Sequence record: KM092515
Reading direction: 5' to 3' (one strand)
Length of the DNA stretch: 64,000 bases
DNA from: Escherichia phage HY02
Shown: positions 1 to 64,000 of the stretch, piece after piece
How the letters are laid out: the number at the start of each line of letters is the position of its first letter
Numbering within the stretch: the first letter of the stretch is position 1
Notes under the pieces: model-generated
The model's input: the letters and a program-made list of their open reading frames with translations, nothing else
Databases searched by the model: none
What the model was told of the DNA's origin: nothing
Made by a program: the position numbers and the translations under genes

Positions 1-25
1 AACAGTAAACTAAGAGGAAAGTATT

Positions 26-2392
26 ATGCGCATGGTAAATGACCACGCAGAAGTGATTAAGAGTTCAACTTCTTTAGAGACGTCTCAAGCACAGATTACA
101 ATGACACCTGAGATGTTCAGCCTTTTGAGTTCTGGTGTATATACCTTTAAAGAAAGGGCAGTGATTCGTGAACTGTCATGTAACGCAGTAGATGCTCAGA
201 AAGAAGCTGGAAAAGAGAACATCCCGTTCCATGTGCATTTACCTACTCGTTTTGAGCCTTACTTTGAAGTTCGTGATTTTGGAACTGGATTGACTCATGA
301 TAAAGTTATGAGTTTGTATCTAAACTACGGGGCTTCTACGAAGAATGACTCTAATGACTACATTGGTGCAATGGGTATCGGCTCAAAATCCCCATTTGCA
401 ATTGCTCAGTCATTCACAGTGTCTAGCTATGTTGACGGTGTTGTTAATAAGTACTCTGTTTATCTTGAGAATGGCATCCCTCAAGTAACTAAGCTGACAA
501 CTAACCCAACAAAAGAACCTAATGGTTTAGCTGTACGTGTGGCAGTTGCTGACCACCGTATCTCAAAGTTCTTTGAAGAAGCTGGGAATGTGTACTCATA
601 CTTCACTGTAAAACCAGAAAGTAATATTGAGTACGACGATGTATTAGCAGATATGAACGTCATTGCCCGTGAAGAAGGTGTTTATGATGCCATGATTCAT
701 AAGCAAAGCTGGCGTTCTAGTGGTAACAGGACAGAGTTTAATGTGGTGATGGGTAACATTGCCTACCCTGTTAATATGGAAGCATTACTTGGCGATGATT
801 TCTTCAAAGTATTGCCAGAATTTTTCCGTAGGAGCGTAGACCTTGTAAACATCTACATGCCTATTGGTTCAGTTGCTATTGCAGCTTCTCGTGAAGCATT
901 GCAGATGAATGACACGACAAAAAATGTTATCATTGAGGCTACTAAAAAGATAACTGAAGCCATTACAAAGGATGTTATCAAGAAAGTTAATAGCCAACCT
1001 ACACTCATGGATGCTGCACAGGCTTATGCTGAGTTACGTTTGAACTCACGAGAGATGTTTAATGCTGTGTGTCCAAAGCTAGAGTGGGGAGGCGTTAAGC
1101 TTGATTCTCTGGAAGAAGAATTGCTAAACATTCGTCGTGGGATTATCTACGCAGAAGACGGCTCAGTCATTTATGAACGTGACGGTAAAGGCAATATTAA
1201 GGTTGATAGGAACGGGAACAATATCCCTAAAGTAGATTATCTTTATAACCCAGTTGCTTATGTCAAGTTCAACTCTTTAGAGAGTAAGATTCGTGCAACA
1301 GCACTTTCCTACACTCAAGAGGCAAGTATGTTCAATATCTTTGGCGCAATGCGTAAAAGCCAAATTGAACAGTTTTTGTTCGTGATTAATGACCGTCGCA
1401 ATAAAAATGGTACTGAGAAGACTGTAGGCCGCAATCAGATTCTGCGTGGTGCATGTCGAGACTACGCCAGTGAGTCAAGTCTGTTTCACAGATATAATGG
1501 TATTGTGTTTGTATTCTCGACTGAAAAAGAGTTAGATGATTTAATCAATCTACACAAACTTGATAAAAGCTTGTTAAAGATTGTGAAGATGTCTGATAAG
1601 GAACATCACTATCAGCGTAAAGAAGCTGTAAGAGGTGTTGTAAAACTCTGGAAAGCTGTTCCAGCAGAAGGTGTAGCTTCCTATAAAGAGGTTTCAGAGG
1701 ACTTTGATACAATTGAAGAACCTCAGCTTTACATTAAGGCAGTTGGTGACACAGTTGATGGCGAATGTTTTTGCTCATCTCCAGAAGATGTGGCTAAGTC
1801 AGTTGCTAATGTTATAGGGAAGACAGTCTATGTTTTCCGAAAAGCAAATTGGAAAAAGATACCAGAAGACTGGATTGAAGTAGATGAGAAGCTCTTGAAC
1901 GACAGCTTAACTGATGTTCATTGGATTAATCATAACAGGTATATGACACGCATCTACATGAATGGTGTTCTTGACCTTACAAGTAGTTGGATTATTGCCA
2001 GAAACTTTACATTCAATAACAGGAAGATTTCTCGTGGCTATTGCTATTCACGAGATACTAGCAAAACTATCTTCCTAGAAGGTAATGAAGAGGCTGTAGA
2101 GGCTATGTTCGGTAAAATCCAGTATGTTGCTGCACCGTTTGCATACACTTACACTATTAGTAGATTGCAAACTTTGAAAGACTGCCTTGACAATGATACA
2201 AAGCTGTACAAGAAAATTAAGAAAGCTGGTGACCGCATGGTCATTAAGGTGACAAACTACCTTTCAAAAAGAAAACAAGAAAACTTCTTGCTTTCTCATT
2301 TAGATTGGAATAAAGTGTCACCCATCGAAGTGAGTAAGTTCTTAGGCTTTGATGTGAAGTGTGTTCCAGAAGGAACTACAGTTTACGATTAA
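26..2392 (+). CDS. rIIA: rIIA-like protein with N-terminal GHKL (Bergerat) ATPase motifs
   Basis: 788-aa ORF; N-box-like IRELSCNAVDA, G1-like DFGTG and G2-like GAMGIG near the N-terminus, as in the HATPase domain of phage rIIA; first gene of the + strand early block. Confidence 0.5.
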   Translation: MRMVNDHAEVIKSSTSLETSQAQITMTPEMFSLLSSGVYTFKERAVIRELSCNAVDAQKEAGKENIPFHVHLPTRFEPYFEVRDFGTGLTHDKVMSLYLNYGASTKNDSNDYIGAMGIGSKSPFAIAQSFTVSSYVDGVVNKYSVYLENGIPQVTKLTTNPTKEPNGLAVRVAVADHRISKFFEEAGNVYSYFTVKPESNIEYDDVLADMNVIAREEGVYDAMIHKQSWRSSGNRTEFNVVMGNIAYPVNMEALLGDDFFKVLPEFFRRSVDLVNIYMPIGSVAIAASREALQMNDTTKNVIIEATKKITEAITKDVIKKVNSQPTLMDAAQAYAELRLNSREMFNAVCPKLEWGGVKLDSLEEELLNIRRGIIYAEDGSVIYERDGKGNIKVDRNGNNIPKVDYLYNPVAYVKFNSLESKIRATALSYTQEASMFNIFGAMRKSQIEQFLFVINDRRNKNGTEKTVGRNQILRGACRDYASESSLFHRYNGIVFVFSTEKELDDLINLHKLDKSLLKIVKMSDKEHHYQRKEAVRGVVKLWKAVPAEGVASYKEVSEDFDTIEEPQLYIKAVGDTVDGECFCSSPEDVAKSVANVIGKTVYVFRKANWKKIPEDWIEVDEKLLNDSLTDVHWINHNRYMTRIYMNGVLDLTSSWIIARNFTFNNRKISRGYCYSRDTSKTIFLEGNEEAVEAMFGKIQYVAAPFAYTYTISRLQTLKDCLDNDTKLYKKIKKAGDRMVIKVTNYLSKRKQENFLLSHLDWNKVSPIEVSKFLGFDVKCVPEGTTVYD

Positions 2393-2471
2393 AGTGTTTG
2401 ACAAGGGGCTTCAAAGCCCCTTAGAATAGCCTTACAAAATGATTTATTAACTAACAAGAGAGAGTAATAAG

Positions 2472-3581
2472 ATGACTACTAAAACTAAAGCACAGATTGA
2501 CGCAGAAATTTACAAACTGGTTAAAGAAGGTAAGCTGACTAAAACAGCTATTGCACAGAAATTTAATACTTCAACCCGTTCAGTTGGTCGTGCTGTAGAG
2601 CGTCATGAAGCAACCTTAAAAGGGAATAAGAAGGCGACTTCTACACCAGCTACGAAAACTTTGAAGCAAGTTGCTAAGACCTTTAAGAAGAAAGCTGGCA
2701 AACCAGTTGAAAAGGCTGTTAAAGAGTCTGTACAGAAAGCTCCGGTGAATAAACTGCATGAAGCTATGCAGAAAGATGACAAGATTGAGTACATGATTAC
2801 TGGTGATTCTGTAATTATGACTTATGGTTCAGAATCTGAAATTGTTGAGTCTACTCATCCGAACTATCAAGAGATTGTAGTTCATGTTGTGAAAGGTGAG
2901 TTCAAGAAAGCATTTGAACTGATGAACATTCGTAAGTCTATCGAAAACTTCACTCAGGGTGCTATCACAATCAAAGGCGACAAGCTATTCTACGGTGCTG
3001 TTGAGATGCGTTCTACTCTGGTTGACCGTATTCTTCACATGATGAAAACTGGCGATAAAGGTTTTGAACGACTTGTAATGTTCTTCGAAAAACTGATGGA
3101 AAACCCATCTAAAGATTCTGTAGAACAACTTTGGGGATTTGTATCTCACCTTGATGTTGAAATTGATGAGGAAGGCTACATCATTGGTTGGAAGAAAGTC
3201 TCTACTTGTGAAGGTAAGCTGGTTGACTCCCACACCTACAAAGTTCCTAACGATTTGGGTAACATTGTAGAGATGCCACGTTGGATGGTTGATAATAACC
3301 GTAACGTGACTTGCTCTCAAGGTCTTCATGTTGGTGCTTGGGATTATGTTCGCAGCTTCTCAGGTGATACAATCCTGAAAGTTCGTGTCCACCCACGAGA
3401 TGTTGTATCTGTTCCAACTGATTACAACGATATGAAGATGCGTTCCTCTCGTTATGAAGTTGCAGCAATCGTTGATAATCAACGTAAAGTGCTGGAAGCA
3501 TGGGACGGTAAGACTGAAGCTTTGCATGTCATCGTTGGCACTGCTGGTGAACTTATCTCTCAACGTAAACGTGAAATCTAA
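2472..3581 (+). CDS. hypothetical protein (possible rIIB-like partner, by position only)
   Basis: 369-aa ORF directly downstream of the rIIA-like gene with RBS-like AAGAGAG upstream; no motif recognised. Confidence 0.3.
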   Translation: MTTKTKAQIDAEIYKLVKEGKLTKTAIAQKFNTSTRSVGRAVERHEATLKGNKKATSTPATKTLKQVAKTFKKKAGKPVEKAVKESVQKAPVNKLHEAMQKDDKIEYMITGDSVIMTYGSESEIVESTHPNYQEIVVHVVKGEFKKAFELMNIRKSIENFTQGAITIKGDKLFYGAVEMRSTLVDRILHMMKTGDKGFERLVMFFEKLMENPSKDSVEQLWGFVSHLDVEIDEEGYIIGWKKVSTCEGKLVDSHTYKVPNDLGNIVEMPRWMVDNNRNVTCSQGLHVGAWDYVRSFSGDTILKVRVHPRDVVSVPTDYNDMKMRSSRYEVAAIVDNQRKVLEAWDGKTEALHVIVGTAGELISQRKREI

Positions 3582-3597
3582 TAAGTAATTTCTTAAA

Positions 3598-3621
3598 AGG
3601 CTGCTTCGGCGGCCTTTTTTA
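3598..3621 (+). terminator. intrinsic terminator
   Basis: GC hairpin GGCTGC-TTCG-GCGGCC followed by TTTTTT. Confidence 0.6.
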
Positions 3622-3622
3622 T

Positions 3623-3650
3623 TTGTATTTTGTGCAGAGTGCTGTATAAT
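3623..3650 (+). promoter_or_regulatory. sigma70-like promoter
   Basis: TTGTAT, 16-bp spacer, TATAAT upstream of the SLT gene. Confidence 0.4.
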
Positions 3651-3681
3651 TGTTGTCACGATAAACTAAACAGGAGAACCA

Positions 3682-4230
3682 ATGAAGAAATTGATTCTAG
3701 GTTTGTGCTTAATGTTTACAGCACACTTATCTTATGCAGTTGACTGCCCAGAGCTATCAATTAGCCAAAAAGTGAACATGTTAAAAGCTTACCAGTATGG
3801 TGAGAATAACATGGGTAAAGGTTGGGGTATCACTCTAGCAGCTATAGCCTTACAAGAGTCAGAGTTAGGTCTGAAGGTAGAAAATAAAAAGACCCATGAC
3901 TACGGTATCTTCCAGAATCACTTGAAGACTGTTGTAAAGCGTAACAAAATTAGTCCTAATGTTGCTAAAAAGAAACTCTTAAAAGATTTTGACTATGCCG
4001 CAAAAGAAACACATAAAGAGCTTGAGTTTTGGACGAAGGTACATGGTCACCCAAAGTCAAAGAAGACTTTACAAAAAGTTTTAGCATCATATAATGCTGG
4101 GTATTCGTACAGAATCCCTAAAGCTAAGAAATACTCTCAAGATGTCTATAACAATATGAAAGTTATTGCTCAATGTGAATTTGCAACAAACATTTCTAAG
4201 GTAAACCATGAAAAAATTAAGAAAGTCTGA
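3682..4230 (+). CDS. secreted lytic transglycosylase (SLT domain)
   Basis: N-terminal signal peptide MKKLILGLCLMFTAHLSYA; SLT-like motifs QESELG (catalytic Glu-Ser), DYGIFQ and YNAGYSY. Confidence 0.55.
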   Translation: MKKLILGLCLMFTAHLSYAVDCPELSISQKVNMLKAYQYGENNMGKGWGITLAAIALQESELGLKVENKKTHDYGIFQNHLKTVVKRNKISPNVAKKKLLKDFDYAAKETHKELEFWTKVHGHPKSKKTLQKVLASYNAGYSYRIPKAKKYSQDVYNNMKVIAQCEFATNISKVNHEKIKKV

Positions 4231-4903
4231 TGAAGTCCTGTGTCATGCTTATGACTTACATCCTCATGAGTTAGGTCTTGATTCCTGTGTATGGACTCCA
4301 GAACAGTGCAGGGATTTTGAAGACACTGCAAGAGAAGTTGTATGTTCACTTGAAGAGTTCCACACATCAGAACCAATTGTGAACGTTGTGGACAAAGAGA
4401 CTGGACAAACTATAGGTGTAAGGCGTGATAGTTTAGTCATAGTCAATAAAGACCTTGTAGAAAAAGGTAACCTCATCTTAGCAGATATTGATGGCGTTCT
4501 TACAAATTTTAATCACGAAGATTGCTCAACGGAATTGACTGATGGGTCATTCTCACAGTACACTAATCTTCTTGACTCTGTAAGAGCAAAACCAACATAT
4601 GTTTTTAGTATTATTGATGCAATTGCTAATCATGCTGCCATTGGACTCTTGACAGCGAGAGGTGAATCTCAGAGAATACCTACTGAGATGTTTTTAAGGC
4701 ATAACATAGAGCATGATTACATGCTTTTTATGCGTGGTTTTGGAACTAACTCTATAAGTGCAGAAAGTTTAAAAGTGAGGATGATTCAGTCTTGCATTCT
4801 TCCTTATTTTAATATAGTATGCTTTATAGAAGATACAGAGAAGAATGTTCAGAAGGTAAACAGAATCCTTCCACACATTAAAACCATGTTAGTTAAACAT
4901 TGA
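4208..4903 (+). CDS. HAD-superfamily phosphatase-like protein
   Basis: motif I ADIDGVLTNF (DxDG[VT]L), motif II-like LLTARG and a downstream acidic ED; start uncertain because it overlaps the upstream gene. Confidence 0.4.
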   Translation: MKKLRKSDEVLCHAYDLHPHELGLDSCVWTPEQCRDFEDTAREVVCSLEEFHTSEPIVNVVDKETGQTIGVRRDSLVIVNKDLVEKGNLILADIDGVLTNFNHEDCSTELTDGSFSQYTNLLDSVRAKPTYVFSIIDAIANHAAIGLLTARGESQRIPTEMFLRHNIEHDYMLFMRGFGTNSISAESLKVRMIQSCILPYFNIVCFIEDTEKNVQKVNRILPHIKTMLVKH

Positions 4904-5379
4904 GAGAAGAACTTATGAACAATATCATTACGGTAGCACTGGACGATACGGCAAACAAATCTGAAGTAGTTCGTAAAATGATTCAAGGTAACTTTGAAGG
5001 TAAAATTTTCCGTGCTGTTAATGTAAAAGCTGATGGCAGCATTCGTGAATATCGTGCATTGTTGAATGTTAAGAAGCACGTAAAAGGTGCTGGTTCAACG
5101 ACTGCACACAAAGAAAACCTGATGACTATCTATGATATGGGTAAGGCTTCAGAGTTAGGTGCTGAGGGTATCGTTAAAGAAGGTGCTCCGTATCGCTCTT
5201 TCAATCTGGAAACTACTCTTATGCTTTCCTTTACAAGTGGCTCTAAAACAATCACTTATCTCTTTACTGATGCTGCAACGGTATCTGCTATTAAGGATAG
5301 CACTATCAAAGCTGGCGTAGTTGCTGCTGCAAAAGCCTCTTCGATGGCTGCGAATATCCTTGCTAAAGTCCTCGGTTAA
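4900..5379 (+). CDS. hypothetical protein
   Basis: 159-aa ORF ending just before an intrinsic terminator. Confidence 0.5.
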   Translation: MREELMNNIITVALDDTANKSEVVRKMIQGNFEGKIFRAVNVKADGSIREYRALLNVKKHVKGAGSTTAHKENLMTIYDMGKASELGAEGIVKEGAPYRSFNLETTLMLSFTSGSKTITYLFTDAATVSAIKDSTIKAGVVAAAKASSMAANILAKVLG

Positions 5380-5389
5380 GGTTAAGATA

Positions 5390-5414
5390 CAGGCTCCTTC
5401 GGGAGCCTTTTTCA
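5390..5414 (+). terminator. intrinsic terminator
   Basis: AGGCTCC-TTCG-GGAGCCT hairpin followed by TTTTTC. Confidence 0.7.
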
Positions 5415-5431
5415 TTTCAGGAGATTTCTAA

Positions 5432-5779
5432 ATGACATTTAAAGAGTTCTGTCAAGCCACTTTCATAATTGTTTTCTTAGTTGGGGCGGGTGTCTGGGGA
5501 GGATACTCTTACAGAGACTACCAAGTTGCTGAAGCTGAGTTAAGCAATGAGAAGCTAATAAGTGTTGCTAAAGATGCTTATCAGGAAGGATTAGTTACAC
5601 TGAGCACCAATTACAAAAATGATTTGAAAGATGTGCTTGCTAAGAATAAGCACACAAAAGAGGTACTAACATATGAAAAAACTAAGCCAGAGTTTTATAA
5701 TGTTTGTGTTACTGATAATTATGTCAGGGTGTTCAACGAACAAAGTGAGCAGTACATTCAAAAACTCCCAAGTAAGTGA
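5432..5779 (+). CDS. membrane protein, i-spanin-like (N-terminal TM helix, periplasmic helical domain)
   Basis: hydrophobic segment FIIVFLVGAGVWGGYSY then charged helical region; a lipoprotein ORF overlaps its 3' end in another frame. Confidence 0.4.
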   Translation: MTFKEFCQATFIIVFLVGAGVWGGYSYRDYQVAEAELSNEKLISVAKDAYQEGLVTLSTNYKNDLKDVLAKNKHTKEVLTYEKTKPEFYNVCVTDNYVRVFNEQSEQYIQKLPSK

Positions 5780-5942
5780 GAGTGATAAGTACACTCAAGA
5801 AGAATCACGGTATATCATCAAAGGCAACACAGGCAGTGATGTAGCAGCAGCACTTGAGTTCTACCGTGACGGCTTTTACCAGTGTACAATTAAAGCTAAT
5901 AACCTTATTGACATGATTTTATTAGGGAATAAGCAGCAATGA
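5673..5942 (+). CDS. putative lipoprotein, o-spanin-like
   Basis: signal peptide with lipobox IIMSGC; starts inside 5432..5779 in a different frame. Confidence 0.4.
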   Translation: MKKLSQSFIMFVLLIIMSGCSTNKVSSTFKNSQVSESDKYTQEESRYIIKGNTGSDVAAALEFYRDGFYQCTIKANNLIDMILLGNKQQ

Positions 5943-6208
5943 CAGAGAATCAAGACACTTTCTATGTAGAAGGTTACTTACTGTTACCACGACCAAAAGA
6001 AACTTATATGCGAATTGACTTCTTGCCAACCATTATGGATAATGTGATGTGTCATATCTTTATGCAAGGTGTCACAGCACAGCTTAAGCATGTTGGTAAA
6101 GAGTGCAAAATAAAGGTTGACACTCATCCAGAAATCAAAGAGAATCACTACACATGGTTCTTACCAGATTCTAAAGAAATCTTAGCAGTTCTTAAAACGA
6201 GGAAATGA
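5939..6208 (+). CDS. hypothetical protein
   Basis: 89-aa ORF, start overlaps upstream stop. Confidence 0.45.
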   Translation: MTENQDTFYVEGYLLLPRPKETYMRIDFLPTIMDNVMCHIFMQGVTAQLKHVGKECKIKVDTHPEIKENHYTWFLPDSKEILAVLKTRK

Positions 6209-6519
6209 TTATGCAATTCCAGCCAACAAATCGTGGATTTTCTTATGCAGAATTTAAAGATGCTAAAGGGGAAATTTGTACTTTACAAGAAAGTTCATCA
6301 TACGAACCATGTATCTGGTTAGGTGCTAAAGAGGTCTCTGTTCAGTACCTAGATAATGGCTGGAAAACACTTGATATACCAGCATTAGTTGGTAAAGATT
6401 TTGTAGGTAATCAAAGAATGAAGCTCAATCAAGAACAGGTAAAAGAGTTGTTGCCGTACCTCCAATACTTTGCTGAAAATGGTGAATTACCAACAGAGGA
6501 ACTTACAAATGCAGATTAA
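6205..6519 (+). CDS. hypothetical protein
   Basis: 104-aa ORF, start overlaps upstream stop. Confidence 0.45.
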   Translation: MIMQFQPTNRGFSYAEFKDAKGEICTLQESSSYEPCIWLGAKEVSVQYLDNGWKTLDIPALVGKDFVGNQRMKLNQEQVKELLPYLQYFAENGELPTEELTNAD

Positions 6520-6835
6520 TGGAAGAGACTTTGTAGCCGTTTACTACGAGAAAGGTAAAGAAGTTGGTGTAGCACAAGTATCTTATGGCAATGGTAAGTG
6601 GCTATATGGAACAATCGCAGTAGTAGGGACAAGAAGTGATACAAAAACTTTTAAAGATTGTGTTGACCTTCTTGAAGAATCCATCCAGAATCATTGGTGT
6701 CTGATATGGATGACTGATAACGAAGTGATGGAGCGTTTCAAAAAGATTGATATCAACATTGACAGTATCGAGCATGTTGATTTATATGAGCTAACTGAGA
6801 AGGTAAACTATGAAAGTAATACTAGCCAGAGATAA
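6509..6835 (+). CDS. hypothetical protein
   Basis: ORF track start is 6470; internal ATG at 6509 abuts the upstream stop and is the more likely start. Confidence 0.4.
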   Translation: MQINGRDFVAVYYEKGKEVGVAQVSYGNGKWLYGTIAVVGTRSDTKTFKDCVDLLEESIQNHWCLIWMTDNEVMERFKKIDINIDSIEHVDLYELTEKVNYESNTSQR

Positions 6836-7043
6836 AAAGACCCGTAAAATTGTAAGTTCAGCAGTATTCATAGGGAGAGATGAAGTCATCCCGTTTGCAG
6901 GAGAAGATGTGTTAACTTACAAGAAGGTGATGAAACGTGAGTTCAGTAACCGTTTCCGTGACTTCTTCTCTGAACCATTGGAAGACTTTAAAAGTCGTTG
7001 TGGTAAAGGCATCATCATTCAAGAGGCAATTATTCATGGCTGA
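6810..7043 (+). CDS. hypothetical protein
   Basis: 77-aa ORF in a chain of coupled small genes. Confidence 0.4.
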   Translation: MKVILARDKKTRKIVSSAVFIGRDEVIPFAGEDVLTYKKVMKREFSNRFRDFFSEPLEDFKSRCGKGIIIQEAIIHG

Positions 7044-7236
7044 CTTCTGCAAAGACTGTTCTATCGAAATGTTCGGACGTGATACAGGTGACTTAAAAGG
7101 TCTTATCACTGAAGATGACTTTAAAGCTGGCTATGCAATGCCAGTAATCTGTGAAGGTTGTGGGTGCATCTGGGTAGACCACGAAGGACAGCGTGTAAAA
7201 CCTTCAGAAGATAAAGAATCTTGGGAGAGATGTTAA
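7037..7236 (+). CDS. small Cys-rich protein (possible zinc-binding)
   Basis: MADFCKDCSIE...ICEGCGC; ORF track start 6937 overlaps the previous gene, ATG at 7037 preferred. Confidence 0.4.
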
Positions 7237-8022
7237 ATGGGTATTGTAAAAATCATCAATGGTGATATCTTTGCTGCATTTGATAAAGGTAAGTTTGACA
7301 TCATTGGTCATGGTTGTAACTGCATGAACCTAATGGGTGCAGGTATCGCTGACAAGATTTCTAAACTTTACCCAAAAGCATATGAGACCGATACAGAAGT
7401 TTATCTCTATGCAGGTGGTATAGGCCACAAACCCTGTGAGAATTTACTAGGTAATTTCTCTGTAGCACGTTTAAAACAAGGTCGTATAGCTAACCTTTAC
7501 ACTCAGCTTAAGACTGGTAAAGATGCCCGATACAGTGCTTTAGAGTCATCTTTGAAACAGCTTAACAGATACTGTGAAGTTAACCAGTTGAAGAAGGTTG
7601 GTCTACCTATGATTGGTGCAGGTATCGGTGGACTTGACCCTCAAGCTGTCACAGTTATCATCAATCAGGTGATGAAGAGTGTAGATGTTTATCTGTATGT
7701 CTATGAAGGCGAGATGTACCACAAGTTACGCTCAGGTTGGAAGAACTACTGTGAACCAGAATACTTTGCAGGTGTAGCAGTGTTCACGGATAACGCAGTT
7801 ACCCTCTTCAGACGAAGAAAAGGTAAGATACATCAAAGTAACCCTCCGGTTGAAAAGATGTCTCTAGGTAATGCTCTAGTTACCCACCTGTCGAAGAGCA
7901 ATCACAGAATGGCTGTGACATTTGGTAGTGATGCAGAAGCTTATATCTATGCAAGAACTGATGAGGATATCGAGGCAATCTTCTCTTCACCAGAAGTTAC
8001 CTTCTTAGACGCAAAGAACTAA
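7237..8022 (+). CDS. macro-domain (ADP-ribose binding/processing) protein
   Basis: N-terminal GDIF...DIIGHGCNCMNLMGAGIADKI and GLPMIGAGIGG loops resemble macro-domain glycine-rich motifs; C-terminal about 110 aa of unknown fold. Confidence 0.55.
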   Translation: MGIVKIINGDIFAAFDKGKFDIIGHGCNCMNLMGAGIADKISKLYPKAYETDTEVYLYAGGIGHKPCENLLGNFSVARLKQGRIANLYTQLKTGKDARYSALESSLKQLNRYCEVNQLKKVGLPMIGAGIGGLDPQAVTVIINQVMKSVDVYLYVYEGEMYHKLRSGWKNYCEPEYFAGVAVFTDNAVTLFRRRKGKIHQSNPPVEKMSLGNALVTHLSKSNHRMAVTFGSDAEAYIYARTDEDIEAIFSSPEVTFLDAKN

Positions 8023-8087
8023 GAAACTCTGTAGAATATTCACAATAGACTAAGCCTTTCTTATCTGGTAAATTTTTCAGGTAAGGG

Positions 8088-8277
8088 GGGCTTTTTCATT
8101 TCAGGATTGTGCAGGTATATTTCTATAGAGAAATCTGTAGAGAAAATTTTGAACTCCAAAGAGAAAATTCATTTTCAAACTGTGCAGGTAATCTCCAAAG
8201 GGCTTTTTCATTTTCAAAACGTGCAGACCCCGCTCAGGTCGGGCAAGAAAAATCATTTTAGAATCGTGCAGGTAGGT
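8088..8277. repeat. four direct copies of a roughly 22-bp motif TCATTTTCAAANNGTGCAGGTA
   Basis: GTGCAGGTA/GTGCAGACC at 8109, 8182, 8221 and 8266, each preceded by TTTTCATTTT. Confidence 0.6.
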
Positions 8278-8298
8278 TTTTATAGAGAGCCAGACCAA

Positions 8299-8329
8299 CC
8301 CCTCTCCCCCTCTTACTCCCCCTCTCCCC
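8299..8329 (-). repeat. C-rich tract; G-quadruplex-prone on the minus strand
   Basis: CCCCTCTCCCCCTCTTACTCCCCCTCTCCCC gives four G-runs of 4 or more on the complementary strand. Confidence 0.5.
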
Positions 8330-8451
8330 AAAAGTCAAGAGAAAAATTTGTAGCGGATTGAAAAATAATTCTTGATTTGTGTTCTGTTTTGTGGTAGTCG
8401 TGTGCGCCCGTTTCATTACAGTTTCGCCAAAGATATTTTTAAAATTTTTCT

Positions 8452-8480
8452 TGACTCTTTGAACGGGGTTATCTAGTATT
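8452..8480 (+). promoter_or_regulatory. sigma70-like promoter for the small-gene array
   Basis: TTGACT, 17-bp spacer, TAGTAT, immediately before the conserved leader. Confidence 0.4.
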
Positions 8481-8485
8481 TGCAT

Positions 8486-8542
8486 CAACGGGGAGGGAAT
8501 GACCTTCCCCACTAAATAAAGTCCTAAACTGGAGATTCAAAA
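8486..8542 (+). promoter_or_regulatory. conserved 5' leader (type A): stem-loop GGGGAGG-N8-CCTTCCCC, ACTAAATAAAGTCCTAAACTGGAGATTCAAAA, then ATG
   Basis: near-identical copies before ORFs at 8543, 10328, 11198, 12419, 12981, 13578 and 13907. Confidence 0.6.
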
Positions 8543-8923
8543 ATGAAATATCGTGCGCCTAAATTCATCAACAAAGACAACTTTCGTAGCGTACTGGAGA
8601 AGTCACTTGATGAAAATTTCAAAGGTAATGTGATTGTTGTTCACTCGTTCAATTTTAAGTATGATATCAACGGGAATAAAATTAACCATTACACGGCAAC
8701 CATGTTAGATGGTACTCTTTCAAGTGAAAAAACAATTCTACATGCACTTGCTGGGCGTGGTAAAAACCTGATAAGCTGCAATAAGAGACGTTATCAAGGT
8801 GGCGCATATGGTTATGATGATGCTGTTTACCATCTTGAAAATATGGGCTATTCAGTGGAGAAAGCTGGAGCGTCTCAAATAATTGGTAGTGATGGTTATG
8901 TGACAATATTCAAAATTAACTGA
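8543..8923 (+). CDS. hypothetical small early protein
   Basis: ORF preceded by conserved leader with GGAG RBS. Confidence 0.65.
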   Translation: MKYRAPKFINKDNFRSVLEKSLDENFKGNVIVVHSFNFKYDINGNKINHYTATMLDGTLSSEKTILHALAGRGKNLISCNKRRYQGGAYGYDDAVYHLENMGYSVEKAGASQIIGSDGYVTIFKIN

Positions 8924-8937
8924 TAAAGTACTTTACA

Positions 8938-8966
8938 GGGGGCTTATAGTTCGATAAAGTAAGCCC
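8938..8966 (+). other. conserved intergenic hairpin (type B) GGGGCTTA...TAAGCCCC
   Basis: GC-clamped hairpin followed by AGATAAAGAGCTTTACC, not U-rich; four copies with compensatory loop changes. Confidence 0.5.
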
Positions 8967-9011
8967 CAGATAAAGAGCTTTACCACTAAATCCTAAATTG
9001 GAGATTCAAAA

Positions 9012-9302
9012 ATGGCTATTATCAAAAACGTTGTAATTCCTGCAAAAACTCGTGATGACGCTCGCATTATGGCGAAAAAGTTAGGCGGGAAAGTGGTTGA
9101 CAACGGAAAACAATCTGCTGTAAGATGGGGTGTGAAGGCTGATAAACAGTTGAAGCTAAAAAATTCACCAATAAACCTTTTTGCATGTGTAAACACTATC
9201 GGGAAGACAAATGTATACACGAAAAAGGCATATATTAGACGCGTAGTCTTAACATCCCCCATTCGTACAATGAGAGGTTATGCAAAGCTGAAAATTAACT
9301 GA
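9012..9302 (+). CDS. hypothetical small early protein
   Basis: ORF preceded by CCTAAATTGGAGATTCAAAAATG. Confidence 0.6.
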   Translation: MAIIKNVVIPAKTRDDARIMAKKLGGKVVDNGKQSAVRWGVKADKQLKLKNSPINLFACVNTIGKTNVYTKKAYIRRVVLTSPIRTMRGYAKLKIN

Positions 9303-9316
9303 GAAAGTACTTTACA

Positions 9317-9346
9317 GGGGGCTTAAAAGTTGGTATCTTAAGCCCC
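9317..9346 (+). other. conserved intergenic hairpin (type B)
   Basis: GGGGCTTAA...TTAAGCCCC followed by AGATAAAGAGCTTTAC. Confidence 0.5.
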
Positions 9347-9387
9347 AGATAAAGAGCTTTACATAATCCTAAACTGGAGATTCAAAA

Positions 9388-9600
9388 ATGAACATTAATC
9401 AAAAACTGAAAACCGCCTCACAAGTCCTATTCACAGATGATGACTATTTCAATAAAGACCTCACAGGTTTGAAATCTCTTAAAGAGATTAAAGAGCGCAT
9501 GAAAATTTATGGAAAACCTCGGTTAGTTGGTGTATTCTCTAACTGTTATGTTTATCAGCTTAATGGTCATTACAATTTTACGATTACTATTTTATCCTAA
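9388..9600 (+). CDS. hypothetical small early protein
   Basis: ORF preceded by CCTAAACTGGAGATTCAAAAATG. Confidence 0.6.
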   Translation: MNINQKLKTASQVLFTDDDYFNKDLTGLKSLKEIKERMKIYGKPRLVGVFSNCYVYQLNGHYNFTITILS

Positions 9601-9615
9601 ACTGGAGATTCAAAA

Positions 9616-9912
9616 ATGAAATTATCAAATAAAGTCCGTGAAAACCTAAGCAAGTTACTCAACAAAATTGATTTTATCGAGACATCAAGGAATAGTCATG
9701 ATGTTATGGAATGGTTACACGGCAAAATAAAAGGCCGTCGTGTAGTGATTTGCTTATGGAATAGTTGCAGGGAGTATAAAAAACCTGTATTGCAAATTAA
9801 TGTTTATGATGATACTTATAAAAGCCCTGTTAAGTCTGAAAGTGATTTACTAGACTCTTATGAGATAACTGTAAATGGCAAAGTATCACGTAAAGAGGAA
9901 GCACTATGTTAA
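9616..9912 (+). CDS. hypothetical small early protein
   Basis: RBS motif CCTAAACTGGAGATTCAAAAATG overlaps the upstream stop codon. Confidence 0.6.
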   Translation: MKLSNKVRENLSKLLNKIDFIETSRNSHDVMEWLHGKIKGRRVVICLWNSCREYKKPVLQINVYDDTYKSPVKSESDLLDSYEITVNGKVSRKEEALC

Positions 9913-10238
9913 TGATGGGTATCACTGCAATCATCGCCATTATGGCACTATACAAGGCTTATAGCGCCTATAATCTGGCAAGTAAGGCAATCACCCAACA
10001 GGTTGATAATAGCCTTGTAATGAGCTTTCTAGAGCGTTTAAGCGATGAGCAAATAAAGCGGCTAGAAATGAGCTTCAGATTTAAATCGAGAACTTATCAA
10101 ATCAGCGACATTTTCAAAGATGATTTTCAGCTAGTGGATGATTATAATTCTCTGATAAATGCTTTAAATATCAGTGATTTAAAAGATTATCACGCTGTAA
10201 TTGTTCAAGAATTGAGCAAACGAAAACAAAACTGTTGA
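9906..10238 (+). CDS. hypothetical small early protein
   Basis: start overlaps upstream stop (translational coupling); no separate leader. Confidence 0.45.
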   Translation: MLMMGITAIIAIMALYKAYSAYNLASKAITQQVDNSLVMSFLERLSDEQIKRLEMSFRFKSRTYQISDIFKDDFQLVDDYNSLINALNISDLKDYHAVIVQELSKRKQNC

Positions 10239-10263
10239 CACTGATTTTTAGATAGATTAAATT
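10235..10263 (+). promoter_or_regulatory. sigma70-like early promoter
   Basis: TTGACA, 17-bp spacer, TAAATT; identical copy at 11104-11132. Confidence 0.5.
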
Positions 10264-10327
10264 ACACATCAACGGGGAGGCAATAACCTCCCTACTAAAT
10301 AAAGTCCTTAAACTAGGAGATTCAAAA

Positions 10328-10600
10328 ATGTATACTACTAACAACGGTCGTACTTTGAACGTAACACTGCGTCACTATGTGAATGGTGTAATGCACTTTG
10401 ATGATTTACAAGCTGAGCAACATATCTTAGATTGGCAAGTAGCAGGACTCCAAAAAACTGCTACAGGATACGGGAAAAAGATTCCAACTAGTTGGAAAGT
10501 ATACTATGAAGGACGTTTGCGCAGAATTTATCAAGATGTATGCAGTAATAGCGCATCAAGTTACATCATAGTAAAAGGTAAAAAACTGCATTTAGTATAA
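10328..10600 (+). CDS. hypothetical small early protein
   Basis: conserved type A leader upstream. Confidence 0.65.
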   Translation: MYTTNNGRTLNVTLRHYVNGVMHFDDLQAEQHILDWQVAGLQKTATGYGKKIPTSWKVYYEGRLRRIYQDVCSNSASSYIIVKGKKLHLV

Positions 10601-10612
10601 AGTACTTTACAA

Positions 10613-10641
10613 GGGGCTTATAGTTCGATAAAGTAAGCCCC
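10613..10641 (+). other. conserved intergenic hairpin (type B)
   Basis: GGGGCTTA...TAAGCCCC; near-identical to 8938-8966. Confidence 0.5.
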
Positions 10642-10685
10642 AGATAAAGAGCTTTACCACTAAATCCTAAATTGGAGATTCTAAA

Positions 10686-11090
10686 ATGACTATTAATAAT
10701 CGTGAGTTATCAATCTTAAAAGCACGTTTGACTGTCAACCGGATTAATGTTATTACATCATCAGCACCTGATGAGACATTGCACAATATTATCGGGAAGA
10801 TTCAAAGTGTTATCTTAGACGTTGAAAGTGTAAAAAACTCATTGGCTGACGTTGCAGCAGGTATCACGCTAGATGGTGCACAATATGAAATGGCAGACAT
10901 GTTAGGCAAATCAAAGGTAATGAATAAAGAGTTAGATTTGAAAATGTTTAGATTTGCTGTTAAAGTGTGGCTATCTGTCGAGTATGATGCTAATTTTGCA
11001 ATCGCTGATTTCTTTGCCACTTGGTTGCAACGTAATTTGGCAAATCATGATTTTCGTGATATCTGTGATGCAATTTATGCAGAACTCTGA
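10686..11090 (+). CDS. hypothetical small early protein
   Basis: preceded by CCTAAATTGGAGATTCTAAAATG. Confidence 0.6.
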   Translation: MTINNRELSILKARLTVNRINVITSSAPDETLHNIIGKIQSVILDVESVKNSLADVAAGITLDGAQYEMADMLGKSKVMNKELDLKMFRFAVKVWLSVEYDANFAIADFFATWLQRNLANHDFRDICDAIYAEL

Positions 11091-11103
11091 AAAAAAAAAA
11101 CTG

Positions 11104-11132
11104 TTGACACTGATTTTTAGATAGATTAAATT
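11104..11132 (+). promoter_or_regulatory. sigma70-like early promoter (duplicate of 10235-10263)
   Basis: TTGACACTGATTTTTAGATAGATTAAATT repeated verbatim. Confidence 0.5.
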
Positions 11133-11197
11133 ACACATCAACGGGGAGGGAATGACCTTCCCCACTAAGTAAAGTCCTTAAACTAGGAGATTCAAAA

Positions 11198-11401
11198 ATG
11201 GCTATTATTAACGGCTTAAACATTGAAACAACACACATCAAAGACATCAAAGTTGGTGATGTAGTCCTTTCCCACGGCGTAGAGAAAACTGTTACTGCAA
11301 AGGATATTAAAGAGGATTCTTTCATGGGTAGAACTCTCTTCGGTGATTCTTATTGCTTAGGTTATCTTGCAGTTTTAAAAGTTGTCAAAAATAATCGTTA
11401 A
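11198..11401 (+). CDS. hypothetical small early protein
   Basis: conserved type A leader upstream. Confidence 0.65.
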   Translation: MAIINGLNIETTHIKDIKVGDVVLSHGVEKTVTAKDIKEDSFMGRTLFGDSYCLGYLAVLKVVKNNR

Positions 11402-11413
11402 AGTACTTTACAA

Positions 11414-11442
11414 GGGGCTTAAAAGCTGATATCTTAAGCCCC
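11414..11442 (+). other. conserved intergenic hairpin (type B)
   Basis: GGGGCTTAA...CTTAAGCCCC. Confidence 0.5.
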
Positions 11443-11486
11443 AGATAAAGAGCTTTACCACTAAATCCTAAACTGGAGATTCAAAA

Positions 11487-12029
11487 ATGAAATGCTTTCA
11501 CGGTACTACTCAAGAAAACTTCATCAACCTGATTAATAACGGTGATAAACCATCAGGCGCATGGAATTGTTCGGATATGGACGGCAATTTTTACGTGTAT
11601 CCAGAAAATAAAATCTATGGCGACGATGAGGAAGAAATAGCATCAGAAGGTATCCAACAAGCTCTAGGAAATGCCACTATCACCGCAGCTTTCCAGATGA
11701 AAACCCAAAATATTGTTATCTTAGAACTAGATATTCCAGAGGATGAGCTAAATGATGATTATTCTTGTGATAATATGTCGAGTGTAGCAAGTTTTACAGA
11801 GTACTTTGATGTAAATTGGATTAAAAAGGTCTATACAACAGAGTTTAACGCTATGTATTCACCTTTTTGTCTTCCTTCATTGGATAACCCAAATTTAAAC
11901 TATCTTGATGAGTCTCTGGAGCTTCTCGCTAAAAGTGTTCAACATTCAGACAGTATTCAGGTTTTTTGTGACATCATGGATACACTGACAGGAAACATTG
12001 CAGAAGAGGATTTAAAGAGCTTTTTCTAA
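11487..12029 (+). CDS. hypothetical acidic early protein
   Basis: 180-aa ORF preceded by CCTAAACTGGAGATTCAAAAATG. Confidence 0.6.
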   Translation: MKCFHGTTQENFINLINNGDKPSGAWNCSDMDGNFYVYPENKIYGDDEEEIASEGIQQALGNATITAAFQMKTQNIVILELDIPEDELNDDYSCDNMSSVASFTEYFDVNWIKKVYTTEFNAMYSPFCLPSLDNPNLNYLDESLELLAKSVQHSDSIQVFCDIMDTLTGNIAEEDLKSFF

Positions 12030-12061
12030 AAACCTATGCAATCACCTTATAAACACTAATC

Positions 12062-12083
12062 AGCCCCTTGTAGGGGCTTTTAG
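12062..12083 (+). terminator. intrinsic terminator (weak U-tract)
   Basis: AGCCCC-TTGT-AGGGGCT followed by TTTAG. Confidence 0.45.
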
Positions 12084-12095
12084 AGGGCTTAAATC

Positions 12096-12329
12096 ATGTT
12101 GACAACCGTTTATCTCATCCTTTCTATTTGTAATGGTCATTCATGCGATTTTAAAGGGCTTGAGGAGTTTACAGGGAGTAAAGAAAATGCTATTCAAGTT
12201 TGCCAGATAGCAAGGCAAGACTATCCCGCCAGTGATGATATACAATGTTACTTTAAGACAGAAGATAGCGACGGCGTTTATTTTGATAGCGTCGATGGTC
12301 AATATGAAATTATCATTGAAAAAGACTAG
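12096..12329 (+). CDS. hypothetical protein
   Basis: 77-aa ORF; lacks the conserved leader and overlaps a TTGACA motif, so coding status is uncertain. Confidence 0.3.
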   Translation: MLTTVYLILSICNGHSCDFKGLEEFTGSKENAIQVCQIARQDYPASDDIQCYFKTEDSDGVYFDSVDGQYEIIIEKD

Positions 12330-12418
12330 ACAAGCCTGATAAAAATCTGTAAATTGTCAATCAACGGGGAGGGAATGAACTTCCCCACTAAACAAAGTCC
12401 TAAACTGGAGATTCAAAA

Positions 12419-12760
12419 ATGGCTTATGTAACCGTAATTACCGATAAAGCTGACTCATCTTGGTCAACTCAAGTCAGTGATAAGATGTCGCCTATGCAGT
12501 GCCTAAAATACTTTGAGCAGTGGAACAAAGGCGAGGATGTAAGCCCCTTTCAGGTAATGCAAATCATCCATACAGATAACGAAGGGAATAAAACTACCTT
12601 AAACAGTGAATACTACGCAAGCCGTTTTGAAACGAGAAGTAAAACAATGAAGATTTTACGTGAATCCGGCTATTCTCATATTGCCGCGCTAATCTGGGAT
12701 GACCTGCTAAAAAGCCAGCGTATCAGCTATGTAAAACCTGAAAAAATATTCATCAGTTAA
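12419..12760 (+). CDS. hypothetical small early protein
   Basis: conserved type A leader upstream. Confidence 0.65.
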   Translation: MAYVTVITDKADSSWSTQVSDKMSPMQCLKYFEQWNKGEDVSPFQVMQIIHTDNEGNKTTLNSEYYASRFETRSKTMKILRESGYSHIAALIWDDLLKSQRISYVKPEKIFIS

Positions 12761-12980
12761 TCAACAACTTACAAAAAACTTTTAAAAAAGTGTTGACAAC
12801 TCCCCTTGACATTGGTAACTTTGTTCGAGGGGGTTTATCTAAAAGGGATTAACTTAAAAGATTCTTTATAGATAAACTTAAAAAATTGCTTGCAATCAGC
12901 TATCAAAACAAGTAAATTACTAATCAACGGGAAGGCAATAACCTCCCCACTAAATAAAGTCCTAAACTGGAGATTCTAAA

Positions 12981-13511
12981 ATGAACAAATTTCAAGCTAT
13001 CAACTTCATTCGTTCAAATGCTGTAATGTCTAAGCCTGTTAAAGATACCTATGAATTTCGTTGCAATGGTGTACACTTTGCAACCATTACCAAATCAGAA
13101 AACGGGGCTTATTACGTCCATCGTCGTAATGTTTCCACCGTTGTAGTCTCTCACTTTATGCAAGCTGTCGCGGAACTTCTCCCGATGTTTTTAGGTCTTT
13201 ACTTAGATGATTGTAAAAACGTTCACAATCACGTTAAAAACCTTTTAAATGGTTATAAAATGGCTTATGAACGTTCTATCAAGTCCTTGAACAAGTTCTA
13301 TAAAGCACCTGTAAATACCGTTTCAATGGCCTACGGCATAGGTGGCTGGACTGTTAACCTTTCTCTAGTGGAAGAAATCGAGCTTTATGATTTACGTCCT
13401 AGCGGTTACTCTAAGACACTGGGAGAAGGTTTAACGTTCAATATCAAGAACTTAGAAAAAACTTTAAAAGATATTGAAAAAGACATTGACGAGACAATCA
13501 AAAATCTGTAA
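12981..13511 (+). CDS. hypothetical small early protein
   Basis: conserved type A leader upstream. Confidence 0.65.
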   Translation: MNKFQAINFIRSNAVMSKPVKDTYEFRCNGVHFATITKSENGAYYVHRRNVSTVVVSHFMQAVAELLPMFLGLYLDDCKNVHNHVKNLLNGYKMAYERSIKSLNKFYKAPVNTVSMAYGIGGWTVNLSLVEEIELYDLRPSGYSKTLGEGLTFNIKNLEKTLKDIEKDIDETIKNL

Positions 13512-13577
13512 ATTGTCAATCAACGGGGAGGGGATGACCTTCCCCACTAAATAAAGTCCTAAACTGGAGTTATCAAG

Positions 13578-13841
13578 ATGGAAAACGTAGAATTAACCAC
13601 ACTATTGCAAATTGCAACTGACAAAGAAGACGTAGCACTGTTTCACCGCATCGAAAGCGATTTGTTCAATGGTGAAATCATCAAAGAATCTTATGAAGTT
13701 GTCGGATTCAAAGATGGTAAAGCGTTTGGATTCTTTGACCTCGACAAAAGCAACGCGGTTATAAAATATGATGTTTTATCTTGTGAGATTCTTACAAAAT
13801 ACAACGAAAAAAGGCTTGCAACATACGCCAACATGCAGTAA
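13578..13841 (+). CDS. hypothetical small early protein
   Basis: type A leader with variant RBS CTGGAGTTATCAAGATG. Confidence 0.6.
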   Translation: MENVELTTLLQIATDKEDVALFHRIESDLFNGEIIKESYEVVGFKDGKAFGFFDLDKSNAVIKYDVLSCEILTKYNEKRLATYANMQ

Positions 13842-13906
13842 ATTACTAATCAACGGGGAGGGATGGCCTCCCTACTAAATAAAACCTTAAACTAGGAGAT
13901 TCTAAA

Positions 13907-14155
13907 ATGGCTACTATCCGCGCAACTGTTAACGAATTCGGCTTTTGCTCTCTGGATGTTAAATTTGACCTTGTAGGCACTGATAACGCCTTTGAGATGG
14001 TGAAAGGTCTTATCTGTCAGACCATCAAAGACTATAACCCTTCTGATGAGTTCTGGAAAGAAACAAAACAGGAAGTTCTTAAAGAGGGTTATTCTTATCA
14101 CTATTGGGGTGAAAAAATTGTCTCCCTGTACTACGACAAAGAAGGTACTAACTAA
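13907..14155 (+). CDS. hypothetical small early protein
   Basis: conserved type A leader upstream; last gene before the terminator. Confidence 0.6.
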   Translation: MATIRATVNEFGFCSLDVKFDLVGTDNAFEMVKGLICQTIKDYNPSDEFWKETKQEVLKEGYSYHYWGEKIVSLYYDKEGTN

Positions 14156-14195
14156 ACGCCGCAACGGGGCTAAATAGCCCCAGATACCTTTATAC

Positions 14196-14218
14196 AGCCC
14201 CTCACAGGGGCTTTTTTA
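14196..14218 (+). terminator. intrinsic terminator ending the early + strand block
   Basis: AGCCCCT-CACA-GGGGCT followed by TTTTTT; a second hairpin GGGGCTAAATAGCCCC lies at 14166-14181. Confidence 0.7.
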
Positions 14219-14219
14219 C

Positions 14220-15849
14220 GTCTATCCAATCCTTATACAATACCTTTCCTCACCTTTTCAGAATCTTATCAGACCTTAAAAGCAATAACTCTATAGTCTA
14301 CTCTATAGCCTTTTATCAAATCAACTTAAATATAAGCCAATAACCCCAGAAAGGGGATGGCCCATTTAAACGCTCTATAAAGCGCTATAACAGCCTTATC
14401 AACCTAACTTAAGGGATTGCATTAACTCACCCTTAAAAGCTCTTTACAGGGCTTTATAGAGGCTTAAAAGAATCTTATAAGGGTATAAGCTAATAGGTTG
14501 GCTAGTATCTTGTGAATAACTAAACAATCCCCTTGATAGTCACTAAAAAGTATGTTATAGGGGGCTATAAAGTTACTTCAAAGTTACGTGATAGATAGCT
14601 TAAAAGTTACGTAAATGCTAGCCCCCTTAACATTTTCTTAACAATTTCTTAACAATCCCCTACATAGTTATGCTTGTTAGAGACTTGTTAGCCCCTTGTT
14701 AAATCTCTGTTACAACCACGTAAAAGCCTTGTAAGAACCTTTGGCATAGCCTTAAAAGCCCCTGTAAAGCCCTATAAAGAGCTATCCATACAGTTGAGGG
14801 GTAAATACTAGGAAGAGGCTTAAAAGAACTTATAAGGGGCTATAGAGAGCTTTTAAGAGGCATGTTTAAGGAATCACTAAGAAATAAAGGGAACTATAAG
14901 AAAAGAGATAGTGACCATGTTAATAGCTTGTTAAAAAGATTAAACACTTGTTAGAAACTTGTTAATTATCTTAACAAAAATAACTCTTTAAAATTAACTT
15001 GTTAGCTCTTGTTAGTCATCTGTTAAGATTCTGTAAAGCCTATTCAGCACTTGTTAGAAAACTGTTACAGCCTTGTTAGTTCTGTTAAGAACCTGTTAAT
15101 ACCTTTGAAGAGTTGTTAAGAAGATGTGAGAACTGTTAAGAGATTGTTAAGGATATTTTAAAATTTTGCAAAGTACTTGTAAGGGAGCTGTTAAGGGCTA
15201 CCAAGCAGATATACATCTTCTACAGATATTTTTCAGTTCCTTCAAAGACCCTAAAAAATGACTTGATAGCCCTATTTTATAAAAATTTTAAAATTCTGAA
15301 TAATTACCTAGACAGTCTTTTAAAAATACAGGCATAAACAGGCTTATAAGATACCTTGTTAGTACCGTGTTAGACCTTGTGGGGTAAGGTCTGCAAAGAT
15401 ATTCCTGTTAAGTTTGTTAAAACAGTCTATATAGAGGCTTAGTATCCCCTAGTGAACACCTATAGAGGGTAACATAGCTAACCTAATGGGTTACTGTTAA
15501 GTAACACAGATAACCTAGAGATTAAGAGGTGTATAGGAGCTTCTAAGATGGTGTAGAGAGATGGTTAAGGTGATTGTATAGGTTGTTAAGAAGGCTTGTT
15601 AGAGGGCTTGTTAGAAGGGCTATACAGAGGGGCTATTAAGACCACTAGATAGATACTAAGATACTATATAGTACTATATAACTATATATAGAGAGTAAGC
15701 TTAAGAAGGTTGTTAAGAAGGGTAGATATTTTATTCACATATGATGGTGACCCAGAGGTTGGGACAACCGATAAAATTTTATAAAAAATATAAATTTCGT
15801 AAATTTTACTCAATAAAAAGCCCCCAATTAAGGAGGCTCTTAAGATATT
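14220..15849. repeat. ORF-free region with dense short direct repeats (CTTGTTAG / CTGTTAAG family) and an AT-rich CTATATA tract; candidate origin or regulatory hub
   Basis: no ORF over 1.6 kb; more than 25 copies of (C/G)TTGTTA(G/A) and CTGTTAAG, densest at 14930-15200; CTATATA three times at 15661-15695; recurring CTTAAAAG/CTTATAAG/CTATAAAG words at 14340-14870. Confidence 0.6.
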
Positions 15850-16443
15850 TTAAATCAGTGTTTCCAGAACTGTTTTTAATGATGACTTGGTTGTCTGATA
15901 AAAATGAGTGAATCCATTGTTGTTATCGAATATCTGCATCATGATATCATCTCCCTTGATTGGGTACACTCGGATATCATAGTGAAAACCATTAAAGACA
16001 CAAGAACCACTACAGAATGCTCTAAAGTCATCCACTGAGATATACTCTTCATGACCTGTGATTTTTATACAGACGCCTTTACTCGGCCTCTTAGGGTTGA
16101 TATCTTCCATCACAGACATACTCTGCCCACCAAGAGATACCATAGTGACTACTTTACGGTTCTTCTGTCTAAAGTACATCTTAACTTTCTGTAAAGTGTC
16201 TTCATAGAACGGATAAGACTTCTCTACAAAGATTCCTTCTAATGGCTCTTTACCGTTTACAATACCTCTGGTATGACGTACTGAGAAGATAAGTTGCTCT
16301 AGTATGTCAAGGCTTTCTTCGGATAGTGCTTCCCGAATATCATTCCAGTCAAGGACTAGATAGTTGCCTTCAACTTCTTTTAAGTTATCTTTTTCCATAT
16401 CTATCACACCATTATCGTAAAACTTGGTAATCTGGAACAGCAA
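15850..16443 (-). CDS. hypothetical protein
   Basis: 197-aa ORF at the 3' end of the - strand block. Confidence 0.5.
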   Translation of the reverse strand: MLFQITKFYDNGVIDMEKDNLKEVEGNYLVLDWNDIREALSEESLDILEQLIFSVRHTRGIVNGKEPLEGIFVEKSYPFYEDTLQKVKMYFRQKNRKVVTMVSLGGQSMSVMEDINPKRPSKGVCIKITGHEEYISVDDFRAFCSGSCVFNGFHYDIRVYPIKGDDIMMQIFDNNNGFTHFYQTTKSSLKTVLETLI

Positions 16444-16876
16444 ACTTGTTATCGTTGTTCTTAATGAGGTCTTCTTCTGTTACTAAGAATGTAAGACCAC
16501 ACAAGTGTGTATATCTGCTATCATACTCAAATATTTTAAGTAAGTATTTACCATCGTGATAAACAGATTCTACTACACCTTTTGCAACAATCTTTCCAGT
16601 CTTGAAGTCTTTAAGAGGGTATACGTTACCAACTTTAGGAACTGTTTTCATCTCAGGTTCTTTTAGCTTCTCACCAACTTCTACATCACCTAGTAAGTGA
16701 GAACTTTCAAAAGCTACATGTTGCATATAAGCCTCTGAGCATTCCCAGATAAAGCAACTTACAAGAGCCTTAGCAGCATGTCTTGAACAATTCAACTTAT
16801 CACAAATCTCTTTGTACATTTCATCTTTAGTTGAGTTGTTAAGCATTGCTTTTTGAACTACTTCTTTAATTTTCAT
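16412..16876 (-). CDS. hypothetical protein
   Basis: 154-aa ORF. Confidence 0.5.
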   Translation of the reverse strand: MKIKEVVQKAMLNNSTKDEMYKEICDKLNCSRHAAKALVSCFIWECSEAYMQHVAFESSHLLGDVEVGEKLKEPEMKTVPKVGNVYPLKDFKTGKIVAKGVVESVYHDGKYLLKIFEYDSRYTHLCGLTFLVTEEDLIKNNDNKFAVPDYQVLR

Positions 16877-16929
16877 TTCGCTACCTTCTAAGTTCCTACA
16901 AAGGGGCTATCAAGTAACCCCTCGAGTTA

Positions 16930-17154
16930 CTACTCAGACTTTTCAGTCTTCTTATCAGATTTCTTACTAGTCTTCTTCTCAGCTTTCTGCTCAGGTTCCT
17001 TCTCAGAAGTTGCCTTGATAACCGTATCAAGAAGCTCTGATAAGTCACTCTTCAGCAAAGTAACAGGCTGCTCATTGTAGAAGTTTTTGTCAAGATAAAC
17101 TTTAAATTCTTCTATAGAAGGGAATCCAAAAATTGGTACAGGTGTCTTAATCAT
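16930..17154 (-). CDS. hypothetical lysine-rich small protein
   Basis: 74-aa ORF with KK-rich C-terminus. Confidence 0.4.
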   Translation of the reverse strand: MIKTPVPIFGFPSIEEFKVYLDKNFYNEQPVTLLKSDLSELLDTVIKATSEKEPEQKAEKKTSKKSDKKTEKSE

Positions 17155-17230
17155 TACTTAGTTTCTCCATAGGCATCTTTTAAGATTGCCTTGTTAATCA
17201 TTTCAGCGATTGCAAAACGAACACATACAG

Positions 17231-17764
17231 CTATAATTGTAGGTTGCATTCTTTACTTACCTCTTCCAGTTTAACCTCAGAATCCTTAAGACGTTTCTTA
17301 TGAACTCTGAATCTCATTAGTGCGATGATGATACCAACTAAAGGAACAGCATACAAGTACCAAACATCATATACCTTTGCATTAATCTGTGTAATGGTTA
17401 AGTCTTGAGCTATGGAACTGATTGCTGATACTGCCAGTAATGTTGCTAGGAAAAATGCCAGTACCATAACAATACTTAAACAACCTCTGGCATGGTGTTC
17501 ATGCTTAATGCACTTATTCTTTTCGTCAACAACCCTGTTGTAGTCATTTGTAAAGTCTCTGTAGAAAGCTTTCAAGTATTCTTGACTGTAGCCTTCAAAG
17601 CAACCTGTACCGTACCAATAATCACCACCAAAATGTGCTATAATACCGGTATCTCCATTTGGTTTGGTTACTCTCAAAGAAGTATGATGACGAGTATCCT
17701 GATAATCTATTTTATATCTTTCTTCGTAAATCATTTTCCAACCCCTCTCAATCGTTTGTTCCAC
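17231..17764 (-). CDS. hypothetical membrane protein
   Basis: two hydrophobic segments (LSIVMVLAFFLATLLAVSAI, VPLVGIIIALM). Confidence 0.5.
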   Translation of the reverse strand: MEQTIERGWKMIYEERYKIDYQDTRHHTSLRVTKPNGDTGIIAHFGGDYWYGTGCFEGYSQEYLKAFYRDFTNDYNRVVDEKNKCIKHEHHARGCLSIVMVLAFFLATLLAVSAISSIAQDLTITQINAKVYDVWYLYAVPLVGIIIALMRFRVHKKRLKDSEVKLEEVSKECNLQL

Positions 17765-17964
17765 TCAAGGTCAACAAGTCTTTGTAGGACTTTACCTCTA
17801 GGTGTTACACCTTTTAAATCTGCATCGTAGCAACGGTAAAAGTCACCTTCAGCGTGTTTACCATAGCATTTTCTGATATTCTGACTTCTACGGTATTGTT
17901 CTAATAGAGACAGTCTGTAGTAATCTTCAACTGTAGTTAGTTTTTTCATTCTTTCACCACGCAT
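17731..17964 (-). CDS. hypothetical protein
   Basis: 77-aa ORF. Confidence 0.4.
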   Translation of the reverse strand: MRGERMKKLTTVEDYYRLSLLEQYRRSQNIRKCYGKHAEGDFYRCYDADLKGVTPRGKVLQRLVDLEWNKRLRGVGK

Positions 17965-18032
17965 CTTCTTAAGAAACTAAAAAGGGAACTACCTCTCGAT
18001 AGCTCCCATCATAGTTAACATTGTATATTCGG

Positions 18033-18614
18033 TCAAGAGTATTTTTTAGGCAGTAATGCGCTACGTTTGTTACTCTCTTCACTCAACAGTGCGATGAAGT
18101 CATCACCTTTGCCTTTCCACGGGCTGAATGAAGGGATATGTTCACGAATAGCCTCAATAACCGTCTTAAGTGCTGTATTTTTCATCCACCAATCAGAGTC
18201 TGCTGATGCCACTACGTAGTATCCACCTTCATCAGTCAGAATTGGCTCTGAGATACATGGTGAAATCAGAGTGGTGACGATTGAACCATTATTCATGTAG
18301 TATGTGCGCTTCATAACCTTTTCAAGAAGCTTGTGAAGGTCACCAAACAGTGTTACAAGCTCTTTATGGTCAATGTCTTTTTCGAGATTTGCTCGATACT
18401 TCAAAAGTGCAGCATCAACTTCTCTGTCATTAAACTTGAAGTACTGGACTTCCTCAACAAGACAAACACTGATGTTGTTGACATTCATAGTCAACTTGCA
18501 GACTTTTGCAGAAGAATTGATATTTGGTTGAAAAAGTGCAATACACCCTTCAATGTTTCCAAAATGTTGTACTAATGTCACTTGTGGAGTGATACTCTGT
18601 TGCTCTTCGGACAT
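18033..18614 (-). CDS. hypothetical protein
   Basis: 193-aa ORF. Confidence 0.5.
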   Translation of the reverse strand: MSEEQQSITPQVTLVQHFGNIEGCIALFQPNINSSAKVCKLTMNVNNISVCLVEEVQYFKFNDREVDAALLKYRANLEKDIDHKELVTLFGDLHKLLEKVMKRTYYMNNGSIVTTLISPCISEPILTDEGGYYVVASADSDWWMKNTALKTVIEAIREHIPSFSPWKGKGDDFIALLSEESNKRSALLPKKYS

Positions 18615-18958
18615 TACAGTTTCCTCATTAAATACTTTTTAAGTTGTGTGTTAGGTTTCTCAAAAACTTCTATAGAAGATATCTTGACAGACTCACCACG
18701 CATACCTGTATGTTTAAATATGTAATACTCTAACATCCCTATGTACTTTGCTGGTAAGTCATGTTTGACATACACTGTTACAGAATCTTCAAACTCAACA
18801 ACCTTTGTACCATCTTTGTAGTTGAACTCTTTAGGATGGTTGTAGTTGTCTATGTCATACATTAAAAAGAGTCTTTTACGTTGTAAGTCAAGCTTATTGG
18901 TTAAAGACTCTTTAATATCTGAGAAGTTTTTGTACACTGTGACATGGAGCTTACTCAT
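18614..18958 (-). CDS. hypothetical protein
   Basis: 114-aa ORF, coupled to neighbours. Confidence 0.5.
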   Translation of the reverse strand: MSKLHVTVYKNFSDIKESLTNKLDLQRKRLFLMYDIDNYNHPKEFNYKDGTKVVEFEDSVTVYVKHDLPAKYIGMLEYYIFKHTGMRGESVKISSIEVFEKPNTQLKKYLMRKL

Positions 18959-19244
18959 CGTTAAACTCTCTGACGAAGAAATAGTTGACTTTATTATTAC
19001 CTACCATAAGGTCAAAGCAGGTATTCTCAAAAGGTTTGTTGTAGGCATCGTATGAAGTGTACGTATCAGCTACTTGTTTAGTATTGAGCTTTTTACTTGA
19101 TGGGTTTAAGAGGCCACCATACAGCTTCTTGATAGCCTCTTCTACAACAGACCAGATGATTTCGTCAGTAATTTCTTCGTACAGGTCAAGTTCACGCTCT
19201 AGTGAGAAGTCACAAATAGGGAAGATAACCTGTACTTTGCTCAT
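18951..19244 (-). CDS. hypothetical protein
   Basis: 97-aa ORF. Confidence 0.5.
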   Translation of the reverse strand: MSKVQVIFPICDFSLERELDLYEEITDEIIWSVVEEAIKKLYGGLLNPSSKKLNTKQVADTYTSYDAYNKPFENTCFDLMVGNNKVNYFFVREFNDE

Positions 19245-19639
19245 TAACGAATAACCTGTGAAACTTGAATTGCTTCAGTTACAGACAAATCACCAACTTT
19301 CTCTTCTTTGATGAAAGTAAAGGTGAGTTCAACAGGTTCTTGCTCTTCTTGCTCAACTGGAATACCGTTAAGCTCATCAAAGATTGATTGGGTAGTCCAG
19401 TCTTCTCCACCATCTGGATAGTGGATGGCATAAAGAGGAAACTCTAAATTATACCAAGCAAAAACAGGGCAACCATCTGCATCATCTCGACATCTGTGGA
19501 GATATGTGTTTGTACCTTCAAAATGCAAATGGAGATTACCATTCTTCTCAAAGAGAAGAGCATCTTTCAGGTCTAGTTCCTCATTTTTGCTGTAACGGCT
19601 GACATCAACTTTAACGTGAATATGACTGTTATTATTCAT
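19244..19639 (-). CDS. hypothetical protein
   Basis: 131-aa ORF. Confidence 0.5.
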   Translation of the reverse strand: MNNNSHIHVKVDVSRYSKNEELDLKDALLFEKNGNLHLHFEGTNTYLHRCRDDADGCPVFAWYNLEFPLYAIHYPDGGEDWTTQSIFDELNGIPVEQEEQEPVELTFTFIKEEKVGDLSVTEAIQVSQVIR

Positions 19640-20030
19640 AAAAACCTCTCTCTGCTTGTTCGATTTTTGCTTTTAGAACTTCACACCGTTCAATGTGATA
19701 TCTGGCTTCATGTTCATGTGTCGCCAAAGTTCTTTCAAGAATGGTTTTATAGTAACCTGCAAGCTGACCTCTTGTCAATGGGTTCTCTGAAATAATATCG
19801 AGACCACTTTCACCCAGAGTATTAAACTGCCCATGTTCATTTACATGATAAGTCTCAAACTTGAATAAACCATTATTAGCAGCCTCAATAGGTGAGAGTT
19901 CAACCAACTCAACGGTGAACATTGTGTGCACCCTATCACCAACTGTAACAATGTTACTTCCAATGATACGTACAAGCGAACCATTACGAGTGTACTTAAA
20001 AGTCCCGAAGTCACTAGCCCAAAGCTTCAT
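19632..20030 (-). CDS. hypothetical protein
   Basis: 132-aa ORF. Confidence 0.5.
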   Translation of the reverse strand: MKLWASDFGTFKYTRNGSLVRIIGSNIVTVGDRVHTMFTVELVELSPIEAANNGLFKFETYHVNEHGQFNTLGESGLDIISENPLTRGQLAGYYKTILERTLATHEHEARYHIERCEVLKAKIEQAERGFYE

Positions 20031-20044
20031 AGTTTTCTCCTTAG

Positions 20045-20073
20045 AAAATAAAAAAGGCTCCAGAAGGAGCCTA
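20045..20073 (-). terminator. intrinsic terminator downstream of the endolysin gene
   Basis: AGGCTCC-AGAA-GGAGCCT hairpin with an A-run on the + strand (U-run on the - strand transcript). Confidence 0.6.
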
Positions 20074-20081
20074 TGAAGATA

Positions 20082-20546
20082 TTACTTTGGGTATACACTG
20101 TCAAGATAAATGTCAGCTTCCATTCTACGTCTGTTTTTCAGACCGTTTGAAGTGACCTTCTTACCTTTGACTGTAACCTTGTTCCACCACTGCATAGCTT
20201 CTGCACAACCCACCTTATTACCAGCATTGTGGCGCTTGATAAATGTAGAATCCTGCATAGCTGTGATACCGATGTTGTATGTTTCACTTACAAGTGCATC
20301 GAACTCATTCTGAGAAGTTGGAACCTTGATAGCTTTGTTCACTGCTGCAACAAACTTCTCAACATCTGCAAGAAGATACTGTTCAGCTTGTTCAGCAGTA
20401 ATTTTCATACCCATCTTAACAGGTTTTCCGTCAATACGGATTGTACCATACCCGATTGTCGGGATTCCGGCAGAGTCTTCGTAAGCCTCTAACTTCAGAC
20501 CTTCAAAGAACTTAATAGCTTCTAAACCTTTTCTTGAGAGTTGCAT
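20082..20546 (-). CDS. endolysin, T4-type lysozyme (GH24)
   Basis: N-terminal EGLKLEAYEDSAGIPTIGYG matches the T4 lysozyme catalytic-region pattern. Confidence 0.8.
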   Translation of the reverse strand: MQLSRKGLEAIKFFEGLKLEAYEDSAGIPTIGYGTIRIDGKPVKMGMKITAEQAEQYLLADVEKFVAAVNKAIKVPTSQNEFDALVSETYNIGITAMQDSTFIKRHNAGNKVGCAEAMQWWNKVTVKGKKVTSNGLKNRRRMEADIYLDSVYPK

Positions 20547-21679
20547 TATGCCTCCCCTGCTGGGTTAACAGTAACTGTTGCCGCATTAGATGTCACAGAG
20601 CCACCTGCACCAGTAACTACACAGGTGTATGCACCAGCATCAGCAGGGGCTGCTTTAGCTTTCGTGTAAGTTGCACCAGTTGCGCTAGGGATGTTCACAT
20701 TGTCTTTCTTCCATTGGTAACCTGTTGCACCTGTAGCCTCAACGCTCAGCGTCAAACTACTACCTTCGTTGACTGCTTGATTGGTTGGCTGCTTGGTAAT
20801 CACTGGTAGAGCGTTTACTACAACAGTCGCAGGGCTAGAAGTAACAGAACCACCTGCACCCGTTACAACGCAAGTGTATGAACCTGCATCTGCTGGCAGT
20901 GCGCCAGACTTGCTATAAGTAGCTTCTGTAGCTGAAGGGATGTCAGAGCCATCTTTTTTCCATTGGTAACCTGTTGCACCTGTTGCAGCCACTTCCAAGT
21001 TGATATTCCCACCCTCATTGATGGTCTGGCTAGAAGGTTGCTGTGTAATCACAGGTAGTGCATTAACAGTAACTGTTGCCGCGTCTGAAGTAACACTTGT
21101 CCCAGCCTCTCCAGATACAACACAAGTATATGAACCAGCATCGGCAGGTACTACAGATTGTTTTGTGTAAGTTGCAGAAGTGGCACTGGAGATGTCCTCA
21201 CCATCCTTCTTCCACTGATATCCAGTGGCGTTATTTGCGAGAACGCTTAGAGTGAGTGTACCACCCTCATTAACTGTTTGGTTTGTTGGTTGCTGAGTAA
21301 TTGCTGGTGGCTTAATTGCATCCTTCAGCTTAGCATTCAACATTGAGAACGGCTTAACTCTTGCCAACCATTCACAATACACTGTATCAACATCTTTACC
21401 ATTGATAATTGCATATTGTAAATCCATGAAGAAGTCAGAAGTTCTCATTTGAGCACCGACGCTGTAAAGCAAATCATCACTAAAAGGGACTTTATAGTCT
21501 GGTTTGTAGTCAAACTTCTCAACTTCTGCGATATCAGCTTCAGGCCAATATGAGCTATAGGTTAGTGGTAAAATAGCTTCTTGATATGTTCTAAAATCAT
21601 ATCTCTTACCAGCCTTTACGTTTGCAATGAAGCCCTTCACAAACTCTTTGAAGTCTGGGTAAGTCTTTGCTTTAATCAT
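20546..21679 (-). CDS. protein with three tandem Ig-like domains and an N-terminal domain shared with the upstream gene
   Basis: three repeats of roughly 90 aa (PVITQQP..Q.INEGG...L.V.ATGATGYQWKKDG.DI.SAT.ATY...AG.YTCVV.GAGGSVTS..ATV.VN). Confidence 0.6.
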   Translation of the reverse strand: MIKAKTYPDFKEFVKGFIANVKAGKRYDFRTYQEAILPLTYSSYWPEADIAEVEKFDYKPDYKVPFSDDLLYSVGAQMRTSDFFMDLQYAIINGKDVDTVYCEWLARVKPFSMLNAKLKDAIKPPAITQQPTNQTVNEGGTLTLSVLANNATGYQWKKDGEDISSATSATYTKQSVVPADAGSYTCVVSGEAGTSVTSDAATVTVNALPVITQQPSSQTINEGGNINLEVAATGATGYQWKKDGSDIPSATEATYSKSGALPADAGSYTCVVTGAGGSVTSSPATVVVNALPVITKQPTNQAVNEGSSLTLSVEATGATGYQWKKDNVNIPSATGATYTKAKAAPADAGAYTCVVTGAGGSVTSNAATVTVNPAGEA

Positions 21680-22047
21680 TTCTTTTTAGCCTCTAAATGT
21701 GCGTTTAGTCTAAAATAACCTTTATGATGTGAAGATACATCGCCAACAATAATACCTTTAATCTCATAACCCTTACCAATCACATATTGGATATCCATAA
21801 GAAATCTACCAAGACCAACAATATGAAACATTGGATATAATAGATTTTCAGAATCTGGAATGTGCATTTCAGGGTTGTAGGCAGGTTGTTCACTCGTTGG
21901 TGTGATATCTTCTTCAGGCCATTTACTTAGTCTCCATGTCAAAGGTGTTGGGATAACATCACTAAGATTGTACCTCTCACCCTTTTTCACAGAATTGATG
22001 TAGGATTGTAGGAAGCAGTAAAAGTCTTTTGCACTCTTAGCCTTCAT
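21676..22047 (-). CDS. hypothetical protein, paralogous to the N-terminal domain of 20546..21679
   Basis: shared pattern K.K....F..F....I..VK.G.RY...........L....WPE.DI in both N-termini. Confidence 0.5.
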   Translation of the reverse strand: MKAKSAKDFYCFLQSYINSVKKGERYNLSDVIPTPLTWRLSKWPEEDITPTSEQPAYNPEMHIPDSENLLYPMFHIVGLGRFLMDIQYVIGKGYEIKGIIVGDVSSHHKGYFRLNAHLEAKKK

Positions 22048-22056
22048 TAAATATCC

Positions 22057-22088
22057 TTATAAATAGTAAAAGGGGTAATAACCCCCCT
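22057..22088 (-). terminator. intrinsic terminator (- strand)
   Basis: GGGG-TAATAA-CCCC hairpin with A-run upstream on the + strand. Confidence 0.45.
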
Positions 22089-22096
22089 ATCTACAC

Positions 22097-22687
22097 TTAA
22101 GCTTTAGTCTTAAGTAGGTTCTTAAGTTTTTTGAGATTCATACTCTCATCGAACTTAAAACCAAATCCATTGACATAATCAATGAACTCGGATTTTTTAC
22201 TAAGTGATAGCGCATAATCCATATCAAAGTTGTTACTTGTTTCTGCGTCTGGACTAGAGTTCACATCAAATGAAATTTCTGTAGGCTCTTGCTTACTCTT
22301 TCTCATGTTATCAACTAATAAACAGGTATAGTTTGCTGGATAGAAGTTCACGCTCCCATCAACGTAACTGTACTTATTATTGTGGATAAGGTTGGAAAAT
22401 ACCTTAAGAAATGTTTCTGAGTCGTGGCATACAAGCTTGAATTGACTAGACTCTCCAAGAGCAACCAATGAGTACGGACTTTCACTATCAAAGTCATAGT
22501 TTGGATTCGATGCCGTCACTGTTACACGCATCAGGTTATTGGCGATAGTTTTCTGCTTAAAAGAATTTGGAACATAGTGAAGACCTCTGTCACACTGGTT
22601 AACTAGCTCTTTCAAGAGGTCATTTGCATATGGTGAATTAATTGATACAGAGCCATCACTATTGTAATTAAAAGTTACTGTTAACAT
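22097..22687 (-). CDS. hypothetical protein
   Basis: 196-aa ORF. Confidence 0.5.
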   Translation of the reverse strand: MLTVTFNYNSDGSVSINSPYANDLLKELVNQCDRGLHYVPNSFKQKTIANNLMRVTVTASNPNYDFDSESPYSLVALGESSQFKLVCHDSETFLKVFSNLIHNNKYSYVDGSVNFYPANYTCLLVDNMRKSKQEPTEISFDVNSSPDAETSNNFDMDYALSLSKKSEFIDYVNGFGFKFDESMNLKKLKNLLKTKA

Positions 22688-22914
22688 TTTTCAGTTCTCC
22701 TGCGATTTATAATTTTGCTGCAATAGAGAAACGAAGTAAACTCACTGGAAGAAACCATCAAGTGTTGTTCACTAGATTGAGCCATTGCCCTGAAATACAT
22801 TCCAGTCAAAGCATCATAGTGACTATTCTTTCCAATTGAGGTTATATAGCCATGACTCTTTGCAGTTTGATATAAATCTATAATATCTGCGATTTCTAAT
22901 TTGGAACTACACAT
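22681..22914 (-). CDS. hypothetical protein
   Basis: 77-aa ORF, first gene of the - strand block. Confidence 0.35.
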   Translation of the reverse strand: MCSSKLEIADIIDLYQTAKSHGYITSIGKNSHYDALTGMYFRAMAQSSEQHLMVSSSEFTSFLYCSKIINRRRTEKC

Positions 22915-23306
22915 AGATAATCCTCTTGTCTTCTGTAATTTTGAAAGAACAGGTACAGACCAATTTCAGAGGATGAATAGTAGAGTAACTCTACCCTTTT
23001 TGATTCCTTACAGTGATTGGTATTTTTACCTTTCTTCGGGTTATTTGATTTTCTCATTAAGTCTCCTTTGTAGAACAAGGCAGACCTACAGCTTTAAGTA
23101 AGATGGTACAGTAATCCATACAACAAGTCAAGAACTATTACAAGTTAAAAAAGTTGTTGACAAAGTACTTGACAAGGTGTAGGCTTATAAATACTTAGAA
23201 GATAACTTAAAAGGTTCCTCTAAAAAGGCTATTTAAACAGATATCTTTCTGGATATCTATCTTTTATCTTAAAAGCCTTTTAAGAGGTCTTATAAGAGGC
23301 ATACCA

Positions 23307-23678
23307 ATGAAAAACAGAACAAACAAAGGCCAGTTTAAAAAAGGCCAATCTGGAAACCCATCTGGAAGACCAAAAGGCTCTCGTAACAAAAGCTCACTTG
23401 TAAAAGCTCAACTGACCATTGATAATTCTGCTGAGTTTGCTGCAAAGCTGTTTGAGGCAATTGTTACAAGGGACGCTGCTAAGCTTGCAGAGTTCGGGTT
23501 AAACACAGACGACGTAACCATCAAGAGTATGATTGAGGTCGGTAAAACTATCTTTACTCACTCAGCAGGTGAGATGAAAGCACTTGCAGCAGACACTAAG
23601 AAGACTCCTGATAATGGTGGTCAACCACAGACAGATAACAAACCAACGTTCTCTGCTGTAGCGACTCTCAAAAAATAA
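23307..23678 (+). CDS. hypothetical protein with GNPSGRPKG motif
   Basis: N-terminal KKGQSGNPSGRPKGSRNK basic motif. Confidence 0.5.
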   Translation: MKNRTNKGQFKKGQSGNPSGRPKGSRNKSSLVKAQLTIDNSAEFAAKLFEAIVTRDAAKLAEFGLNTDDVTIKSMIEVGKTIFTHSAGEMKALAADTKKTPDNGGQPQTDNKPTFSAVATLKK

Positions 23679-23690
23679 TTTTAAAAGGTG

Positions 23691-23720
23691 TTGACAGACT
23701 ATACAAAGTTGCTCTAAAGT
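23691..23720 (+). promoter_or_regulatory. sigma70-like promoter upstream of the Ro60-like gene
   Basis: TTGACA, 18-bp spacer, TAAAGT. Confidence 0.4.
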
Positions 23721-23759
23721 CTGTCACATCAAACAACAAATGAGAGAAGAGAGTAAAAT

Positions 23760-25175
23760 ATGAGCGAGTTATTTAAACATGCGCACCTTCATGCAGGTCG
23801 AACTGAAAATGGTGCTGTAAACCATACTTCATCAATGTCTGCTCTGGTAGACTTCTACAAAGCCGCTGGTTCAAGCCGTAGCAATGTAGAAATCTTACCA
23901 GACCTGTTCTACAAAGCTTTGCGTGAGGATGTTGATGTTGCAGTTCGTATTTTACTGCATATGCGAGATGTACGAGAAGGTATGGGCGAGCGTAAAGCTT
24001 TCCGAACTGTTTTACTTCAAGCGATTGAAGATAAAGTTTTAGAACCTACACAGGTTCTTCGCATTATGGATAAGATTGTAGAACTTGGTCGTTTTGATGA
24101 CTTCAAAATCTTCGTAGGTACTCGTTTCGAGACAGATGCCTTCAAACATTTAGAAGCAGCATTACTAGACCCTGCAACAGCAGGTTTAGCAGCTAAGTGG
24201 TTACCACGAGTAAAACCACGCCACAAACAGTTTGTAAAACGTTTCTGCAAGTTTGCAAACTTAAGCGAGAAAGAGTACCGCACACTGTTATCTGCACTAT
24301 CTGATACAGTTGAACAAAAAATCTCTGCTAATGAGTTTGGTAAGATTGACTACAGTAAGATTCCTTCACTTGCTGCTGCACGTTACCAAAAGCTCTTTAA
24401 CCGCAAAGATGGAGAACGCTACAAAGCTTACATCGAGTCCTTATCAAAGGGTGAGGCTAAGATTAACGCTGGTGCTGTTTACCCATACGATGTGATTAAA
24501 TCTATTAAGTATGGTAATGCAGATGTTGCTAATGAGCAGTGGAAAGCACTTCCAAACTGGATGGCAGAAGGTGAAAACATCTTGTGTATGACTGATGTTT
24601 CAAGCTCAATGTCTTGGGTGAATCTTGGTTCAATCACTGCTCTGGATATTGGTGTATCACTTGCCTTGTATGTAGCAGAACGTAATACAGGTTGCTTTAA
24701 AGATGAGTTAATGGTTTATTCAACAAACCCTCATTTCATTGAACTGAGTGGTGATTTACGAAACCGTCATCGTCAGGTAATGCGTCATGTTGAATATGGT
24801 TCAACTAACTTACAAGCAGCTTTTGACCGTATTCTTGAGGTAGGCAAGAGAAACAACTTGACTCAGAAAGATATGCCAAGTAAGCTTATTATCTTCTCTG
24901 ATATGGAGTTTAATCAGGTTGATGGTGCAAATGGTCGTACAAACTTTGAAGCAATTCAGAGTAAGTACAAAAAAGCTGGATACGAAATGCCACAACTGGT
25001 ATTCTGGTACTTAGCAAACCGTAATGGTACTTGCGAAGTATCCGTTAAGGATAACGGTGTAGCAATGGTATCAGGGTTCTCTCCAGCAACTTTAAAAGCT
25101 CTGCTTGGTGGTGAGAAGTTTGACCCAATCAGCGTAATGCTTAAAGCAGTAATGATTGACCGTTATATCTGGTAA
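23760..25175 (+). CDS. rsr: Ro60/TROVE-like protein with C-terminal vWA domain (Rsr-like)
   Basis: vWA MIDAS motif DVSSSM (Ro60 has DVSASM); YPYDVIKSIKYG resembles Ro60 HPFHILIALETYK; FSDMEF resembles Ro60 FTDNET; C-terminal GFSPATLKAL resembles Ro60 GFDTGALDVI (from recalled Ro60 sequence, not a search). Confidence 0.65.
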   Translation: MSELFKHAHLHAGRTENGAVNHTSSMSALVDFYKAAGSSRSNVEILPDLFYKALREDVDVAVRILLHMRDVREGMGERKAFRTVLLQAIEDKVLEPTQVLRIMDKIVELGRFDDFKIFVGTRFETDAFKHLEAALLDPATAGLAAKWLPRVKPRHKQFVKRFCKFANLSEKEYRTLLSALSDTVEQKISANEFGKIDYSKIPSLAAARYQKLFNRKDGERYKAYIESLSKGEAKINAGAVYPYDVIKSIKYGNADVANEQWKALPNWMAEGENILCMTDVSSSMSWVNLGSITALDIGVSLALYVAERNTGCFKDELMVYSTNPHFIELSGDLRNRHRQVMRHVEYGSTNLQAAFDRILEVGKRNNLTQKDMPSKLIIFSDMEFNQVDGANGRTNFEAIQSKYKKAGYEMPQLVFWYLANRNGTCEVSVKDNGVAMVSGFSPATLKALLGGEKFDPISVMLKAVMIDRYIW

Positions 25176-25193
25176 AAAGTTTTAAAAAGGGTA

Positions 25194-25222
25194 TTGACAA
25201 TGTGTTTGATACCCTTTAATAT
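25194..25222 (+). promoter_or_regulatory. sigma70-like promoter upstream of the tRNA cluster
   Basis: TTGACA, 17-bp spacer, TAATAT; overlaps an inverted repeat AAGGGTAT...ATACCCTT. Confidence 0.5.
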
Positions 25223-25284
25223 GTTCTACATAGAAACGAAATGAGAGCTTTCCTAAGATACTGAAAAATATTTTAAAAAAGTTC

Positions 25285-25313
25285 TTGACAACCACTAAAA
25301 AATAATGTTAAAG
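25285..25313 (+). promoter_or_regulatory. sigma70-like promoter upstream of the tRNA cluster
   Basis: TTGACA, 17-bp spacer, TTAAAG. Confidence 0.4.
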
Positions 25314-25340
25314 TGGTTACATAGAGTTTGAAAAGTTTAT

Positions 25341-25417
25341 CTCTGTTTAGCTCAGCTTGGTAGAGCGTTCCGTTTGGGGCGGTAAGGCCGGAGGTTCAAG
25401 TCCTCCAACAGAGACCA
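25341..25417 (+). tRNA. tRNA-Pro (UGG)
   Basis: acceptor CTCTGTT/AACAGAG, T-arm GGAGG-TTCAAGT-CCTCC, encoded CCA; anticodon loop TTTGGGG. Confidence 0.55.
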
Positions 25418-25424
25418 AATTAAT

Positions 25425-25502
25425 GTTCCAGTAGACAAAATGGTATAGTCACCACTCTTTCAAAGTGGATATTTGAGGGTTCAAATCCATTCTGGAACGC
25501 CA
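25425..25502 (+). tRNA. tRNA-Glu (UUC)
   Basis: acceptor GTTCCAG/CTGGAAC, anticodon arm CCACT-CTTTCAA-AGTGG, TTCAAAT T-loop with imperfect T-stem. Confidence 0.5.
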
Positions 25503-25509
25503 GTTTTGA

Positions 25510-25582
25510 CAGAAGACCAATTACAGCAAACTTAATCTTATTCATCTGAAGGTAAATCGGACAAAGAAGAGATTTGGTCTGG
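25510..25582 (+). ncRNA. Y-RNA-like element 1 (stem-closed, no tRNA-like domain)
   Basis: 5' CAGAAGACC-AATT...ACAGCAAA and 3' ATTT-GGTCTGG can pair as a terminal stem. Confidence 0.4.
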
Positions 25583-25593
25583 TCATTAAGAAT

Positions 25594-25670
25594 TGCGGGT
25601 ATAGAGAAAGGGCGTCTCACATGTCTCATTAGCATGGTATCGGCAGGTTCGACTCCTGCACCCGCCTCCA
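25594..25670 (+). tRNA. tRNA with CAU anticodon (Met or Ile2), atypical D region
   Basis: T-arm GCAGG-TTCGACT-CCTGC, acceptor TGCGGGT/ACCCGCC with 1-72 mismatch, anticodon arm CATGT-CTCATTA-GCATG, encoded CCA. Confidence 0.4.
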
Positions 25671-25676
25671 ATTTTG

Positions 25677-25736
25677 CAGAAGACCGTATTCAGCAATAAA
25701 CTACTTTTTGCGGATAAAAGAAAAAACACGGTCTGG
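25677..25736 (+). ncRNA. Y-RNA-like element 2
   Basis: 5' CAGAAGACC-GTAT...TCAGCAA and 3' ACAC-GGTCTGG; stem bases co-vary relative to element 1. Confidence 0.4.
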
Positions 25737-25747
25737 CAACGTATTAA

Positions 25748-25821
25748 GGTTAGGAAGCACATGAGGTATGTGCGGTCGCCTGTTAAGCGAATGGCACAGG
25801 GTTCGAATCCCTGACTAACCG
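25748..25821 (+). tRNA. tRNA-Asn (GUU)
   Basis: acceptor GGTTAGG/ACTAACC, D-arm GCAC..GTGC, anticodon loop CTGTTAA, T-arm CAGGG-TTCGAAT-CCCTG. Confidence 0.6.
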
Positions 25822-25832
25822 CAAATTTAAAT

Positions 25833-25920
25833 GTGTCGTTATCCCGTAGATGGTAGCGGTGGGGACTGTAAATCCCTTGTCATTGAGACTCGGTAGGTTC
25901 GACTCCTACACGGCACACCA
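25833..25920 (+). tRNA. tRNA-Tyr (GUA), long variable arm
   Basis: acceptor GTGTCGT/ACGGCAC, anticodon arm GGGGA-CTGTAAA-TCCCT, T-arm GTAGG-TTCGACT-CCTAC, encoded CCA. Confidence 0.6.
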
Positions 25921-25981
25921 ATTTTGAGAGGGCTATTTAGCCCCTCCCTTAAAGGGTTCTTACGAGTATCCTTTAAAGGAG

Positions 25982-26054
25982 CAGAAGACCAAATACAGCA
26001 AGTTATTTAAAATTTCAAGCCAATTCAATTTTGAAAATTTAAAACTTGGTCTGG
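25982..26054 (+). ncRNA. Y-RNA-like element 3 (YrlB-like, no tRNA-like domain)
   Basis: 5' CAGAAGACC-AAAT...ACAGCAAG and 3' CTT-GGTCTGG; interior holds an AT-rich palindrome. Confidence 0.4.
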
Positions 26055-26067
26055 CTCAACAAATTTA

Positions 26068-26199
26068 CAGAAGACCGTTTACAGCAAAACTTAAACAATC
26101 TATTTCTCCGGTAAAGAAAAGGCGAAGGTTCGATTCCTTCACTCGGCAGATGTCGAGTTGGTGTAATGGTAGCACTTAAGATGATAAACAACGGTCTGG
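26068..26199 (+). ncRNA. Y-RNA-like element 4 (YrlA-like) with permuted tRNA-like domain
   Basis: terminal stem AGACCGTT/AACGGTCT; internally T-arm GAAGG-TTCGATT-CCTTC (26124-26140), acceptor-like helix ACTCGGC/GTCGAGT capped by AGAT (26141-26158), D-arm GTGT-AATGGTA-GCAC (26161-26175); T-arm precedes D-arm. Confidence 0.55.
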
Positions 26200-26204
26200 T
26201 AATT

Positions 26205-26339
26205 ATCTTTGTAGATAAGTTATTAAGCTTACCTGTGAGTATGCGACCACAAAGGTGAAAGGGTAAATTCTAGATTTAAACCCAAAAAGACACATCGCTA
26301 CAGACCTTAAGCAAGTCTGGGTAGCTTATCTACAAAGAT
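26205..26339 (+). repeat. structured element closed by a perfect 15-bp inverted repeat
   Basis: ATCTTTGTAGATAAG (26205-26219) and CTTATCTACAAAGAT (26325-26339) flank about 105 nt containing hairpin CAGAC-CTTAAGCAA-GTCTG. Confidence 0.5.
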
Positions 26340-26347
26340 AATTTAAT

Positions 26348-26423
26348 GGAAGTGTAGCAGAATGGTGATGCGGCAGACTTTTAATCTGACAGGCGATGGG
26401 TTCGAATCCCTCCACTTCTACCA
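26348..26423 (+). tRNA. tRNA-Lys (UUU)
   Basis: acceptor GGAAGTG/CACTTCT, anticodon stem CAGA/TCTG with loop CTTTTAA, encoded CCA; T-stem has two mismatches shared with the CUU paralogue. Confidence 0.5.
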
Positions 26424-26427
26424 ATAT

Positions 26428-26504
26428 GGTTCAGTCGCAGATAAGGTAATGCAAGGGTCTCATAAGCCCTATGAATGTGGGTTCGATTCCCATCTGAACC
26501 TCCA
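26428..26504 (+). tRNA. tRNA-Met (CAU)
   Basis: acceptor GGTTCAG/CTGAACC, anticodon arm AGGGT-CTCATAA-GCCCT, T-arm GTGGG-TTCGATT-CCCAT, encoded CCA. Confidence 0.65.
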
Positions 26505-26505
26505 A

Positions 26506-26581
26506 GCTGGTATAGTTAAGAAGGTTATAACACTCCCCTGATAAGGGAACATCGGTGGTTCGATTCCACCTACCAGTACCA
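26506..26581 (+). tRNA. tRNA-Ile (GAU)
   Basis: acceptor GCTGGTA/TACCAGT, D-arm GTTA..TAAC, anticodon loop CTGATAA, T-arm GGTGG-TTCGATT-CCACC, encoded CCA. Confidence 0.65.
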
Positions 26582-26596
26582 ATTTCAATAAAGTTG

Positions 26597-26625
26597 TTGA
26601 CATTGAGATGTGACTACTTTATAGT
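26597..26625 (+). promoter_or_regulatory. internal sigma70-like promoter within the tRNA cluster
   Basis: TTGACA, 17-bp spacer, TATAGT. Confidence 0.5.
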
Positions 26626-26828
26626 AACCTTAGTTTTCGTTGCGTAGCGTCTATTTTGCAAATTTAAAATAAATGCAAACGACAATGTTTTTCTGGCAGT
26701 AGCTTGATAGGCTAAACACCAGTGAGGTCTTCCAATCCCTCATCAAAGAATTTGGCGTACTCGCCCACGGTATGATTAATAAGGTGGGCATCTTTAAGGG
26801 CTTTCTAAGAGAGTCTTTAAAGATTAAT

Positions 26829-26905
26829 GCACCCTTAGTTCAATTGGATAGAGCAACGGTCTTCTAAATCGTTAGTTACAGGTTCGAATCCTGTAGGGTG
26901 TGCCA
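26829..26905 (+). tRNA. tRNA-Arg (UCU)
   Basis: acceptor GCACCCT/AGGGTGT, anticodon arm ACGGT-CTTCTAA-ATCGT, T-arm ACAGG-TTCGAAT-CCTGT, encoded CCA. Confidence 0.65.
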
Positions 26906-27047
26906 ATTAGTTAGCAGATTACTTAGACGACCTAAGCGGGTCTTCCTGTAGGGAGGTGGTCTGTATCTCATGTTTTCCAGAACATGTAAATAATCTGAGA
27001 AGGGGCTTTACAGTGTTGAGATAATACGGTAAGCTTCGAATTATAGT

Positions 27048-27130
27048 ATGGGACGATGTTAAGACTCTAAGGCATGAGCAACGGCCTCCAAAACCGTTTC
27101 AAAGGGGTTCAACTCCTCCGTCCCATGCCA
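27048..27130 (+). tRNA. tRNA-like gene, possibly Trp (CCA); oversized D region
   Basis: acceptor ATGGGAC/GTCCCAT, T-loop TTCAACT, anticodon-like loop CTCCAAA, encoded CCA; 83 nt and D-arm not foldable by eye. Confidence 0.35.
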
Positions 27131-27143
27131 AAGTCTTATTAGG

Positions 27144-27231
27144 GGTAGGTAGCGGCTAATGGTAGCCAAACTGTCTTGAAAACAGTTGCCACTGTAGAGA
27201 TACGGTGAGGGTTCGACTCCTTTACTTACCG
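27144..27231 (+). tRNA. tRNA-Ser (UGA), long variable arm
   Basis: acceptor GGTAGGT/ACTTACC, D-stem GGC/GCC, anticodon arm AACTGT-CTTGAAA-ACAGTT, T-loop TTCGACT. Confidence 0.55.
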
Positions 27232-27489
27232 CCTAATAAGATTTTAAAGCCAAGCTTCATTCGGATGTTGCTTTGGTATCCCTCGTGTATTGTCGTACAC
27301 ACTGATAAAACACCTAGTAGGTGTCACGGAGAAGAGATAATATCAAGCTCTCCAAAGGTTCTAGTCACCGGATTAAACAAGACTATGCAAAGGCCTTTTT
27401 AGGTCTTTTTAGAGGGCTTCTAAGGTTATTACGGCTTGTTGTGGAACCTTGTTGCTTAGGTTCTTAGAAGTTCTCTAAAAAGATTTAAT

Positions 27490-27567
27490 GGGAGATTGAC
27501 GGTAATTGGTAAACCTACCATCCTTAGAAGTTGGTGTTTGAGGGTTCGAATCCCTTGTCTCCCACCA
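27490..27567 (+). tRNA. tRNA with UAG anticodon (Leu-type) but short variable arm
   Basis: acceptor GGGAGAT/GTCTCCC, T-arm GAGGG-TTCGAAT-CCCTT, anticodon loop CTTAGAA, encoded CCA. Confidence 0.4.
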
Positions 27568-27574
27568 AATTAAT

Positions 27575-27650
27575 GCAGGTGTAGCAAAATGGTTATGCGG
27601 CTGACTCTTAATCAGTAAGACGATGGGTTCAATTCCCTCCACCTGTACCA
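27575..27650 (+). tRNA. tRNA-Lys (CUU)
   Basis: acceptor GCAGGTG/CACCTGT, anticodon stem CTGA/TCAG with loop CTCTTAA, encoded CCA; body paralogous to 26348-26423. Confidence 0.5.
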
Positions 27651-27656
27651 AACAAT

Positions 27657-27732
27657 GGGGTCATAGTTTATATGGTTAAAATTCGAGTTTTGCAAACTTG
27701 GGAACTGAGTTCAATTCTCAGTGACTCCACCA
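27657..27732 (+). tRNA. tRNA-Ala (UGC)
   Basis: acceptor GGGGTCA/TGACTCC, anticodon loop TTTGCAA, T-arm CTGAG-TTCAATT-CTCAG, encoded CCA. Confidence 0.6.
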
Positions 27733-27738
27733 ATTAGT

Positions 27739-27813
27739 GCATCCATAGTTTAAACGGGAAAATTACAGTCTTCCAAACTGAGGTTGAGGGTTCGATTCCC
27801 TCTGGATGCTCCA
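27739..27813 (+). tRNA. tRNA-Gly (UCC)
   Basis: acceptor GCATCCA/TGGATGC, anticodon stem CAGT/ACTG with loop CTTCCAA, T-arm GAGGG-TTCGATT-CCCTC, encoded CCA. Confidence 0.65.
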
Positions 27814-27820
27814 AATTAAT

Positions 27821-27896
27821 GCTCCTATCGTATAATTGGCTATTACGGTTGCCTTGTAAGCAACTTATCAGGGTTCGAATCCTTGTGGGAGCACCA
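27821..27896 (+). tRNA. tRNA-Thr (UGU)
   Basis: acceptor GCTCCTA/TGGGAGC, anticodon arm GTTGC-CTTGTAA-GCAAC, T-arm CAGGG-TTCGAAT-CCTTG, encoded CCA. Confidence 0.7.
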
Positions 27897-27993
27897 ATTT
27901 AGAGGTCAAGTGAAAGACCGCTTTGAGTCAACTGAAGACCGTAACAAATTCCACGGAGTTGAGTTAGCGGCACAACTTCAGACCTCTTTTCAC

Positions 27994-28068
27994 ACTCGCT
28001 TAGTTTATATGGTAAAACATCACCCTTACAAGATGAAGAAAAAGGTTCAAGTCCTTTAGTGAGTACCA
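27994..28068 (+). tRNA. tRNA-Val (UAC)
   Basis: acceptor ACTCGCT/AGTGAGT, anticodon loop CTTACAA, T-arm AAAGG-TTCAAGT-CCTTT, encoded CCA. Confidence 0.6.
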
Positions 28069-28069
28069 T

Positions 28070-28147
28070 GTTCCAGTATCCCAATTGGCAGAGGATGCAA
28101 GCTCAAACCTTGTACTAGTGACGGTTCGAATCCGTCTTGGAACACCA
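28070..28147 (+). tRNA. tRNA with CAA anticodon (Leu-type) but short variable arm
   Basis: acceptor GTTCCAG/TTGGAAC, anticodon arm GCAAG-CTCAAAC-CTTGT, T-arm GACGG-TTCGAAT-CCGTC, encoded CCA. Confidence 0.45.
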
Positions 28148-28152
28148 ATTTT

Positions 28153-28228
28153 GCAGGATTAGTTCAAATGGATAGAGCAACAGTCTACGAAGCTGTTAAT
28201 AGGGGTTCGAATCCCTTATCCTGCGCCA
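28153..28228 (+). tRNA. tRNA-Arg (ACG)
   Basis: acceptor GCAGGAT/ATCCTGC, anticodon arm ACAGT-CTACGAA-GCTGT, T-arm AGGGG-TTCGAAT-CCCTT, encoded CCA. Confidence 0.65.
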
Positions 28229-28247
28229 ATTTAAAGAGGCTATTTAA

Positions 28248-28805
28248 ATGAGATACTTGAAGTATGCTTCATGGATTTTCTTAGCTTTGCTAGAACCATT
28301 GGCAGCAATCTTAGCAGTTATCTTAGCACCTTTTGTAGTTCCATTTTACAGTGAGAAGAAAGGACACTTACCTTTTGGATTCAGATGGATGGAGACATAT
28401 GACAACCTGATTGATGGTGATGAAGGTCACGTTAAAAGATGGGCTAAGATTAGAAAGATTGGTAAGCTTGGTGTCTATTTGCAGAGAGTTGGATGGCTCT
28501 GGAGAAACAAAGCTTATAACTTCTCTTACCATGTGTTAGGAAGAGATGTAAAAGATGTTACTAAGTGGAAAGGTAATATCAACGTAAGTTCTGACCCTGA
28601 AGATAATCAGACAGGTTATCTCCTAATGTGGAACAGTAATGCTTGGGGATTATTCGCTTTTATCCCATCAATTAAAGTCTTTGGTAAACAATTCTACTGG
28701 AGAATTTATGTTGGATGGAAGCTAAAAAGTGTTGTCCCAGAAGAAAGAGCATTCTCAAGGGAAAGAGTTATGTTGGCATTCTTTATTCATCCACTGAGAA
28801 AGTAA
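28248..28805 (+). CDS. hypothetical membrane protein embedded in the tRNA cluster
   Basis: 185-aa ORF with N-terminal hydrophobic helix (IFLALLEPLAAILAVILAPFVVPF); lies between tRNA-Arg and tRNA-Gln. Confidence 0.5.
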   Translation: MRYLKYASWIFLALLEPLAAILAVILAPFVVPFYSEKKGHLPFGFRWMETYDNLIDGDEGHVKRWAKIRKIGKLGVYLQRVGWLWRNKAYNFSYHVLGRDVKDVTKWKGNINVSSDPEDNQTGYLLMWNSNAWGLFAFIPSIKVFGKQFYWRIYVGWKLKSVVPEERAFSRERVMLAFFIHPLRK

Positions 28806-28813
28806 AGATTTAA

Positions 28814-28889
28814 AGGGGATTAGTTTACAAGGTTAAAACCTCGGTCTTTGAAATCGAAGAAGTTGGTTCAATTCCAACATCCCCCGCCA
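28814..28889 (+). tRNA. tRNA-Gln (UUG)
   Basis: acceptor AGGGGAT/ATCCCCC with unpaired 1-72, D-arm GTTT..AAAC, anticodon arm TCGGT-CTTTGAA-ATCGA, T-arm GTTGG-TTCAATT-CCAAC, encoded CCA. Confidence 0.65.
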
Positions 28890-28891
28890 AT

Positions 28892-28970
28892 GCTCCATTA
28901 CTCCAATTGGCAGAGAGGCCAGACTTAAAATCTGTGTTATGTATCGGTTCGAATCCGATATGGAGTACCA
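28892..28970 (+). tRNA. tRNA with UAA anticodon (Leu-type), atypical architecture
   Basis: acceptor GCTCCAT/ATGGAGT (alternative TACTCCA/TGGAGTA), anticodon stem CAGA/TCTG with loop CTTAAAA, T-arm ATCGG-TTCGAAT-CCGAT, encoded CCA. Confidence 0.45.
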
Positions 28971-28975
28971 AATTT

Positions 28976-29051
28976 AGCGGTATAGCATAACTGGCAATGC
29001 AGCAGTCTCTGAAGCTGTCTTATTAAGGTTCAAATCCTTATGCCGCTGCCA
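28976..29051 (+). tRNA. tRNA-Gln (CUG)
   Basis: acceptor AGCGGTA/TGCCGCT (A1-U72), D-arm GCAT..ATGC, anticodon arm GCAGT-CTCTGAA-GCTGT, T-arm TAAGG-TTCAAAT-CCTTA, encoded CCA. Confidence 0.55.
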
Positions 29052-29082
29052 CTTCTAAGGATTCTTACGAGAGTCCTTAGAA

Positions 29083-29158
29083 GTGGCCTTATCATAAATG
29101 GTAATGACCCATGCTGTGAACATGGTCTATACGGGTTCAAATCCCGTAGGTCACCCCA
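29083..29158 (+). tRNA. tRNA-His (GUG)
   Basis: acceptor GTGGCCT/AGGTCAC, anticodon arm CCATG-CTGTGAA-CATGG, T-arm ACGGG-TTCAAAT-CCCGT, encoded CCA. Confidence 0.7.
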
Positions 29159-29163
29159 ATTTA

Positions 29164-29240
29164 TAGTCCAAGTAGCTTATATGGTTAAAGCGCGTGTCTG
29201 AAAAACATGAGAAGAGGGTTCAAATCCCACTGGACTACCA
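29164..29240 (+). tRNA. tRNA-Phe (GAA)
   Basis: acceptor TAGTCCA/TGGACTA, D-stem GCTT/AAGC, anticodon arm CGTGT-CTGAAAA-ACATG, TTCAAAT T-loop; spacing between acceptor and D-stem is non-canonical. Confidence 0.5.
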
Positions 29241-29256
29241 ATTTCAAAGGTGCTTA

Positions 29257-29991
29257 ATGAAAGAGATGACAGAACAAGGTAAGGAGATTTTTAATCTCTT
29301 AAAAACTGGTAAAGGGTTTTCTAACCCCCTTATTACTGGTGCAGCAGTTCTCGGTGGAACCGTAGCTGCCTCTACATCACTTGTAAGCTCTATTAGCTCT
29401 GTATCAGACCCTACAGTAAAGGATAAGCTTGTTGCTGCTGGACTTACAACAGTTCTGCTTAACAGCTTTACCACGAGTCTGACAAGCACTACATCAACTA
29501 CCAAAACACTAACAGATTACGGTCAAAAGTCCATTGATGAGTTTTCATCACGTATGCAGGTAGCAAAAGGTTACTCTAATGTTATGGGTGCAGCAGGTGA
29601 ACAAGTTGGCTGTACACCATTTAGTGGTATTATGGGTGTTGCTACAGAGTATGGTCAAAAAGCTATTGATACGATTAACAGTGCACTAGATAGTGTTAAT
29701 GGTGTGTTAAGTGACTTACAAGATGCTATTGACAAAGGTCTTGATACTATTTCTGATTTAGCTGAGCAAGCTGTTAGTAAGATTAATGAAGGTATTTCAA
29801 AAATTACAGCTTATGCAGATGAAGTTGTGCAGATGATTGAAGAAGAAGCTGCTCTTATTGCAGAGTACCTTAAAACGAATATCAATGGGTTCTTAGCAGG
29901 TATCTTACCAGACTGGTTTGATGATGCTTGTAAAACTGGTGTGATTGACACTATTGCAACACCAGAAATGAAGAACGCATTACAGAAATAA
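29257..29991 (+). CDS. hypothetical Ser/Thr-rich protein
   Basis: ORF track start 29194 overlaps tRNA-Phe; in-frame ATG at 29257 follows GGTGCTTA, the same context as the terminase start. Confidence 0.5.
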   Translation: MKEMTEQGKEIFNLLKTGKGFSNPLITGAAVLGGTVAASTSLVSSISSVSDPTVKDKLVAAGLTTVLLNSFTTSLTSTTSTTKTLTDYGQKSIDEFSSRMQVAKGYSNVMGAAGEQVGCTPFSGIMGVATEYGQKAIDTINSALDSVNGVLSDLQDAIDKGLDTISDLAEQAVSKINEGISKITAYADEVVQMIEEEAALIAEYLKTNINGFLAGILPDWFDDACKTGVIDTIATPEMKNALQK

Positions 29992-29992
29992 T

Positions 29993-30085
29993 GGAAGATT
30001 AACCCTAAAAGGTAAGGGAGCAGTTTGCTAAACTGCCAGTAGCTGAGAAATCGGTGTACCAGTTCAAGTCTGGTATCTTCCTCCA
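29993..30085 (+). tRNA. tRNA-Ser (GCU), long variable arm
   Basis: acceptor GGAAGAT/ATCTTCC, D-stem CCC/GGG, anticodon arm GCAGT-TTGCTAA-ACTGC, T-arm ACCAG-TTCAAGT-CTGGT, encoded CCA. Confidence 0.65.
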
Positions 30086-30089
30086 ATTT

Positions 30090-30165
30090 GAATCCGTGAC
30101 AGAAATGGCTATGTGCCTGTCTGCAAAACAGGTTTATAAGGGTTCGAGTCCCTTCGGATTCTCCA
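30090..30165 (+). tRNA. tRNA-Cys (GCA)
   Basis: acceptor GAATCCG/CGGATTC, anticodon arm CCTGT-CTGCAAA-ACAGG, T-arm AAGGG-TTCGAGT-CCCTT, encoded CCA. Confidence 0.65.
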
Positions 30166-30201
30166 AGTTATTTTACTCTCTCTCAATTAAAATAATAATA
30201 A

Positions 30202-30261
30202 TGCCCTGCTATAAGTATTCTTCCTTTCGCTACCGAAGAGTATTTTTAGACAGGGCTTTTT
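30202..30261 (+). terminator. compound hairpin terminator after the tRNA cluster
   Basis: outer stem GCCCTG/CAGGGC enclosing inner hairpin AGTATTCTTC...GAAGAGTATT, followed by TTTTTT. Confidence 0.5.
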
Positions 30262-30387
30262 TACAGAGTTATACTTTATAAGAAGCCTTATACAGTATGT
30301 CTCTGACGTACATTGTGGTTTCTCCTTGACGGTCTCTGTACCGTCTTTTTTAAGGGGGAACATGATTAATTATTTGGAGAAAACATA

Positions 30388-30588
30388 ATGAGCGAAAACA
30401 TCTATAAAGAACTTTATGAAGCTAATAAGAAGCTAGAATTTATGCAGAACACTATCATGGCAATTGCAGATAGATTGTCTGTAGCAACAGGTATTGATAT
30501 CAAAGAAGCCTCTATGGATGCACTTCTTGATGCTGTTGATGCAAAGTTCGAAGTTAAGAAAGAAGAGACTGCTACAGACTCTGAATAA
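30388..30588 (+). CDS. hypothetical small protein upstream of terminase
   Basis: 66-aa acidic ORF with RBS GGAGAAAA; position suggests a possible small terminase subunit but no motif supports it. Confidence 0.35.
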   Translation: MSENIYKELYEANKKLEFMQNTIMAIADRLSVATGIDIKEASMDALLDAVDAKFEVKKEETATDSE

Positions 30589-30609
30589 TTCTATTTGCGG
30601 AGGTGCTTA

Positions 30610-32211
30610 ATGGACTTAAACGCTATTAAGCAGAAGCGAGTGGAAGATGTTAGGAAAGTCCTAGCTGGAGAGTTGGGGCTTTCTGATGAAGTAAAAGAAA
30701 TTATTAAATCATTCGGTAAAGACCCCTCTAAATTCCTTCCAACTCAAATTCTGACTTTATTAAGATACACACCAGACCAAGTTAGACTTATCTTCAAATT
30801 AATGACTGATAAGAACTATGTAGCCCCTCAACCGGGTTCTCAAGAGGTGTTTTTAAATACTAATGCTGACTTGGTTTTATATGGTGGTGCTGCTGGTGCT
30901 GGTAAAACTGCTGCATTGTTAATGGACTCTTTAAGGTTTATTGAAGACCCTAACTATAATGCTGTATATTTCCGTCGAAATACAACACAGTTACAAGGTG
31001 GTTTATGGCCTGCTGCAAAGAAACTATTTGGTAAGTTTGGTGGGGTTCCTCACGAGCAGAAGATGACTATCACGTTCCCTTCTGGGGCAACTATTAAGTT
31101 CACCTACCTAGAACTTGAAAAGCACGCTGAAGGTCATCAGGGTATTGAATACTCAGCTATCTACTTTGACGAAGGTACACACTTCTCTGCTTCACAGATT
31201 TCATACCTACAGACCCGTCTACGTTCTGGTGCTGAAGGTGATTCATACATGAAGATTTCTATGAACCCAGATAGAGACCACTTCATTTATGATTGGGTAG
31301 AACCATTCTTAGATGAAGAAGGTTACCCAGACCCTGAGAAGTGCGGTCGTATTCGTTGGTATGTTATGAATGATGGTGTGATGGTTTCTGATTGGGAGAG
31401 AGACAAGATTCTTGAAATGTTCCCTCTTGAGATTCCTCAGACATACACCTTCATCTCTGGTACGATTGATGATAACCCAATTCTTGACTTCTTAGAACCT
31501 AAATATCGTGGTAAGTTGGAAAACAACACACCTGTAAACGTTGCAAGACTTCGTTTCGGTAACTGGAAGGCTCGTGCAGAAGGTTCAAACTATTGGCAAA
31601 GACAATGGTGTGAGATTGTTGATTCACTACCAGAAGATGTGTTTGATGTCAGAGCATGGGACTTAGCAGCAACTTTACCATCTGAAATTAACCCTAACCC
31701 AGACTGGACAGCGGGTGTTAAGATGGGTAAATCTAAAAAAGACGGTTGCTATTATATCATTGATGTAGTAAGATTTAGAGATAGACCCTCTGGAGTCGAA
31801 ACACAAATTAATTTGACTGCTGAAAGTGACGGTAAGCGAACTGGTATTTTTATCCCTCAAGACCCAGGCGCTGCTGGTAAATCCTATGCAACATCCCTCA
31901 TCAGGAAACTTGCCGAGAAAGGTTATCGCGCAAGAGCTAAACCAACAAATAAAGATAAAGTTACCCGCTTTGCGGGATTTTCTGCTGCTTCTGAAGCTGG
32001 ACTTGTAAAAGTCTTGAGAGGTAGTTGGAACGAAGCTTACTTTCAAGAACTTGAAGGCTTTTGTGGTGATGGTAAAACTAAAGATGACCAAGTGGATGCT
32101 ACCAGTGATGCTTTCAACAGTCTTAACGAAGTTAAATTATTCAAGCCACCATCAATGGGTGCTCACACAGACTTAGTGAGAGGAAACCCATATGAGGGGC
32201 TTAGACGTTGA
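30610..32211 (+). CDS. terL: terminase large subunit
   Basis: Walker A LYGGAAGAGKT near N-terminus; start at ATG 30610 after GGAGG RBS (ORF track start 30595). Confidence 0.85.
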   Translation: MDLNAIKQKRVEDVRKVLAGELGLSDEVKEIIKSFGKDPSKFLPTQILTLLRYTPDQVRLIFKLMTDKNYVAPQPGSQEVFLNTNADLVLYGGAAGAGKTAALLMDSLRFIEDPNYNAVYFRRNTTQLQGGLWPAAKKLFGKFGGVPHEQKMTITFPSGATIKFTYLELEKHAEGHQGIEYSAIYFDEGTHFSASQISYLQTRLRSGAEGDSYMKISMNPDRDHFIYDWVEPFLDEEGYPDPEKCGRIRWYVMNDGVMVSDWERDKILEMFPLEIPQTYTFISGTIDDNPILDFLEPKYRGKLENNTPVNVARLRFGNWKARAEGSNYWQRQWCEIVDSLPEDVFDVRAWDLAATLPSEINPNPDWTAGVKMGKSKKDGCYYIIDVVRFRDRPSGVETQINLTAESDGKRTGIFIPQDPGAAGKSYATSLIRKLAEKGYRARAKPTNKDKVTRFAGFSAASEAGLVKVLRGSWNEAYFQELEGFCGDGKTKDDQVDATSDAFNSLNEVKLFKPPSMGAHTDLVRGNPYEGLRR

Positions 32212-32227
32212 TAGCTAGGTGAGAAGA

Positions 32228-33694
32228 ATGGCAGAAATTACAGAAACACAAGAAAGCTTACCACCATTTAGAATGGGTGAAGTAGGTTCTTTGGGTCTGA
32301 AGGTTAAGAATGGTAGAATCTATGAAGAACCTCGTCAGGCACTAAGGTTCCCTGAAAGTATTAAAACTTTCCAATTAATGATGCGTGACCCTGCTGTAGC
32401 AGCATCTGTAAATATTATTAAGATGTTTGTCAGAAAAGTCAACTGGAGATTTGTACCTCCAAAGGGAAAAGAGCAAGACCCTAAAATGCTTGAAAGAGCA
32501 GACTTCTTTAATTCTTTAATGGATGACATGGAGCATGATTGGGCAGATTTTATTAACTCTGTAATGTCATTCTGCACTTATGGGTTCTGTGTTAACGAAA
32601 AGGTTTATAAGAAACGTCAGGGTAAAAAAGGAAAGTACCAGTCAAAATTTGATGATGGTCTAATTGGGTGGGCTAAATTACCAATCAGAAACCAGTCAAC
32701 ACTTGATAAGTGGTATTTTGACGAAGACTTTAGAAAAGTTACTGGTGTCAGACAAAATCTAAGAAATGTTTCACATATTGCTGGAGCAATTAATCTTGGA
32801 GAAAGACCACTAACAAGAAAACTCCCACGAGCTAAATTCATGCTGTTTAAGTATGATGATGAGTATGGTAACCCAGAAGGTCGTTCACCATTGCTTAATG
32901 CTTATGTACCGTGGAAGTATAAAGTACAGATTGAAGAGTATGAAGCTGTTGGTGTTTCAAGAGACTTAGTAGGTATGCCAAAGATTGGTTTACCACCAGA
33001 TTATCTGGATGAAAATGCAGAACCTGAAAAGAAAGCTTTCGTACAATACTGCAAAACTGTTGTTAATGATATGATTGCTAACGACAGAGCAGGTTTAATC
33101 TGGCCTAGATATATCGACCCAGATACTAAAGAGGATATTTTCGAGTTCTCATTAGTTTCTAGACAGGGTGCTAAAGCATATGACACAGGTTCTATCATTG
33201 ACAGATATTCTAAGCAGATTATGATGGCATTTATGTCAGATGTTCTTGCTATGGGTCAGTCAAAATACGGTTCATTCTCTCTTGCAGATTCTAAGACAAG
33301 CTTATTAGCAATGTCAGTAGATATTCTGCTGAAGCAAATTAAGAACGTAATTAACCGTGACTTAGTTGCACAGACTTATGCTCTTAATATGTGGGATGAT
33401 GAAGAACATGTACAAATCACATATGATGATATCGAAACTCCAGACCTTGAAGCAATTGGTTCTTATATTCAGAAGACTGTTGCAGTAGGTGCTTTGGAAG
33501 TTGACAAAGAGCTATCTAACAAACTTAGAGAGCATATTGGTCTTCCTCCTGCTGATGAGTCTCAGCCAGTATCTGAAAAGCTTTCTCCAAATAGCCAAAG
33601 CCGCTCAGGAGATGGTTATAAGACCGCTGGAGAAGGTACTGCAAAGACACCTTCAGCGAAAGACCCAAGCACAGCAAATAAGGCAAATAAATAA
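32228..33694 (+). CDS. portal protein
   Basis: roughly 490-aa ORF immediately after terminase; ATG 32228 preferred over the track GTG 32219. Confidence 0.65.
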   Translation: MAEITETQESLPPFRMGEVGSLGLKVKNGRIYEEPRQALRFPESIKTFQLMMRDPAVAASVNIIKMFVRKVNWRFVPPKGKEQDPKMLERADFFNSLMDDMEHDWADFINSVMSFCTYGFCVNEKVYKKRQGKKGKYQSKFDDGLIGWAKLPIRNQSTLDKWYFDEDFRKVTGVRQNLRNVSHIAGAINLGERPLTRKLPRAKFMLFKYDDEYGNPEGRSPLLNAYVPWKYKVQIEEYEAVGVSRDLVGMPKIGLPPDYLDENAEPEKKAFVQYCKTVVNDMIANDRAGLIWPRYIDPDTKEDIFEFSLVSRQGAKAYDTGSIIDRYSKQIMMAFMSDVLAMGQSKYGSFSLADSKTSLLAMSVDILLKQIKNVINRDLVAQTYALNMWDDEEHVQITYDDIETPDLEAIGSYIQKTVAVGALEVDKELSNKLREHIGLPPADESQPVSEKLSPNSQSRSGDGYKTAGEGTAKTPSAKDPSTANKANK

Positions 33695-34194
33695 TGGCTG
33701 AAGTTATCTCTATTTCAAATGCTACACGAGTGCATTCGTATAGGGGTGTCCTTATCATTACTGATAAGCTATCTGTAGAGGCTGGCTCAAGGGTCAGCCT
33801 TTCAGGTTATGTTAGTGATGGTGGAATCTCTGACGTTTTCACTATTTGCAGGTTACTTGATGCACCAATGAGTGGAAAACCGTTTATTTCAGGAATTTGT
33901 AGTGAAATTGTTAAAATTCCATTTGACAGTTCATGCCTTTTGGGTGTAAAGTTATATAATTGCGAGAATAAACGTATCAATGTTAATAGCATTGAAGCCG
34001 CTTTCATTACCCTCGATACTGCATTTCAATCTCCAATGACAGTTAATAAAGAAACAAACAGACTTGAATACATTTTTTCACAAAATGATTACAAAGTACT
34101 TGTCAAAGGCAAAGTATATGATATGATTGTAAATGTGGTAGATGAATCTGGTAACCATTCAACAGTCCTTAAACAAAAAGTAAGGTTTAATTAA
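33694..34194 (+). CDS. hypothetical protein
   Basis: 166-aa ORF between portal and protease. Confidence 0.45.
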   Translation: MAEVISISNATRVHSYRGVLIITDKLSVEAGSRVSLSGYVSDGGISDVFTICRLLDAPMSGKPFISGICSEIVKIPFDSSCLLGVKLYNCENKRINVNSIEAAFITLDTAFQSPMTVNKETNRLEYIFSQNDYKVLVKGKVYDMIVNVVDESGNHSTVLKQKVRFN

Positions 34195-34526
34195 TGGGAA
34201 CATTAACTATTGATGGTAAGAATAAAATCCTCGCCACGCTAACCCCAACGACTATTATTTTACACAATGTAGACCCAACGGCAGACCCTACAGCAAATAA
34301 GGTTACTCAGCCAGTGGCTATTTATTTTTCTGAACCGGATAATGGCTTAATTGCCTCAGAAGACACAGTTAACATTACTGTTCCAGCTTCTGCAACGGTC
34401 TCACACTATAGCTTGTGGGATGCTAACGATAAATGCGTGGCAACTGGTGCTCTTAGCAAACCTCAATTCTTTGCTGAAGAAGGTATCTATGTTATCTCTT
34501 CAGTCTCTGTAGATTTAAACAAATAG
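34194..34526 (+). CDS. hypothetical protein
   Basis: 110-aa ORF. Confidence 0.45.
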   Translation: MGTLTIDGKNKILATLTPTTIILHNVDPTADPTANKVTQPVAIYFSEPDNGLIASEDTVNITVPASATVSHYSLWDANDKCVATGALSKPQFFAEEGIYVISSVSVDLNK

Positions 34527-34537
34527 GGTGAGTAAAA

Positions 34538-35884
34538 ATGAGTTCGAATATCTTCAGACTTGCTGATAGATTATTCAACCAACCTTTACTAGCCACTGAA
34601 TCATTAGCTCACTCAGCAGCAACTTATGTGAATAACAGATTGCTGGGTGATGTCCAAGCAGCAGTAAACTTTGATAAACCCAAAGGTGAAGCAAGAAGTC
34701 TTTTAAAAGTAAAAGATGATATTGCTATTATCCCCATTATGGGTGGTTTAACCCATCGTATGACATTCATTGATGCAATGTGTACAGGTGGTTTAAGCTC
34801 TTATGAAGGTTTACGTAGAGGCTTTGACGAAGCTTTAGCAGATGAGTCAATCAAGACTATTGTTCTGCATATTGATTCCGGTGGTGGTGAAGCTTCAGGT
34901 TGCTTTGAATTAGCACGTCACATTATGGCTTCAAGAGGCCAAAAGAAAATTATTGCTTATGTAGATGAGTTCGCTTGTTCCGCTGCATATGCTCTTGCAT
35001 CTTCTGCTGAAGAAATTATTGCATCACCAGATGCAGATGTTGGTTCTATTGGTGTAATTATGGTTCATCAGGAATTAACTAAGGCATTTGAAAAGAATGG
35101 CGTAACAATTAACGTCATTAAAGCTGGTGAGTTTAAAGGTATGGGTTCACCATTCCAAGCACTCTCAGAAGAAAGCAAAGAAAGACTTCAAAAGAGAATT
35201 AATGATACCTACGCAACCTTTACAGGTTTTGTAGCTGAATCTCGTAATCTTTCTGAAGAAGCTGTAAAGAATACTGAGGCGAATGTTTATTCTGCTCAGG
35301 AAGCTCTTGAACTTGGTTTAATTAACTCAATCATGTCTCAAGATGATTTCTTAAATTACTTACAAGGTTCTGAAGAGGCTCCTGTAAGTTTAAACGTTAA
35401 CAATTCAGGTGAAGAAATGACTGAACAAGAAAAGCAAGAACTAGAAGCTTTGCGTCTTCAGGTTGCTCAAATGAAAGCTAAAGAACAGGAAGCTGCTTTG
35501 TCAGATTTGACTAATAAGATTTCTGCTTCTGCTGAAGCTTTTGGATTTGATGCAAAAGAAGCTGCAACGACTATTTTAGGTGCTGGTCTTGATAACCCTC
35601 TGAGTGTTCTGTTTATGAATGCTATGGAAGGTGCTAACCAGAAACTTAATGAAACTATCGCATCCCATGCTTCTGCAATGGAAGAAAAAGAATCAGAAAT
35701 TACCAAGCTGAAAGAAACTGCTGGTGCTGTTCTTGAACATTCCAACGCTATGGAAGAAGTGGGTAATGACGGCGAAGCTGATTTGGTTGAAGAAGAAAAA
35801 GAACCAGCTAAAAATGCTTCCGAAGACACTGCTGAACAACGCAAACTGGCTCTCCAGAATGCTCTAAAATCTCTTATCAAATAA
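34538..35884 (+). CDS. prohead protease (S49/ClpP-like) fused to scaffold-like helical domain
   Basis: IPIMGG...VLHIDSGGGEASG...VDEFACSAAYALASSAEEIIASPDADVGSIGV pattern typical of SppA-like peptidases; C-terminal third is Ala/Glu-rich. Confidence 0.7.
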   Translation: MSSNIFRLADRLFNQPLLATESLAHSAATYVNNRLLGDVQAAVNFDKPKGEARSLLKVKDDIAIIPIMGGLTHRMTFIDAMCTGGLSSYEGLRRGFDEALADESIKTIVLHIDSGGGEASGCFELARHIMASRGQKKIIAYVDEFACSAAYALASSAEEIIASPDADVGSIGVIMVHQELTKAFEKNGVTINVIKAGEFKGMGSPFQALSEESKERLQKRINDTYATFTGFVAESRNLSEEAVKNTEANVYSAQEALELGLINSIMSQDDFLNYLQGSEEAPVSLNVNNSGEEMTEQEKQELEALRLQVAQMKAKEQEAALSDLTNKISASAEAFGFDAKEAATTILGAGLDNPLSVLFMNAMEGANQKLNETIASHASAMEEKESEITKLKETAGAVLEHSNAMEEVGNDGEADLVEEEKEPAKNASEDTAEQRKLALQNALKSLIK

Positions 35885-35895
35885 GGAACACAATA

Positions 35896-36273
35896 ATGGC
35901 ATATCAAGGTTTTACTAAGTTAGGTAAAAGAGAACCTCTGAATGATATCATTCTTTGGGAACAGGTTACCCCAACAGGCCACTCTCGTAAAGAGTACACT
36001 CCAGTTGCTTCAACAGAATACCGTGTAGGTGAAGTTCTGAAAGCAGATGGTACTAAAGTTACAGCAGGGCAAGAAGCTCAGGCTGATTCAGTATGTATCG
36101 TTAACTTTTATGCAGACTCACAACTGTCTTATCATGGTCAGTTGAAAGTTGTTGGTATTTACCGTGACGCAGAACTAAAAGACCTGCTTACTCTTGAATC
36201 AGATGTTGATGCTGATGAAGTCAAGAAAGCTCTGGCTGCTAAAGGTATTGATTTCGTACCAACTGGCCTGTAA
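35896..36273 (+). CDS. hypothetical protein (possible head decoration protein, by position)
   Basis: 125-aa ORF directly upstream of the capsid gene. Confidence 0.35.
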   Translation: MAYQGFTKLGKREPLNDIILWEQVTPTGHSRKEYTPVASTEYRVGEVLKADGTKVTAGQEAQADSVCIVNFYADSQLSYHGQLKVVGIYRDAELKDLLTLESDVDADEVKKALAAKGIDFVPTGL

Positions 36274-36306
36274 TAACAATAATAAGACATTCTGGAGAAT
36301 TTTACA

Positions 36307-37413
36307 ATGTTGACTAATTCTGAAAAAAGCAGATTTTTCCTTGCTGACCTGACTGGTGAAGTCCAGTCTATCCCAAATACTTATGGGTATATTTCCAACT
36401 TAGGTCTGTTCCGTTCAGCACCAATCACCCAAACTACTTTCCTGATGGACTTAACTGATTGGGATGTTAGCTTGCTTGATGCGGTAGACCGTGATAGCCG
36501 TAAAGCAGAGACTAGCGCACCTGAACGTGTTCGTCAAATCAGCTTCCCAATGATGTACTTCAAAGAAGTTGAAAGCATTACTCCTGATGAGATTCAGGGT
36601 GTACGTCAGCCAGGCACTGCAAATGAACTGACTACTGAAGCTGTAGTACGTGCTAAGAAGCTGATGAAGATTCGTACCAAGTTCGATATTACTCGTGAGT
36701 TCCTGTTTATGCAAGCTCTGAAGGGTAAAGTTGTTGATGCTCGTGGTACTCTGTATGCTGACCTGTACAAGCAGTTCGACGTTGAGAAGAAGACTATTTA
36801 CTTCGACCTTGACAATCCTAATGCTGACATTGACGCTGCTATTGAAGAACTGCGTATGCACATGGAAGACGAAGCTAAGACTGGCACTGTAATCAACGGT
36901 GAAGAAATTCACGTAGTTGTTGACCGCTTATTCTTCAGCAAACTGGTTAAACATCCTAAGATTCGTGATGCTTATCTTGCACAGCAGACTCCGCTGGCTT
37001 GGCAACAGATTACTGGTTCTCTGAGAACTGGTGGCACTGACGGCGTTCAGGCTCATATGAACACCTTCTACTACGGTGGTGTTAAGTTTGTCCAGTACAA
37101 CGGTAAGTTCAAAGACAAGCGTGGTAAGGTTCACACTCTGGTGAGCATTGATAATGTAGCAGCAACTGTTGGTGTTGGTCATGCCTTCCCTAACGTATCT
37201 ATGCTGGGTGAAGCTAACAACATCTTCGAAGTGGCATATGGTCCATGTCCTAAGATGGGTTATGCAAATACACTTGGTCAGGAACTGTACGTATTCGAAT
37301 ACGAAAAAGACCGTGACGAAGGTATTGACTTCGAAGCTCACTCTTACATGCTGCCATACTGCACACGTCCTCAGTTGCTGGTAGACGTTCGTTCTGACGC
37401 TAAATCAAACTAA
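36307..37413 (+). CDS. major capsid protein
   Basis: 368-aa ORF after protease/scaffold with strong RBS and codon usage suggesting high expression; assigned by gene order. Confidence 0.6.
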   Translation: MLTNSEKSRFFLADLTGEVQSIPNTYGYISNLGLFRSAPITQTTFLMDLTDWDVSLLDAVDRDSRKAETSAPERVRQISFPMMYFKEVESITPDEIQGVRQPGTANELTTEAVVRAKKLMKIRTKFDITREFLFMQALKGKVVDARGTLYADLYKQFDVEKKTIYFDLDNPNADIDAAIEELRMHMEDEAKTGTVINGEEIHVVVDRLFFSKLVKHPKIRDAYLAQQTPLAWQQITGSLRTGGTDGVQAHMNTFYYGGVKFVQYNGKFKDKRGKVHTLVSIDNVAATVGVGHAFPNVSMLGEANNIFEVAYGPCPKMGYANTLGQELYVFEYEKDRDEGIDFEAHSYMLPYCTRPQLLVDVRSDAKSN

Positions 37414-37434
37414 TATTCTTAAGGAGGGTTATGA

Positions 37435-37884
37435 ATGTGCTATACAGGCGACCCAGCCAATAACCCTCTTGATAGAGTAAGAATCCTCTGCACAGACACT
37501 AATAATGATGAAATTCTTATTGAGCAGTCTGTGCTAGAGTGGTTCTATCTAGAATCTGGAAAGGATGAAAAGAAAGCAGCCATCAAAGCTCTTAAATATT
37601 TACTCTTTCAAGTAGCCAAGATGGGAGATGAGAAGGTTGGTGGTGTTTATTTACGTAACTCTTCCAGATTCAAATCTCTGAAAGCTGTTTATGACGACCT
37701 TGTTAAAAGCTCTGTTTCAGGACTACCCTATGCAGGTGGTATTAATCAGTGCGACATTGATATGCGTCGTCAGAATCCTTGCTCTGTCAAGAAATACACA
37801 GAATATGGTGATGCTGCCAGATACGAAGGCAGAGATTACTGCAACCGTGTTAATGGCGTATTTATTATCGAGCGAGATGAATAA
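37435..37884 (+). CDS. head-tail joining or completion protein (by position)
   Basis: 149-aa ORF with RBS AAGGAGGG. Confidence 0.4.
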   Translation: MCYTGDPANNPLDRVRILCTDTNNDEILIEQSVLEWFYLESGKDEKKAAIKALKYLLFQVAKMGDEKVGGVYLRNSSRFKSLKAVYDDLVKSSVSGLPYAGGINQCDIDMRRQNPCSVKKYTEYGDAARYEGRDYCNRVNGVFIIERDE

Positions 37885-38366
37885 TGGTTAAAAGGGTTAT
37901 TCACCCCGCTAGAGCAAAATTAGTCGGGGCTATGAAGAACTTGCAAACGGCTAATGCTCAAGTTGGGTATTTTCAAGAACAAGGTCAACATAGCTCTGGT
38001 TTTTCTTATCCTGCTTTAATGTATTTACAAGAAGTTATTGGGGTTCCTTCAGCTTCTGGTAAAGTATATCGTAGGTTGTTTGAAATCACTATGATGCTAA
38101 ACAAACAGACCTTGTTAGAGCAGACTAAGAAGAATCTATATAAGCAACTTAGCAGTCTCGACGTAGACCCTTCAAATACCTTAGAAGCATTTGCAAAGAA
38201 TGCTCAAAAGGCAATTAAAAGAGGTTTTGGTAATTCTGCTATCCTCCCTCCTAACGCACCTTCCACAGTCAAGAAAAAAGGCTTTAACGCACCTCTTGTT
38301 GAGACAGGTGACTTAAGGGATAACCTTGCTTATAAAATTTCTACTAAGAAGGGTATTAAAAAATGA
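37884..38366 (+). CDS. head-tail joining or completion protein (by position)
   Basis: 160-aa ORF, coupled. Confidence 0.4.
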   Translation: MVKRVIHPARAKLVGAMKNLQTANAQVGYFQEQGQHSSGFSYPALMYLQEVIGVPSASGKVYRRLFEITMMLNKQTLLEQTKKNLYKQLSSLDVDPSNTLEAFAKNAQKAIKRGFGNSAILPPNAPSTVKKKGFNAPLVETGDLRDNLAYKISTKKGIKK

Positions 38367-38764
38367 GGCTCTTAAACAGACACAGCTTTGTAGTAAAGCG
38401 TAAAGTCTCTGAAGACGGTTATTATAATGATGATGGTGATTGGGTAGCTTCACAAGATATTGTTGAGGTTAACTGTAAAGGCAATATCCAACCATATATC
38501 AAAGGTTCTGTAAAGAACGGTACGCAGATTGCTTTACCGGAAGGTATTAGGCTGACCGATACAAGAATCCTGTATACTACATATAAACTTAGAACTTCAG
38601 ATGATGTAGAGTGGAATGAGTCTGATATTGTTATGATTGATGGTCATGAGTATGAAGTATTTATGACTATGGATTGGTCACAGCAATTAGCTCATACATC
38701 CCATTATGAATATATCATTATTAGAAGGGATAAAATGAATGCAGTTAGAAACAGCAGAACTTGA
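38363..38764 (+). CDS. head-tail joining or completion protein (by position)
   Basis: 133-aa ORF, coupled. Confidence 0.4.
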   Translation: MRLLNRHSFVVKRKVSEDGYYNDDGDWVASQDIVEVNCKGNIQPYIKGSVKNGTQIALPEGIRLTDTRILYTTYKLRTSDDVEWNESDIVMIDGHEYEVFMTMDWSQQLAHTSHYEYIIIRRDKMNAVRNSRT

Positions 38765-39338
38765 AAAAGGTCTAGTTAGAACCTTAGTGGATGTTATTGG
38801 TCACAGATTAGCTCGTGATAAAAATAATAGACCAAACGTAATTAGAGCTTACCCTTCTGATAACTCAAATGACAAAGGTTTAAAACCTGACCAGCCATTT
38901 ATTACCGTATATTGTCAAGACGCTGCAACACCTTATGGTTGGGTTCTTGATAAATTTGTTGAGGACGATGTAGTTTGCTACAGAATTGCTTTTCAGATTC
39001 CAGTGTTAATTACGGTGAATGGTAAAGGTGCTCACAGTATTATGCTTGAGCTTAAACAACGATTAGAGATGAGTTCAGTCAGAGATTTAATCCTTGAAGA
39101 AACAGGGGCTACAGTACTAGACACTGGAGCAATCCCGAATGACTACACTTATCTCAATACAGATTTCGAAAATTCTGCACCTCTTGTTGTAACTCTTGTA
39201 AAAAACTCAGTCCTGAAAGATGAACGTGGAAGTATTATTGAGCGTGTCATTGTTGATGGTGAGTTAGTTTATGAAGAAGGACAAGAGCCACCAGAATATA
39301 TTATCCATCTAGATGTAGACTCCAAAGGGGTAAAATAA
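38739..39338 (+). CDS. tail completion protein (by position)
   Basis: 199-aa ORF immediately before the sheath gene. Confidence 0.4.
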   Translation: MQLETAELEKGLVRTLVDVIGHRLARDKNNRPNVIRAYPSDNSNDKGLKPDQPFITVYCQDAATPYGWVLDKFVEDDVVCYRIAFQIPVLITVNGKGAHSIMLELKQRLEMSSVRDLILEETGATVLDTGAIPNDYTYLNTDFENSAPLVVTLVKNSVLKDERGSIIERVIVDGELVYEEGQEPPEYIIHLDVDSKGVK

Positions 39339-40691
39339 ATGTGGAATCCAATTGTTAATGTAGATATTACATTGAACACCGCAGGAACTACAAGAGAAGG
39401 TTTTGGTTTGCCACTATTCTTAGCTTCAACAGATAACTTTGAAGAAAGAGTACGTGGTTACACTTCCTTAACTGAAGTTGCTGAAGATTTCGATGAAAAC
39501 TCTGCTGCATATAAGGCTGCTAAACAACTTTGGAGTCAGACTCCTAAAGTAACTCAGCTTTATATTGGTAGACGTGCTATGCAGTACACTGTATCAATTC
39601 CTGATGCCGTCACCGAAAGTACAGACTACTCAATTACTGTAGCTGCTGGCGGTGGAATCTCTCAACCATACCAGTACACAGCACAAGGTTCAGACACTGC
39701 TCAGACAGTGTTGCAACAGTTTAAAACACAGATTGAAGCTGACCCAACAATCAAAGATAAGGTTTCTGTGAACGTAACTGGTAGCAATGGTTCTGCCACA
39801 ATGATTATTACCAAAGCTGGTGATAATGACTTTGTGAAAGTAACAACTACAGCACAGACTGTGTATATTGCAAGTACAACTGCCGATACAGCATCAACTG
39901 CTCTGGCAGCCATTGAAGCTTATTCTACTGACTGGTATTTCATTGCAGTAGAAGACAGAACTCAACAGTTTGTCTTAGCAATGGCTTCTGAGATTCAGGC
40001 TCGTAAGAAAATCTTCTTTACAGCCAACTCCGATGTAACAGCACTACAAGGTACAGAGTTAGCCAGTGCAAATGATGTTCCAGCACAGCTTGCTAAGAGT
40101 ATGTATACTCGCACAGTTTGCTTGTGGCATCACACAGCGGCAGAAGATTATCCAGAGATGGCATATATTGCTTATGGTGCTCCATACGATGCAGGGTCAA
40201 TTGCTTGGGGTAATGCTCAGTTGACTGGTGTAGCTGCTTCTTTACAGCCAGCTAATAAGAGACCTCTGACAAGTATTCAGAAGTCAGCTTTAGATGTACG
40301 TCACTGTAACTTTATCGACCTTGATGGTGGTGTTCCAGTGGTTCGTCGAGGGATTACTTCTGGTGGGGAATGGATTGATATCGTCCGTGGTGTTGACTGG
40401 TTAGAATCAGACCTGAAAACTTCTCTGAGAGACTTGCTAATTAACCAGAAGGGTGGTAAGATTACTTATGATGATACTGGTATTACCCGTATTCGTCAAG
40501 TCATTGAAACCTCTCTGCAAAGAGCAGTCAACAGAAACTTCCTGTCATCTTACACAGTTAATGTTCCTAAAGCCTCTCAAGTTGCTTTGGCAGACAAGAA
40601 AGCTCGTATCCTGAAAGATGTTACCTTCGCAGGTATCTTAGCAGGGGCTATCTTGGATGTTGACTTGAAAGGTACAGTGGCTTACGAATAA
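39339..40691 (+). CDS. tail sheath protein
   Basis: 450-aa ORF followed by a small tube gene, chaperone pair and tape measure: contractile-tail gene order. Confidence 0.6.
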   Translation: MWNPIVNVDITLNTAGTTREGFGLPLFLASTDNFEERVRGYTSLTEVAEDFDENSAAYKAAKQLWSQTPKVTQLYIGRRAMQYTVSIPDAVTESTDYSITVAAGGGISQPYQYTAQGSDTAQTVLQQFKTQIEADPTIKDKVSVNVTGSNGSATMIITKAGDNDFVKVTTTAQTVYIASTTADTASTALAAIEAYSTDWYFIAVEDRTQQFVLAMASEIQARKKIFFTANSDVTALQGTELASANDVPAQLAKSMYTRTVCLWHHTAAEDYPEMAYIAYGAPYDAGSIAWGNAQLTGVAASLQPANKRPLTSIQKSALDVRHCNFIDLDGGVPVVRRGITSGGEWIDIVRGVDWLESDLKTSLRDLLINQKGGKITYDDTGITRIRQVIETSLQRAVNRNFLSSYTVNVPKASQVALADKKARILKDVTFAGILAGAILDVDLKGTVAYE

Positions 40692-40706
40692 TAGAGGTAA
40701 ATTGGA

Positions 40707-41153
40707 ATGGCTATGTATCAGCAATATTCCCCTAAAGACGTTGTATGTAGCTGGAATGGTATTGCCATTGAAGGCTTTGCCCCAGACTCATTTTTACGTC
40801 TACAGAGAACATCACCACTTGTGACACCAGTTGTTGGGGCAGGTGGTCAAGTTGCTCTGACAAGAAATGCAGATAAGACAGGTACTATTGAGATTGAGCT
40901 TATGCAGACTTCTCTCTCTAACCAGATGCTTTCTGCAATTCAAGCTAAACAAGACAATATGGAACTTGAAGAAGATATCTCTTCTAACTTCGTAATCTAC
41001 GACCCATCAGGCTCTGTTCTGGCAACTGGTATTAATGCTTGGTTGCAGGAATTACCACAGATTGAACTTGGTCGTGACCAGAACTCTAAAACTTGGATTT
41101 TTGGTTGTGAGAAGCTAGACTACACTTCAACAATTCCAGCGTCAAGTGTTTAA
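40707..41153 (+). CDS. tail tube protein
   Basis: 148-aa ORF after the sheath gene, followed by a strong terminator. Confidence 0.55.
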   Translation: MAMYQQYSPKDVVCSWNGIAIEGFAPDSFLRLQRTSPLVTPVVGAGGQVALTRNADKTGTIEIELMQTSLSNQMLSAIQAKQDNMELEEDISSNFVIYDPSGSVLATGINAWLQELPQIELGRDQNSKTWIFGCEKLDYTSTIPASSV

Positions 41154-41165
41154 TAAATCCTATAA

Positions 41166-41198
41166 GGGGGAGACTTTAAAAGGTCTTCCCCTTTTTTG
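41166..41198 (+). terminator. intrinsic terminator after sheath and tube genes
   Basis: GGGGGAGAC-loop-GTCTTCCCC followed by TTTTTTG. Confidence 0.75.
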
Positions 41199-41226
41199 TT
41201 TCTTTTAAAAGTATTAAGGAATCACA

Positions 41227-41625
41227 ATGAAAACAGAATCTAGAGTAATTAATGGTAAGAAAGTAAATATCGTTCTGCTTGGGGCAAGAGATGGTATTAA
41301 GATGTCTATGAAGTTGGGTAAAATTGTTGTTCCAACCTTTGCGCAGATGCTATCAAGTTTGACTGATAAAGATAAGAAAGAAGCTCCAATGGTCCCATTT
41401 AAAGAACTTGTTGAAGCTTGTTTTGACAGAATTGAAGAAATTAACCTTGAAGAAATGGCTACCCTGTTATTTCAAGGGGCAACTGTTGATGACTTCCCAC
41501 TTAATATTGACACACACTTCCAAGCAAACTACGGTGAGTTTATTGATTACTTAGCATTTGCGCTGGAGGCAAACTTCGGAAGTTTTTTCGAAGCAAGCAT
41601 TTTCAAAAGCCTAACTTCTCAGTAA
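41227..41625 (+). CDS. tail assembly chaperone
   Basis: 132-aa acidic ORF upstream of the tape measure gene. Confidence 0.5.
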   Translation: MKTESRVINGKKVNIVLLGARDGIKMSMKLGKIVVPTFAQMLSSLTDKDKKEAPMVPFKELVEACFDRIEEINLEEMATLLFQGATVDDFPLNIDTHFQANYGEFIDYLAFALEANFGSFFEASIFKSLTSQ

Positions 41626-41627
41626 AC

Positions 41628-41866
41628 ATGGGTAACACTCTACAGACACCACTAACTGATGCTGCTGTAGAGGCAACCTATGAAGAAGCAGACGAGATGA
41701 AATTTGTGCTTGCTATTTATGGTATGGAAGGGTGTAAAGAAACACTTGACCAACTCTTTGCTATGACATTCTCTGATTTATTATCATTGAGACAATTTCT
41801 TGAAATTCAGAGGTCGTATAAAGAGGAAATTGCTTACAACGAACTTAGAAGAGCAGGAAAAATGTA

Positions 41867-41867
<1 letters not shown>
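41628..41867 (+). CDS. tail assembly chaperone (second)
   Basis: 79-aa ORF between chaperone and tape measure. Confidence 0.45.
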
Positions 41868-47257
<5,390 letters not shown>

Positions 47258-47258
<1 letters not shown>

Positions 47259-48727
47259 TGGCAGGATTAACTACAACAGGATTACAAACTCTAAGATATC
47301 AGGAAATTTTTGATAATATTAAGTCACGACTTCTTAGAGATATTTCACCCAACCTTGACGCTTCTGAAGATAGCCAATTAGGACTCTTCCTAGCTTCAAT
47401 TGCAAGGTCTTTAGCAGATACTCATGAGATTCTATCAGAAATCTACGATGGGGGTACGATTGATAAGGCTGAAGGCTTTAACCTTGATGATATTACAGCT
47501 TTAAATGCGGTATACAGATATGTTGCTCAGGCAACAAGAGGTCAAGTTGAGTTTACTGGAATGACTGGTGCTACCATTCCTTCAACAACAAGATTAAGAA
47601 GTACTGCCGGAAACATCTTTTATCCAGTTAATAACATTACCCTTACTCCATCATATTGTGTTGAAGCTATCCTTGAAGTTAACTCTTTACGAACTGATGC
47701 AGATTATGTTATTATTATTGATAACGTCATTTTCTCATATAAACCAACCTCATTAGACACAATCACCACGCTGCTAACAAAATTAGCAGAAGCTATTAAT
47801 GGTGGTATTGTAGCAAAAGCAGAAGTCATTAATGATGGAGCCGCACTAAGAGTCTATAAAGACGAGGGTGATATCATTGCAAGAACAAACCCTATGGTTG
47901 TCACTGCAACAACGTTTCTAACCTTTACAAAAATTACAACTATTTCAGATGTAGTAGCTGAAGAGGTTGGTGCTACACCTGCTTTGGCTGGTACGCTTAT
48001 TGAGATTGAGACAACTGTTGATGGTCTTGACAGTATTTATAACAGGTATGACTTAACAACTGGTAGAAACGAAGAAACTGACACAGAACTTAGACAGAGA
48101 TATTTAGAATCTTTAGCAGTTACTGGTGTAGGGACTTTGGATGCAATTGTAGCTGCTGTTAAAAGAGTTCAAGGTGTCTCAGATGCTTCAGGTGTTGAAA
48201 ATGATACTGAAGAGACAAACTCAGAAGGTCTTCCACCAAAATCTTTTAAGATTGTTGTAGTTGGTGGTCAAAATGATAATGTTGCTCAAGCAATCTGGGA
48301 TACAAAACCTGCTGGTATTAGGGCTTATGGCTCAATTTTTGGTACAGCCCATGATTTAGGTGGTTTGGCACATAATATTTATTTTAGCAGACCAACACCA
48401 AAATACGCATTTGTTAAAGTCTCTTACTCTTTATATGATGAAGAAAGCTTGACAATCCCTGAAGAGGATATCAGAGACAGCATTGTACAAGGTATTAATG
48501 CTTATGGAAGAACTCTTAAGGTTGGTAATGATGTTATCCCTAACAGAATCTATGGATATATCTATGACGTGATTAAAGGTATTGAGATTAATGAGGTTAA
48601 AGTAGCCTTATCAAACAACCAATCAGTCCCACCTAGTGACGGGCAGTATACTACAGCAAGAATTACTGTTGACGGTGACCAATATACTGTTTGGGAAAGC
48701 AGCCAGTATACCATCACTAAGGAGTAA
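47258..48727 (+). CDS. baseplate J-like protein
   Basis: 489-aa ORF in P2-like V-W-J-I order. Confidence 0.45.
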
Positions 48728-48729
48728 TA

Positions 48730-49584
48730 ATGTTTGAAAAGATTGATAGTGTTTATTACAAAACACTTGATGAAAGGACTGTAACACAGTTTAAAGATAA
48801 ATTTATCTATACAAGTATCTTGAAAGCAATCACTGATGAATTACAAACTCTAGAGGATGTTTGCTGGCAGATGCACACAGAGAGAAATATCAGGACGTCA
48901 GTAGGCCAACAACTTGATAACATTGGCTCACTGATTAAAGTTCCTAGACCTTTAGGTGCAGATGATGAAACATATAGGGCTATGCTTTATATTCAAATCT
49001 TCCTAAGACGCTCTGACACCACCCCAACATTCTTGCAAAAAGCAATTATGACGCTATACGGTGCAACTTTCTCTCAGATTTTTGAGCATATTACTCCTAA
49101 GACTGGTGGTATCGTTATCCGTATCAACACTAGAAAAAGCGTTCTAGATGCTGCATATACACTATCAAAGATTTCTGCAACAACTACTGGCTCCGCTGTT
49201 ATCTTAAGAGATGTTACTTTAAATGGGACTGCTTGGACACCTGTAGAGGTTGCTGATTCATCACTTGCTATTGTTGATGATAAAGAGAACTGGTTTGTAA
49301 CTGATGCTAACAGGGGTCTTGTCACAAATAACACTGGTGGCTCTCTGGAGTCCAACTTAGTAGGTAGTCTTGCAGATGCTGGTGTTATTGATGGTTACTT
49401 TAGGGTTGACAGAACAGCAAACTCACAGAGTGATGATTATATGACTGTAGATAGGTCCAATAATAGTGGCTATTTCATCGTTGGTAAAGAAGCTATTGCA
49501 GGTGGTGCATATGGAATCATGGCTGAGGTTGCACAAATTGTCAAAGGCAGAAAAGATAAATCACAACAAGAAGGAAATTCTTAA
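48730..49584 (+). CDS. baseplate or tail-fibre attachment protein (gpI-like, by position)
   Basis: 284-aa ORF between J-like and fibre genes. Confidence 0.4.
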
Positions 49585-49886
49585 TGGCAGTTTTAAATTG
49601 GTCTACAAATGAAGTAGATACTGATGGTAACCAGTTAAAAGTTTTACCACCACCGGAAGTTCAAGAGACAGGTCTTTTAAAGGGTGAACCTATGGGTAGA
49701 CAGTGGTTCAACTATATTATCAACTACCTGCTTAATAAAGTAAACGGCACTGTTGGTGAAGTTCGCTCATATGCAACTCAGCAACCAGATTTAGTAGCCA
49801 ATGGCTGGAAACTAATTAAGTCTGAGACAGGGACTGCAACAACAAGTACAAAGAACCTTTACACATATGAATATGTAGGAGCTTAA
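49584..49886 (+). CDS. hypothetical tail-associated protein
   Basis: 100-aa ORF. Confidence 0.4.
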
Positions 49887-49888
49887 TA

Positions 49889-51064
49889 ATGGCAGTCGGT
49901 GAAATTCAAATTAGTGCCTTGCCACAAGCGACATTACCTGTTGATTTAAGTGATATCTTCCATCTTAAGCAAGGTGTTGAGGATAAAAGATGTACGCTTG
50001 AACAGTTGTTAGCACCTCACGCATCTTTGAGGAATAATCCTCATGGTGTAACCAAATCACAAGTGGGTCTTGATAATGTTATTAACTCTCTTCAATTAGT
50101 TGCAGCTAATAACTTGTCAGACATTGTGAATGTTGCTGAGGCAAGAGCAAATCTACAAATTATGTCGTCAGAGGAAGTGAATAACTTAATTCAGCAACAT
50201 ATTGACGACAAAAGTAACCCACACAATACAACGAAAGCACAGGTCGGTTTAAGTAATGTTCAGAACTGGACAACATCTAATCTGTACAATGAAGATGCTG
50301 ATAAGTACGCCACCGCGAGAGCAGTGAATAATTTATACAAAGCTATTCAAGCATCATATCCAGTAGGGACTATTCATCTATCTGTTAACTCTGCCAACCC
50401 ATCCACTTACTTGCTTTGTGGAGGTACTTGGGAGTTAGTTTCTAAAGGTAGAGCACTAGTTGGTTACGATACAGATTCTAGACCTGTTGGTTCAATGTTT
50501 GGTTCTCAGACTGTAGCATTAACGAATAATAATTTACCAGCACACACACACTCTATCTATCTAACAGGTGGTGGTCATACACACTCTGCAAGTGTATCTA
50601 TCTCTAGTTTTGATTATGGTTCAAAGAGTACATCAACTTTTGACTACGGTACAAAAACGACTAATAGTGCTGGTGCTCATACTCACACGTTTAGTGGTAC
50701 AACAAGTAATGCTGGTAACCACAACCACAGAGTACCTATGAGGGGTAATGATAGGGGTGGTACAAATGCTATTACTGCATCTGCTGATGCTGGTGCTGGT
50801 AATGCTATGTATACTGATTTAGCTGGTGCTCACACCCATAGCTTCTCAGGCACAACTGCATCATCTGGTGCTCATAGCCATACTCTTGCAATTGGTGCTC
50901 ACAGCCACACTGTTAATATTGGTTCACACAGTCATACGGGCACTGTTACTGTTTCTAGCTCTGAGCATACACACTCAGGGACATCTGGTTCTGTTGGTGG
51001 TGGTCAAGCTTTCAGTGTTGAGCAGCCATCTTTTGTAGTATATGTGTGGCAGAGAACAGCTTAA
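49889..51064 (+). CDS. tail fibre protein with C-terminal HxH repeats
   Basis: C-terminal AHTHS, GHTHSAS, AHTHTFSG, NHNHRV, AHTHSFSG, AHSHTLAIGAHSHTVNIGSHSHTG, EHTHSG repeats as in metal-binding fibre tips. Confidence 0.7.
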   Translation: MAVGEIQISALPQATLPVDLSDIFHLKQGVEDKRCTLEQLLAPHASLRNNPHGVTKSQVGLDNVINSLQLVAANNLSDIVNVAEARANLQIMSSEEVNNLIQQHIDDKSNPHNTTKAQVGLSNVQNWTTSNLYNEDADKYATARAVNNLYKAIQASYPVGTIHLSVNSANPSTYLLCGGTWELVSKGRALVGYDTDSRPVGSMFGSQTVALTNNNLPAHTHSIYLTGGGHTHSASVSISSFDYGSKSTSTFDYGTKTTNSAGAHTHTFSGTTSNAGNHNHRVPMRGNDRGGTNAITASADAGAGNAMYTDLAGAHTHSFSGTTASSGAHSHTLAIGAHSHTVNIGSHSHTGTVTVSSSEHTHSGTSGSVGGGQAFSVEQPSFVVYVWQRTA

Positions 51065-51073
51065 TTTCTTTAC

Positions 51074-51095
51074 AGGGGCTTTGTAGCCCCTTTTA
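51074..51095 (+). terminator. intrinsic terminator (weak U-tract)
   Basis: AGGGGCT-TTGT-AGCCCCT followed by TTTTAAG. Confidence 0.5.
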
Positions 51096-51110
51096 AGAGG
51101 AAAATTTATA

Positions 51111-53654
51111 ATGGCAGATTACAAATTGAGTCAATTAAACTCAATCGACACAATTCGTTCAGAAGACCTATTGCACATCAGAGTTAAGAAAAGACCTGAA
51201 ATGCTGGGTGATGAAGACCGTAGAATGACCTATCAAGACTTCTTAGCTTCCTTCAAACTAGAAAGGTTTGTTCAGATTGCTGGGAGTACTATGACGGGAG
51301 ACTTAGGTATTGTCAAGTTACTTTACGGTGGCAAGGCTGTATTTGACCCTACAGGCTCTTCTGAGATTACTATTGGGGATATTTTAAAGACTTTTAAAAT
51401 TAACTCAAATGGTCTTAAACTCACTATTGCAGATGCCACAAGGTCGGCAACTGTTTATCATACTTTGAATAAACCAAGTCCTAATGAACTTGGCATGAGA
51501 ACTAATGAAGAGAATGATGCAAGATATGCAAGGCTTGCTGTTACAAATAACTTCAGTATTAGGCAAGCAATTATAACTGATGGTGAGCAGTTAACTCTTA
51601 AGAAGGCAACCAATGCAGGTGCTTCATATATTCAAGGTAGAGATGCTAATAACCAGCAAACTTGGTATGTTGGACAGGGAAATGCAAACAGTACTAATGT
51701 TTATTTGTACAATCATGCTACTGGTGCAATGTTGACCCTTGATGCAACAGCAGCATTTAACAAGTCACTTAGAATCACTGGTCAAGTTCAACCTTCGGAT
51801 TTCTCTAACTTAGATGCTAGGTACTTCACTCAGACAGTCGCTAATCAGAGATTTGCACAGTTAGCTGCTAATAATAATTTTACTGGAACAAACACGTTTA
51901 GTAGAAACCTACTTATCATCAGTGACAGTGCTGCTTTAAGGTTGAAAAATGCAACAGCTAGCTCACTATTCATTCAGGGTGTTGACTCCCAGAATACTAA
52001 CAGGTGGTATGTAGGAAACGGGGATAACACAGCCTCTGTGCTGCTACACAACTATGTACACGGCTCAAATATCAGGCTTGATAATGGTTATATCTCAGTC
52101 AACCAGAACTTCAGAATCACTGGTCAAGTTCAACCTTCAGATTGGGCTAACATTGACTCTAGATATATTCCAGCAGCTACTTTGAATAATCTTGCTAAGA
52201 TTAATGCTAAGAATACTTTTTCTCAAGGTCAGATTATTAAGGTTGACGGAGAGGTTATTAGACTTCAGGGGGTAAATGATACTGGTGGTTTGTTCTTGCA
52301 AGGTTATACTTCTGATGGTACTAAGAAGTGGTTTATGGGTACTAATGCTTCAGGCAACTTTACTATCAGGGAGATGGTGTTAGGTACTGAACTGTCTCTT
52401 AGAGAGAACTATATCCAGTTCAATAAGAATGTAACAATTAATGGGCAGGTTCAACCACAAGATTGGGCTAACATTGATGGGAGATACTACAACAAATCAT
52501 CTGCTGATAGTAGATATCTGAGGGTAAGAAGCACTAACTTTAACACTAGTAATGTGGAGAAATGGGCTAAGATTGCAACTGTTACTATGCGGCAGGCAAC
52601 ATCGACAGCGGTAATTGAGTTGTTTGGTGGGTCTGGGTTCAACTATGGTGCATATAACCAAGCATGTAAAACAGAGATTGTTATTAGAGCAGGGAATAAT
52701 AGTCCAAAAGGCTTAAATGTTGTTGCATGGAAAAACTCACCGAATGGTGTTGTGATGGAAATTGGGCATGTTAATACATCTGGTGATAATTATGACATCT
52801 ACTTAAAAGCTGGTCCCTACCAAAATGCTACGACAGCTAGGGTTCAGTCATCATCTAATGCAACAGTGCAGTTGTTTGAGACTCCAGAGACATCTGACAG
52901 TGCTCCATCTGGCTATGTTGCTGGGACAATTGCTTATTATTATACTAGTCTCTTGAAACCAACCCCTTCAGATATTGGTGCATACACTAAAGCAGAGACT
53001 GACCAGAAGATTGCAGATGCAATTAGTGACTCTACAGACCTGAATAAAATCTATCCAGTAGGTATTGTGACGTGGTTTAACAGTAATGTCAACCCAAACA
53101 CAGCACTTCCTGGGTTAACTTGGACGTACCTGAATAATGGTGTTGGTAGAACTATTAGAATTGCAGCAGCAAACGGTTCAGATGTTGCTACAACTGGTGG
53201 TTCAGACTCTGTAACGTTGTCTGTTGGTAACTTACCTTCACACACGCACAGCTTCTCTGCTACTACTTCATCATTTGACTATGGTACTAAGACTTCTAGC
53301 ACAACTGGTAACCACAACCACAACAGAGGTACTATGGAGATTACTGGTTCATTTGGTTACTTCAGAAGTGACGCTAGTAGCTTCTACACAGCAAGTGGTG
53401 CATTCTACCTCGGTAGTCAGGCAGGTTCTAAAGGGTATACTGGTAACAACTTTACTAATGGTATCCCTGTCAACTTCAACGCATCAAGAAACTGGTCTGG
53501 TGTAACGAATACAACAGGTAACCACAGCCACACTGTTGGTATTGGTGCTCACAGCCACACAGTTAGCGGTAACACAGGTGGTACTGGTTCTGGTTCAGCA
53601 TTTAGTGTTACTAACCAGTTCTATAAGTTAATGGCTTGGGTAAGAACTGCTTAA
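51111..53654 (+). CDS. long tail fibre protein with internal repeats and HxH tip
   Basis: three repeats of roughly 100 aa each carrying ITGQVQPSD(F/W)(S/A)N(L/I)D.RY; C-terminal HTHSFSA, NHNHNRG, NHSHTVGIGAHSHTVSG. Confidence 0.7.
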   Translation: MADYKLSQLNSIDTIRSEDLLHIRVKKRPEMLGDEDRRMTYQDFLASFKLERFVQIAGSTMTGDLGIVKLLYGGKAVFDPTGSSEITIGDILKTFKINSNGLKLTIADATRSATVYHTLNKPSPNELGMRTNEENDARYARLAVTNNFSIRQAIITDGEQLTLKKATNAGASYIQGRDANNQQTWYVGQGNANSTNVYLYNHATGAMLTLDATAAFNKSLRITGQVQPSDFSNLDARYFTQTVANQRFAQLAANNNFTGTNTFSRNLLIISDSAALRLKNATASSLFIQGVDSQNTNRWYVGNGDNTASVLLHNYVHGSNIRLDNGYISVNQNFRITGQVQPSDWANIDSRYIPAATLNNLAKINAKNTFSQGQIIKVDGEVIRLQGVNDTGGLFLQGYTSDGTKKWFMGTNASGNFTIREMVLGTELSLRENYIQFNKNVTINGQVQPQDWANIDGRYYNKSSADSRYLRVRSTNFNTSNVEKWAKIATVTMRQATSTAVIELFGGSGFNYGAYNQACKTEIVIRAGNNSPKGLNVVAWKNSPNGVVMEIGHVNTSGDNYDIYLKAGPYQNATTARVQSSSNATVQLFETPETSDSAPSGYVAGTIAYYYTSLLKPTPSDIGAYTKAETDQKIADAISDSTDLNKIYPVGIVTWFNSNVNPNTALPGLTWTYLNNGVGRTIRIAAANGSDVATTGGSDSVTLSVGNLPSHTHSFSATTSSFDYGTKTSSTTGNHNHNRGTMEITGSFGYFRSDASSFYTASGAFYLGSQAGSKGYTGNNFTNGIPVNFNASRNWSGVTNTTGNHSHTVGIGAHSHTVSGNTGGTGSGSAFSVTNQFYKLMAWVRTA

Positions 53655-53662
53655 TCCCTTGT

Positions 53663-53691
53663 TGACTGATTGTTAAGATGGTGTTAATATT
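53663..53691 (+). promoter_or_regulatory. sigma70-like promoter for the two small membrane-protein genes
   Basis: TTGACT, 17-bp spacer, TAATAT. Confidence 0.45.
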
Positions 53692-53733
53692 CTTTATGGG
53701 TATTCTCACCATCTTGGCTGATGAGGTGATTAA

Positions 53734-53931
53734 ATGCCTACAATCCTAGCAATTCTTCTAAAAAATCTAGGTAGCTTCTTCTGGAAACTCATTTTATCCC
53801 TTCTAAGTGAATACATGATTGAGAAAGTGTTCTTTAAGCTTGCAAGATATCTTGCGAGTAAGACAGACACACCTATTGATGATGAGTTCGTAGATAACTT
53901 AGAAAAAGCTTTTAAGGGGGAGAATAAATGA
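53734..53931 (+). CDS. small membrane protein (holin-like candidate)
   Basis: 65-aa ORF with N-terminal hydrophobic helix and charged C-terminus. Confidence 0.4.
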   Translation: MPTILAILLKNLGSFFWKLILSLLSEYMIEKVFFKLARYLASKTDTPIDDEFVDNLEKAFKGENK

Positions 53932-54299
53932 AGTGGCTAGAGGAAGCTTTTAAAAATAATATTGGTGCAATTGTAGTTGGTATTTTTAGTGTTATTGGGA
54001 TGTATACCACCATGCAAGTTTCGGATGGTAAGCAAGAGGTGTCTATCACAACAAAATTACAGCAGCTAGATAATTACAGTAAATCTAATTACTCAGCTAT
54101 TCGTGATTTACAGTCTGACATGAGATTGCTTCAGTTAGGGATGGAGAACCAGAAAGTTCAGTTAGAGAATGTTAAGGGTGAGAACGCAAAACTTACTAAA
54201 ACTCTTGATAAATTCTCTGACAGTGTGAACAATCTGGCTCAATCAGTATCAGCCTTGCAAGCTATTACTGAAAAGAACACAAAGAATACTGAAAAATAA
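53928..54299 (+). CDS. membrane-anchored coiled-coil protein (spanin or holin-regulator candidate)
   Basis: TM helix IGAIVVGIFSVIGMY followed by heptad-rich domain. Confidence 0.4.
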   Translation: MKWLEEAFKNNIGAIVVGIFSVIGMYTTMQVSDGKQEVSITTKLQQLDNYSKSNYSAIRDLQSDMRLLQLGMENQKVQLENVKGENAKLTKTLDKFSDSVNNLAQSVSALQAITEKNTKNTEK

Positions 54300-54305
54300 A
54301 ATTTA

Positions 54306-54337
54306 AGGCTCCCGTAAAAAGGAGCCTTTTTGTTTTA
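54306..54337 (+). terminator. intrinsic terminator closing the late + strand module
   Basis: AGGCTCC-CGTAAAAA-GGAGCCT followed by TTTTTGTTTT. Confidence 0.7.
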
Positions 54338-55234
54338 CTTACCTACTGATAAAGGTGCTTCAATCTTTCCTGCATGTTGGTAGTTGCTAATGCCACCAAT
54401 AAAATCACTTGCAGTGAGATGTTTTAAGTCACTTAAAGTGTTAAGTGGTAAGCCAATCTCAAAAGTTGGTGCATGGAAATCTTCATTGTTCATCAGTTCA
54501 TAAACCTGCTTCATATGGTTATGATAAATCTGAGTATCTCCAAAGACACCTATCAAGTACCGTGGAGTGTATCCAGTCATCTTACAAAGAACTTCCAGAA
54601 TAAAGCCATAAGATGCAATGTTAAAGGGAAGTCCTAAAAAGGTGTCTACAGAACGCTGATACCATTGTAAGTCAACTTCACCCTCATTAGTGATATAAAT
54701 CTGAAACAGAACATGACAAGGTGCTAAAGCCATTGAGTTAGCTGCAATATCTGCTGCATTCCAAGCATTAACAAGCATGTAACGGTTTGTGATATCACCT
54801 TTCATCTTCGTTACTAAGGTTTCTAACTGGTCTACAACACAACCATTATGACCTTCAAAGTTTCTCCACTGAACCCCGTAGATTCTACCACCTGCATCCT
54901 CTAACCAGTCTTGTTCAGAGGAATAATTAGAGCTTAACCAGCGTTTAAAATCATCTGACCAGATAGTCCAGCGTTCCCCGTCATTTTCACCCCAAGTACG
55001 GTAACGAAGTTCACCAAGCTTATTCTCGCCATTCAGGAACCATAAAGCTTCTCCGATAACTTGCCTTGTAAACACCTGTTTAGATGTTAAGAGTGGGAAA
55101 CCAGTACGCATATCAAAACGAAACTGAGGTGGAGCAAATGCAGAGATAACGTCTCCAGTTCGTGTAGTACGCAGTTCACCAACGGATAAAACATGGTTCA
55201 GGATATTTTTGTAACTCAAATCTGCTTGTGACAT
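54335..55234 (-). CDS. thyA: thymidylate synthase
   Basis: ALAPCH active-site Cys motif, LGLPFNIASY and DTQIYHNH motifs. Confidence 0.9.
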   Translation of the reverse strand: MSQADLSYKNILNHVLSVGELRTTRTGDVISAFAPPQFRFDMRTGFPLLTSKQVFTRQVIGEALWFLNGENKLGELRYRTWGENDGERWTIWSDDFKRWLSSNYSSEQDWLEDAGGRIYGVQWRNFEGHNGCVVDQLETLVTKMKGDITNRYMLVNAWNAADIAANSMALAPCHVLFQIYITNEGEVDLQWYQRSVDTFLGLPFNIASYGFILEVLCKMTGYTPRYLIGVFGDTQIYHNHMKQVYELMNNEDFHAPTFEIGLPLNTLSDLKHLTASDFIGGISNYQHAGKIEAPLSVGK

Positions 55235-55235
55235 A

Positions 55236-55781
55236 TCAAAAGTGTCCTTTTACTTGTGGAACATAAATTTCAAAGGTTGCTTTACCATCATCCGATGGCC
55301 TTGACTGTACCTTTGCAAATACACGGCTATCATACAGCTTATCGAAGAAGTTTTCAAAAGGTAAATACACAGTGGCCTCTTCAGTAACTTTATGGAAAAC
55401 TGTATGGAAAACTACACCAGCATACGGCAAAGCATTGACAAGAACACCTGCACCACCAATTACAAAGACATCTTCATCAATAGAGCTATCAAGATACTTC
55501 AAAAATGCTCCAAAGGACTCTTTACTAGCTTTAGCATACACTACATCATCTTTGTCAAAGTCTATACCCAAATATGGAACAGAGTTCGTTAAGACGAGGT
55601 TTGTACGTTCTGGTAATGGTTTACTACCCAGAGTCTTAAAAGTCTCATTACCCATCACTACTAAATTATCTTTAGTGAGCCTCTTGAACTCTTGCATATC
55701 CTGTTTATGTCGAGGCCACGGCATACCAGTTAGAGTACCAAACTCCCCATTTTCACCACTTGCAAAGATTAATTTAATCAT
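55236..55781 (-). CDS. folA: dihydrofolate reductase
   Basis: GMPW, VVMGNETF and PLPERTNLVLT motifs matching the DHFR core. Confidence 0.85.
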   Translation of the reverse strand: MIKLIFASGENGEFGTLTGMPWPRHKQDMQEFKRLTKDNLVVMGNETFKTLGSKPLPERTNLVLTNSVPYLGIDFDKDDVVYAKASKESFGAFLKYLDSSIDEDVFVIGGAGVLVNALPYAGVVFHTVFHKVTEEATVYLPFENFFDKLYDSRVFAKVQSRPSDDGKATFEIYVPQVKGHF

Positions 55782-56038
55782 TTTGTAAATCCTCTCTTAA
55801 TGAACCAGTTGATGACATTCTTCACAGCTTTATTACTATGGTAGATTAAGTGTGGTGTTGGTTGGTATGAACCATAAGCCCAGAAAGCAATGATTTCATT
55901 ACACCCTGTGCATCGGGTACTTTCTTCAGCAATATGACCGTTGACTATTTCACTTACCTCACCTTGTAAGTCTGTACACCCACAATGTGGACAACGGATA
56001 GGTGTTCCATCAGACTCATAGCAGTGTTCAATTTTCAT
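55778..56038 (-). CDS. zinc-ribbon protein
   Basis: CPHCGC...CTGCNE paired Cys motifs in 86 aa. Confidence 0.5.
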   Translation of the reverse strand: MKIEHCYESDGTPIRCPHCGCTDLQGEVSEIVNGHIAEESTRCTGCNEIIAFWAYGSYQPTPHLIYHSNKAVKNVINWFIKRGFTK

Positions 56039-56554
56039 TTATTTAACCTCAAAAACTGGTTCAAGAACCAATATAAAATCTACACAGTCATCTTCTTCAT
56101 CCAGAATACCATCAAAGTTCTTAGGAACGAAGTCGAAGAGGCTCATAACAAAGCAGTCAGAAGTAACCCTGATAGTTCCTCCCATATTCTCTACAGTCAA
56201 CACTGTACGACTTTCTTTTACCTCTCTCAGAAGATTACTCACAAAGTCATCTAAGAAGTACTTCATCAGTGACTTAAAGCCTTTAGGGTAATCTGTACCA
56301 GAGTATGTTTCAATTTGAGGTACAAGCTTAACATTTATACTGGTCTTTGTTAAGAATGTGCTAGAGAACATGCTATCAGGTAACTTACAAACAGTCTTTC
56401 CAGTACCTTCATGTTCAATCTCAACAAAACCAGCTTCGTCGCCACATGTAACTATTTTAAAAGATGCTTCATTCTCATACTGTGAAGCCATAAACTTTTT
56501 AAGCATTTCCTTAAGGAAATCTGCATGAGCATCTTGTAAGTAGATATCAATCAT
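56039..56554 (-). CDS. hypothetical protein
   Basis: 171-aa ORF. Confidence 0.5.
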   Translation of the reverse strand: MIDIYLQDAHADFLKEMLKKFMASQYENEASFKIVTCGDEAGFVEIEHEGTGKTVCKLPDSMFSSTFLTKTSINVKLVPQIETYSGTDYPKGFKSLMKYFLDDFVSNLLREVKESRTVLTVENMGGTIRVTSDCFVMSLFDFVPKNFDGILDEEDDCVDFILVLEPVFEVK

Positions 56555-56567
56555 AGTTAATTACCTA

Positions 56568-56927
56568 TTATGGGAACAGACACTTGATGTCATCATTTTT
56601 GAAAACGAAACTTGTGTAGTTGTGACCGTCAACATCCAACCAAACAGCCTGAACATCCACACCATCAAGATTGTGGTAAAGTTCTTTGATGAAGTGGTCT
56701 TTCACAATCTGGCTGCTAGTTGTTTCCAGCTTAATATTTGAGATTGCTGAACCTACAGCCATATAACCCATGACACGTTTCTTCTCAGTATGCTTAATCT
56801 TACCATCTTTGTAAGCCATAATGAGATTGGAGAGAATCTTTACACCATAATACTTTTCAAGGTGAGTAGGTGCACCATAAAAGCCTAATGCGAAGTTTTC
56901 AGAGTGGATAATGTTTTCACGTTTCAT
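56568..56927 (-). CDS. hypothetical protein
   Basis: 119-aa ORF. Confidence 0.5.
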   Translation of the reverse strand: MKRENIIHSENFALGFYGAPTHLEKYYGVKILSNLIMAYKDGKIKHTEKKRVMGYMAVGSAISNIKLETTSSQIVKDHFIKELYHNLDGVDVQAVWLDVDGHNYTSFVFKNDDIKCLFP

Positions 56928-56928
56928 A

Positions 56929-57258
56929 TTAATCTGCCAACCTTAAATTAAAATTAACACCAAATTTTTCACATACTTCCAACATAAACTCAAGAGAAAC
57001 ATTACCAGTGAGATTGATTATGTTGGATACACGAGCCTGAGAGATACCACAAATCTTAGCAACTTGCTCTTGAGAGAGACCTCTGGATTTAATCTCTCTC
57101 TTAAAACGATGTGCAACGAAGTCTCTCATTTCGTCTACATCCATCGGACAAATATAACTCTCCATTTCAGCCTCTCTGTCAGCCTCCCAATCATCTTGTG
57201 GAGCATAAGGGTCAAAAGCTTCATTCATCTTTCTTCTTCCGTTTGCGTGAAGTGTCAA
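56929..57258 (-). CDS. helix-turn-helix (XRE-family-like) transcriptional regulator
   Basis: LSQEQVAKICGISQARVSNII pattern typical of the XRE HTH. Confidence 0.6.
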   Translation of the reverse strand: MTLHANGRRKMNEAFDPYAPQDDWEADREAEMESYICPMDVDEMRDFVAHRFKREIKSRGLSQEQVAKICGISQARVSNIINLTGNVSLEFMLEVCEKFGVNFNLRLAD

Positions 57259-57433
57259 TCAATGAATCTATGTTTGTAGCCCGAACCTTTTCACGTTCAT
57301 CGTTAAGATAATCGTCAAGAACCTTTTCAATCTGTGAATCATCTTTACAGATGACTGTAAAAACTGTAAAGCCGTCTGTATCGTCAATTATCTTACCATA
57401 ACCGCTTCTGGGATGTAACTTTTTAAGAGCCAT
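57221..57433 (-). CDS. hypothetical protein
   Basis: 70-aa ORF. Confidence 0.4.
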   Translation of the reverse strand: MALKKLHPRSGYGKIIDDTDGFTVFTVICKDDSQIEKVLDDYLNDEREKVRATNIDSLIDTSRKRKKKDE

Positions 57434-57434
57434 A

Positions 57435-57818
57435 TCAAATACCTGTGCAGCTTCTGTTTTCTAAGAAATACTCAACACCATACATAGCTTTTTGCATCAA
57501 ATCTTCTTTAAACTGGATACGATGGTTGAGCATAGCCTGTACATCAATACCATCAGGGTGCTTTTCTTTAATATTTGCAGATTGCAGGAAATACTCTGCA
57601 AGAACACGATACTGATAGTCAGTTACTTTATCAGTCATCTCTGTTAAAGACTCTTCAGAGATTGGTTTAAGTAACTCACCATTAGCCAAAGCAACACCTT
57701 TAACAATCTGACAAGTGTCTTCTGGAACACCTGATAAGTCCACATTTGGAAGTTCTGTTGCATTGACTGGTAAATTCATTGCCATAACCATTGTAGCGGC
57801 TAATAAAATCTTTTTCAT
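57435..57818 (-). CDS. secreted or periplasmic protein
   Basis: signal peptide MKKILLAATMVMAMNLPVNA. Confidence 0.5.
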   Translation of the reverse strand: MKKILLAATMVMAMNLPVNATELPNVDLSGVPEDTCQIVKGVALANGELLKPISEESLTEMTDKVTDYQYRVLAEYFLQSANIKEKHPDGIDVQAMLNHRIQFKEDLMQKAMYGVEYFLENRSCTGI

Positions 57819-58029
57819 AATGACCTCAAAGTTATATTAAATTTTGTATTACATTGAGTATAAAAATAAGCTATAACACCTGACTTGTCAACAGATTTTA
57901 TAGCTTATTTGGCAGATTTTTTATAAGGCTACTGCCATCCTTCCATACCTAACCCAACCAGACCTAACCCCACCGAACCAAACCTTACCTTACTTCACCC
58001 TACCTTATTAAAAGACCCTCTTAAAGACC

Positions 58030-58057
58030 TTTTAAAAAGGAGCCTCCGAAGAGGCTA
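58030..58057 (-). terminator. intrinsic terminator (- strand)
   Basis: AGCCTC-CGAA-GAGGCT hairpin with A-run on the + strand just downstream of gene 58068..58508. Confidence 0.55.
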
Positions 58058-58067
58058 CCTAGTCAAC

Positions 58068-58508
58068 TTAGAAAGGTTTTCTACGTTGCTTGTTAATGTT
58101 AGCTTTCATAGCAGCTAAATGGTTTTGCTGTTCAATCAGTCGTGAACGTTCTTGATGACTAAGTGCCATAGTGTTCACATTCTCAATCGCTTGAGTGGCT
58201 TGCTTTAAAGCACGACCAATCTTACCAGACATTTTACGTTTTGCAATAGTTGCTTGATGCTTAGGTTCAACCACACGATAACCAACACCCATTGAAGCAA
58301 CCAGATAAATCTTCTCTTCTTTAAGAAGCTTTTCAATAAACTTCTCAAGTCGGTTTAGACGTGTAAGTGCATAAGCCTTCATTTCATCTTCGTACTTAAC
58401 AATGTCACCTTGATAAGTTGGCTTCACAATACCTAAGAAGGTATCCATCTCAGAGTGTGATACAGTGTCACCGTAACTAAACTTTGCTGCTAATGCTTTT
58501 GTATTCAT
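58068..58508 (-). CDS. hypothetical protein
   Basis: 146-aa ORF. Confidence 0.5.
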   Translation of the reverse strand: MNTKALAAKFSYGDTVSHSEMDTFLGIVKPTYQGDIVKYEDEMKAYALTRLNRLEKFIEKLLKEEKIYLVASMGVGYRVVEPKHQATIAKRKMSGKIGRALKQATQAIENVNTMALSHQERSRLIEQQNHLAAMKANINKQRRKPF

Positions 58509-58510
58509 AA

Positions 58511-59116
<606 letters not shown>

Positions 59117-59492
59117 TTAGTTGATTGTTAAGTTGTTTGTAAAGAACCCTCAACAGAAGACTCTTTAGAAACTTGGTAGATTTTTAACGTGGCTACTACC
59201 ATCCACCCATGCTTTACCGTACCTGACAGTACAACACTTCAACTTACCCAACCACACCTTACCTTATTAAAAGACCCTCTTAAAGACCTTTTAGAAAGGT
59301 AAGTCTCATTTTAATGTAGCTGAGACTAACTACCCACACCAAACCATAGCATACATCGCATTACCGGACAGAGCCATACTTTACCAGACATCACTTAAAA
59401 ACCCTCTTAGAAGACTCTTAAGTGATGCTGGTGAGTACCCGTCGGTTTATGCTGCTCAGTATACTCACCAAATTTTCTATGTCAACAACTTT

Positions 59493-60593
59493 TTATTCGT
59501 AATCTCGAATAACTAACCCAACAGGGAACTGTAAAGAACCCTTACGAGTCATCTTCTGGAACTGAACCGTTAAAGGCTTCCCGATAAACTCTTCAGGATG
59601 CTCAGCAAGATACTGTTTCTTCTCGTGTGTAGTTTTCCATGAGACATCTACAAAGACGTTAGGAAGAGTCTCTACAACGAACTTGCCATGACCACGTTTA
59701 TCGGTCTTTACACCAGTCACTTTAAACTCTTCAGTGTGCATCTTCTTGTGCTTAATCAAGAAGTATGAACGGTGACAACACTCATAGAAGGAGTCTTCAG
59801 AGATTGAACGGTACATTGCACCTTCAAACTTAGCTTCAACCCACTTATCATGAGCTTCATCGAATTCTTCCCAAGAATTTACACGACGAGACTTAACAGG
59901 AACAACTTTACAGCCGTCTCTAAAGTCATTCAATGGTGAAGTCTCAATAATATCTCTACGCTCAGGCCACGTCTTAGTGCTGTCACAGATATCGTACCAG
60001 TAGAACTGGAGTAGATGTCGGTCTGGATTGTCAGCATTCTTAATCATAGACACAATATCTTCTAAGTCCCAACCATGAGCATAAATCTCACCATCAAAGT
60101 CTTCGACTTGTGGATGTAATTTAAGCAACAAAAGCAAATCTGGGATTAGTTCTGCTGGGACGTTGTAAACAGTATTCTCACGAGAATAAGCCGTGAAACT
60201 AACTGAATCAGCGTCTCTTGAAATTCTACAACGAACTCCATCAAGTTTTGGTTGAGCATCAGCAGGGAACTTCAGATACTTTGCATGACTAACCTTTGCA
60301 GCATCATGAGCAAGCTGTACACCTACCTTCTCAGTATTCTGTGCAGACTCTTTTGTGTAAGCATAACCTTTGCGGTCAACTTGCTTTTTATACTTTGCAG
60401 CAACTTCAAAGAGAGCTTGCTGTTCAGCGTTACGCTCATTCTTTTTACCGATGTTCTTAGGCTCTGCTGTATACTCTTCAAACATCATCTTGCCATTTTC
60501 TTTGCCATACGTGGTAACAACTTTGTCACCTACAGCAACACATGACCAGACGTTAAAAGAGCCATCTTTATTTTGTTTGTACAGTGTTGTCAT
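59493..60593 (-). CDS. lig: ATP-dependent DNA ligase
   Basis: adenylation motif I KLDGVR (KxDG) in a 366-aa ORF. Confidence 0.75.
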   Translation of the reverse strand: MTTLYKQNKDGSFNVWSCVAVGDKVVTTYGKENGKMMFEEYTAEPKNIGKKNERNAEQQALFEVAAKYKKQVDRKGYAYTKESAQNTEKVGVQLAHDAAKVSHAKYLKFPADAQPKLDGVRCRISRDADSVSFTAYSRENTVYNVPAELIPDLLLLLKLHPQVEDFDGEIYAHGWDLEDIVSMIKNADNPDRHLLQFYWYDICDSTKTWPERRDIIETSPLNDFRDGCKVVPVKSRRVNSWEEFDEAHDKWVEAKFEGAMYRSISEDSFYECCHRSYFLIKHKKMHTEEFKVTGVKTDKRGHGKFVVETLPNVFVDVSWKTTHEKKQYLAEHPEEFIGKPLTVQFQKMTRKGSLQFPVGLVIRDYE

Positions 60594-60796
60594 TTTCTCT
60601 TACCACCAATTTCTACGTCGATAACCTGAACATCACCAGCAACATCAAACTTATGAATGATGCTTTCCACAGTGTAAGTACAACCATCAATGCGAACCAA
60701 CTCACCTTCTCGTGGGATGATGGGATTACGTTGAGCTACGGTTGTAGTGGAGTGAACAACATCATAACAGTAGATATAGTTTACTAGGACTTCCAT
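60590..60796 (-). CDS. hypothetical protein
   Basis: 68-aa ORF coupled to ligase. Confidence 0.4.
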   Translation of the reverse strand: MEVLVNYIYCYDVVHSTTTVAQRNPIIPREGELVRIDGCTYTVESIIHKFDVAGDVQVIDVEIGGKRK

Positions 60797-60805
60797 ATCT
60801 TTTCC

Positions 60806-61024
60806 TTAAAATGATAAGTTAATGCTAATACGTTCACCCTTAAGGACTCCTGTACGGTCTCTTGCAATCTTACCGTCAACGATAATGATATGCGCAAACT
60901 TTAAAGACTCACTATTAAAACCTTTTACGAACTTACTAGGCATTACCACAATACACATCTCCTGAATCAACTCTGGAGTATAGCAATTGTCGTGAAGTTG
61001 CTGAATAACGTCTGAAAGTTTCAT
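60806..61024 (-). CDS. hypothetical protein
   Basis: 72-aa ORF. Confidence 0.4.
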   Translation of the reverse strand: MKLSDVIQQLHDNCYTPELIQEMCIVVMPSKFVKGFNSESLKFAHIIIVDGKIARDRTGVLKGERISINLSF

Positions 61025-61075
61025 ATAACCTCCTATATAAGATATTGTATAAGGTACTCTTCCCTGAGCACCTTG

Positions 61076-61609
61076 TCAAGATAGTTTTGCAAACTCTCCG
61101 TGGAGTTTTATAGCAGCTTCACAGTAAGCTTTGTGGGCTTCTTCAGGTGTGTCATGATAACCTAAAAACATCTTCTTACCTCTATAACTTATCTGTGCGA
61201 CCCACTTACCAGACTTCTTCTTAAGACTTACACCCTTGTACCCAGATTTATTGGTGACTAGCTTACCTTTATTCCAAGCACTTTGAAAGTCATCTGCTTC
61301 CCTTAAGTTTACAATCCTGTTGTCAAGTGAGTCTCCGTTGATGTGGTCAATGATACCTTTTGGCATCTTGCCATACACGTAAAGCCATGCGAGTCTGTGT
61401 GCTTTATGTGCTTTCTTGTCAAAATAGATACTAATCTGTTTATGACCACTTGAATCAGTCTGGATATTACCTGCCACCTTTCCTGCATAATTACTGTTAA
61501 AAACACTAACAGCTCTTGATTTACCTTCTCTACGAAGCCAAGTAAAGACCCCTGTTTCGGGGTCATAGTGTAGCAGCTCCTTTAAACGTTTTTGTAAAAT
61601 AAAATCCAT
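61076..61609 (-). CDS. HNH homing endonuclease with AP2 DNA-binding domain
   Basis: HNH motif HINGDSLDNRIVNLR; AP2-like SGYKGVS...GKWVAQI...LGYHDTPEEAHKAY. Confidence 0.8.
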   Translation of the reverse strand: MDFILQKRLKELLHYDPETGVFTWLRREGKSRAVSVFNSNYAGKVAGNIQTDSSGHKQISIYFDKKAHKAHRLAWLYVYGKMPKGIIDHINGDSLDNRIVNLREADDFQSAWNKGKLVTNKSGYKGVSLKKKSGKWVAQISYRGKKMFLGYHDTPEEAHKAYCEAAIKLHGEFAKLS

Positions 61610-61612
61610 TAA

Positions 61613-63940
61613 TCAATGTACCTCATACCAGCTCTTACCAACCTTTGCTGTACCAGTTACAAGTGTTTCTTTCCTCAAACCTAAGTTTTTTGAAGCTTGC
61701 CCATACATCCAGTCAGCAATTGCTTTCATATCATGTGTCATACCCTCTGGGCATTCCCAACTATTTTCGTCGTGATATGCCAGAAGTAACCTTGCTCCGA
61801 TAGCTGGTTTTCGAGCATTCAGTTTTGTCAGGCCATCTTCACAGGCTTTTCTTGCTGCTAGGTTGATGGCTTCATTCTGAATCTGTGCTTCCGAACTCAT
61901 CAGGAGGTAGTTCAGTAGTTTATGTGGAGATTTGCACCATATCCATGCTCCAGCGACCCTGATATAACCACCTTTAGCAATTGAAGAGTTCTTCCCAAAA
62001 ACCTCTTCCAGAGCCTTTTTAGACGCCTTAAAATCAGCTTCTAAGCTATCAAGTAACTTCTTAATCTTTGGCAGACGCATATAGTAAGTTTGTTTCGTCA
62101 ATGCACCTTCTTCCGTAGATGATGCCTTGATAGTTTTTGCAAACTTCTCATCTCCGGCTCCAAATAACAGGGCGTAGATGCCATTTTTGCTCTTCTTACG
62201 ACCTTTTGTAATCTCGTGAAGAAGTTCCTCATCCTGTGTCTCCCTGCAACGAACAATATCCTCTTCTTTGTTAAGACCAAAGTAAATACTGTTCAGTGTA
62301 TGCGCATCAGTCCCCGTGTAGACTTCATAGAGGTCATTTTCAGCATCATAGCGCAGATACTTGTCAGTTTCTGGGTTAAGATACTTGTCAAGATGCTTAC
62401 AGTAGTATCTACCATCATCTTGCTTAGTGAACTCTACTGACTCTTTACCTTCAGTTACTGCTTTAGTGAAGTCTTTATCACCCATAAAGTTACACAGTAA
62501 AACAAGCTGTGCAGAGTTCTGGTCAACTGAAACGATATTAGTACCTTCCTCACAAATCCAAACTTCCCTCATAGGTGCTCCATAGACAGCAGCACCAGAC
62601 GGTACGTTTACAATACCATATTGTGTCATACGTCCAGTTGAAGTACCAAACACCATTGCACCAGCACTAAGGCGACCATCAGGACGAATCTGGTTCAACC
62701 AACCTTTTTCATCATCTTTTGAGTTCTCAATAGTTCTGCGTCGGTGCATCAAAGTATAGTACTTAGCAATCTTCTGTCCAAGCTCACCTTCAATCGTATC
62801 ATAAGATGATTCAGTAAGTTTTGGTGAAGTCCTAATCAGACAAGGTTCAAGTAAGTCTGTGTACTTCTTAACAGACCAGTTATGCTCTATGTACTGTACA
62901 CCTTCATGCTCAACATAACTCAAACCACACCGTTCCACCATCTCATCCCACTTAGGATGTTTTGTAATCATCTTTTTATTGTCTTTGAAACGACAAACTT
63001 TGACAGGGCGACCATCTGAGTCTTTCTTGTAGTTCCAGTCATCTGGAATCCAACCAACTGATTTCAAGTAGTCTTTAACAACTGCTACCTGAGTCATACG
63101 AGAAACTTCAAACTCGATTGGTGTATATGGTGCATCAATCAAACCTGTGTAGCGACTTGACTCAAGCTCAAAGTGGTTAACAACATGGCTGTTATAGTAC
63201 TTCACAGTTTTAACTGTTTTTACTGGCTTCCAGTCTTTGCATTTCTTACCAATCTTTGCGTTCAACTCATTGCAAATTGCACGAGCATCCTTCATTGCTA
63301 CAAAGCCTTCCTTGTACTCTTCACCAGTTACAGAGTTGGTTGGTGTATAGCAATTCCGCTTTTCAATGTTAAAAATCTTTGTAGTTGGCTTACCAAATGG
63401 CTTGATTTCATATGTCTGCATCTCACCATTACGTACCTGCTGACGATACTTTGTCTTAGGATACTTGGTAATTCTCTTCAGTCCATCTGCATGACCAAAT
63501 GCTTCAACATACTCATTCCAAGCTTTTGCAAACTCTTCTCCAGTGACTTTACCTTTAGTCTTAATAGTTGGAGGGAGATGTGGTTCCACTTCTGAAGCAA
63601 GCTCATTAGTCAACTTGTCAAGTTCCTTTACATGGAACTCCATAAGCTCTTTATCAGCCTTCCAACCATTGATAGCTTGTTGACTCATCCAGAAAGATGT
63701 TTCTTTAGCTCGCATGTAGGTTTCATAAGTATCTATGCCACACTTCTTTAGCTTCAGATATTCATTATCCAATGCACGTTTAGTTTTGGCGTTAATACGG
63801 ATATCTTCCACAACACGAGTGAAGATTTCTGCATTCCACACACCCCAATGTTCAATCTCTGGTTTACGAACACCAACACGAGCACCCCATGCTGCCAAGC
63901 CATGAGCACCTTTATAGCCTTTTGGAGTTGGTCTATCCAT
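61613..63940 (-). CDS. DNA polymerase, family A
   Basis: motif A-like VSVDQNSAQL, motif B-like RKKSKNGIYALLFG, motif C LLAYHDE; 775 aa, start near the window edge. Confidence 0.8.
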   Translation of the reverse strand: MDRPTPKGYKGAHGLAAWGARVGVRKPEIEHWGVWNAEIFTRVVEDIRINAKTKRALDNEYLKLKKCGIDTYETYMRAKETSFWMSQQAINGWKADKELMEFHVKELDKLTNELASEVEPHLPPTIKTKGKVTGEEFAKAWNEYVEAFGHADGLKRITKYPKTKYRQQVRNGEMQTYEIKPFGKPTTKIFNIEKRNCYTPTNSVTGEEYKEGFVAMKDARAICNELNAKIGKKCKDWKPVKTVKTVKYYNSHVVNHFELESSRYTGLIDAPYTPIEFEVSRMTQVAVVKDYLKSVGWIPDDWNYKKDSDGRPVKVCRFKDNKKMITKHPKWDEMVERCGLSYVEHEGVQYIEHNWSVKKYTDLLEPCLIRTSPKLTESSYDTIEGELGQKIAKYYTLMHRRRTIENSKDDEKGWLNQIRPDGRLSAGAMVFGTSTGRMTQYGIVNVPSGAAVYGAPMREVWICEEGTNIVSVDQNSAQLVLLCNFMGDKDFTKAVTEGKESVEFTKQDDGRYYCKHLDKYLNPETDKYLRYDAENDLYEVYTGTDAHTLNSIYFGLNKEEDIVRCRETQDEELLHEITKGRKKSKNGIYALLFGAGDEKFAKTIKASSTEEGALTKQTYYMRLPKIKKLLDSLEADFKASKKALEEVFGKNSSIAKGGYIRVAGAWIWCKSPHKLLNYLLMSSEAQIQNEAINLAARKACEDGLTKLNARKPAIGARLLLAYHDENSWECPEGMTHDMKAIADWMYGQASKNLGLRKETLVTGTAKVGKSWYEVH

Positions 63941-64000
63941 CCATTGAACACGAGACTGAATAAGAGAATCCTGAAAGAAATTACTCCACGGCTTACACTT

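Follow-up and report, generated by a model that had tools for sequence, protein, structure and literature searches.

A head decoration gene with three Ig-like repeats and its stand-alone capsid-binding-domain paralogue beside the endolysin of a Felixounavirus

In the Escherichia phage Bas63 (JohannRWettstein) and the Shigella phage Sf14, cryo-EM of the heads has identified an Ig-domain protein, Hex-Dec, as a capsid decoration protein (PMC12609058, PMC11821841). Its capsid-binding domain (CapBD) sits as a monomer in those hexamers of the T=9 capsid that lie at facet edges, next to the pentamers, and neither study reports density on the other hexamer class (PMC12609058, PMC11821841). The CapBD contact residues Arg79 and Arg107, as well as their partner Asp221 in the major capsid protein (MCP), were defined in Sf14, where the geometry of Asp221 was found to differ in the three-fold hexamers (PMC11821841). 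The decoration gene of Bas63 is explicitly stated to lie more than 10 kb away from the structural module (PMC12609058). In Felix O1, gp36 was detected by virion mass spectrometry in 2010 with 14 peptides and 44% coverage, and the expression of ORFs 36 and 37 peaks at 60 min, alongside the morphogenesis genes, i.e., late in infection (PMC3185647). From gene order and size, we take gp36 to be the Hex-Dec orthologue; the equation of gp36 with Hex-Dec, and of gp37 with the paralogue described below, uses their order beside the lysin gp35, the mass of 31.6 kDa and the annotation notes of phage AYO145A. In Bas63, we likewise take g124 to be Hex-Dec; this protein has Ig domains, and its importance is conditional, seen on the E. 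coli host S17-1 (PMC11482910).

We analyzed 64,000 nucleotides of Escherichia phage HY02 (KM092515), referred to as the window, in which a preliminary description had singled out an Ig-like triple-repeat ORF at 20546-21679 and a paralogous ORF at 21676-22047. This region is 90-92% identical to many Felixounavirus genomes, and the phage is a Felix O1-like myophage of that genus. The first of the two ORFs was found on the minus strand and codes for a protein of 377 aa. The genes and domains on which the comparison rests are as follows:

20546-21679, minus strand: Hex-Dec gene, Hoc-like hexamer decoration protein of 377 aa with an N-domain of ~123 aa and three I-set Ig repeats
21311-21679, minus strand: Hex-Dec CapBD, aa 1-123, with Arg79 and Arg107; matches to 9NCF_S and 9C2D_S
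21059-21310, minus strand: Ig-like repeat 1, aa 124-207 (Pfam and repeat alignment)
20810-21058, minus strand: Ig-like repeat 2, aa 208-290 (Pfam and repeat alignment)
20558-20809, minus strand: Ig-like repeat 3, aa 291-374 (Pfam and repeat alignment), hybrid relative to the repeats of phage PK6
21676-22047, minus strand: stand-alone CapBD paralogue, 123 aa, PHROG 4463 ("unknown function"), no Ig domains
20082-20546, minus strand: endolysin of T4-lysozyme type (Phage_lysozyme, PF00959, 6.6e-41), third gene of the unit
36307-37413, plus strand: major capsid protein, the Hex-Dec binding partner, near-identical to 9NCF_A (E 1.4e-247)

By phmmer, the 377-aa protein matched chain S of PDB 9NCF (Bas63 Hex-Dec) over aa 1-372 with E 6.6e-292, and chain S of 9C2D (Sf14 gp20) from residue 1 with E 1.3e-166; over the first 125 aa, the window CapBD is 86% identical to Sf14 gp20. 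Both capsid-contact residues, Arg79 and Arg107, are retained, and residue 221 of the window MCP is D, the same as the Sf14 Asp221 that contacts them. Judged by its sequence, the product of ORF 20546-21679 is thus the orthologue of Bas63 Hex-Dec and of Sf14 gp20. Four features of the Ounavirinae Hex-Dec type were found: an N-terminal CapBD, a C-terminal Ig array, the contact residues and a locus immediately upstream of the endolysin, outside the structural module. We are highly confident of the account as a whole, namely that the locus encodes a Felixounavirus Hex-Dec head decoration protein with an ancient CapBD duplicate upstream. Nothing of substance speaks against the Hex-Dec assignment. 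Already published are the identity of Hex-Dec, the distance of its gene from the structural module and the variation in the number of Ig domains. The main value of the assignment lies in correct annotation, in that the "tail protein" of most Felixounavirus records is a decoration protein of the head, for which structures of orthologues have been solved.

Those records do bear on a different role, i.e., that the 377-aa protein belongs to the tail or assists the adjoining endolysin in lysis or at the cell wall. The labels "tail protein" and "major tail protein" stand in most GenBank records and in PHROG 3995, and the gene overlaps the endolysin start codon. We nevertheless regard such a role as extremely improbable: the orthologous N-domain was seen on capsid hexamers by cryo-EM (9NCF, 9C2D), the Bas63 paper calls the tail annotation wrong (PMC12609058), and the PHROG tail and Hoc family matches, with the exception of 3995, span the Ig region only.

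Bas63 Hex-Dec resembles the window protein in combining CapBD with I-set repeats, and comes from the same genus, with a near-identical MCP and a gene that likewise lies outside the structural module (PMC12609058). It carries four Ig domains rather than three, a difference of one in-register unit, as shown below against the 4-Ig protein of PK6. Sf14 gp20 (9C2D/9C3A chain S), from the sister genus Mooglevirus, has three Ig domains and both arginines, like the window protein, and its gene lies in the same order of gp21 (paralogue), gp20 and gp19 (endolysin); its Ig domains are more diverged from those of the window than is CapBD (Ig1 dN 0.31). Fifi318 gp116 and similar proteins of Kolesnikvirus (the Erwinia phage phiEa21-4 group) carry a homologous CapBD (profile E 3e-10, 35% identity), and the gene occupies the same slot directly upstream of the lysin. 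They differ in having a Big_2-type domain in place of the I-set Ig domains and in having no stand-alone CapBD paralogue upstream.

More distant likenesses concern architecture. As in T4 Hoc, a monomer occupies each hexamer centre, a string of Ig-like domains extends from a small capsid-binding domain, and the protein is dispensable (PMC12609058, PMC11821841). In Hoc, however, the capsid-binding domain is C-terminal, the reverse of the order in Hex-Dec, and the Hex-Dec CapBD fold is topologically distinct, without pseudo-C2 symmetry (PMC12609058). The window protein does not have the N-terminal Ig domains and C-terminal Hoc capsid-binding domain of the Hoc family, and its PHROG Hoc-like matches cover the Ig part only (aa 120-371). 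Hex-Dec and T4 Hoc are not of the same family. [quoted passage not shown] They have one Ig domain, and no similarity was detected between their capsid-binding part and the window CapBD. PDB 5LXK is presumably T5 pb10 itself. The shared domain order of the T5 pb10 type and Sf14 gp20 was noted in the Sf14 paper (PMC11821841).

Pfam detected Ig_3 (3.1e-34), Ig_2 (8.1e-28) and I-set (6.5e-25) in the 377-aa protein, each in three stretches. The preliminary description was therefore right in reporting three tandem Ig-like repeats, but their size is 84, 83 and 84 aa with a DNA period of 249-252 bp, rather than about 90 aa and 270 bp. The case that it named as refuting its reading, a protein absent from virions whose repeats are not Ig-like, does not apply. 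The three repeats are 70-72% identical in protein and 62-70% in DNA; Tandem Repeats Finder did not report them in the window because they are too diverged. Within the genus, the number of Ig-like domains is 1-4. Window repeat 3 combines two repeats of the PK6 protein, which has four: its 5' part corresponds to PK6 repeat 3 and its 3' tail to PK6 repeat 4. The junction falls within a shared stretch, ACTGGTGCAGGTGG. In-register recombination between repeats changes the Ig copy number. The crossover is seen here at the nucleotide level, which goes slightly beyond the two structural papers (PMC12609058, PMC11821841), and recombining repeats are relevant if Hex-Dec serves as a display scaffold on Felix O1-type therapeutic phages.

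It had been remarked at the outset that Ig-like domains in phages usually decorate virions and that this gene nevertheless sits beside the endolysin and outside the structural module. Each part of that remark holds: the orthologues are capsid decoration proteins by cryo-EM (PMC12609058, PMC11821841), the neighbor at 20082-20546 is a Phage_lysozyme, and the Hex-Dec gene lies on the strand opposite to the MCP gene (36307) and 14.6 kb from it. It lies ~8.9 kb from an ORF at 30595, which we take from its synteny with VpaE1 to be the large terminase gene, with a 25-tRNA array in between. The paradox of a structural-type gene beside a lysin is real and has already been resolved in the literature; throughout the subfamily, the gene keeps its odd place next to the lysin. 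As to the early genes also mentioned in the remark, the two Felix O1 genes equated with this pair reach their expression maximum late (PMC3185647). That Hex-Dec can lie apart from the structural module would be accounted for by expression late in infection, together with head assembly. The following signals flank and join the genes of the unit:

22069-22088, minus strand: terminator-like G+C hairpin, AGGGGGGTTATTACCCCTTT, then a T-rich tail; directly ahead of the three-gene unit
22054-22058, minus strand: Shine-Dalgarno AAGGA of the paralogue, 6 nt ahead of the ATG at 22047
21676-21679, minus strand: ATGA overlap of paralogue stop and Hex-Dec start, preceded at a distance of 10 nt by a GAGG Shine-Dalgarno
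20055-20072, minus strand: terminator-like hairpin and T-run, AGGCTCCTTCTGGAGCCT TTTTTATTTT, closing the unit

Between the two terminator-like hairpins lie the paralogue, Hex-Dec and the endolysin. The upstream hairpin stands ~21 nt from the paralogue ATG, its stem is preserved by compensatory changes in nine other phages, and it is labelled a rho-independent terminator in the annotation of AYO145A and wV8; the downstream hairpin is also an annotated terminator in both. The AAGGATA upstream of the paralogue was conserved in 10 out of 10 phages compared, and the overlap or close abutment of paralogue and Hex-Dec in every phage compared. The endolysin start in turn overlaps the Hex-Dec stop (TAATG), with a GGGGAGG Shine-Dalgarno within the 3' end of Hex-Dec. 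The ATGA and GAGG arrangement suggests that the paralogue and Hex-Dec are translationally coupled. No sigma-70-like site was found between the upstream terminator and the paralogue ATG. A conserved TATTTATAAGGA upstream of the paralogue was considered as a recurring late-promoter motif and rejected, as it occurs once in the window against a chance expectation of 0.58. Transcription of the unit may come from terminator read-through or from a late promoter.

The junction of paralogue and Hex-Dec in the window reads GCT AAA AAG AAA TGA, with Hex-Dec in the -1 frame, and could be read as a programmed -1 frameshift at AAAAAG just before the paralogue stop, yielding a CapBD'-CapBD-Ig3 fusion. The slippery run has no counterpart in wV8, which reads GAAAAG, or in Sf14 and Moogle, which both read AAGAAA; Hex-Dec of SUSP2 is in the +1 frame. 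With neither the run nor the frame relation conserved, and with the ATGA overlap and upstream GAGG as the simpler reading, the fusion was rejected as having next to no likelihood.

By analogy with its orthologues, Hex-Dec would bind as one monomer to every hexamer that borders a pentamer in the T=9 capsid, the ~120-aa N-terminal CapBD plugging the acidic hexamer center and Arg79/Arg107 being salt-bridged to Asp221 of the MCP. The Ig domains, three of the I-set type, would project outward as a flexible fiber. Its probable role is to attach weakly to surfaces, to mucus or to cells, a role that has been proposed for T4 Hoc.

The 123-aa ORF upstream of Hex-Dec is a genuine gene under selection, an ancient tandem duplicate of CapBD without an Ig array. 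The preliminary description held the N-terminal 120 aa or so of the repeat protein to be paralogous to this whole ORF, and BLASTP agrees (36/101 identities, 36%, E 6e-17), as do reciprocal PHROG matches of each protein to the family of the other (9e-16 and 4.6e-16). The paralogue sequence also matched the Hex-Dec chains 9C2D_S (E 1.8e-11) and 9NCF_S (E 3.2e-11), and 29 columns are invariant across the paralogue and CapBD families. Structure prediction of the shared N-domain, proposed as a check, gave an AF2 monomer model of the paralogue with pLDDT 81 and pTM 0.81, from a more diverse alignment that superseded an earlier model from a shallow alignment (pLDDT 64). This model matched 9C2D_S and 9NCF_S, the two Hex-Dec chains, with TM 0.74-0.76 over ~120 residues, and no other match was found in the PDB. 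Out of 1.84 billion proteins, 12 cluster representatives had the CapBD fold; apart from the stand-alone paralogue clusters, each has an Ig, Big_2 or low-complexity extension.

The paralogue is present in ~231 of 251 matching phage records, was kept in four lineages, and also occurs in a metagenomic lineage with 43% identity and identical gene order. The divergent stand-alone copy P0097 was located through an exact-sequence look-up; scans of the viral_contigs and metagenome_contigs sets for it confirmed nothing. In the remaining ~20 genomes (~8%), which are those of cultured, viable phages, the gene is deleted and only a remnant is left; mio, Tf, REP7 and REP9 are natural deletion phages of this kind. 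This loss with viability intact would speak for a functionless, decaying relic of the duplication. Such a relic is nonetheless very unlikely, given that the ORF is intact in ~231 records and in the lineage of 43% identity, that the C-terminal half is almost invariant, and that a dN/dS of 0.13-0.14 at dS ~1 indicates purifying selection.

The stand-alone copies depart from CapBD at the residues that contact the capsid. The position of Arg79 is Gly in every one of them, that of Arg107 is His, or Lys in P0097, and K-G-Y stands in place of the K-P-[FY] hairpin motif that nearly every domain-carrying CapBD possesses; the hairpin tip is still basic (H/R-K/R). The paralogue thus has the sequence and fold of the Hex-Dec CapBD, but neither its contact residues and K-P-[FY] motif nor a displayed domain. 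It also evolves about three times faster, with a dN/dS of 0.14 vs. 0.04 for CapBD. Comparisons of net charge and pI between paralogue and CapBD were set aside as uninformative, as both vary within each family.

The loss of the Arg79 equivalent and of the K-P-[FY] motif, the faster evolution and the fact that the paralogue has not been seen in virions would all fit a protein that is no longer capsid-related, such as a chaperone or antagonist of Hex-Dec, or one that has taken on some unrelated task inside infected cells. We consider this somewhat unlikely, since the CapBD fold is known as a capsid anchor only and since the strict adjacency of paralogue and Hex-Dec has been retained across deep divergence. 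Our own tentative proposal, in which we place limited confidence, is that the paralogue may still dock on MCP hexamer centers without being a stable, ordered component of the virion. During head assembly it might, lacking Ig domains, hold the place of Hex-Dec or compete with it, and in this way control the timing or the extent of Hex-Dec binding. Against this stand the changes of Arg79 to Gly, Arg107 to His/Lys and K-P-[FY] to K-G-Y, the viability of the ~20 cultured phages with only a remnant of the gene, and the second hexamer class, on which both cryo-EM papers report no density.

Neither structural paper mentions the paralogue (PMC12609058, PMC11821841), and its sequence was found in no PDB chain, even though the models deposited for Sf14 and Bas63 span capsid, neck and tail. 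It is also missing where the structural gene products of Sf14 are tabulated (PMC11821841), and in a search of the Sf14 supplementary text for gp21, the matches concerned SPP1 gp21 only. It is also absent from the Felix O1 virion protein list, for which the cut-off was at least 25% coverage; genuine baseplate and fiber proteins were dropped by the same cut-off (PMC3185647), and the absence of the paralogue from this mass spectrometry list is weak evidence. None of these negatives is conclusive. The GenBank annotation of VpaE1 was dropped as a proxy for a virion mass-spectrometry list, as it does not reflect the MS results.

These absences weigh on a further reading, in which the paralogue is a stable virion protein that caps the 20 three-fold-axis hexamers free of Hex-Dec, so that two plugs serve two hexamer classes. 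Several observations speak for such a cap: the predicted complete CapBD fold, the basic hairpin tip, an overlapped start codon and late expression that is probably shared with Hex-Dec, residues that differ exactly at the published contact positions, and the distinct geometry of Asp221 in the three-fold hexamers (PMC11821841). Moreover, icosahedral averaging would smear a monomer on a strict three-fold axis. A stable cap is still unlikely, as both structural papers report those hexamers without density, and the paralogue is found neither in the Felix O1 virion list, nor in the Sf14 table, nor in any PDB chain. The broader notion of the paralogue as an unrecognized second binder of hexamer centers, be it a three-fold cap or a transient occupant that sets the place and time of Hex-Dec binding, appears rather doubtful to us. 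If true, it would provide a paralogue-based mechanism for the class-specific decoration of the T=9 capsid.

The paralogue is the unexplored part of the locus, an anchor-only duplicate just upstream of a published gene, maintained beside the decoration gene across deep divergence and yet dispensable in culture. It offers an inexpensive means of testing how decoration of a T=9 capsid is limited to one hexamer class. Natural deletion strains of the paralogue exist, e.g., phage mio.

In order to characterize the 377-aa protein encoded by ORF 20546-21679 (minus strand), we compared it with PDB chains. From its first residue onwards it matched chain S of 9NCF ("Immunoglobulin-like domain protein"; E 6.6e-292), from the capsid of Escherichia phage Bas63 (PMC12609058), and chain S of 9C2D/9C3A ("Tail protein"; E 1.3e-166), from that of Shigella phage Sf14 (PMC11821841). 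[quoted passage not shown] Arg79 and Arg107 of Sf14 gp20 form salt bridges to Asp221 of three major capsid protein (MCP) subunits (PMC11821841). Both arginines occur at the matching positions in the window protein, and the window MCP (36307-37413), which is nearly identical to that of Bas63, has kept Asp221. Over the surrounding 2.7 kb, the window shows 90-92% identity with many genomes of Felixounavirus (247 records). Judged by its sequence, in which every defining feature that a sequence can reveal was found, the protein is assigned to the Hex-Dec/gp20 family, and the anchoring mechanism established in the orthologues is fully compatible with it. Databases wrongly label it "tail protein", as has been reported for the Bas63 gene (PMC12609058). 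In its mode of action the protein resembles T4 Hoc and T5 pb10, but it falls outside the Hoc family on account of its reversed domain order and different anchor fold.

In Felix O1, gp36 (31.6 kDa) was detected in purified virions (14 peptides, 44% coverage), and ORFs 36 and 37 reach maximal expression at 60 min, together with the morphogenesis genes (PMC3185647). From gene order, size and the annotation notes of phage AYO145A, we infer that gp36 is Hex-Dec and gp37 its paralogue. The Bas63 Ig-domain protein g124 mattered more on host S17-1 than on three other strains in a gene-essentiality screen (PMC11482910). We take g124 to be Hex-Dec; this result, together with the analogy to T4 Hoc, suggests that the Ig fibre may have an adhesive role. 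The main feature, a Hoc-like decoration protein, is already known, and the modest residual interest lies in a nucleotide-level view of repeat gain and loss and in an anchor-only duplicate.

The preliminary description had proposed three tandem Ig-like repeats of about 90 aa (270 bp). Pfam bore out the three repeats, with Ig_3 (3.1e-34), Ig_2 (8.1e-28) and I-set (6.5e-25) each matching in three stretches; the coordinates stood, and the size was slightly too large (repeat spacings of 249 and 252 bp by a direct-repeat finder).

Ig-like repeats of the 377-aa protein
21059-21310, minus strand: Ig repeat 1, 84 aa
20810-21058, minus strand: Ig repeat 2, 83 aa
20558-20809, minus strand: Ig repeat 3, 84 aa

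Every unit starts with P-x-I-T-x-Q-P, and the units are 70-72% identical in protein and 62-70% in DNA. Plus-strand ORFs 20541-20669, 20781-20918 and 21000-21170 (within 20534-21170) have near-repeated translations (…VTEPPAPVTTQVY.PASAG…); these mirror the Ig repeats from the antisense strand and are not genes.

Members of the genus are reported to carry between one and four Ig domains (PMC12609058). Amongst the genomes fetched for comparison, the SP22 orthologue (210 aa) has a single domain; the 294-aa orthologues of VpaE1, mio, SUSP2 and Moogle have two; those of the window, AYO145A, wV8, Phi87 and Sf14 (372-377 aa) have three; and that of PK6 (461 aa) has four. SP22, with one domain, and wV8, with three, are filed under a single species, Felixounavirus wV8, and Ig copy number therefore shifts on very short evolutionary timescales. 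When compared with PK6, the nearest relative, window repeat 3 tracks PK6 repeat 3 almost exactly until ACTGGTGCAGGTGG, and beyond this point the tail of PK6 repeat 4, again almost exactly. Such a hybrid pattern is the hallmark of an in-register crossover between adjacent repeats that took out (or, in PK6, added) exactly one repeat unit.

The Hex-Dec gene had also been placed outside the structural module, and it does lie 14.6 kb from the MCP gene, on the opposite strand; the ORF at 30595, taken by synteny to be the terminase, is ~8.9 kb away. Between the decoration/lysin unit and the genes for packaging and the head stands a dense tRNA array of 25 genes (25341-30165, plus strand; including Met x2, Lys x2, Arg x2, Ser x2, Gln x2 and Leu x3). 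The puzzle of this position is already answered in print, i.e., a head decoration gene kept next to the lysin, with expression probably late; in Bas63 the gene lies >10 kb outside the structural module (PMC12609058). Just before the tRNA array, on the strand opposite to the unit, is a 471-aa protein (23760-25175, plus strand) with DUF2828 and DUF7788, called "vWFA protein" or "RNA-binding protein" in related phage records and preceded by a DUF5681 protein (23307-23678, plus strand).

Three-gene unit and flanking hairpins
22069-22088, minus strand: terminator-like hairpin 5' of the unit, ~21 nt before the paralogue ATG
21676-22047, minus strand: paralogue (stand-alone CapBD), 123 aa
20546-21679, minus strand: Hex-Dec, 377 aa
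20082-20546, minus strand: T4-lysozyme-type endolysin, 154 aa (PF00959, 6.6e-41)
20055-20072, minus strand: terminator-like hairpin with T-run, 3' of the endolysin ORF

Stop and start codons overlap between successive ORFs, with ATGA at the paralogue/Hex-Dec junction (GAGG 10 nt 5' of the Hex-Dec start) and TAATG at the Hex-Dec/endolysin junction (GGGGAGG just 5' of it). Both hairpins are annotated as rho-independent terminators in AYO145A and wV8, and across nine fetched loci (L001, L002, L004, L006-L011) the stem of the upstream one is kept via compensatory changes (GGGGGGTTATTACCCC, GGGGCTGATGCCCC, GGGGCGAAAGCCCC). The overlapping codons and flanking hairpins, and the RT-PCR data from Felix O1, support late expression together with the endolysin. 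No promoter was identified upstream of the unit; the ~21 nt between hairpin and ATG leave no space for a standard one, and transcription must occur by read-through or from an unrecognised late promoter. A programmed -1 frameshift was considered at the junction GCT AAA AAG AAA TGA (21680-21692, minus strand), where a slip at the dnaX-like AAAAAG run would shift ribosomes into the Hex-Dec frame; the run is probably incidental, because it is unconserved in wV8, Sf14, Moogle and SUSP2. A 196-aa ORF (22097-22687, minus strand; PHROG 4034, unknown function, no Pfam match) keeps its syntenic place 5' of the unit in each of the Ounavirinae compared, and at the same position an ORF of similar size is found in an Erwinia phage and a divergent metagenomic lineage.

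As had been proposed, the N-terminal ~120 aa of Hex-Dec are paralogous to the whole of ORF 21676-22047 (36% identity, E 6e-17), and each protein matches the other's PHROG family. The paralogue is present in ~231 of 251 matching phage records (tblastn; Felixounavirus, Mooglevirus, Suspvirus), the other ~20 matching via Hex-Dec only. Across nine phages of three genera, its dN/dS is 0.13-0.14 at dS ~1, compared with 0.04 for CapBD, 0.10 for Ig1 and 0.09 for the lysin. An 87-kb metagenomic scaffold carries a stand-alone copy (43% identical) in exactly the order seen here (195-aa ORF, stand-alone CapBD, two-Ig Hex-Dec, lysozyme). In Kolesnikvirus (Erwinia phages) the same slot holds a CapBD-Big_2 protein without a stand-alone copy. 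By neighbour joining, stand-alone copies form one clade and Ig-bearing CapBDs another, which indicates a single old duplication with both copies retained. From its dN/dS, distribution, conserved order and tree, the paralogue is a real gene, and it is highly improbable that it is a decaying relic. Phage mio (L003, 2306-2498) has naturally lost it; in the remnant the start codon is destroyed and ~220 nt are deleted internally, with the 3' end bearing the Hex-Dec ribosome-binding site retained; the paralogue is therefore dispensable in culture. Mio is the one Hex-Dec-only record inspected, and the others may be similar.

Structure prediction of the shared N-domain had been suggested in the preliminary description, and we therefore modelled the paralogue with AF2 (pLDDT 81, pTM 0.81). 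The model, built from an alignment that itself included CapBD sequences, matched 9C2D_S and 9NCF_S across the whole domain (TM 0.74-0.76). A PDB search with the model gave no other match (next E 0.7), and in a viral structure library it matched Ounavirinae proteins only. A profile of both families recovered just 12 proteins at E <=0.001 from 1.84 billion cluster representatives, all stand-alone copies or CapBDs fused to I-set Ig, Big_2 or a K/S-rich tail. The two families have 29 invariant columns in common, among them W-P-E-x-D-I, L-L-Y, F-x-M-D-x-Q and L-N-A. In all stand-alone copies the Arg79 position is Gly; Arg107 is replaced by His (Lys in the metagenomic copy), K-P-[FY] becomes K-G-Y, and the hairpin tip is still basic.

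With these substitutions in the contact residues, a non-capsid or Hex-Dec-binding role for the paralogue is conceivable if doubtful. We tentatively suggest a role at capsid hexamers, since capsid anchoring is the only known use of the fold and both its position and its overlapping codons tie the gene to Hex-Dec, yet one that would not leave the paralogue as an ordered virion component, since no PDB chain has its sequence and it is missing from the list of virion proteins published for Felix O1 (PMC3185647). It is unlikely that the paralogue stably caps the three-fold hexamers and is hidden there through symmetry averaging. The paralogue might instead serve as an Ig-less placeholder or competitor in head maturation, a reading for which its altered contact residues are a further reason. 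The Bas63 and Sf14 structural papers contain neither the word "paralog" nor Sf14 gp21 (PMC12609058, PMC11821841), and our literature search found no other paper that discusses the stand-alone copy. A Felix O1-type gene pair (89% protein identity) also occurs at 143190-143558 of GU169904.1, filed as "Staphylococcus phage SA1", a record that may be chimeric or mislabelled.

Follow-up and report, generated by a model that had tools for sequence, protein, structure and literature searches.

Gene content of the locus

The analysed window comprises 64,000 nucleotides of Escherichia phage HY02 (record KM092515), a Felix O1-type phage. Its + strand carries a gene for a 471-aa Ro60-like protein (23760..25175), which was assigned to Pfam DUF2828 and DUF7788 as well as PHROG 850 ('RNA-binding protein') and is orthologous to Bas63 gp130. 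The open reading frame is real, with a counterpart conserved across Felixounavirus phages at 97-99% identity. The first-pass annotation had placed it directly upstream of a tRNA cluster, and 166 nt indeed separate it from a cluster of 25 tRNAs (calls in the window: ARAGORN 25, Rfam 23). A sigma-70-like promoter candidate (23691..23720, + strand; TTGACA-18-TAAAGT) was located upstream of the gene; its 10/12 match to the consensus is no evidence of function, and it is overlapped by the inverted repeat GACAGACU...AGUCUGUC. Two further sigma-70-like candidates (25194-25222 and 25285-25314, + strand) lie between the gene and the first tRNA. The upstream DUF5681 gene was rejected as a conserved partner because it is restricted to the Ounavirinae.

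Sequence and predicted fold of the protein

The C-terminal part of the protein (~aa 270-471; 24567..25172, + strand) is a vWA domain, as previously proposed, with the MIDAS sequence DVSSSM at aa 279-284 (nt 24594-24611), T349 and D381. The residues forming the DxSxS...T...D motif (D279, S281, S283, T349 and D381) were invariant in 40 homologues of 43-89% identity. The N-terminal part (~aa 1-265; 23760..24554, + strand) is all-helical and was modelled as the HEAT-repeat/TROVE-like ring of Ro60.

Similarity to Ro60 was confined to the vWA half at the sequence level. A Pfam scan at E<=1 returned DUF2828 (2.7e-29) and DUF7788 (1.7e-43) and nothing else, so that TROVE (PF05731) gave no match at this threshold; the NCBIfam scan gave no matches, a profile search of PDB sequences reached Ro60 only at E ~1, and phmmer against the PDB yielded nothing significant. 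In the N-terminal part, no TROVE signal was found with Pfam, the PDB profile search or HHalign. Several segments had initially been matched to Ro60. BLASTP against the phage Ro60 ET08 gp220 recovered them in the correct order, but at non-significant E values (0.96 to 9.3). Those in the vWA half are supported by profile-profile comparison: HHalign against a TROVE-Ro60 alignment (probability 76%, E 2.3e-5; aa 266-444 only) paired DVSSSM with DVSGSM, SDMEF with TDNET and GFSP with GFDS, the TROVE Ro60 counterpart of the MIDAS motif being DVSGSM...TDNET. The matches of the human Ro60 probe used for tblastn, which is also one row of alignment A3, were verified against record annotation (36% identity).

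An AF2 model of the protein (pLDDT 85, pTM 0.85) was compared with the PDB using Foldseek. The best 12 matches were all Ro60/TROVE structures (E 1e-8 to 2e-6), and the structural alignments to Ro60 were full-length, including the helical N-terminal part. The predicted fold, as in Ro60, is a ring of helical repeats that a C-terminal vWA domain closes. The first-pass annotation had named a missing TROVE match together with a fold unrelated to Ro60 as the outcome that would overturn it; the TROVE profile missed the protein, yet its fold is that of Ro60. Because of the Foldseek result, the product is read as a Ro60 fold despite the TROVE miss: judging from the model, the gene encodes a divergent Ro60-type protein of the DUF2828/DUF7788 (PHROG 850) family, with a helical ring and a vWA/MIDAS domain. 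One record labels a homologue 'putative structural protein'.

Small structured elements in the tRNA cluster

Four elements were identified on the + strand past the stop codon of the Ro60-like gene, at distances of 332-1027 nt. Common to all of them are a 4-bp lower stem that covaries, an internal loop AGA/G, a stem of 7 bp termed P1 (AGACCnn/nnGGUCU) and the motif UUACAGCAA. The pattern CAGAAGACCnnnnnCAGCAA occurs four times in the 64 kb (0.17 expected), each time on the + strand (at 25510, 25677, 25982 and 26068) and with a matching nnGGTCTGG 3' strand. E1 (25507..25585), a short Y-like RNA candidate, fills the gap between tRNA-Glu and tRNA-Met and has the lower stem UGAC/GUCA, the AGA/G loop, P1 AGACCAA/UUGGUCU (25514-25580) and UUACAGCAA. 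E2 (25674..25739), likewise short, fills the gap between tRNA-Met and tRNA-Asn (lower stem UUGC/GCAA; P1 AGACCGU/ACGGUCU, 25681-25734; AUUCAGCAA). The third short candidate, E3 (25979..26057), carries an AU-rich apical hairpin (lower stem GAGC/GCUC; P1 AGACCAA/UUGGUCU, 25986-26052; AUACAGCAA). E4 (26065..26202) is a long YrlA-like candidate that joins the module (lower stem UUAC/GUAA; P1 26072-26197; UUACAGCAA) to a variable hairpin (26103-26119) and a permuted tRNA-like domain. A possible fifth structured RNA (26201..26343, + strand) consists of a ~24-bp closing stem round a branched core, in which the hairpin AGACC-UUAAGCAA-GUCUGG resembles a miniature module. It has a minimum free energy of -46.3 kcal/mol (z -5.0) and shows compensatory changes relative to Mooglevirus/Suspvirus relatives; it is a possible member of the system.

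As in Y RNAs, the ends pair in a stem interrupted by an internal loop, here formed by the lower stem, the AGA/G loop and P1. UUAC follows the 5' strand of the stem and fits the conserved YUAY. The motif GNCGAAN0-1G is absent as such, and E1-E4 read nnC-AGAAG-ACC, i.e. CAGAAG rather than CGAAG. The likeness of CAGAAG to the Ro60-binding GNCGAAG was set aside because the wider family reads aAAGR.

None of the four was called as a native-order cloverleaf by ARAGORN or Rfam, and no Rfam YrlA or Y_RNA match was obtained in 23000-30400 at E<=10. Rfam searches at gathering score and at E<=10 gave only tRNAs and chance matches, among them Dicty_Class_I_RNA for E1 and E2 (E 0.4-6.5), which were discarded. 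Four elements with Y-RNA architecture had thus been proposed here correctly in that they are real, structured and conserved; the YrlA arm order is present in E4 only, and the Rfam search that the first-pass annotation had suggested returned neither YrlA nor Y_RNA.

The tRNA-like domain of E4

E4 contains a T arm (26124-26140, loop UUCGAUU), a 7-bp acceptor-like stem closed by a loop (26141-26158) and a D arm (26161-26175, loop AAUGGUA). The domain is circularly permuted and runs from V and the T arm through the closed acceptor-like hairpin to the D arm, the order described for YrlA. When E4 was re-permuted in silico, ARAGORN read it as a tRNA at the 95% threshold, with the module as the 'intron', and made no call at the default threshold, at which re-permuted relatives of E4 were called. 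E4 orthologues retain the T arm, the D arm and the 7-bp acceptor-like stem, the latter with three different sequences. The LTH02 record annotates a 'putative tRNA pseudogene' in this region.

The T and D arms of E4, the pseudogene label in LTH02 and a weak partial Rfam tRNA match inside E4 (26091-26141, 22 bits, E 0.58) would suit decayed tRNA genes, or a repeat family spreading in tRNA arrays, kept by recent common descent. This origin is very improbable. The arm order is permuted and the acceptor-like stem loop-closed, the CAGCAA module is foreign to tRNAs, the stems covary while sequences diverge completely between genera and phyla, and models from phages with no detectable DNA similarity recover the elements of the window, all of which argues strongly against it.

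Covariation

The lower stem, which had played no part in element selection, was 100% paired in 30 distinct Ounavirinae sequences, with 3/4 pairs changed on both sides, whereas slid controls reached at most 45% pairing. In the alignment of matches to covariance model R2 (see below), both-side changes were found in 24/27 pairs and the acceptor-like stem covaried at 7/7 pairs. The covariation counts mix paralogues and orthologues and alignment A9 is model-fitted; independent events are therefore fewer than the cell counts. One row of alignment A6 is spoiled by a truncated locus, L027.

Distribution of the module among phages

In distant phages (of Klebsiella, Aeromonas, Campylobacter, Listeria, Bacillus, Staphylococcus and Enterococcus), the stem-plus-CAGCAA module also adjoins homologues of the gene and is encoded on their strand. 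An initial, loose descriptor that accepted any 7-bp stem near CAGCA proved useless (445 matches on the gene strand against 337 on the other and ~177 in shuffles) and was replaced by an AG...CU/CAGCAA descriptor. In 835 kb from 93 loci, the latter gave 167 matches on the gene strand against 13 on the opposite strand and about 12 (4-20) in dinucleotide shuffles; 27 of the 93 loci had no match. Outside the Felixounavirus loci, matches clustered within 500 nt upstream of the gene and in the ~1 kb around and past its 3' end.

Two covariance models were constructed. R1 (short type) was trained on non-Ounavirinae elements only, and its top three matches in the whole window were E2 (28.9 bits, E 2.8e-4), E1 (27.3 bits, E 7e-4) and E3 (22.3 bits, E 0.011); E4 scored only 11.4 bits because of its long insert. 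At E<=0.01, all 50 matches in 66 IMG/VR loci were on the gene strand. R1 also matched modules in Staphylococcus and Enterococcus phages, and gave nothing significant in T4-like, T5-like and rV5-like tRNA clusters or in canonical TROVE-Ro60 loci. Since R1 was weak on E4 and missed the GC-rich LeBron elements, a second model, R2, was trained on Ounavirinae E4 orthologues only. R2 recovered relatives along their whole length, scoring up to 67 bits (E 1e-12), in Klebsiella, Enterococcus, Bacillus, Sinorhizobium and mycobacteriophage loci, with 49 of 50 matches on the gene strand and no canonical YrlA among them. Some of its matches of 23-37 bits run across the junction between two adjacent tRNA-like genes (e.g. 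L006 6940-7074; T4-like L094 4503-4627) and were not counted as elements. No model was built from a MAFFT alignment of long-type elements of distant phages (A7), which was too rough to annotate by hand. No module was found within the flanks examined of the genes in an Erwinia jumbo phage and Aeromonas Ah1.

These data bear on whether the RNAs and the protein belong together. A protein with a Ro60-like fold could act independently of RNA, for example by using its vWA/MIDAS domain to inhibit the Ppl nuclease or some other host factor, with the RNAs an unrelated feature of phage tRNA regions: vWA/MIDAS domains are protein-interaction modules, gp130 has been proposed to block Ppl-mediated DNA degradation (PhageMaP, PMC11482910), a homologue bears the structural-protein label mentioned above, and some loci have no module near the gene. 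We nevertheless consider this improbable. The module follows the gene, strand- and position-specifically, in Gram-negative, Gram-positive and actinobacterial phages and is missing from tRNA clusters of phages that do not carry the gene (R1 scans), an association that is difficult to account for unless the two are functionally linked.

Some copies occupy a position that points to regulation. In at least eight lineages, the 3' strand of the module (..YCU-G) leads directly to the ribosome-binding (Shine-Dalgarno) sequence and the start codon of the Ro60-like gene (e.g. L005, ...CAUUCUGAAAGGAGUUCUUAUG; L035, L036, L061 and L081); in Vibrio phage ValKK3 the AUG lies inside the 3' strand, and in Aeromonas phage LAh_6 copies precede several other genes. 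Part of the module's role may therefore be cis-regulatory. That it should be mainly cis-acting, either as an operator that lets the protein repress translation of its own gene (and perhaps of neighbouring ones) or as a signal for processing or stability within the tRNA operon, is unlikely, given that the window has no module upstream of the gene, all four copies lie inside the tRNA array, filling inter-tRNA gaps like tRNA-sized cassettes, and E4 and many relatives possess an entire tRNA-like domain with covariation, for which an operator would have no use. Cis action and a free RNA would also be compatible, as operators mimicking the RNA ligand are common for RNA-binding proteins.

Proposed ribonucleoprotein

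With a probability of roughly two in three, the locus encodes a Ro60-type protein and, in the tRNA operon, at least four Y-like partner RNAs, which together form a ribonucleoprotein that acts on RNA and counters host defence. According to this proposal, the downstream operon would encode four or more small RNAs that share a single module, namely a closing stem with the base 5'-AG...CU-3' followed by an unpaired G, and (U)UACAGCAA directly 3' of the stem's 5' strand. This module would be the putative binding site of the protein. E1-E3 would represent hairpin-type partners comparable to YrlB, and E4, with its circularly permuted tRNA-like domain, a partner comparable to YrlA. The elements may be co-transcribed with the tRNAs from sigma-70-like promoters and excised by host tRNA enzymes, with RNase P cutting at the 5' end of the following tRNA and 3'-end maturation freeing the preceding one. 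The fold, the RNA structures with their covariation and the genetic linkage between protein and RNA in distant phages are shown by the present data; we infer that the protein binds E1-E4 directly and that these are stable RNAs with a biological role. The particle could tether host RNA or tRNA enzymes or act as their decoy, or it could take part in the surveillance or repair of RNA, and it may contribute to counter-defence, a role proposed because Bas63 gp130 was reported to counter Ppl.

Slightly better than even odds can be given to a broader reading, in which the stem-plus-CAGCAA module defines a widespread new class of phage Y-like RNAs. Their cognate proteins would be the Ro60-like ones of the DUF2828/PHROG 850 branch, which is known from at least 700 sequenced phages whose hosts are Gram-negative, Gram-positive or actinobacterial, and RNA and protein would act jointly against RNA- or nuclease-based host defences. 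At the same odds, and as part of this reading, the module would occur as a hairpin only, fused to a permuted tRNA-like domain, in the anticodon position of ordinary-order tRNA-like genes, or as a leader on the protein's own ribosome-binding site. E1-E4 themselves appear to be new as an RNA class.

Ro60-Y RNA particles have been studied from bacteria to humans, and their role in phages is barely known. For a family annotated only as 'RNA-binding protein' or DUF2828 in hundreds of phages, among them therapy-relevant ones (Felix O1-like, Listeria P100-like, Staphylococcus and Enterococcus phages), there are now candidate RNA partners whose putative binding module is defined and can be mutated, so that the anti-Ppl activity reported for Bas63 gp130 can be examined directly through its RNAs. 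The elements also account for several 'empty' gaps and for spurious small ORFs annotated in the tRNA arrays of phages, and the two covariance models provide seed data for a new RNA family.

Comparison with known systems

In Bas63 (Escherichia phage JohannRWettstein), gp130 is the direct orthologue: its gene, bas63_0130, likewise precedes this tRNA array at the corresponding position, and the two regions are ~97% identical in DNA. gp130 was reported to be highly similar in structure to Ro60 and to counter the Ppl defence system (PhageMaP preprint 2024, PMC11482910). The same work suggested that some annotated tRNAs may be Y RNAs, with no RNA identified, so that the Ro60-like fold and the idea of Y RNAs were already published in 2024 (PMC11482910). 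Unlike in that suggestion, E1-E4 are not annotated tRNAs and lie in unannotated gaps or beneath spurious minus-strand ORFs.

Both bacteria and phages have well-established examples of Y RNA genes adjoining Ro60 (PMC4201824; PMC12135203). The Ro60 of Thermus phage phiLo binds two phage-encoded Y-like RNAs, Yrl1 and Yrl2, adjoining its gene (NAR 2025, PMC12135203; PDB 9KOP, 9L5Y), and was proposed to hijack the host PNPase as an anti-defence strategy (PMC12135203). phiLo differs in having a recognisable TROVE protein and in that its RNAs were picked via a CGAA motif and are encoded outside any tRNA array. TROVE-type Ro60 with YrlA is also found in mycobacteriophages and in Gordonia and Streptomyces phages (ET08 gp220, Sixama gp163), with the gene beside tRNAs; in Gordonia phage Sixama, YrlA occupies an inter-tRNA gap, as do E1 and E2, although protein branch (TROVE, not DUF2828) and RNA module are different. 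Phage records number 708 of the DUF2828 type versus 358 of the TROVE type, with largely different hosts. The T4 species 1 and 2 (rnaC, rnaD) are small stable RNAs whose genes close the T4 tRNA cluster; they belong to the phage tRNA operon, are processed together with it and resemble E1-E4 in this placement; T4-type phages differ in that they have no Ro60-like gene, and R1 and R2 gave no significant match there. A T4-type stable RNA annotation is present in RB10.

Another similar system is bacterial Rsr (Ro60) with YrlA/YrlB, described in S. Typhimurium and more than 250 species (Chen et al. 2014, PMC4201824; RF02553). RF02553 gave no match at gathering score in 9 homologous loci, with Sixama (46.8 bits, E 1.5e-7) and ET08 (37.4 bits, E 8e-5) as positive controls; canonical phage YrlAs thus score 37-47 bits, whereas E1-E4 are unmatched at E<=10. 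The canonical GGCCGA(N5-8)UCGGUUAYC likewise differs from the AGR-stem with UUACAGCAA in the window. To judge from their sequences, E1-E4 are not detectable members of the Rfam YrlA family and carry a different module beside the closing stem. The phage protein differs from Rsr in having no TROVE sequence signature. In both systems, a ring protein with a vWA/MIDAS domain is encoded within a few kb of its RNAs or candidate RNAs, on the same strand: E1-E4 lie within the limits applied by Chen et al. 2014 (YrlA at most 4 kb from the Ro60 gene, same strand), and the same-strand arrangement recurs across the 93 loci. Both also combine one long RNA with V, T arm, closed acceptor-like stem and D arm with shorter RNAs that have no tRNA-like part, and the 5' and 3' ends form a stem broken by an internal loop, with UUAC fitting YUAY. 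tRNA mimicry joined to a putative Ro60-binding stem is thus found in a second, sequence-distinct lineage.

A Ro60-like protein encoded upstream of a tRNA array

The Ro60-like open reading frame (23760-25175, plus strand, 471 aa) lies, as stated in the first-pass annotation, directly upstream of a tRNA cluster, whose 25 genes (25341-30165, all on the plus strand) begin 166 nt 3' of it. The region is shared at 97-98% identity with phages of the Felix O1 type (Felixounavirus), among them UAB_Phi87, ekra, Bas63 and some 250 more. The gene of a DUF5681 protein located upstream (23307-23678; 123 aa; PHROG 4114, function unknown) accompanies the Ro60-like gene in Ounavirinae only. An inverted repeat (GACAGACU...AGUCUGUC, 23691-23727) overlaps a promoter-like site 5' of the Ro60-like gene and may represent an operator.

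The protein is named vWFA protein, RNA-binding protein or hypothetical in public records and is assigned to phrog_850 ('RNA-binding protein') in PHROGs. Pfam searches identified DUF2828 at aa 173-264 (2.7e-29) and DUF7788 at aa 275-455 (1.7e-43); the search with TROVE and vWA profiles that had been proposed as a check yielded no match to either model (Pfam, E<=1), and NCBIfam gave no match. Searches of PDB sequences with the protein returned nothing significant, and a 40-sequence profile reached Ro60 only at an E-value of about 1, with the alignment placed at the MIDAS region. Profile-profile comparison with a TROVE-type Ro60 alignment, composed of four phage proteins found by tblastn and a human sequence, aligned aa 266-444 with Ro60 residues 362-535 (probability 76%, E 2.3e-5). 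It paired DVSSSM with DVSGSM, SDMEF with TDNET and GFSP with GFDS, reproducing the correspondences that had previously been noted; pairwise BLASTP against Ro60 also recovered these segments, in unchanged order, without reaching significance. The MIDAS residues D279, S281, S283, T349 and D381 were invariant in homologues down to 43% identity, in agreement with the proposed C-terminal vWA domain carrying the MIDAS motif DVSSSM.

An AlphaFold2 model generated from an alignment of 40 homologues was confident (pLDDT 85, pTM 0.85), being all-helical up to about residue 265 and alpha/beta thereafter. When the predicted structure was compared with the PDB using Foldseek, as had been suggested, the top 12 matches were all Ro60/TROVE structures (E 1e-8 to 2e-6), those of Ro60 from X. 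laevis, human and Thermus phage phiLo and of Rsr from D. radiodurans. The Ro60 alignments covered most of both proteins, with vWA-only proteins ranking below. The model shows a Ro60 fold, and we conclude from it that the protein has the Ro60 architecture and represents a branch whose divergence puts it beyond the reach of the TROVE profile.

Structured RNA elements between the tRNA genes

Four elements of shared design had been noticed in the tRNA cluster, and this observation was borne out by the pattern CAGAAGACCnnnnnCAGCAA, which occurs in four copies (0.17 expected), all on the plus strand and all accompanied by a downstream nnGGTCTGG (4/4). The corresponding candidate Y-like RNAs, termed E1-E4, share one common fold. 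It comprises a closing stem, P1, of 7-8 bp (AGACCnn/nnGGUCU), whose last two pairs covary too and whose 5' strand is followed by (U)UACAGCAA, an internal loop with AGA facing a single G, and a lower stem of 4 bp whose sequence is particular to each copy (UGAC/GUCA, UUGC/GCAA, GAGC/GCUC and UUAC/GUAA). E1 (25507-25585) and E2 (25674-25739) occupy the tRNA-Glu/tRNA-Met and tRNA-Met/tRNA-Asn gaps, respectively, to within 3-8 nt, and E3 (25979-26057) and E4 (26065-26202) are located in the larger gap 5' of tRNA-Lys, all on the plus strand. In every one of 30 distinct Ounavirinae sequences, 11/11 pairs were formed, with three of the four lower-stem pairs changed on both sides; the lower-stem helix was not used in selecting these sequences, and slid controls showed at most 45% pairing. 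The RNA structures are real and covarying.

E4 additionally contains, on the plus strand, a variable hairpin (26103-26119), a T arm (26124-26140, loop UUCGAUU), a tetraloop-closed acceptor-like stem of 7 bp (26141-26158) and a D arm (26161-26175, loop AAUGGUA). This domain is a tRNA whose anticodon loop has been opened and whose acceptor end has been closed, and the order of its arms is that given for YrlA by Chen et al. (PMC4201824). Its helices are retained in the Mooglevirus and Suspvirus orthologues, with three unrelated acceptor-like stem sequences. After in-silico re-permutation, achieved by joining the P1 ends and opening the acceptor loop, ARAGORN called a tRNA in E4 at a 95% threshold and in its relatives from Citrobacter, Klebsiella and Cronobacter phages at default settings, in each case with the module (AG...CU stem plus CAGCAA motif) as 'intron'.

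Directly 3' of E4, a very stable long-stem structured RNA (26201-26343; MFE -46.3 kcal/mol, z -5.0) shows compensatory changes in Mooglevirus/Suspvirus relatives and holds a hairpin, AGACC-UUAAGCAA-GUCUGG, that resembles a miniature module. A minus-strand hypothetical ORF is annotated across this structure in relatives.

Several further features of the array were recorded. HY02 lacks the tRNA-Asp gene found 3' of tRNA-Tyr in Bas63, UAB_Phi87 and most relatives (25921-25985), and the spacing is compatible with some 83 nt being cleanly absent; the 65-nt spacer 5' of E3 is kept and holds two small hairpins. Long gaps without annotated function are found at 26582-26828, 26906-27049 and 27234-27489. 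A scan for promoter-like sites gave sigma-70-like candidates at 25194, 25285 and 26597, the last of which (11/12) is the best of the region and falls within the first of these gaps, where tmRNA-like matches were weak and far under threshold (E 0.003-0.005). A tRNA-like sequence at 27050-27131, uncalled by ARAGORN and matching the tRNA-Sec model weakly (23 bits, E 0.53), shows 71% similarity to tRNA-Arg at 26851-26892; it could represent a pseudogene, or else an unusual tRNA whose anticodon loop is enlarged.

Linkage of the RNA module to the protein family

Using tblastn, the protein was detected in 708 phage records, covering Felixounavirus, Vibrio and Aeromonas T4-like phages, phages of Listeria, Staphylococcus, Enterococcus, Bacillus and Campylobacter, and cluster L mycobacteriophages. 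Klebsiella phage KP13-16, whose protein is 51% identical to the Ro60-like protein and which lacks DNA similarity, carries five tandem elements of the same design (two short, three tRNA-like) between the gene and the tRNA array. Thirteen annotated and 80 IMG/VR loci were fetched and scanned with a descriptor consisting of AG, a stretch of 8 +/- 1 nt, CAGCAA, and a 7-nt stem whose terminal CU is followed by G. Within 835 kb, it matched 167 times on the gene strand and 13 times on the opposite one; dinucleotide shuffles gave 4-20 matches, and at least one match was present in 66/93 loci. Matches outside Felixounavirus loci clustered within 500 nt 5' of the gene and around and shortly beyond its 3' end (about 1 kb).

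A covariance model of short elements (R1) was trained on 27 sequences from non-Ounavirinae phages only and run unfiltered on both strands of the window. Its top three matches were E2 (28.9 bits, E 2.8e-4), E1 (27.3 bits, 7e-4) and E3 (22.3 bits, 0.011), followed by a fourth at 15.5 bits (E 0.44). In 66 IMG/VR loci, all matches at E<=0.01 (50/50, from 40 loci) were on the gene strand, and in loci outside the training set 26 of the 28 matches adjoined the gene. R1 also located three tandem copies directly 3' of the gene in a Staphylococcus phage and copies 5' of it in an Enterococcus phage. R1 gave nothing significant in T4-like, T5-like and rV5-like tRNA clusters or in four canonical TROVE-Ro60 loci.

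A second model (R2), trained on Ounavirinae E4 orthologues only, identified full-length relatives beside the gene in phages of Klebsiella (67 and 62 bits), Enterococcus (52), Bacillus (51 and 41; one occupying an inter-tRNA gap exactly) and Sinorhizobium, and in mycobacteriophage LeBron (32.5 bits), with 49/50 matches on the gene strand. When the best 26 R2 matches were aligned, 97.5% of cells were paired and 24/27 pairs changed on both sides, and the covariation score of this alignment, which is model-fitted and hence biased towards the structure, was 0.65 as compared with 0.16 for shuffled and at most 0.09 for slid controls. The protein and the module are genetically linked across phyla.

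Variants and neighbouring genes in other phages

In many lineages, the ribosome-binding site or the start codon of the Ro60-like gene is directly adjoined or overlapped by the module (L005 4902-4970; L004 4958-5011; just 5' of the gene in loci L035, L036, L061, L081, L077, L056, L034 and L009). In several of these lineages, it is the last module that continues straight into the Shine-Dalgarno sequence and start codon. This arrangement suggests translational autoregulation by ligand mimicry. Cronobacter phage LPCS28 (L006 6895-7018 and 7024-7140) and Aeromonas phage LAh_6 (L005 2494-2613) carry tRNA-like genes of ordinary order with 43-48-nt inserts at the anticodon position that contain UAUUCAGCA or UUACAGCAA. 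These genes have the appearance of chimeras in which the module is joined to an unpermuted tRNA body. No more than a few kb separate RNA ligase/RtcB-type genes from the Ro60-like gene in an Aeromonas (L005 10070-10993), a Listeria (L011 7808-9019 and 10580 onward) and an Erwinia phage (L103 1257-2516), which fits an RNA repair or surveillance context and proves nothing. The tRNA cluster of Listeria phage LMTA-34, close to its Ro60-like gene, includes a drum RNA (L011 941-1039; RF02958; 50.2 bits, above the gathering score).

Proposed function

The observation of a Ro60-like gene next to Y-like elements is confirmed, and its interpretation as a Ro60/Y RNA system is supported. E1-E4 would be transcribed from the sigma-70-like promoter candidates and released by tRNA-processing enzymes, and the Ro60-like protein would bind the module. 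The resulting particle could either act on RNA or engage host enzymes as their tether or decoy, and would contribute to counter-defence.

Comparison with canonical Y RNAs

Y RNAs encoded beside Ro60 are known from bacteria and from 22 phages (Chen et al. 2014, PMC4201824), and phiLo Ro60 has two Y-like partner RNAs and a proposed link to host PNPase (NAR 2025, PMC12135203). Bas63 gp130 is reported to resemble Ro60 structurally and to counter the Ppl defence system, and the authors of that work speculate that some annotated tRNAs are Y RNAs (PhageMaP preprint, PMC11482910). Its gene, bas63_0130, is the orthologue of the Ro60-like gene of HY02. The Ro60/Y RNA idea is already known for this gene; E1-E4 and the family they belong to are apparently new, with no description of such RNAs found in the literature searched on DUF2828, Felixounavirus Y RNA and Ro60 anti-defence.

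The suggested search with Rfam Y RNA models was negative for HY02, as neither Y_RNA nor the YrlA model (RF02553) had a match in 23000-30400 at E<=10. Beside genuine TROVE Ro60 genes, RF02553 detected an RNA of Gordonia phage Sixama (46.8 bits, E 1.5e-7), located in an inter-tRNA gap, and one of mycobacteriophage ET08 (37.4 bits, E 8e-5); conversely, R1 and R2 did not match these canonical YrlAs. Both classes share one design, in which the terminal stem is interrupted by an internal loop, a permuted tRNA-like domain may be added and the RNA lies next to the gene, whereas their recognition modules differ, with GGCCGA(N5-8)UCGGUUAYC in canonical phage YrlA and an AGR-stem plus UUACAGCAA in the present class. 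This difference is compatible with the divergence of the protein from TROVE Ro60. In Sixama (L098 5968-6389 and 6874-6972), a tmRNA gene and then a tRNA array come after the canonical TROVE Ro60 gene, and YrlA occupies one of the inter-tRNA gaps, a layout identical to that of HY02 but built from the canonical protein and the canonical RNA.

Follow-up and report, generated by a model that had tools for sequence, protein, structure and literature searches.

The window analyzed here is a 64-kb stretch (64,000 nucleotides) of sequence record KM092515, Escherichia phage HY02, a Felix-O1-like myovirus. A gene for a 471-aa protein (positions 23760–25175, + strand) carries the Pfam domains DUF2828 and DUF7788 (vWA) and falls in PHROG 850 (phrog_850), annotated as 'RNA-binding protein'. 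An array of 25 tRNA genes begins 165 nt 3′ of this ORF on the + strand. The start of the array is the region of the three short elements studied here, E1, E2 and E3, which lie 342–900 nt 3′ of the protein gene on the same strand. ARAGORN places tRNA-Glu (25425–25502, +) beside E1, tRNA-Met (25594–25670, +) between E1 and E2, and tRNA-Asn (25748–25822, +) 3′ of E2; the lower stems of E1 and E2 are 4–9 nt away from the neighboring tRNA ends. Two putative sigma-70-like promoters, matched by consensus only, precede the tRNA and element array (25194–25222 and 25285–25314, +). The next + strand match is at 26597, and the promoter and terminator scan of the window found no independent promoter or terminator tied to any single element. 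Segment 25150–26700 shares 98% identity with Escherichia phage humlepung and with numerous further Felixounavirus records, and at least 80% of the segment is covered by 237 phage records. Relative to the arrays of its relatives the window has lost tRNA-Asp, and the relatives have HNH endonuclease genes and variable tRNA content in the array region.

The sequence AGAAGACCNNNNNCAGCAA occurs exactly four times in the window, at 25511, 25678, 25983 and 26069, always on the + strand. When up to two mismatches are allowed there are six matches, compared with 0.70 expected and a maximum of three in 100 shuffles. Each exact copy is followed by GGTCTGG, at 25576, 25730, 26048 and 26193. The original prediction had placed elements with common ends at 25510–25582, 25677–25736 and 25982–26054; these coordinates are correct, and each element has both end sequences. 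The four copies (E1–E3 and a longer sibling, E4) share one closing module. A 3-bp lower stem is divided by an AGA/G internal loop from a 7-bp helix whose second pair is G-C; three bases and a single-stranded CAGCAA follow the helix, and the 3′ strand ends in C-W-G.

E1 to E3 are 64–77 nt long and are candidate short Y-like RNAs. In E1 (25508–25584, +) the lower stem pairs GAC (25508–25510) with GUC (25582–25584), AGA (25511–25513) stands opposite G 25581, and the 7-bp helix joins 25514–25520 to 25574–25580. The single-stranded U-U-A-CAGCAA (25521–25529) leads into an interior with the hairpin UCUGA-AGGUAAA-UCGGA. E2 (25675–25738, +) has UGC (25675–25677) paired with GCA (25736–25738), AGA (25678–25680) opposite G 25735, the helix at 25681–25687 and 25728–25734, A-U-U-CAGCAA at 25688–25696, and the interior hairpin CUUUU-UGCGGAU-AAAAG. 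The corresponding parts of E3 (25980–26056, +) are AGC (25980–25982) with GCU (26054–26056), AGA (25983–25985) opposite G 26053, the helix at 25986–25992 and 26046–26052, and A-U-A-CAGCAA at 25993–26001; its interior is an A/U-rich hairpin with the sequence-conserved loop GCCAAUUYAAUU. All three match the strict descriptor defined below and are seeds of the covariance model R1, which scores them at 45.1 bits (E 3e-9), 46.5 bits and 41.4 bits, respectively. E4 (26066–26201, +) closes with the same module around a permuted tRNA-like interior: a hairpin with a 7-nt loop, a T arm, a loop-closed acceptor-like stem and a D arm. It gives a partial match to the Rfam tRNA model at 26091–26141 (22 bits).

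The lower stem covaries across the four copies (GAC/GUC, UGC/GCA, AGC/GCU and UAC/GUA), a feature that the original prediction had missed. The compensatory changes that it saw beside the AGACC/GGTCT core are real for two pairs, AA/UU in E1 and E3 and GU/AC in E2 and E4, so that the 7-bp helix reads AGACCAA/UUGGUCU or AGACCGU/ACGGUCU; the next two bases are unpaired. Interiors of 45–60 nt without a tRNA-like domain had also been described. E1–E3 do lack such a domain, but the lengths after CAGCAA are 44, 31 and 44 nt, with an A-rich 3′ strand. Folding energies compared with shuffled sequences are unremarkable (z of −0.8 for E1, −2.6 for E2 and −1.5 for E3). As thermodynamic stability alone does not set the elements apart, the case for structure rests on comparative data.

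Two familiar identities were considered for E1–E3 and rejected. They have no D arm, T arm, acceptor stem or anticodon loop, ARAGORN calls none of the three a tRNA, and the Rfam 15 scan, at the gathering score and at E ≤ 10, assigned them to no family, the tRNA model RF00005 included. The weak matches to Dicty_Class_I_RNA (24.4 and 19.7 bits, where the gathering score is 41.5) are attributed to chance. Nor are they intrinsic terminators: the terminator scan has no + strand site within E1–E3, and the 3′ strand is followed by G and variable sequence rather than by a U tract. A search of the window for antisense targets of the E1–E3 loops found none.

We searched for the same module around relatives of the 471-aa protein. 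A loose first descriptor (a stem of at least 7 bp near CAGCA, with G·U allowed) gave 505 plus-strand and 383 minus-strand matches, with about 185 in shuffled sequence, and because of this high background it was replaced by a descriptor of fixed geometry. The strict version demands G at −8, seven pairs from −9 to −3 with at most one G·U, three bases, CAGCAA, 12–180 nt, and the 3′ strand followed by G. In the 64-kb window it finds exactly E1–E4 and nothing else on either strand. The comparison set comprised 80 viral contigs with protein relatives, among them 66 divergent loci (560 kb) whose proteins are 36–80% identical, nearly all 40–46%. The strict descriptor, applied to these 66 loci, recovers 83 copies from the gene strand and 0 from the opposite one; dinucleotide shuffles of the same loci yield 0–2 each (mean 0.4). 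Copies are present in 50 of the 66 loci, with 16 having no strict copy, and for 73 of the 83 the DUF2828 gene is no more than 1 kb away. None of the 83 overlaps a tRNA call. E1–E3 belong to the family as defined here, by the module, the gene strand and the proximity to a DUF2828 gene. Klebsiella phage KP13-16, whose protein is 51% identical, has at least five elements directly 3′ of its DUF2828 gene, two short and three tRNA-like; their helices differ (GAAGAU, GAAGAA, GAAGCU, GUAGU and GAAGGU) and (A/U)CAGCAA is constant. Collected together, the unique elements number 107, of which 75 are short (≤80 nt) and 32 long. A T-loop motif is found in none of the 75 short elements compared with 23 of the 32 long ones.

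Some copies sit at the DUF2828 gene itself: in about 15 divergent loci, one stops at its ribosome-binding site or spans it. Loci at which the copy ends in ...CUG directly before the DUF2828 Shine-Dalgarno sequence number at least eight, and in three KVP40-like vibriophage loci the Shine-Dalgarno sequence and the AUG both lie inside a minimal copy. Vibrio phage ValKK3 is one of the phages with an operator-like copy. A copy at the ribosome-binding site of the gene's own mRNA is the usual layout of autogenous control by RNA-binding proteins, and these copies support, by that reasoning, direct recognition of the module by the DUF2828 protein.

Such copies, which in other phages adjoin or enclose the ribosome-binding site in the manner of operators, are also an argument for the likeliest alternative. 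The elements could be cis-acting parts of a polycistronic transcript, serving either as punctuation for the processing or stability of the tRNA array or as operators by which the DUF2828 protein or a host RNase regulates nearby genes. The short distance of E1 and E2 from the tRNA ends and the lack of a promoter or terminator of their own for single elements fit this explanation as well. Yet tRNA genes are missing from 27 of the 50 divergent loci that carry copies, so it is the protein gene, rather than a tRNA array, with which the module is linked. Several phages (LAh_6, PBC2 and KP13-16) carry 3–8 tandem copies with differing interiors, an arrangement hard to square with punctuation, and the tRNA-like versions built on this module have the layout of YrlA, which is a free Y RNA. 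We consider a purely cis-acting role unlikely, while noting that it overlaps our preferred explanation, since recognition by the same protein would still be implied.

Conservation close to home was examined in 24 Ounavirinae sources (Felixounavirus, Suspvirus and Mooglevirus) whose DUF2828 proteins are 85–100% identical. E1, E2 and E3 occur in the same order in 24 of 24, at +341–344, +502–509 and +814–1350 nt from the gene end, and their closing stems are maintained. The ends of the elements are conserved among orthologues and the interiors diverge or are replaced; E1 has two unrelated interiors in this set. The lower stem of E2 alternates between UGC/GCA and UAC/GUA, and one-sided changes in the helices are G·U wobbles (AGGCCAA/UUGGUCU and AGACUGU/ACGGUCU). 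RNAalifold applied to the orthologues of E1, E2 and E3 supports the closing stems only: the interior hairpins are A/U-rich and align poorly, and the interiors show little clean covariation. The E3 loop is near-invariant across the three genera, and the acceptor-like stem of E4 covaries among them. These observations bear on a second alternative, in which E1–E3 are decayed, non-functional duplicates of E4 or of tRNA genes that have lost the interior. The near-identical ends of E1–E4 do point clearly to an origin by duplication, and phage tRNA arrays turn over fast, with tRNA-Asp missing from this window. Decay is nevertheless very improbable. It would not hold each of the three elements in place in every source of three genera, maintain helices by compensatory and wobble changes, or leave the E3 loop almost untouched; moreover, a short element is the sole copy in many distant lineages (for example, the L037–L062 group of loci), and short elements are the majority of the unique set.

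The 107 unique elements contain 53 distinct helix sequences. Pairs −3, −4, −5, −6, −7 and −9 each occur as four or five pair types, and the second pair is always G-C. Several features are conserved that the descriptor does not impose: U at −1 in 105 of the 107 elements, a −10 position that is A or U and in no case C, and a 3′ strand rich in A immediately 5′ of the helix. The motif N-U-N-CAGCAA on the 5′ strand is present in all four window copies, and CAGCAA in 107 of 107 unique elements. Pairs at −1/−2 and from −10 to −15 are at or below the shuffle expectation, so the helix has no fixed-register extension beyond 7 bp; lower stems are present across the family, but in variable register. Covariation was measured on an alignment of 37 short elements, which also served as the seed of R1. 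Six of the seven helix pairs change on both sides, and the covariation score is 1.017 compared with 0.235 in column shuffles, 0 of 500 of which reach 1.017; sliding the 3′ partner by 1–3 columns lowers it to 0.10–0.21. The pairing of all seven positions in 100% of the elements is circular, because the descriptor required those pairs when the elements were collected. Independent support for the helix comes from the asymmetry between strands, from the statistics of shuffles and of location, and from the matches of the covariance model outside its seed.

Those matches are numerous. Building a covariance model and searching related phages had been proposed as one check on the elements, and the outcome was copies beside the DUF2828 gene in distant phages, every one on the gene strand. 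In 65 divergent viral loci R1 has 69 matches with E ≤ 0.01; every one is gene-strand, and about 39 lie outside the seed. Out-of-sample matches beside the DUF2828 gene were obtained in Listeria phage LMTA-34 (E 6e-9 and 4e-7), Staphylococcus phage S-CoN_Ph11 (1e-6, 2e-6 and 4e-5), Campylobacter phage CP81 (2e-6 and 3e-3), Enterococcus phage Bill (5e-6), Bacillus phage PBC2 (7e-6) and Mycobacterium phage Rumpelstiltskin (1e-4 and 3e-4), and these named phages have no minus-strand match at E ≤ 1. A further 80 loci with protein relatives, from bacterial genome assemblies (mostly MAG contigs), give 48 matches at E ≤ 0.01, again all gene-strand and, with few exceptions, no more than about 700 nt from the DUF2828 gene. 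Very distant phages thus share a covarying, strand-specific motif that is linked to the gene. The claim that the ends form a selected RNA helix and are not a DNA repeat was borne out: pairing is kept throughout the 53 helix sequences while both sides change, single-sided changes yield G·U wobbles, and about 200 matches in three independent locus sets are without exception on the gene strand. That the elements act as DNA, whether as recombination or insertion hot spots, homing-endonuclease targets or protein-binding palindromes, is scarcely credible, for although the stems are inverted repeats in DNA and the relatives have HNH endonuclease genes and variable tRNA content here, there are 0 minus-strand matches in four independent sets, the asymmetric CAGCAA is always on the 5′ arm of the transcribed strand, the G·U wobbles would be A-C mismatches on the other strand, and the helix sequence varies freely with pairing kept.

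The nature of the neighboring protein gives these RNAs a likely partner. An AlphaFold2 model of the 471-aa protein, made from a 41-sequence alignment, has a pLDDT of 84.6 and a pTM of 0.85. A Foldseek comparison of the model with the PDB returns Ro60/TROVE structures as all of its best 12 matches (E 6e-8 to 6e-6, TM 0.49–0.63, full length). They include the Ro60 protein of Thermus phage phiLo (9KOP, the best), Xenopus Ro60 (2I91 and 1YVR) and D. radiodurans Rsr (2NVO); isolated vWA domains follow after these 12. At the level of sequence, phmmer and profile searches against the PDB and Pfam at E ≤ 10 found no similarity of the protein to Ro60/TROVE. The DUF2828/vWA protein is encoded in 708 phage records, and its mycobacteriophage homologues are annotated by SEA-PHAGES as 'Ro-like RNA binding protein'. 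On the predicted fold and the gene linkage, it is probably the protein partner of E1–E4. A preprint reports that gp130 of phage Bas63 is structurally Ro60-like and counters the ppl defence system, and speculates that some of the Bas63 'tRNA genes' are Y RNAs, of which it identified none (PMC11482910). Judging from its genus membership, Bas63 would carry E1–E4.

The origin and role of E1–E3 can now be proposed. Our preferred reading, to which we assign a probability of about 0.7, is that they are small structured noncoding RNAs, analogues of Y RNAs that come from the tRNA transcript and are bound by the Ro60-fold protein. We infer transcription, processing and direct protein binding for all four elements. 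E1–E3 would be transcribed together with the phage tRNA array and freed by processing of the neighboring tRNAs. RNase P cleavage and 3′-end processing are the established steps of tRNA maturation, and given the 4–9 nt spacers these same steps would release E1 and E2, whose ends the lower stem may then protect. The fixed geometry of the family suggests a single protein-docking module, composed of the 7-bp helix and UNCAGCAA, as the recognition site of the DUF2828/vWA protein. Its conserved helix base reads W·G, W-W, G-C, R-Y. The helix, with G-C as its second pair and its base flanked by A/U on the 5′ side and G on the 3′ side, would present N-U-N-CAGCAA single-stranded opposite the A-rich 3′ strand. 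The variable interior would be the effector part, with the mini-hairpins of E1–E3 and the tRNA mimic of E4 lending the RNPs distinct partners or ways of gating, much as Y RNAs do to Ro60. If Ro60-Y RNA particles are a guide (PMC4201824, PMC12135203), the RNAs might gate the ring, tether it to PNPase or tRNA-handling enzymes, or serve as anti-defence decoys. Its downstream function would then be RNA surveillance or counter-defence.

A wider proposition, which we put at slightly below even odds, is that DUF2828/vWA proteins and CAGCAA-stem RNAs form a distinct, ancient RNP system with three RNA formats, and that in Felixounaviruses it is the anti-ppl effector. If so, the system spans phages of Proteobacteria, Firmicutes, Actinobacteria and Campylobacter and includes Felix O1-like, KVP40-like and P100-like phages and cluster L mycobacteriophages. 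One docking module would then serve tRNA mimics, mini-hairpins such as E1–E3, and an operator copy placed where ribosomes bind the message of the protein itself, and gp130-type proteins would overcome the ppl defence by means of the RNP. Ro60-Y RNA particles are a classic RNA-quality-control system whose role in bacteria and phages is poorly understood. A single searchable RNA module here ties hundreds of phage proteins labeled 'hypothetical' or 'vWFA' to specific candidate RNA partners, and it accounts for conserved tRNA-array spacers that annotation passes over or covers with spurious ORFs. The module further suggests a hypothesis, open to testing, of how the Bas63 homologue exerts its reported anti-ppl activity, and it provides a natural series of RNAs (mini, tRNA-like and operator-like) for the study of recognition by Ro60-fold rings without the canonical motif.

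Comparison with known systems places these RNAs close to, and apart from, the Y RNAs described so far. Literature searches (DUF2828, Ro-like proteins, the Felix O1 transcriptome), whose coverage was incomplete, returned no description of CAGCAA-stem RNAs, and an earlier description is possible. The nearest relatives in architecture are YrlA and YrlB of Salmonella, Mycobacterium and others (Chen 2013, 2014). As here, they lie within about 1 kb of the gene for a Ro60-fold ring protein (the fold here being a predicted one) and on the same strand, their 5′ and 3′ ends pair as a closing stem (in our elements the covarying 7-bp helix and 3-bp lower stem), a conserved purine-rich motif on the 5′ strand stands beside that stem, and there are several copies per genome. 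E4, with its permuted tRNA-like domain (V hairpin, T arm, closed acceptor, D arm), resembles YrlA; E1–E3, as short hairpins without a tRNA-like domain, resemble YrlB and are not of the YrlA subtype. The differences concern recognition. The presumed Ro60 contact of YrlA and YrlB is a GNCGAAN0-1G motif near the 5′ end (Chen 2014, PMC4201824), whereas the motif here is N-U-N-CAGCAA at a fixed distance of 3 nt from the 7-bp helix, and reading the four window copies by eye found no GNCGAA. The partner is a DUF2828/DUF7788 protein with no HMMER-detectable similarity to TROVE, the window elements are embedded in a phage tRNA array, and the proposed partnership is supported here by genomic linkage. 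The proposal that they are YrlB-type partners of a Ro60-like protein is supported by the tight linkage and the predicted Ro60 fold, but we do not file E1–E3 as YrlB because GNCGAAN0-1G/CGAA is absent from the window copies and the protein is not TROVE by sequence. The 2014 survey searched only genomes annotated with a TROVE domain (Chen et al. 2014, Methods; PMC4201824), so DUF2828 phages lay outside it.

Thermus phage phiLo supplies a phage parallel. Its Y-like RNAs Yrl1 and Yrl2 adjoin the gene of the phage's own Ro60-fold protein, phiRo60 (PMC12135203; 9KOP, 9L5Y), and two or more RNAs per phage are found in both cases. Unlike the elements described here, the phiLo RNAs have a bulge that contains CGAA (PMC12135203), and phiRo60 is a recognizable TROVE protein. 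Binding of the Y-like RNA and a ternary complex with PNPase were shown experimentally for phiLo (PMC12135203), whereas the evidence here consists of linkage and predicted fold. The Ro60-bound Y RNAs of metazoans (RF00019) share the division of labor that we propose, a terminal stem that docks the protein and a variable loop for other functions; they differ in their GGUCCGA bulged-helix motif, in transcription by Pol III and in the protein family at the sequence level, and Rfam at E ≤ 10, RF00019 included, gave no match of E1–E3. With the tRNAs and tRNA pseudogenes of phage arrays, E1–E3 have in common their position between tRNAs, their orientation and their size, and their sibling E4 mimics tRNA arms. 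Set against these systems, the CAGCAA-stem RNAs, which are absent from Rfam 15, are best described as Y-RNA-like members of a separate family.

In some Salmonella Felixounaviruses (H26, PV659053, and H33, OR863361), a gene for an HNH endonuclease, together with several small ORFs, interrupts the region matching window 25150-26700, and among relatives the spacing between two of the short Y-like RNA elements, E2 (25675-25738, +) and E3 (25980-26056, +), lies anywhere between about 250 and about 790 nt. The array of tRNAs and Y-like RNAs is therefore an insertion hot spot, in which the elements themselves are nonetheless retained. The array has also lost a gene. In humlepung, SUSP2 and Sf14, tRNA-Tyr is followed by tRNA-Asp, and this second gene is absent from the window at 25918-25921 (+), as comparison with L001 (3278-3353; this and the other L loci encode DUF2828 relatives) indicates. 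An 84-nt stretch has been cleanly deleted between the 3' ends of these two tRNAs, which resemble each other (...CACCAAT / ...GCCAAT).

Two further stretches of the array attract attention. Directly 5' of E3, a 57-nt stretch (25924-25979, +) is nearly invariant among Felixounavirus, Suspvirus and Mooglevirus. Two hairpins are possible within it, GAGGGCU..AGCCCCUC and AAAGGG..UCCUUU, and in the latter one pair differs in a compensatory way, being G-C in the window but A-U in the other three. The stretch could be part of an extended E3 transcript. Between the tRNA-like element E4 (26066-26201, +) and tRNA-Lys lies a 148-nt segment (26200-26347, +) with a predicted fold of three internal hairpins closed by a 24-bp stem (MFE -46 kcal/mol, z -7.1; none of 200 shuffles was equally stable). 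It varies hardly at all among 15 sources, 14 Felixounavirus loci plus the window itself; blastn gave no match to it in Suspvirus or Mooglevirus, and no Rfam family matches it. The segment may represent a further non-coding RNA, or else serve as a substrate for RNase III. One of its hairpins, CAGAC-CUUAAGCAA-GUCUG, resembles a collapsed form of the helix-CAGCAA module.

Far from the array, the covariance model gave a weak match at 56706-56764 on the minus strand (24 bits, E 1e-3), with the sequence UGGCUG..UUCAGCAA..CAGCCAG and a spacer longer by two bases. The match lies inside a 119-aa ORF (56568-56927, -), and it may be due to chance or may be an intragenic fifth copy.

Elsewhere in the family, minimal copies of the module are found at the start of the DUF2828 gene: in L006 (2961-3010; Vibrio phage ValKK3), L007 (2907-2958), L030, L031, L033 (about 3951-3990) and L039 (3947-3989). 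Because these copies adjoin or enclose the gene's own Shine-Dalgarno sequence and start codon, translational autoregulation by the DUF2828 protein is suggested.

One subclass of the family, with members in L033 (3276-3370), L034 (3133-3232), L035 (2102-2196), L038 (3707-3805) and L063 (3734-3828), conserves a 33-nt interior, CCUUUCYGGAGGGGAAAGCAAAAACUCGCCAAA. Since this interior is common to contigs that are otherwise divergent, we count it, by sequence, as a third kind of putative effector module, beside the mini-hairpins and the tRNA mimics. In L093 (1269-1391; Bacillus phage PBC2), a nearly complete tRNA-Ile-like sequence appears to lie inside a module copy in the same orientation; the tRNAs of this region are annotated on the opposite strand in the PBC2 record. 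L005 (about 5941-6060; Klebsiella phage KP13-16) carries a non-permuted tRNA-like sequence having an acceptor end with CCA, a D arm and a T arm, with the hairpin ACUUC-uuaga-GAAGU followed by UUUACAGCA in place of the anticodon arm. Compared with the YrlA-like layout, this KP13-16 sequence is its circular permutation.
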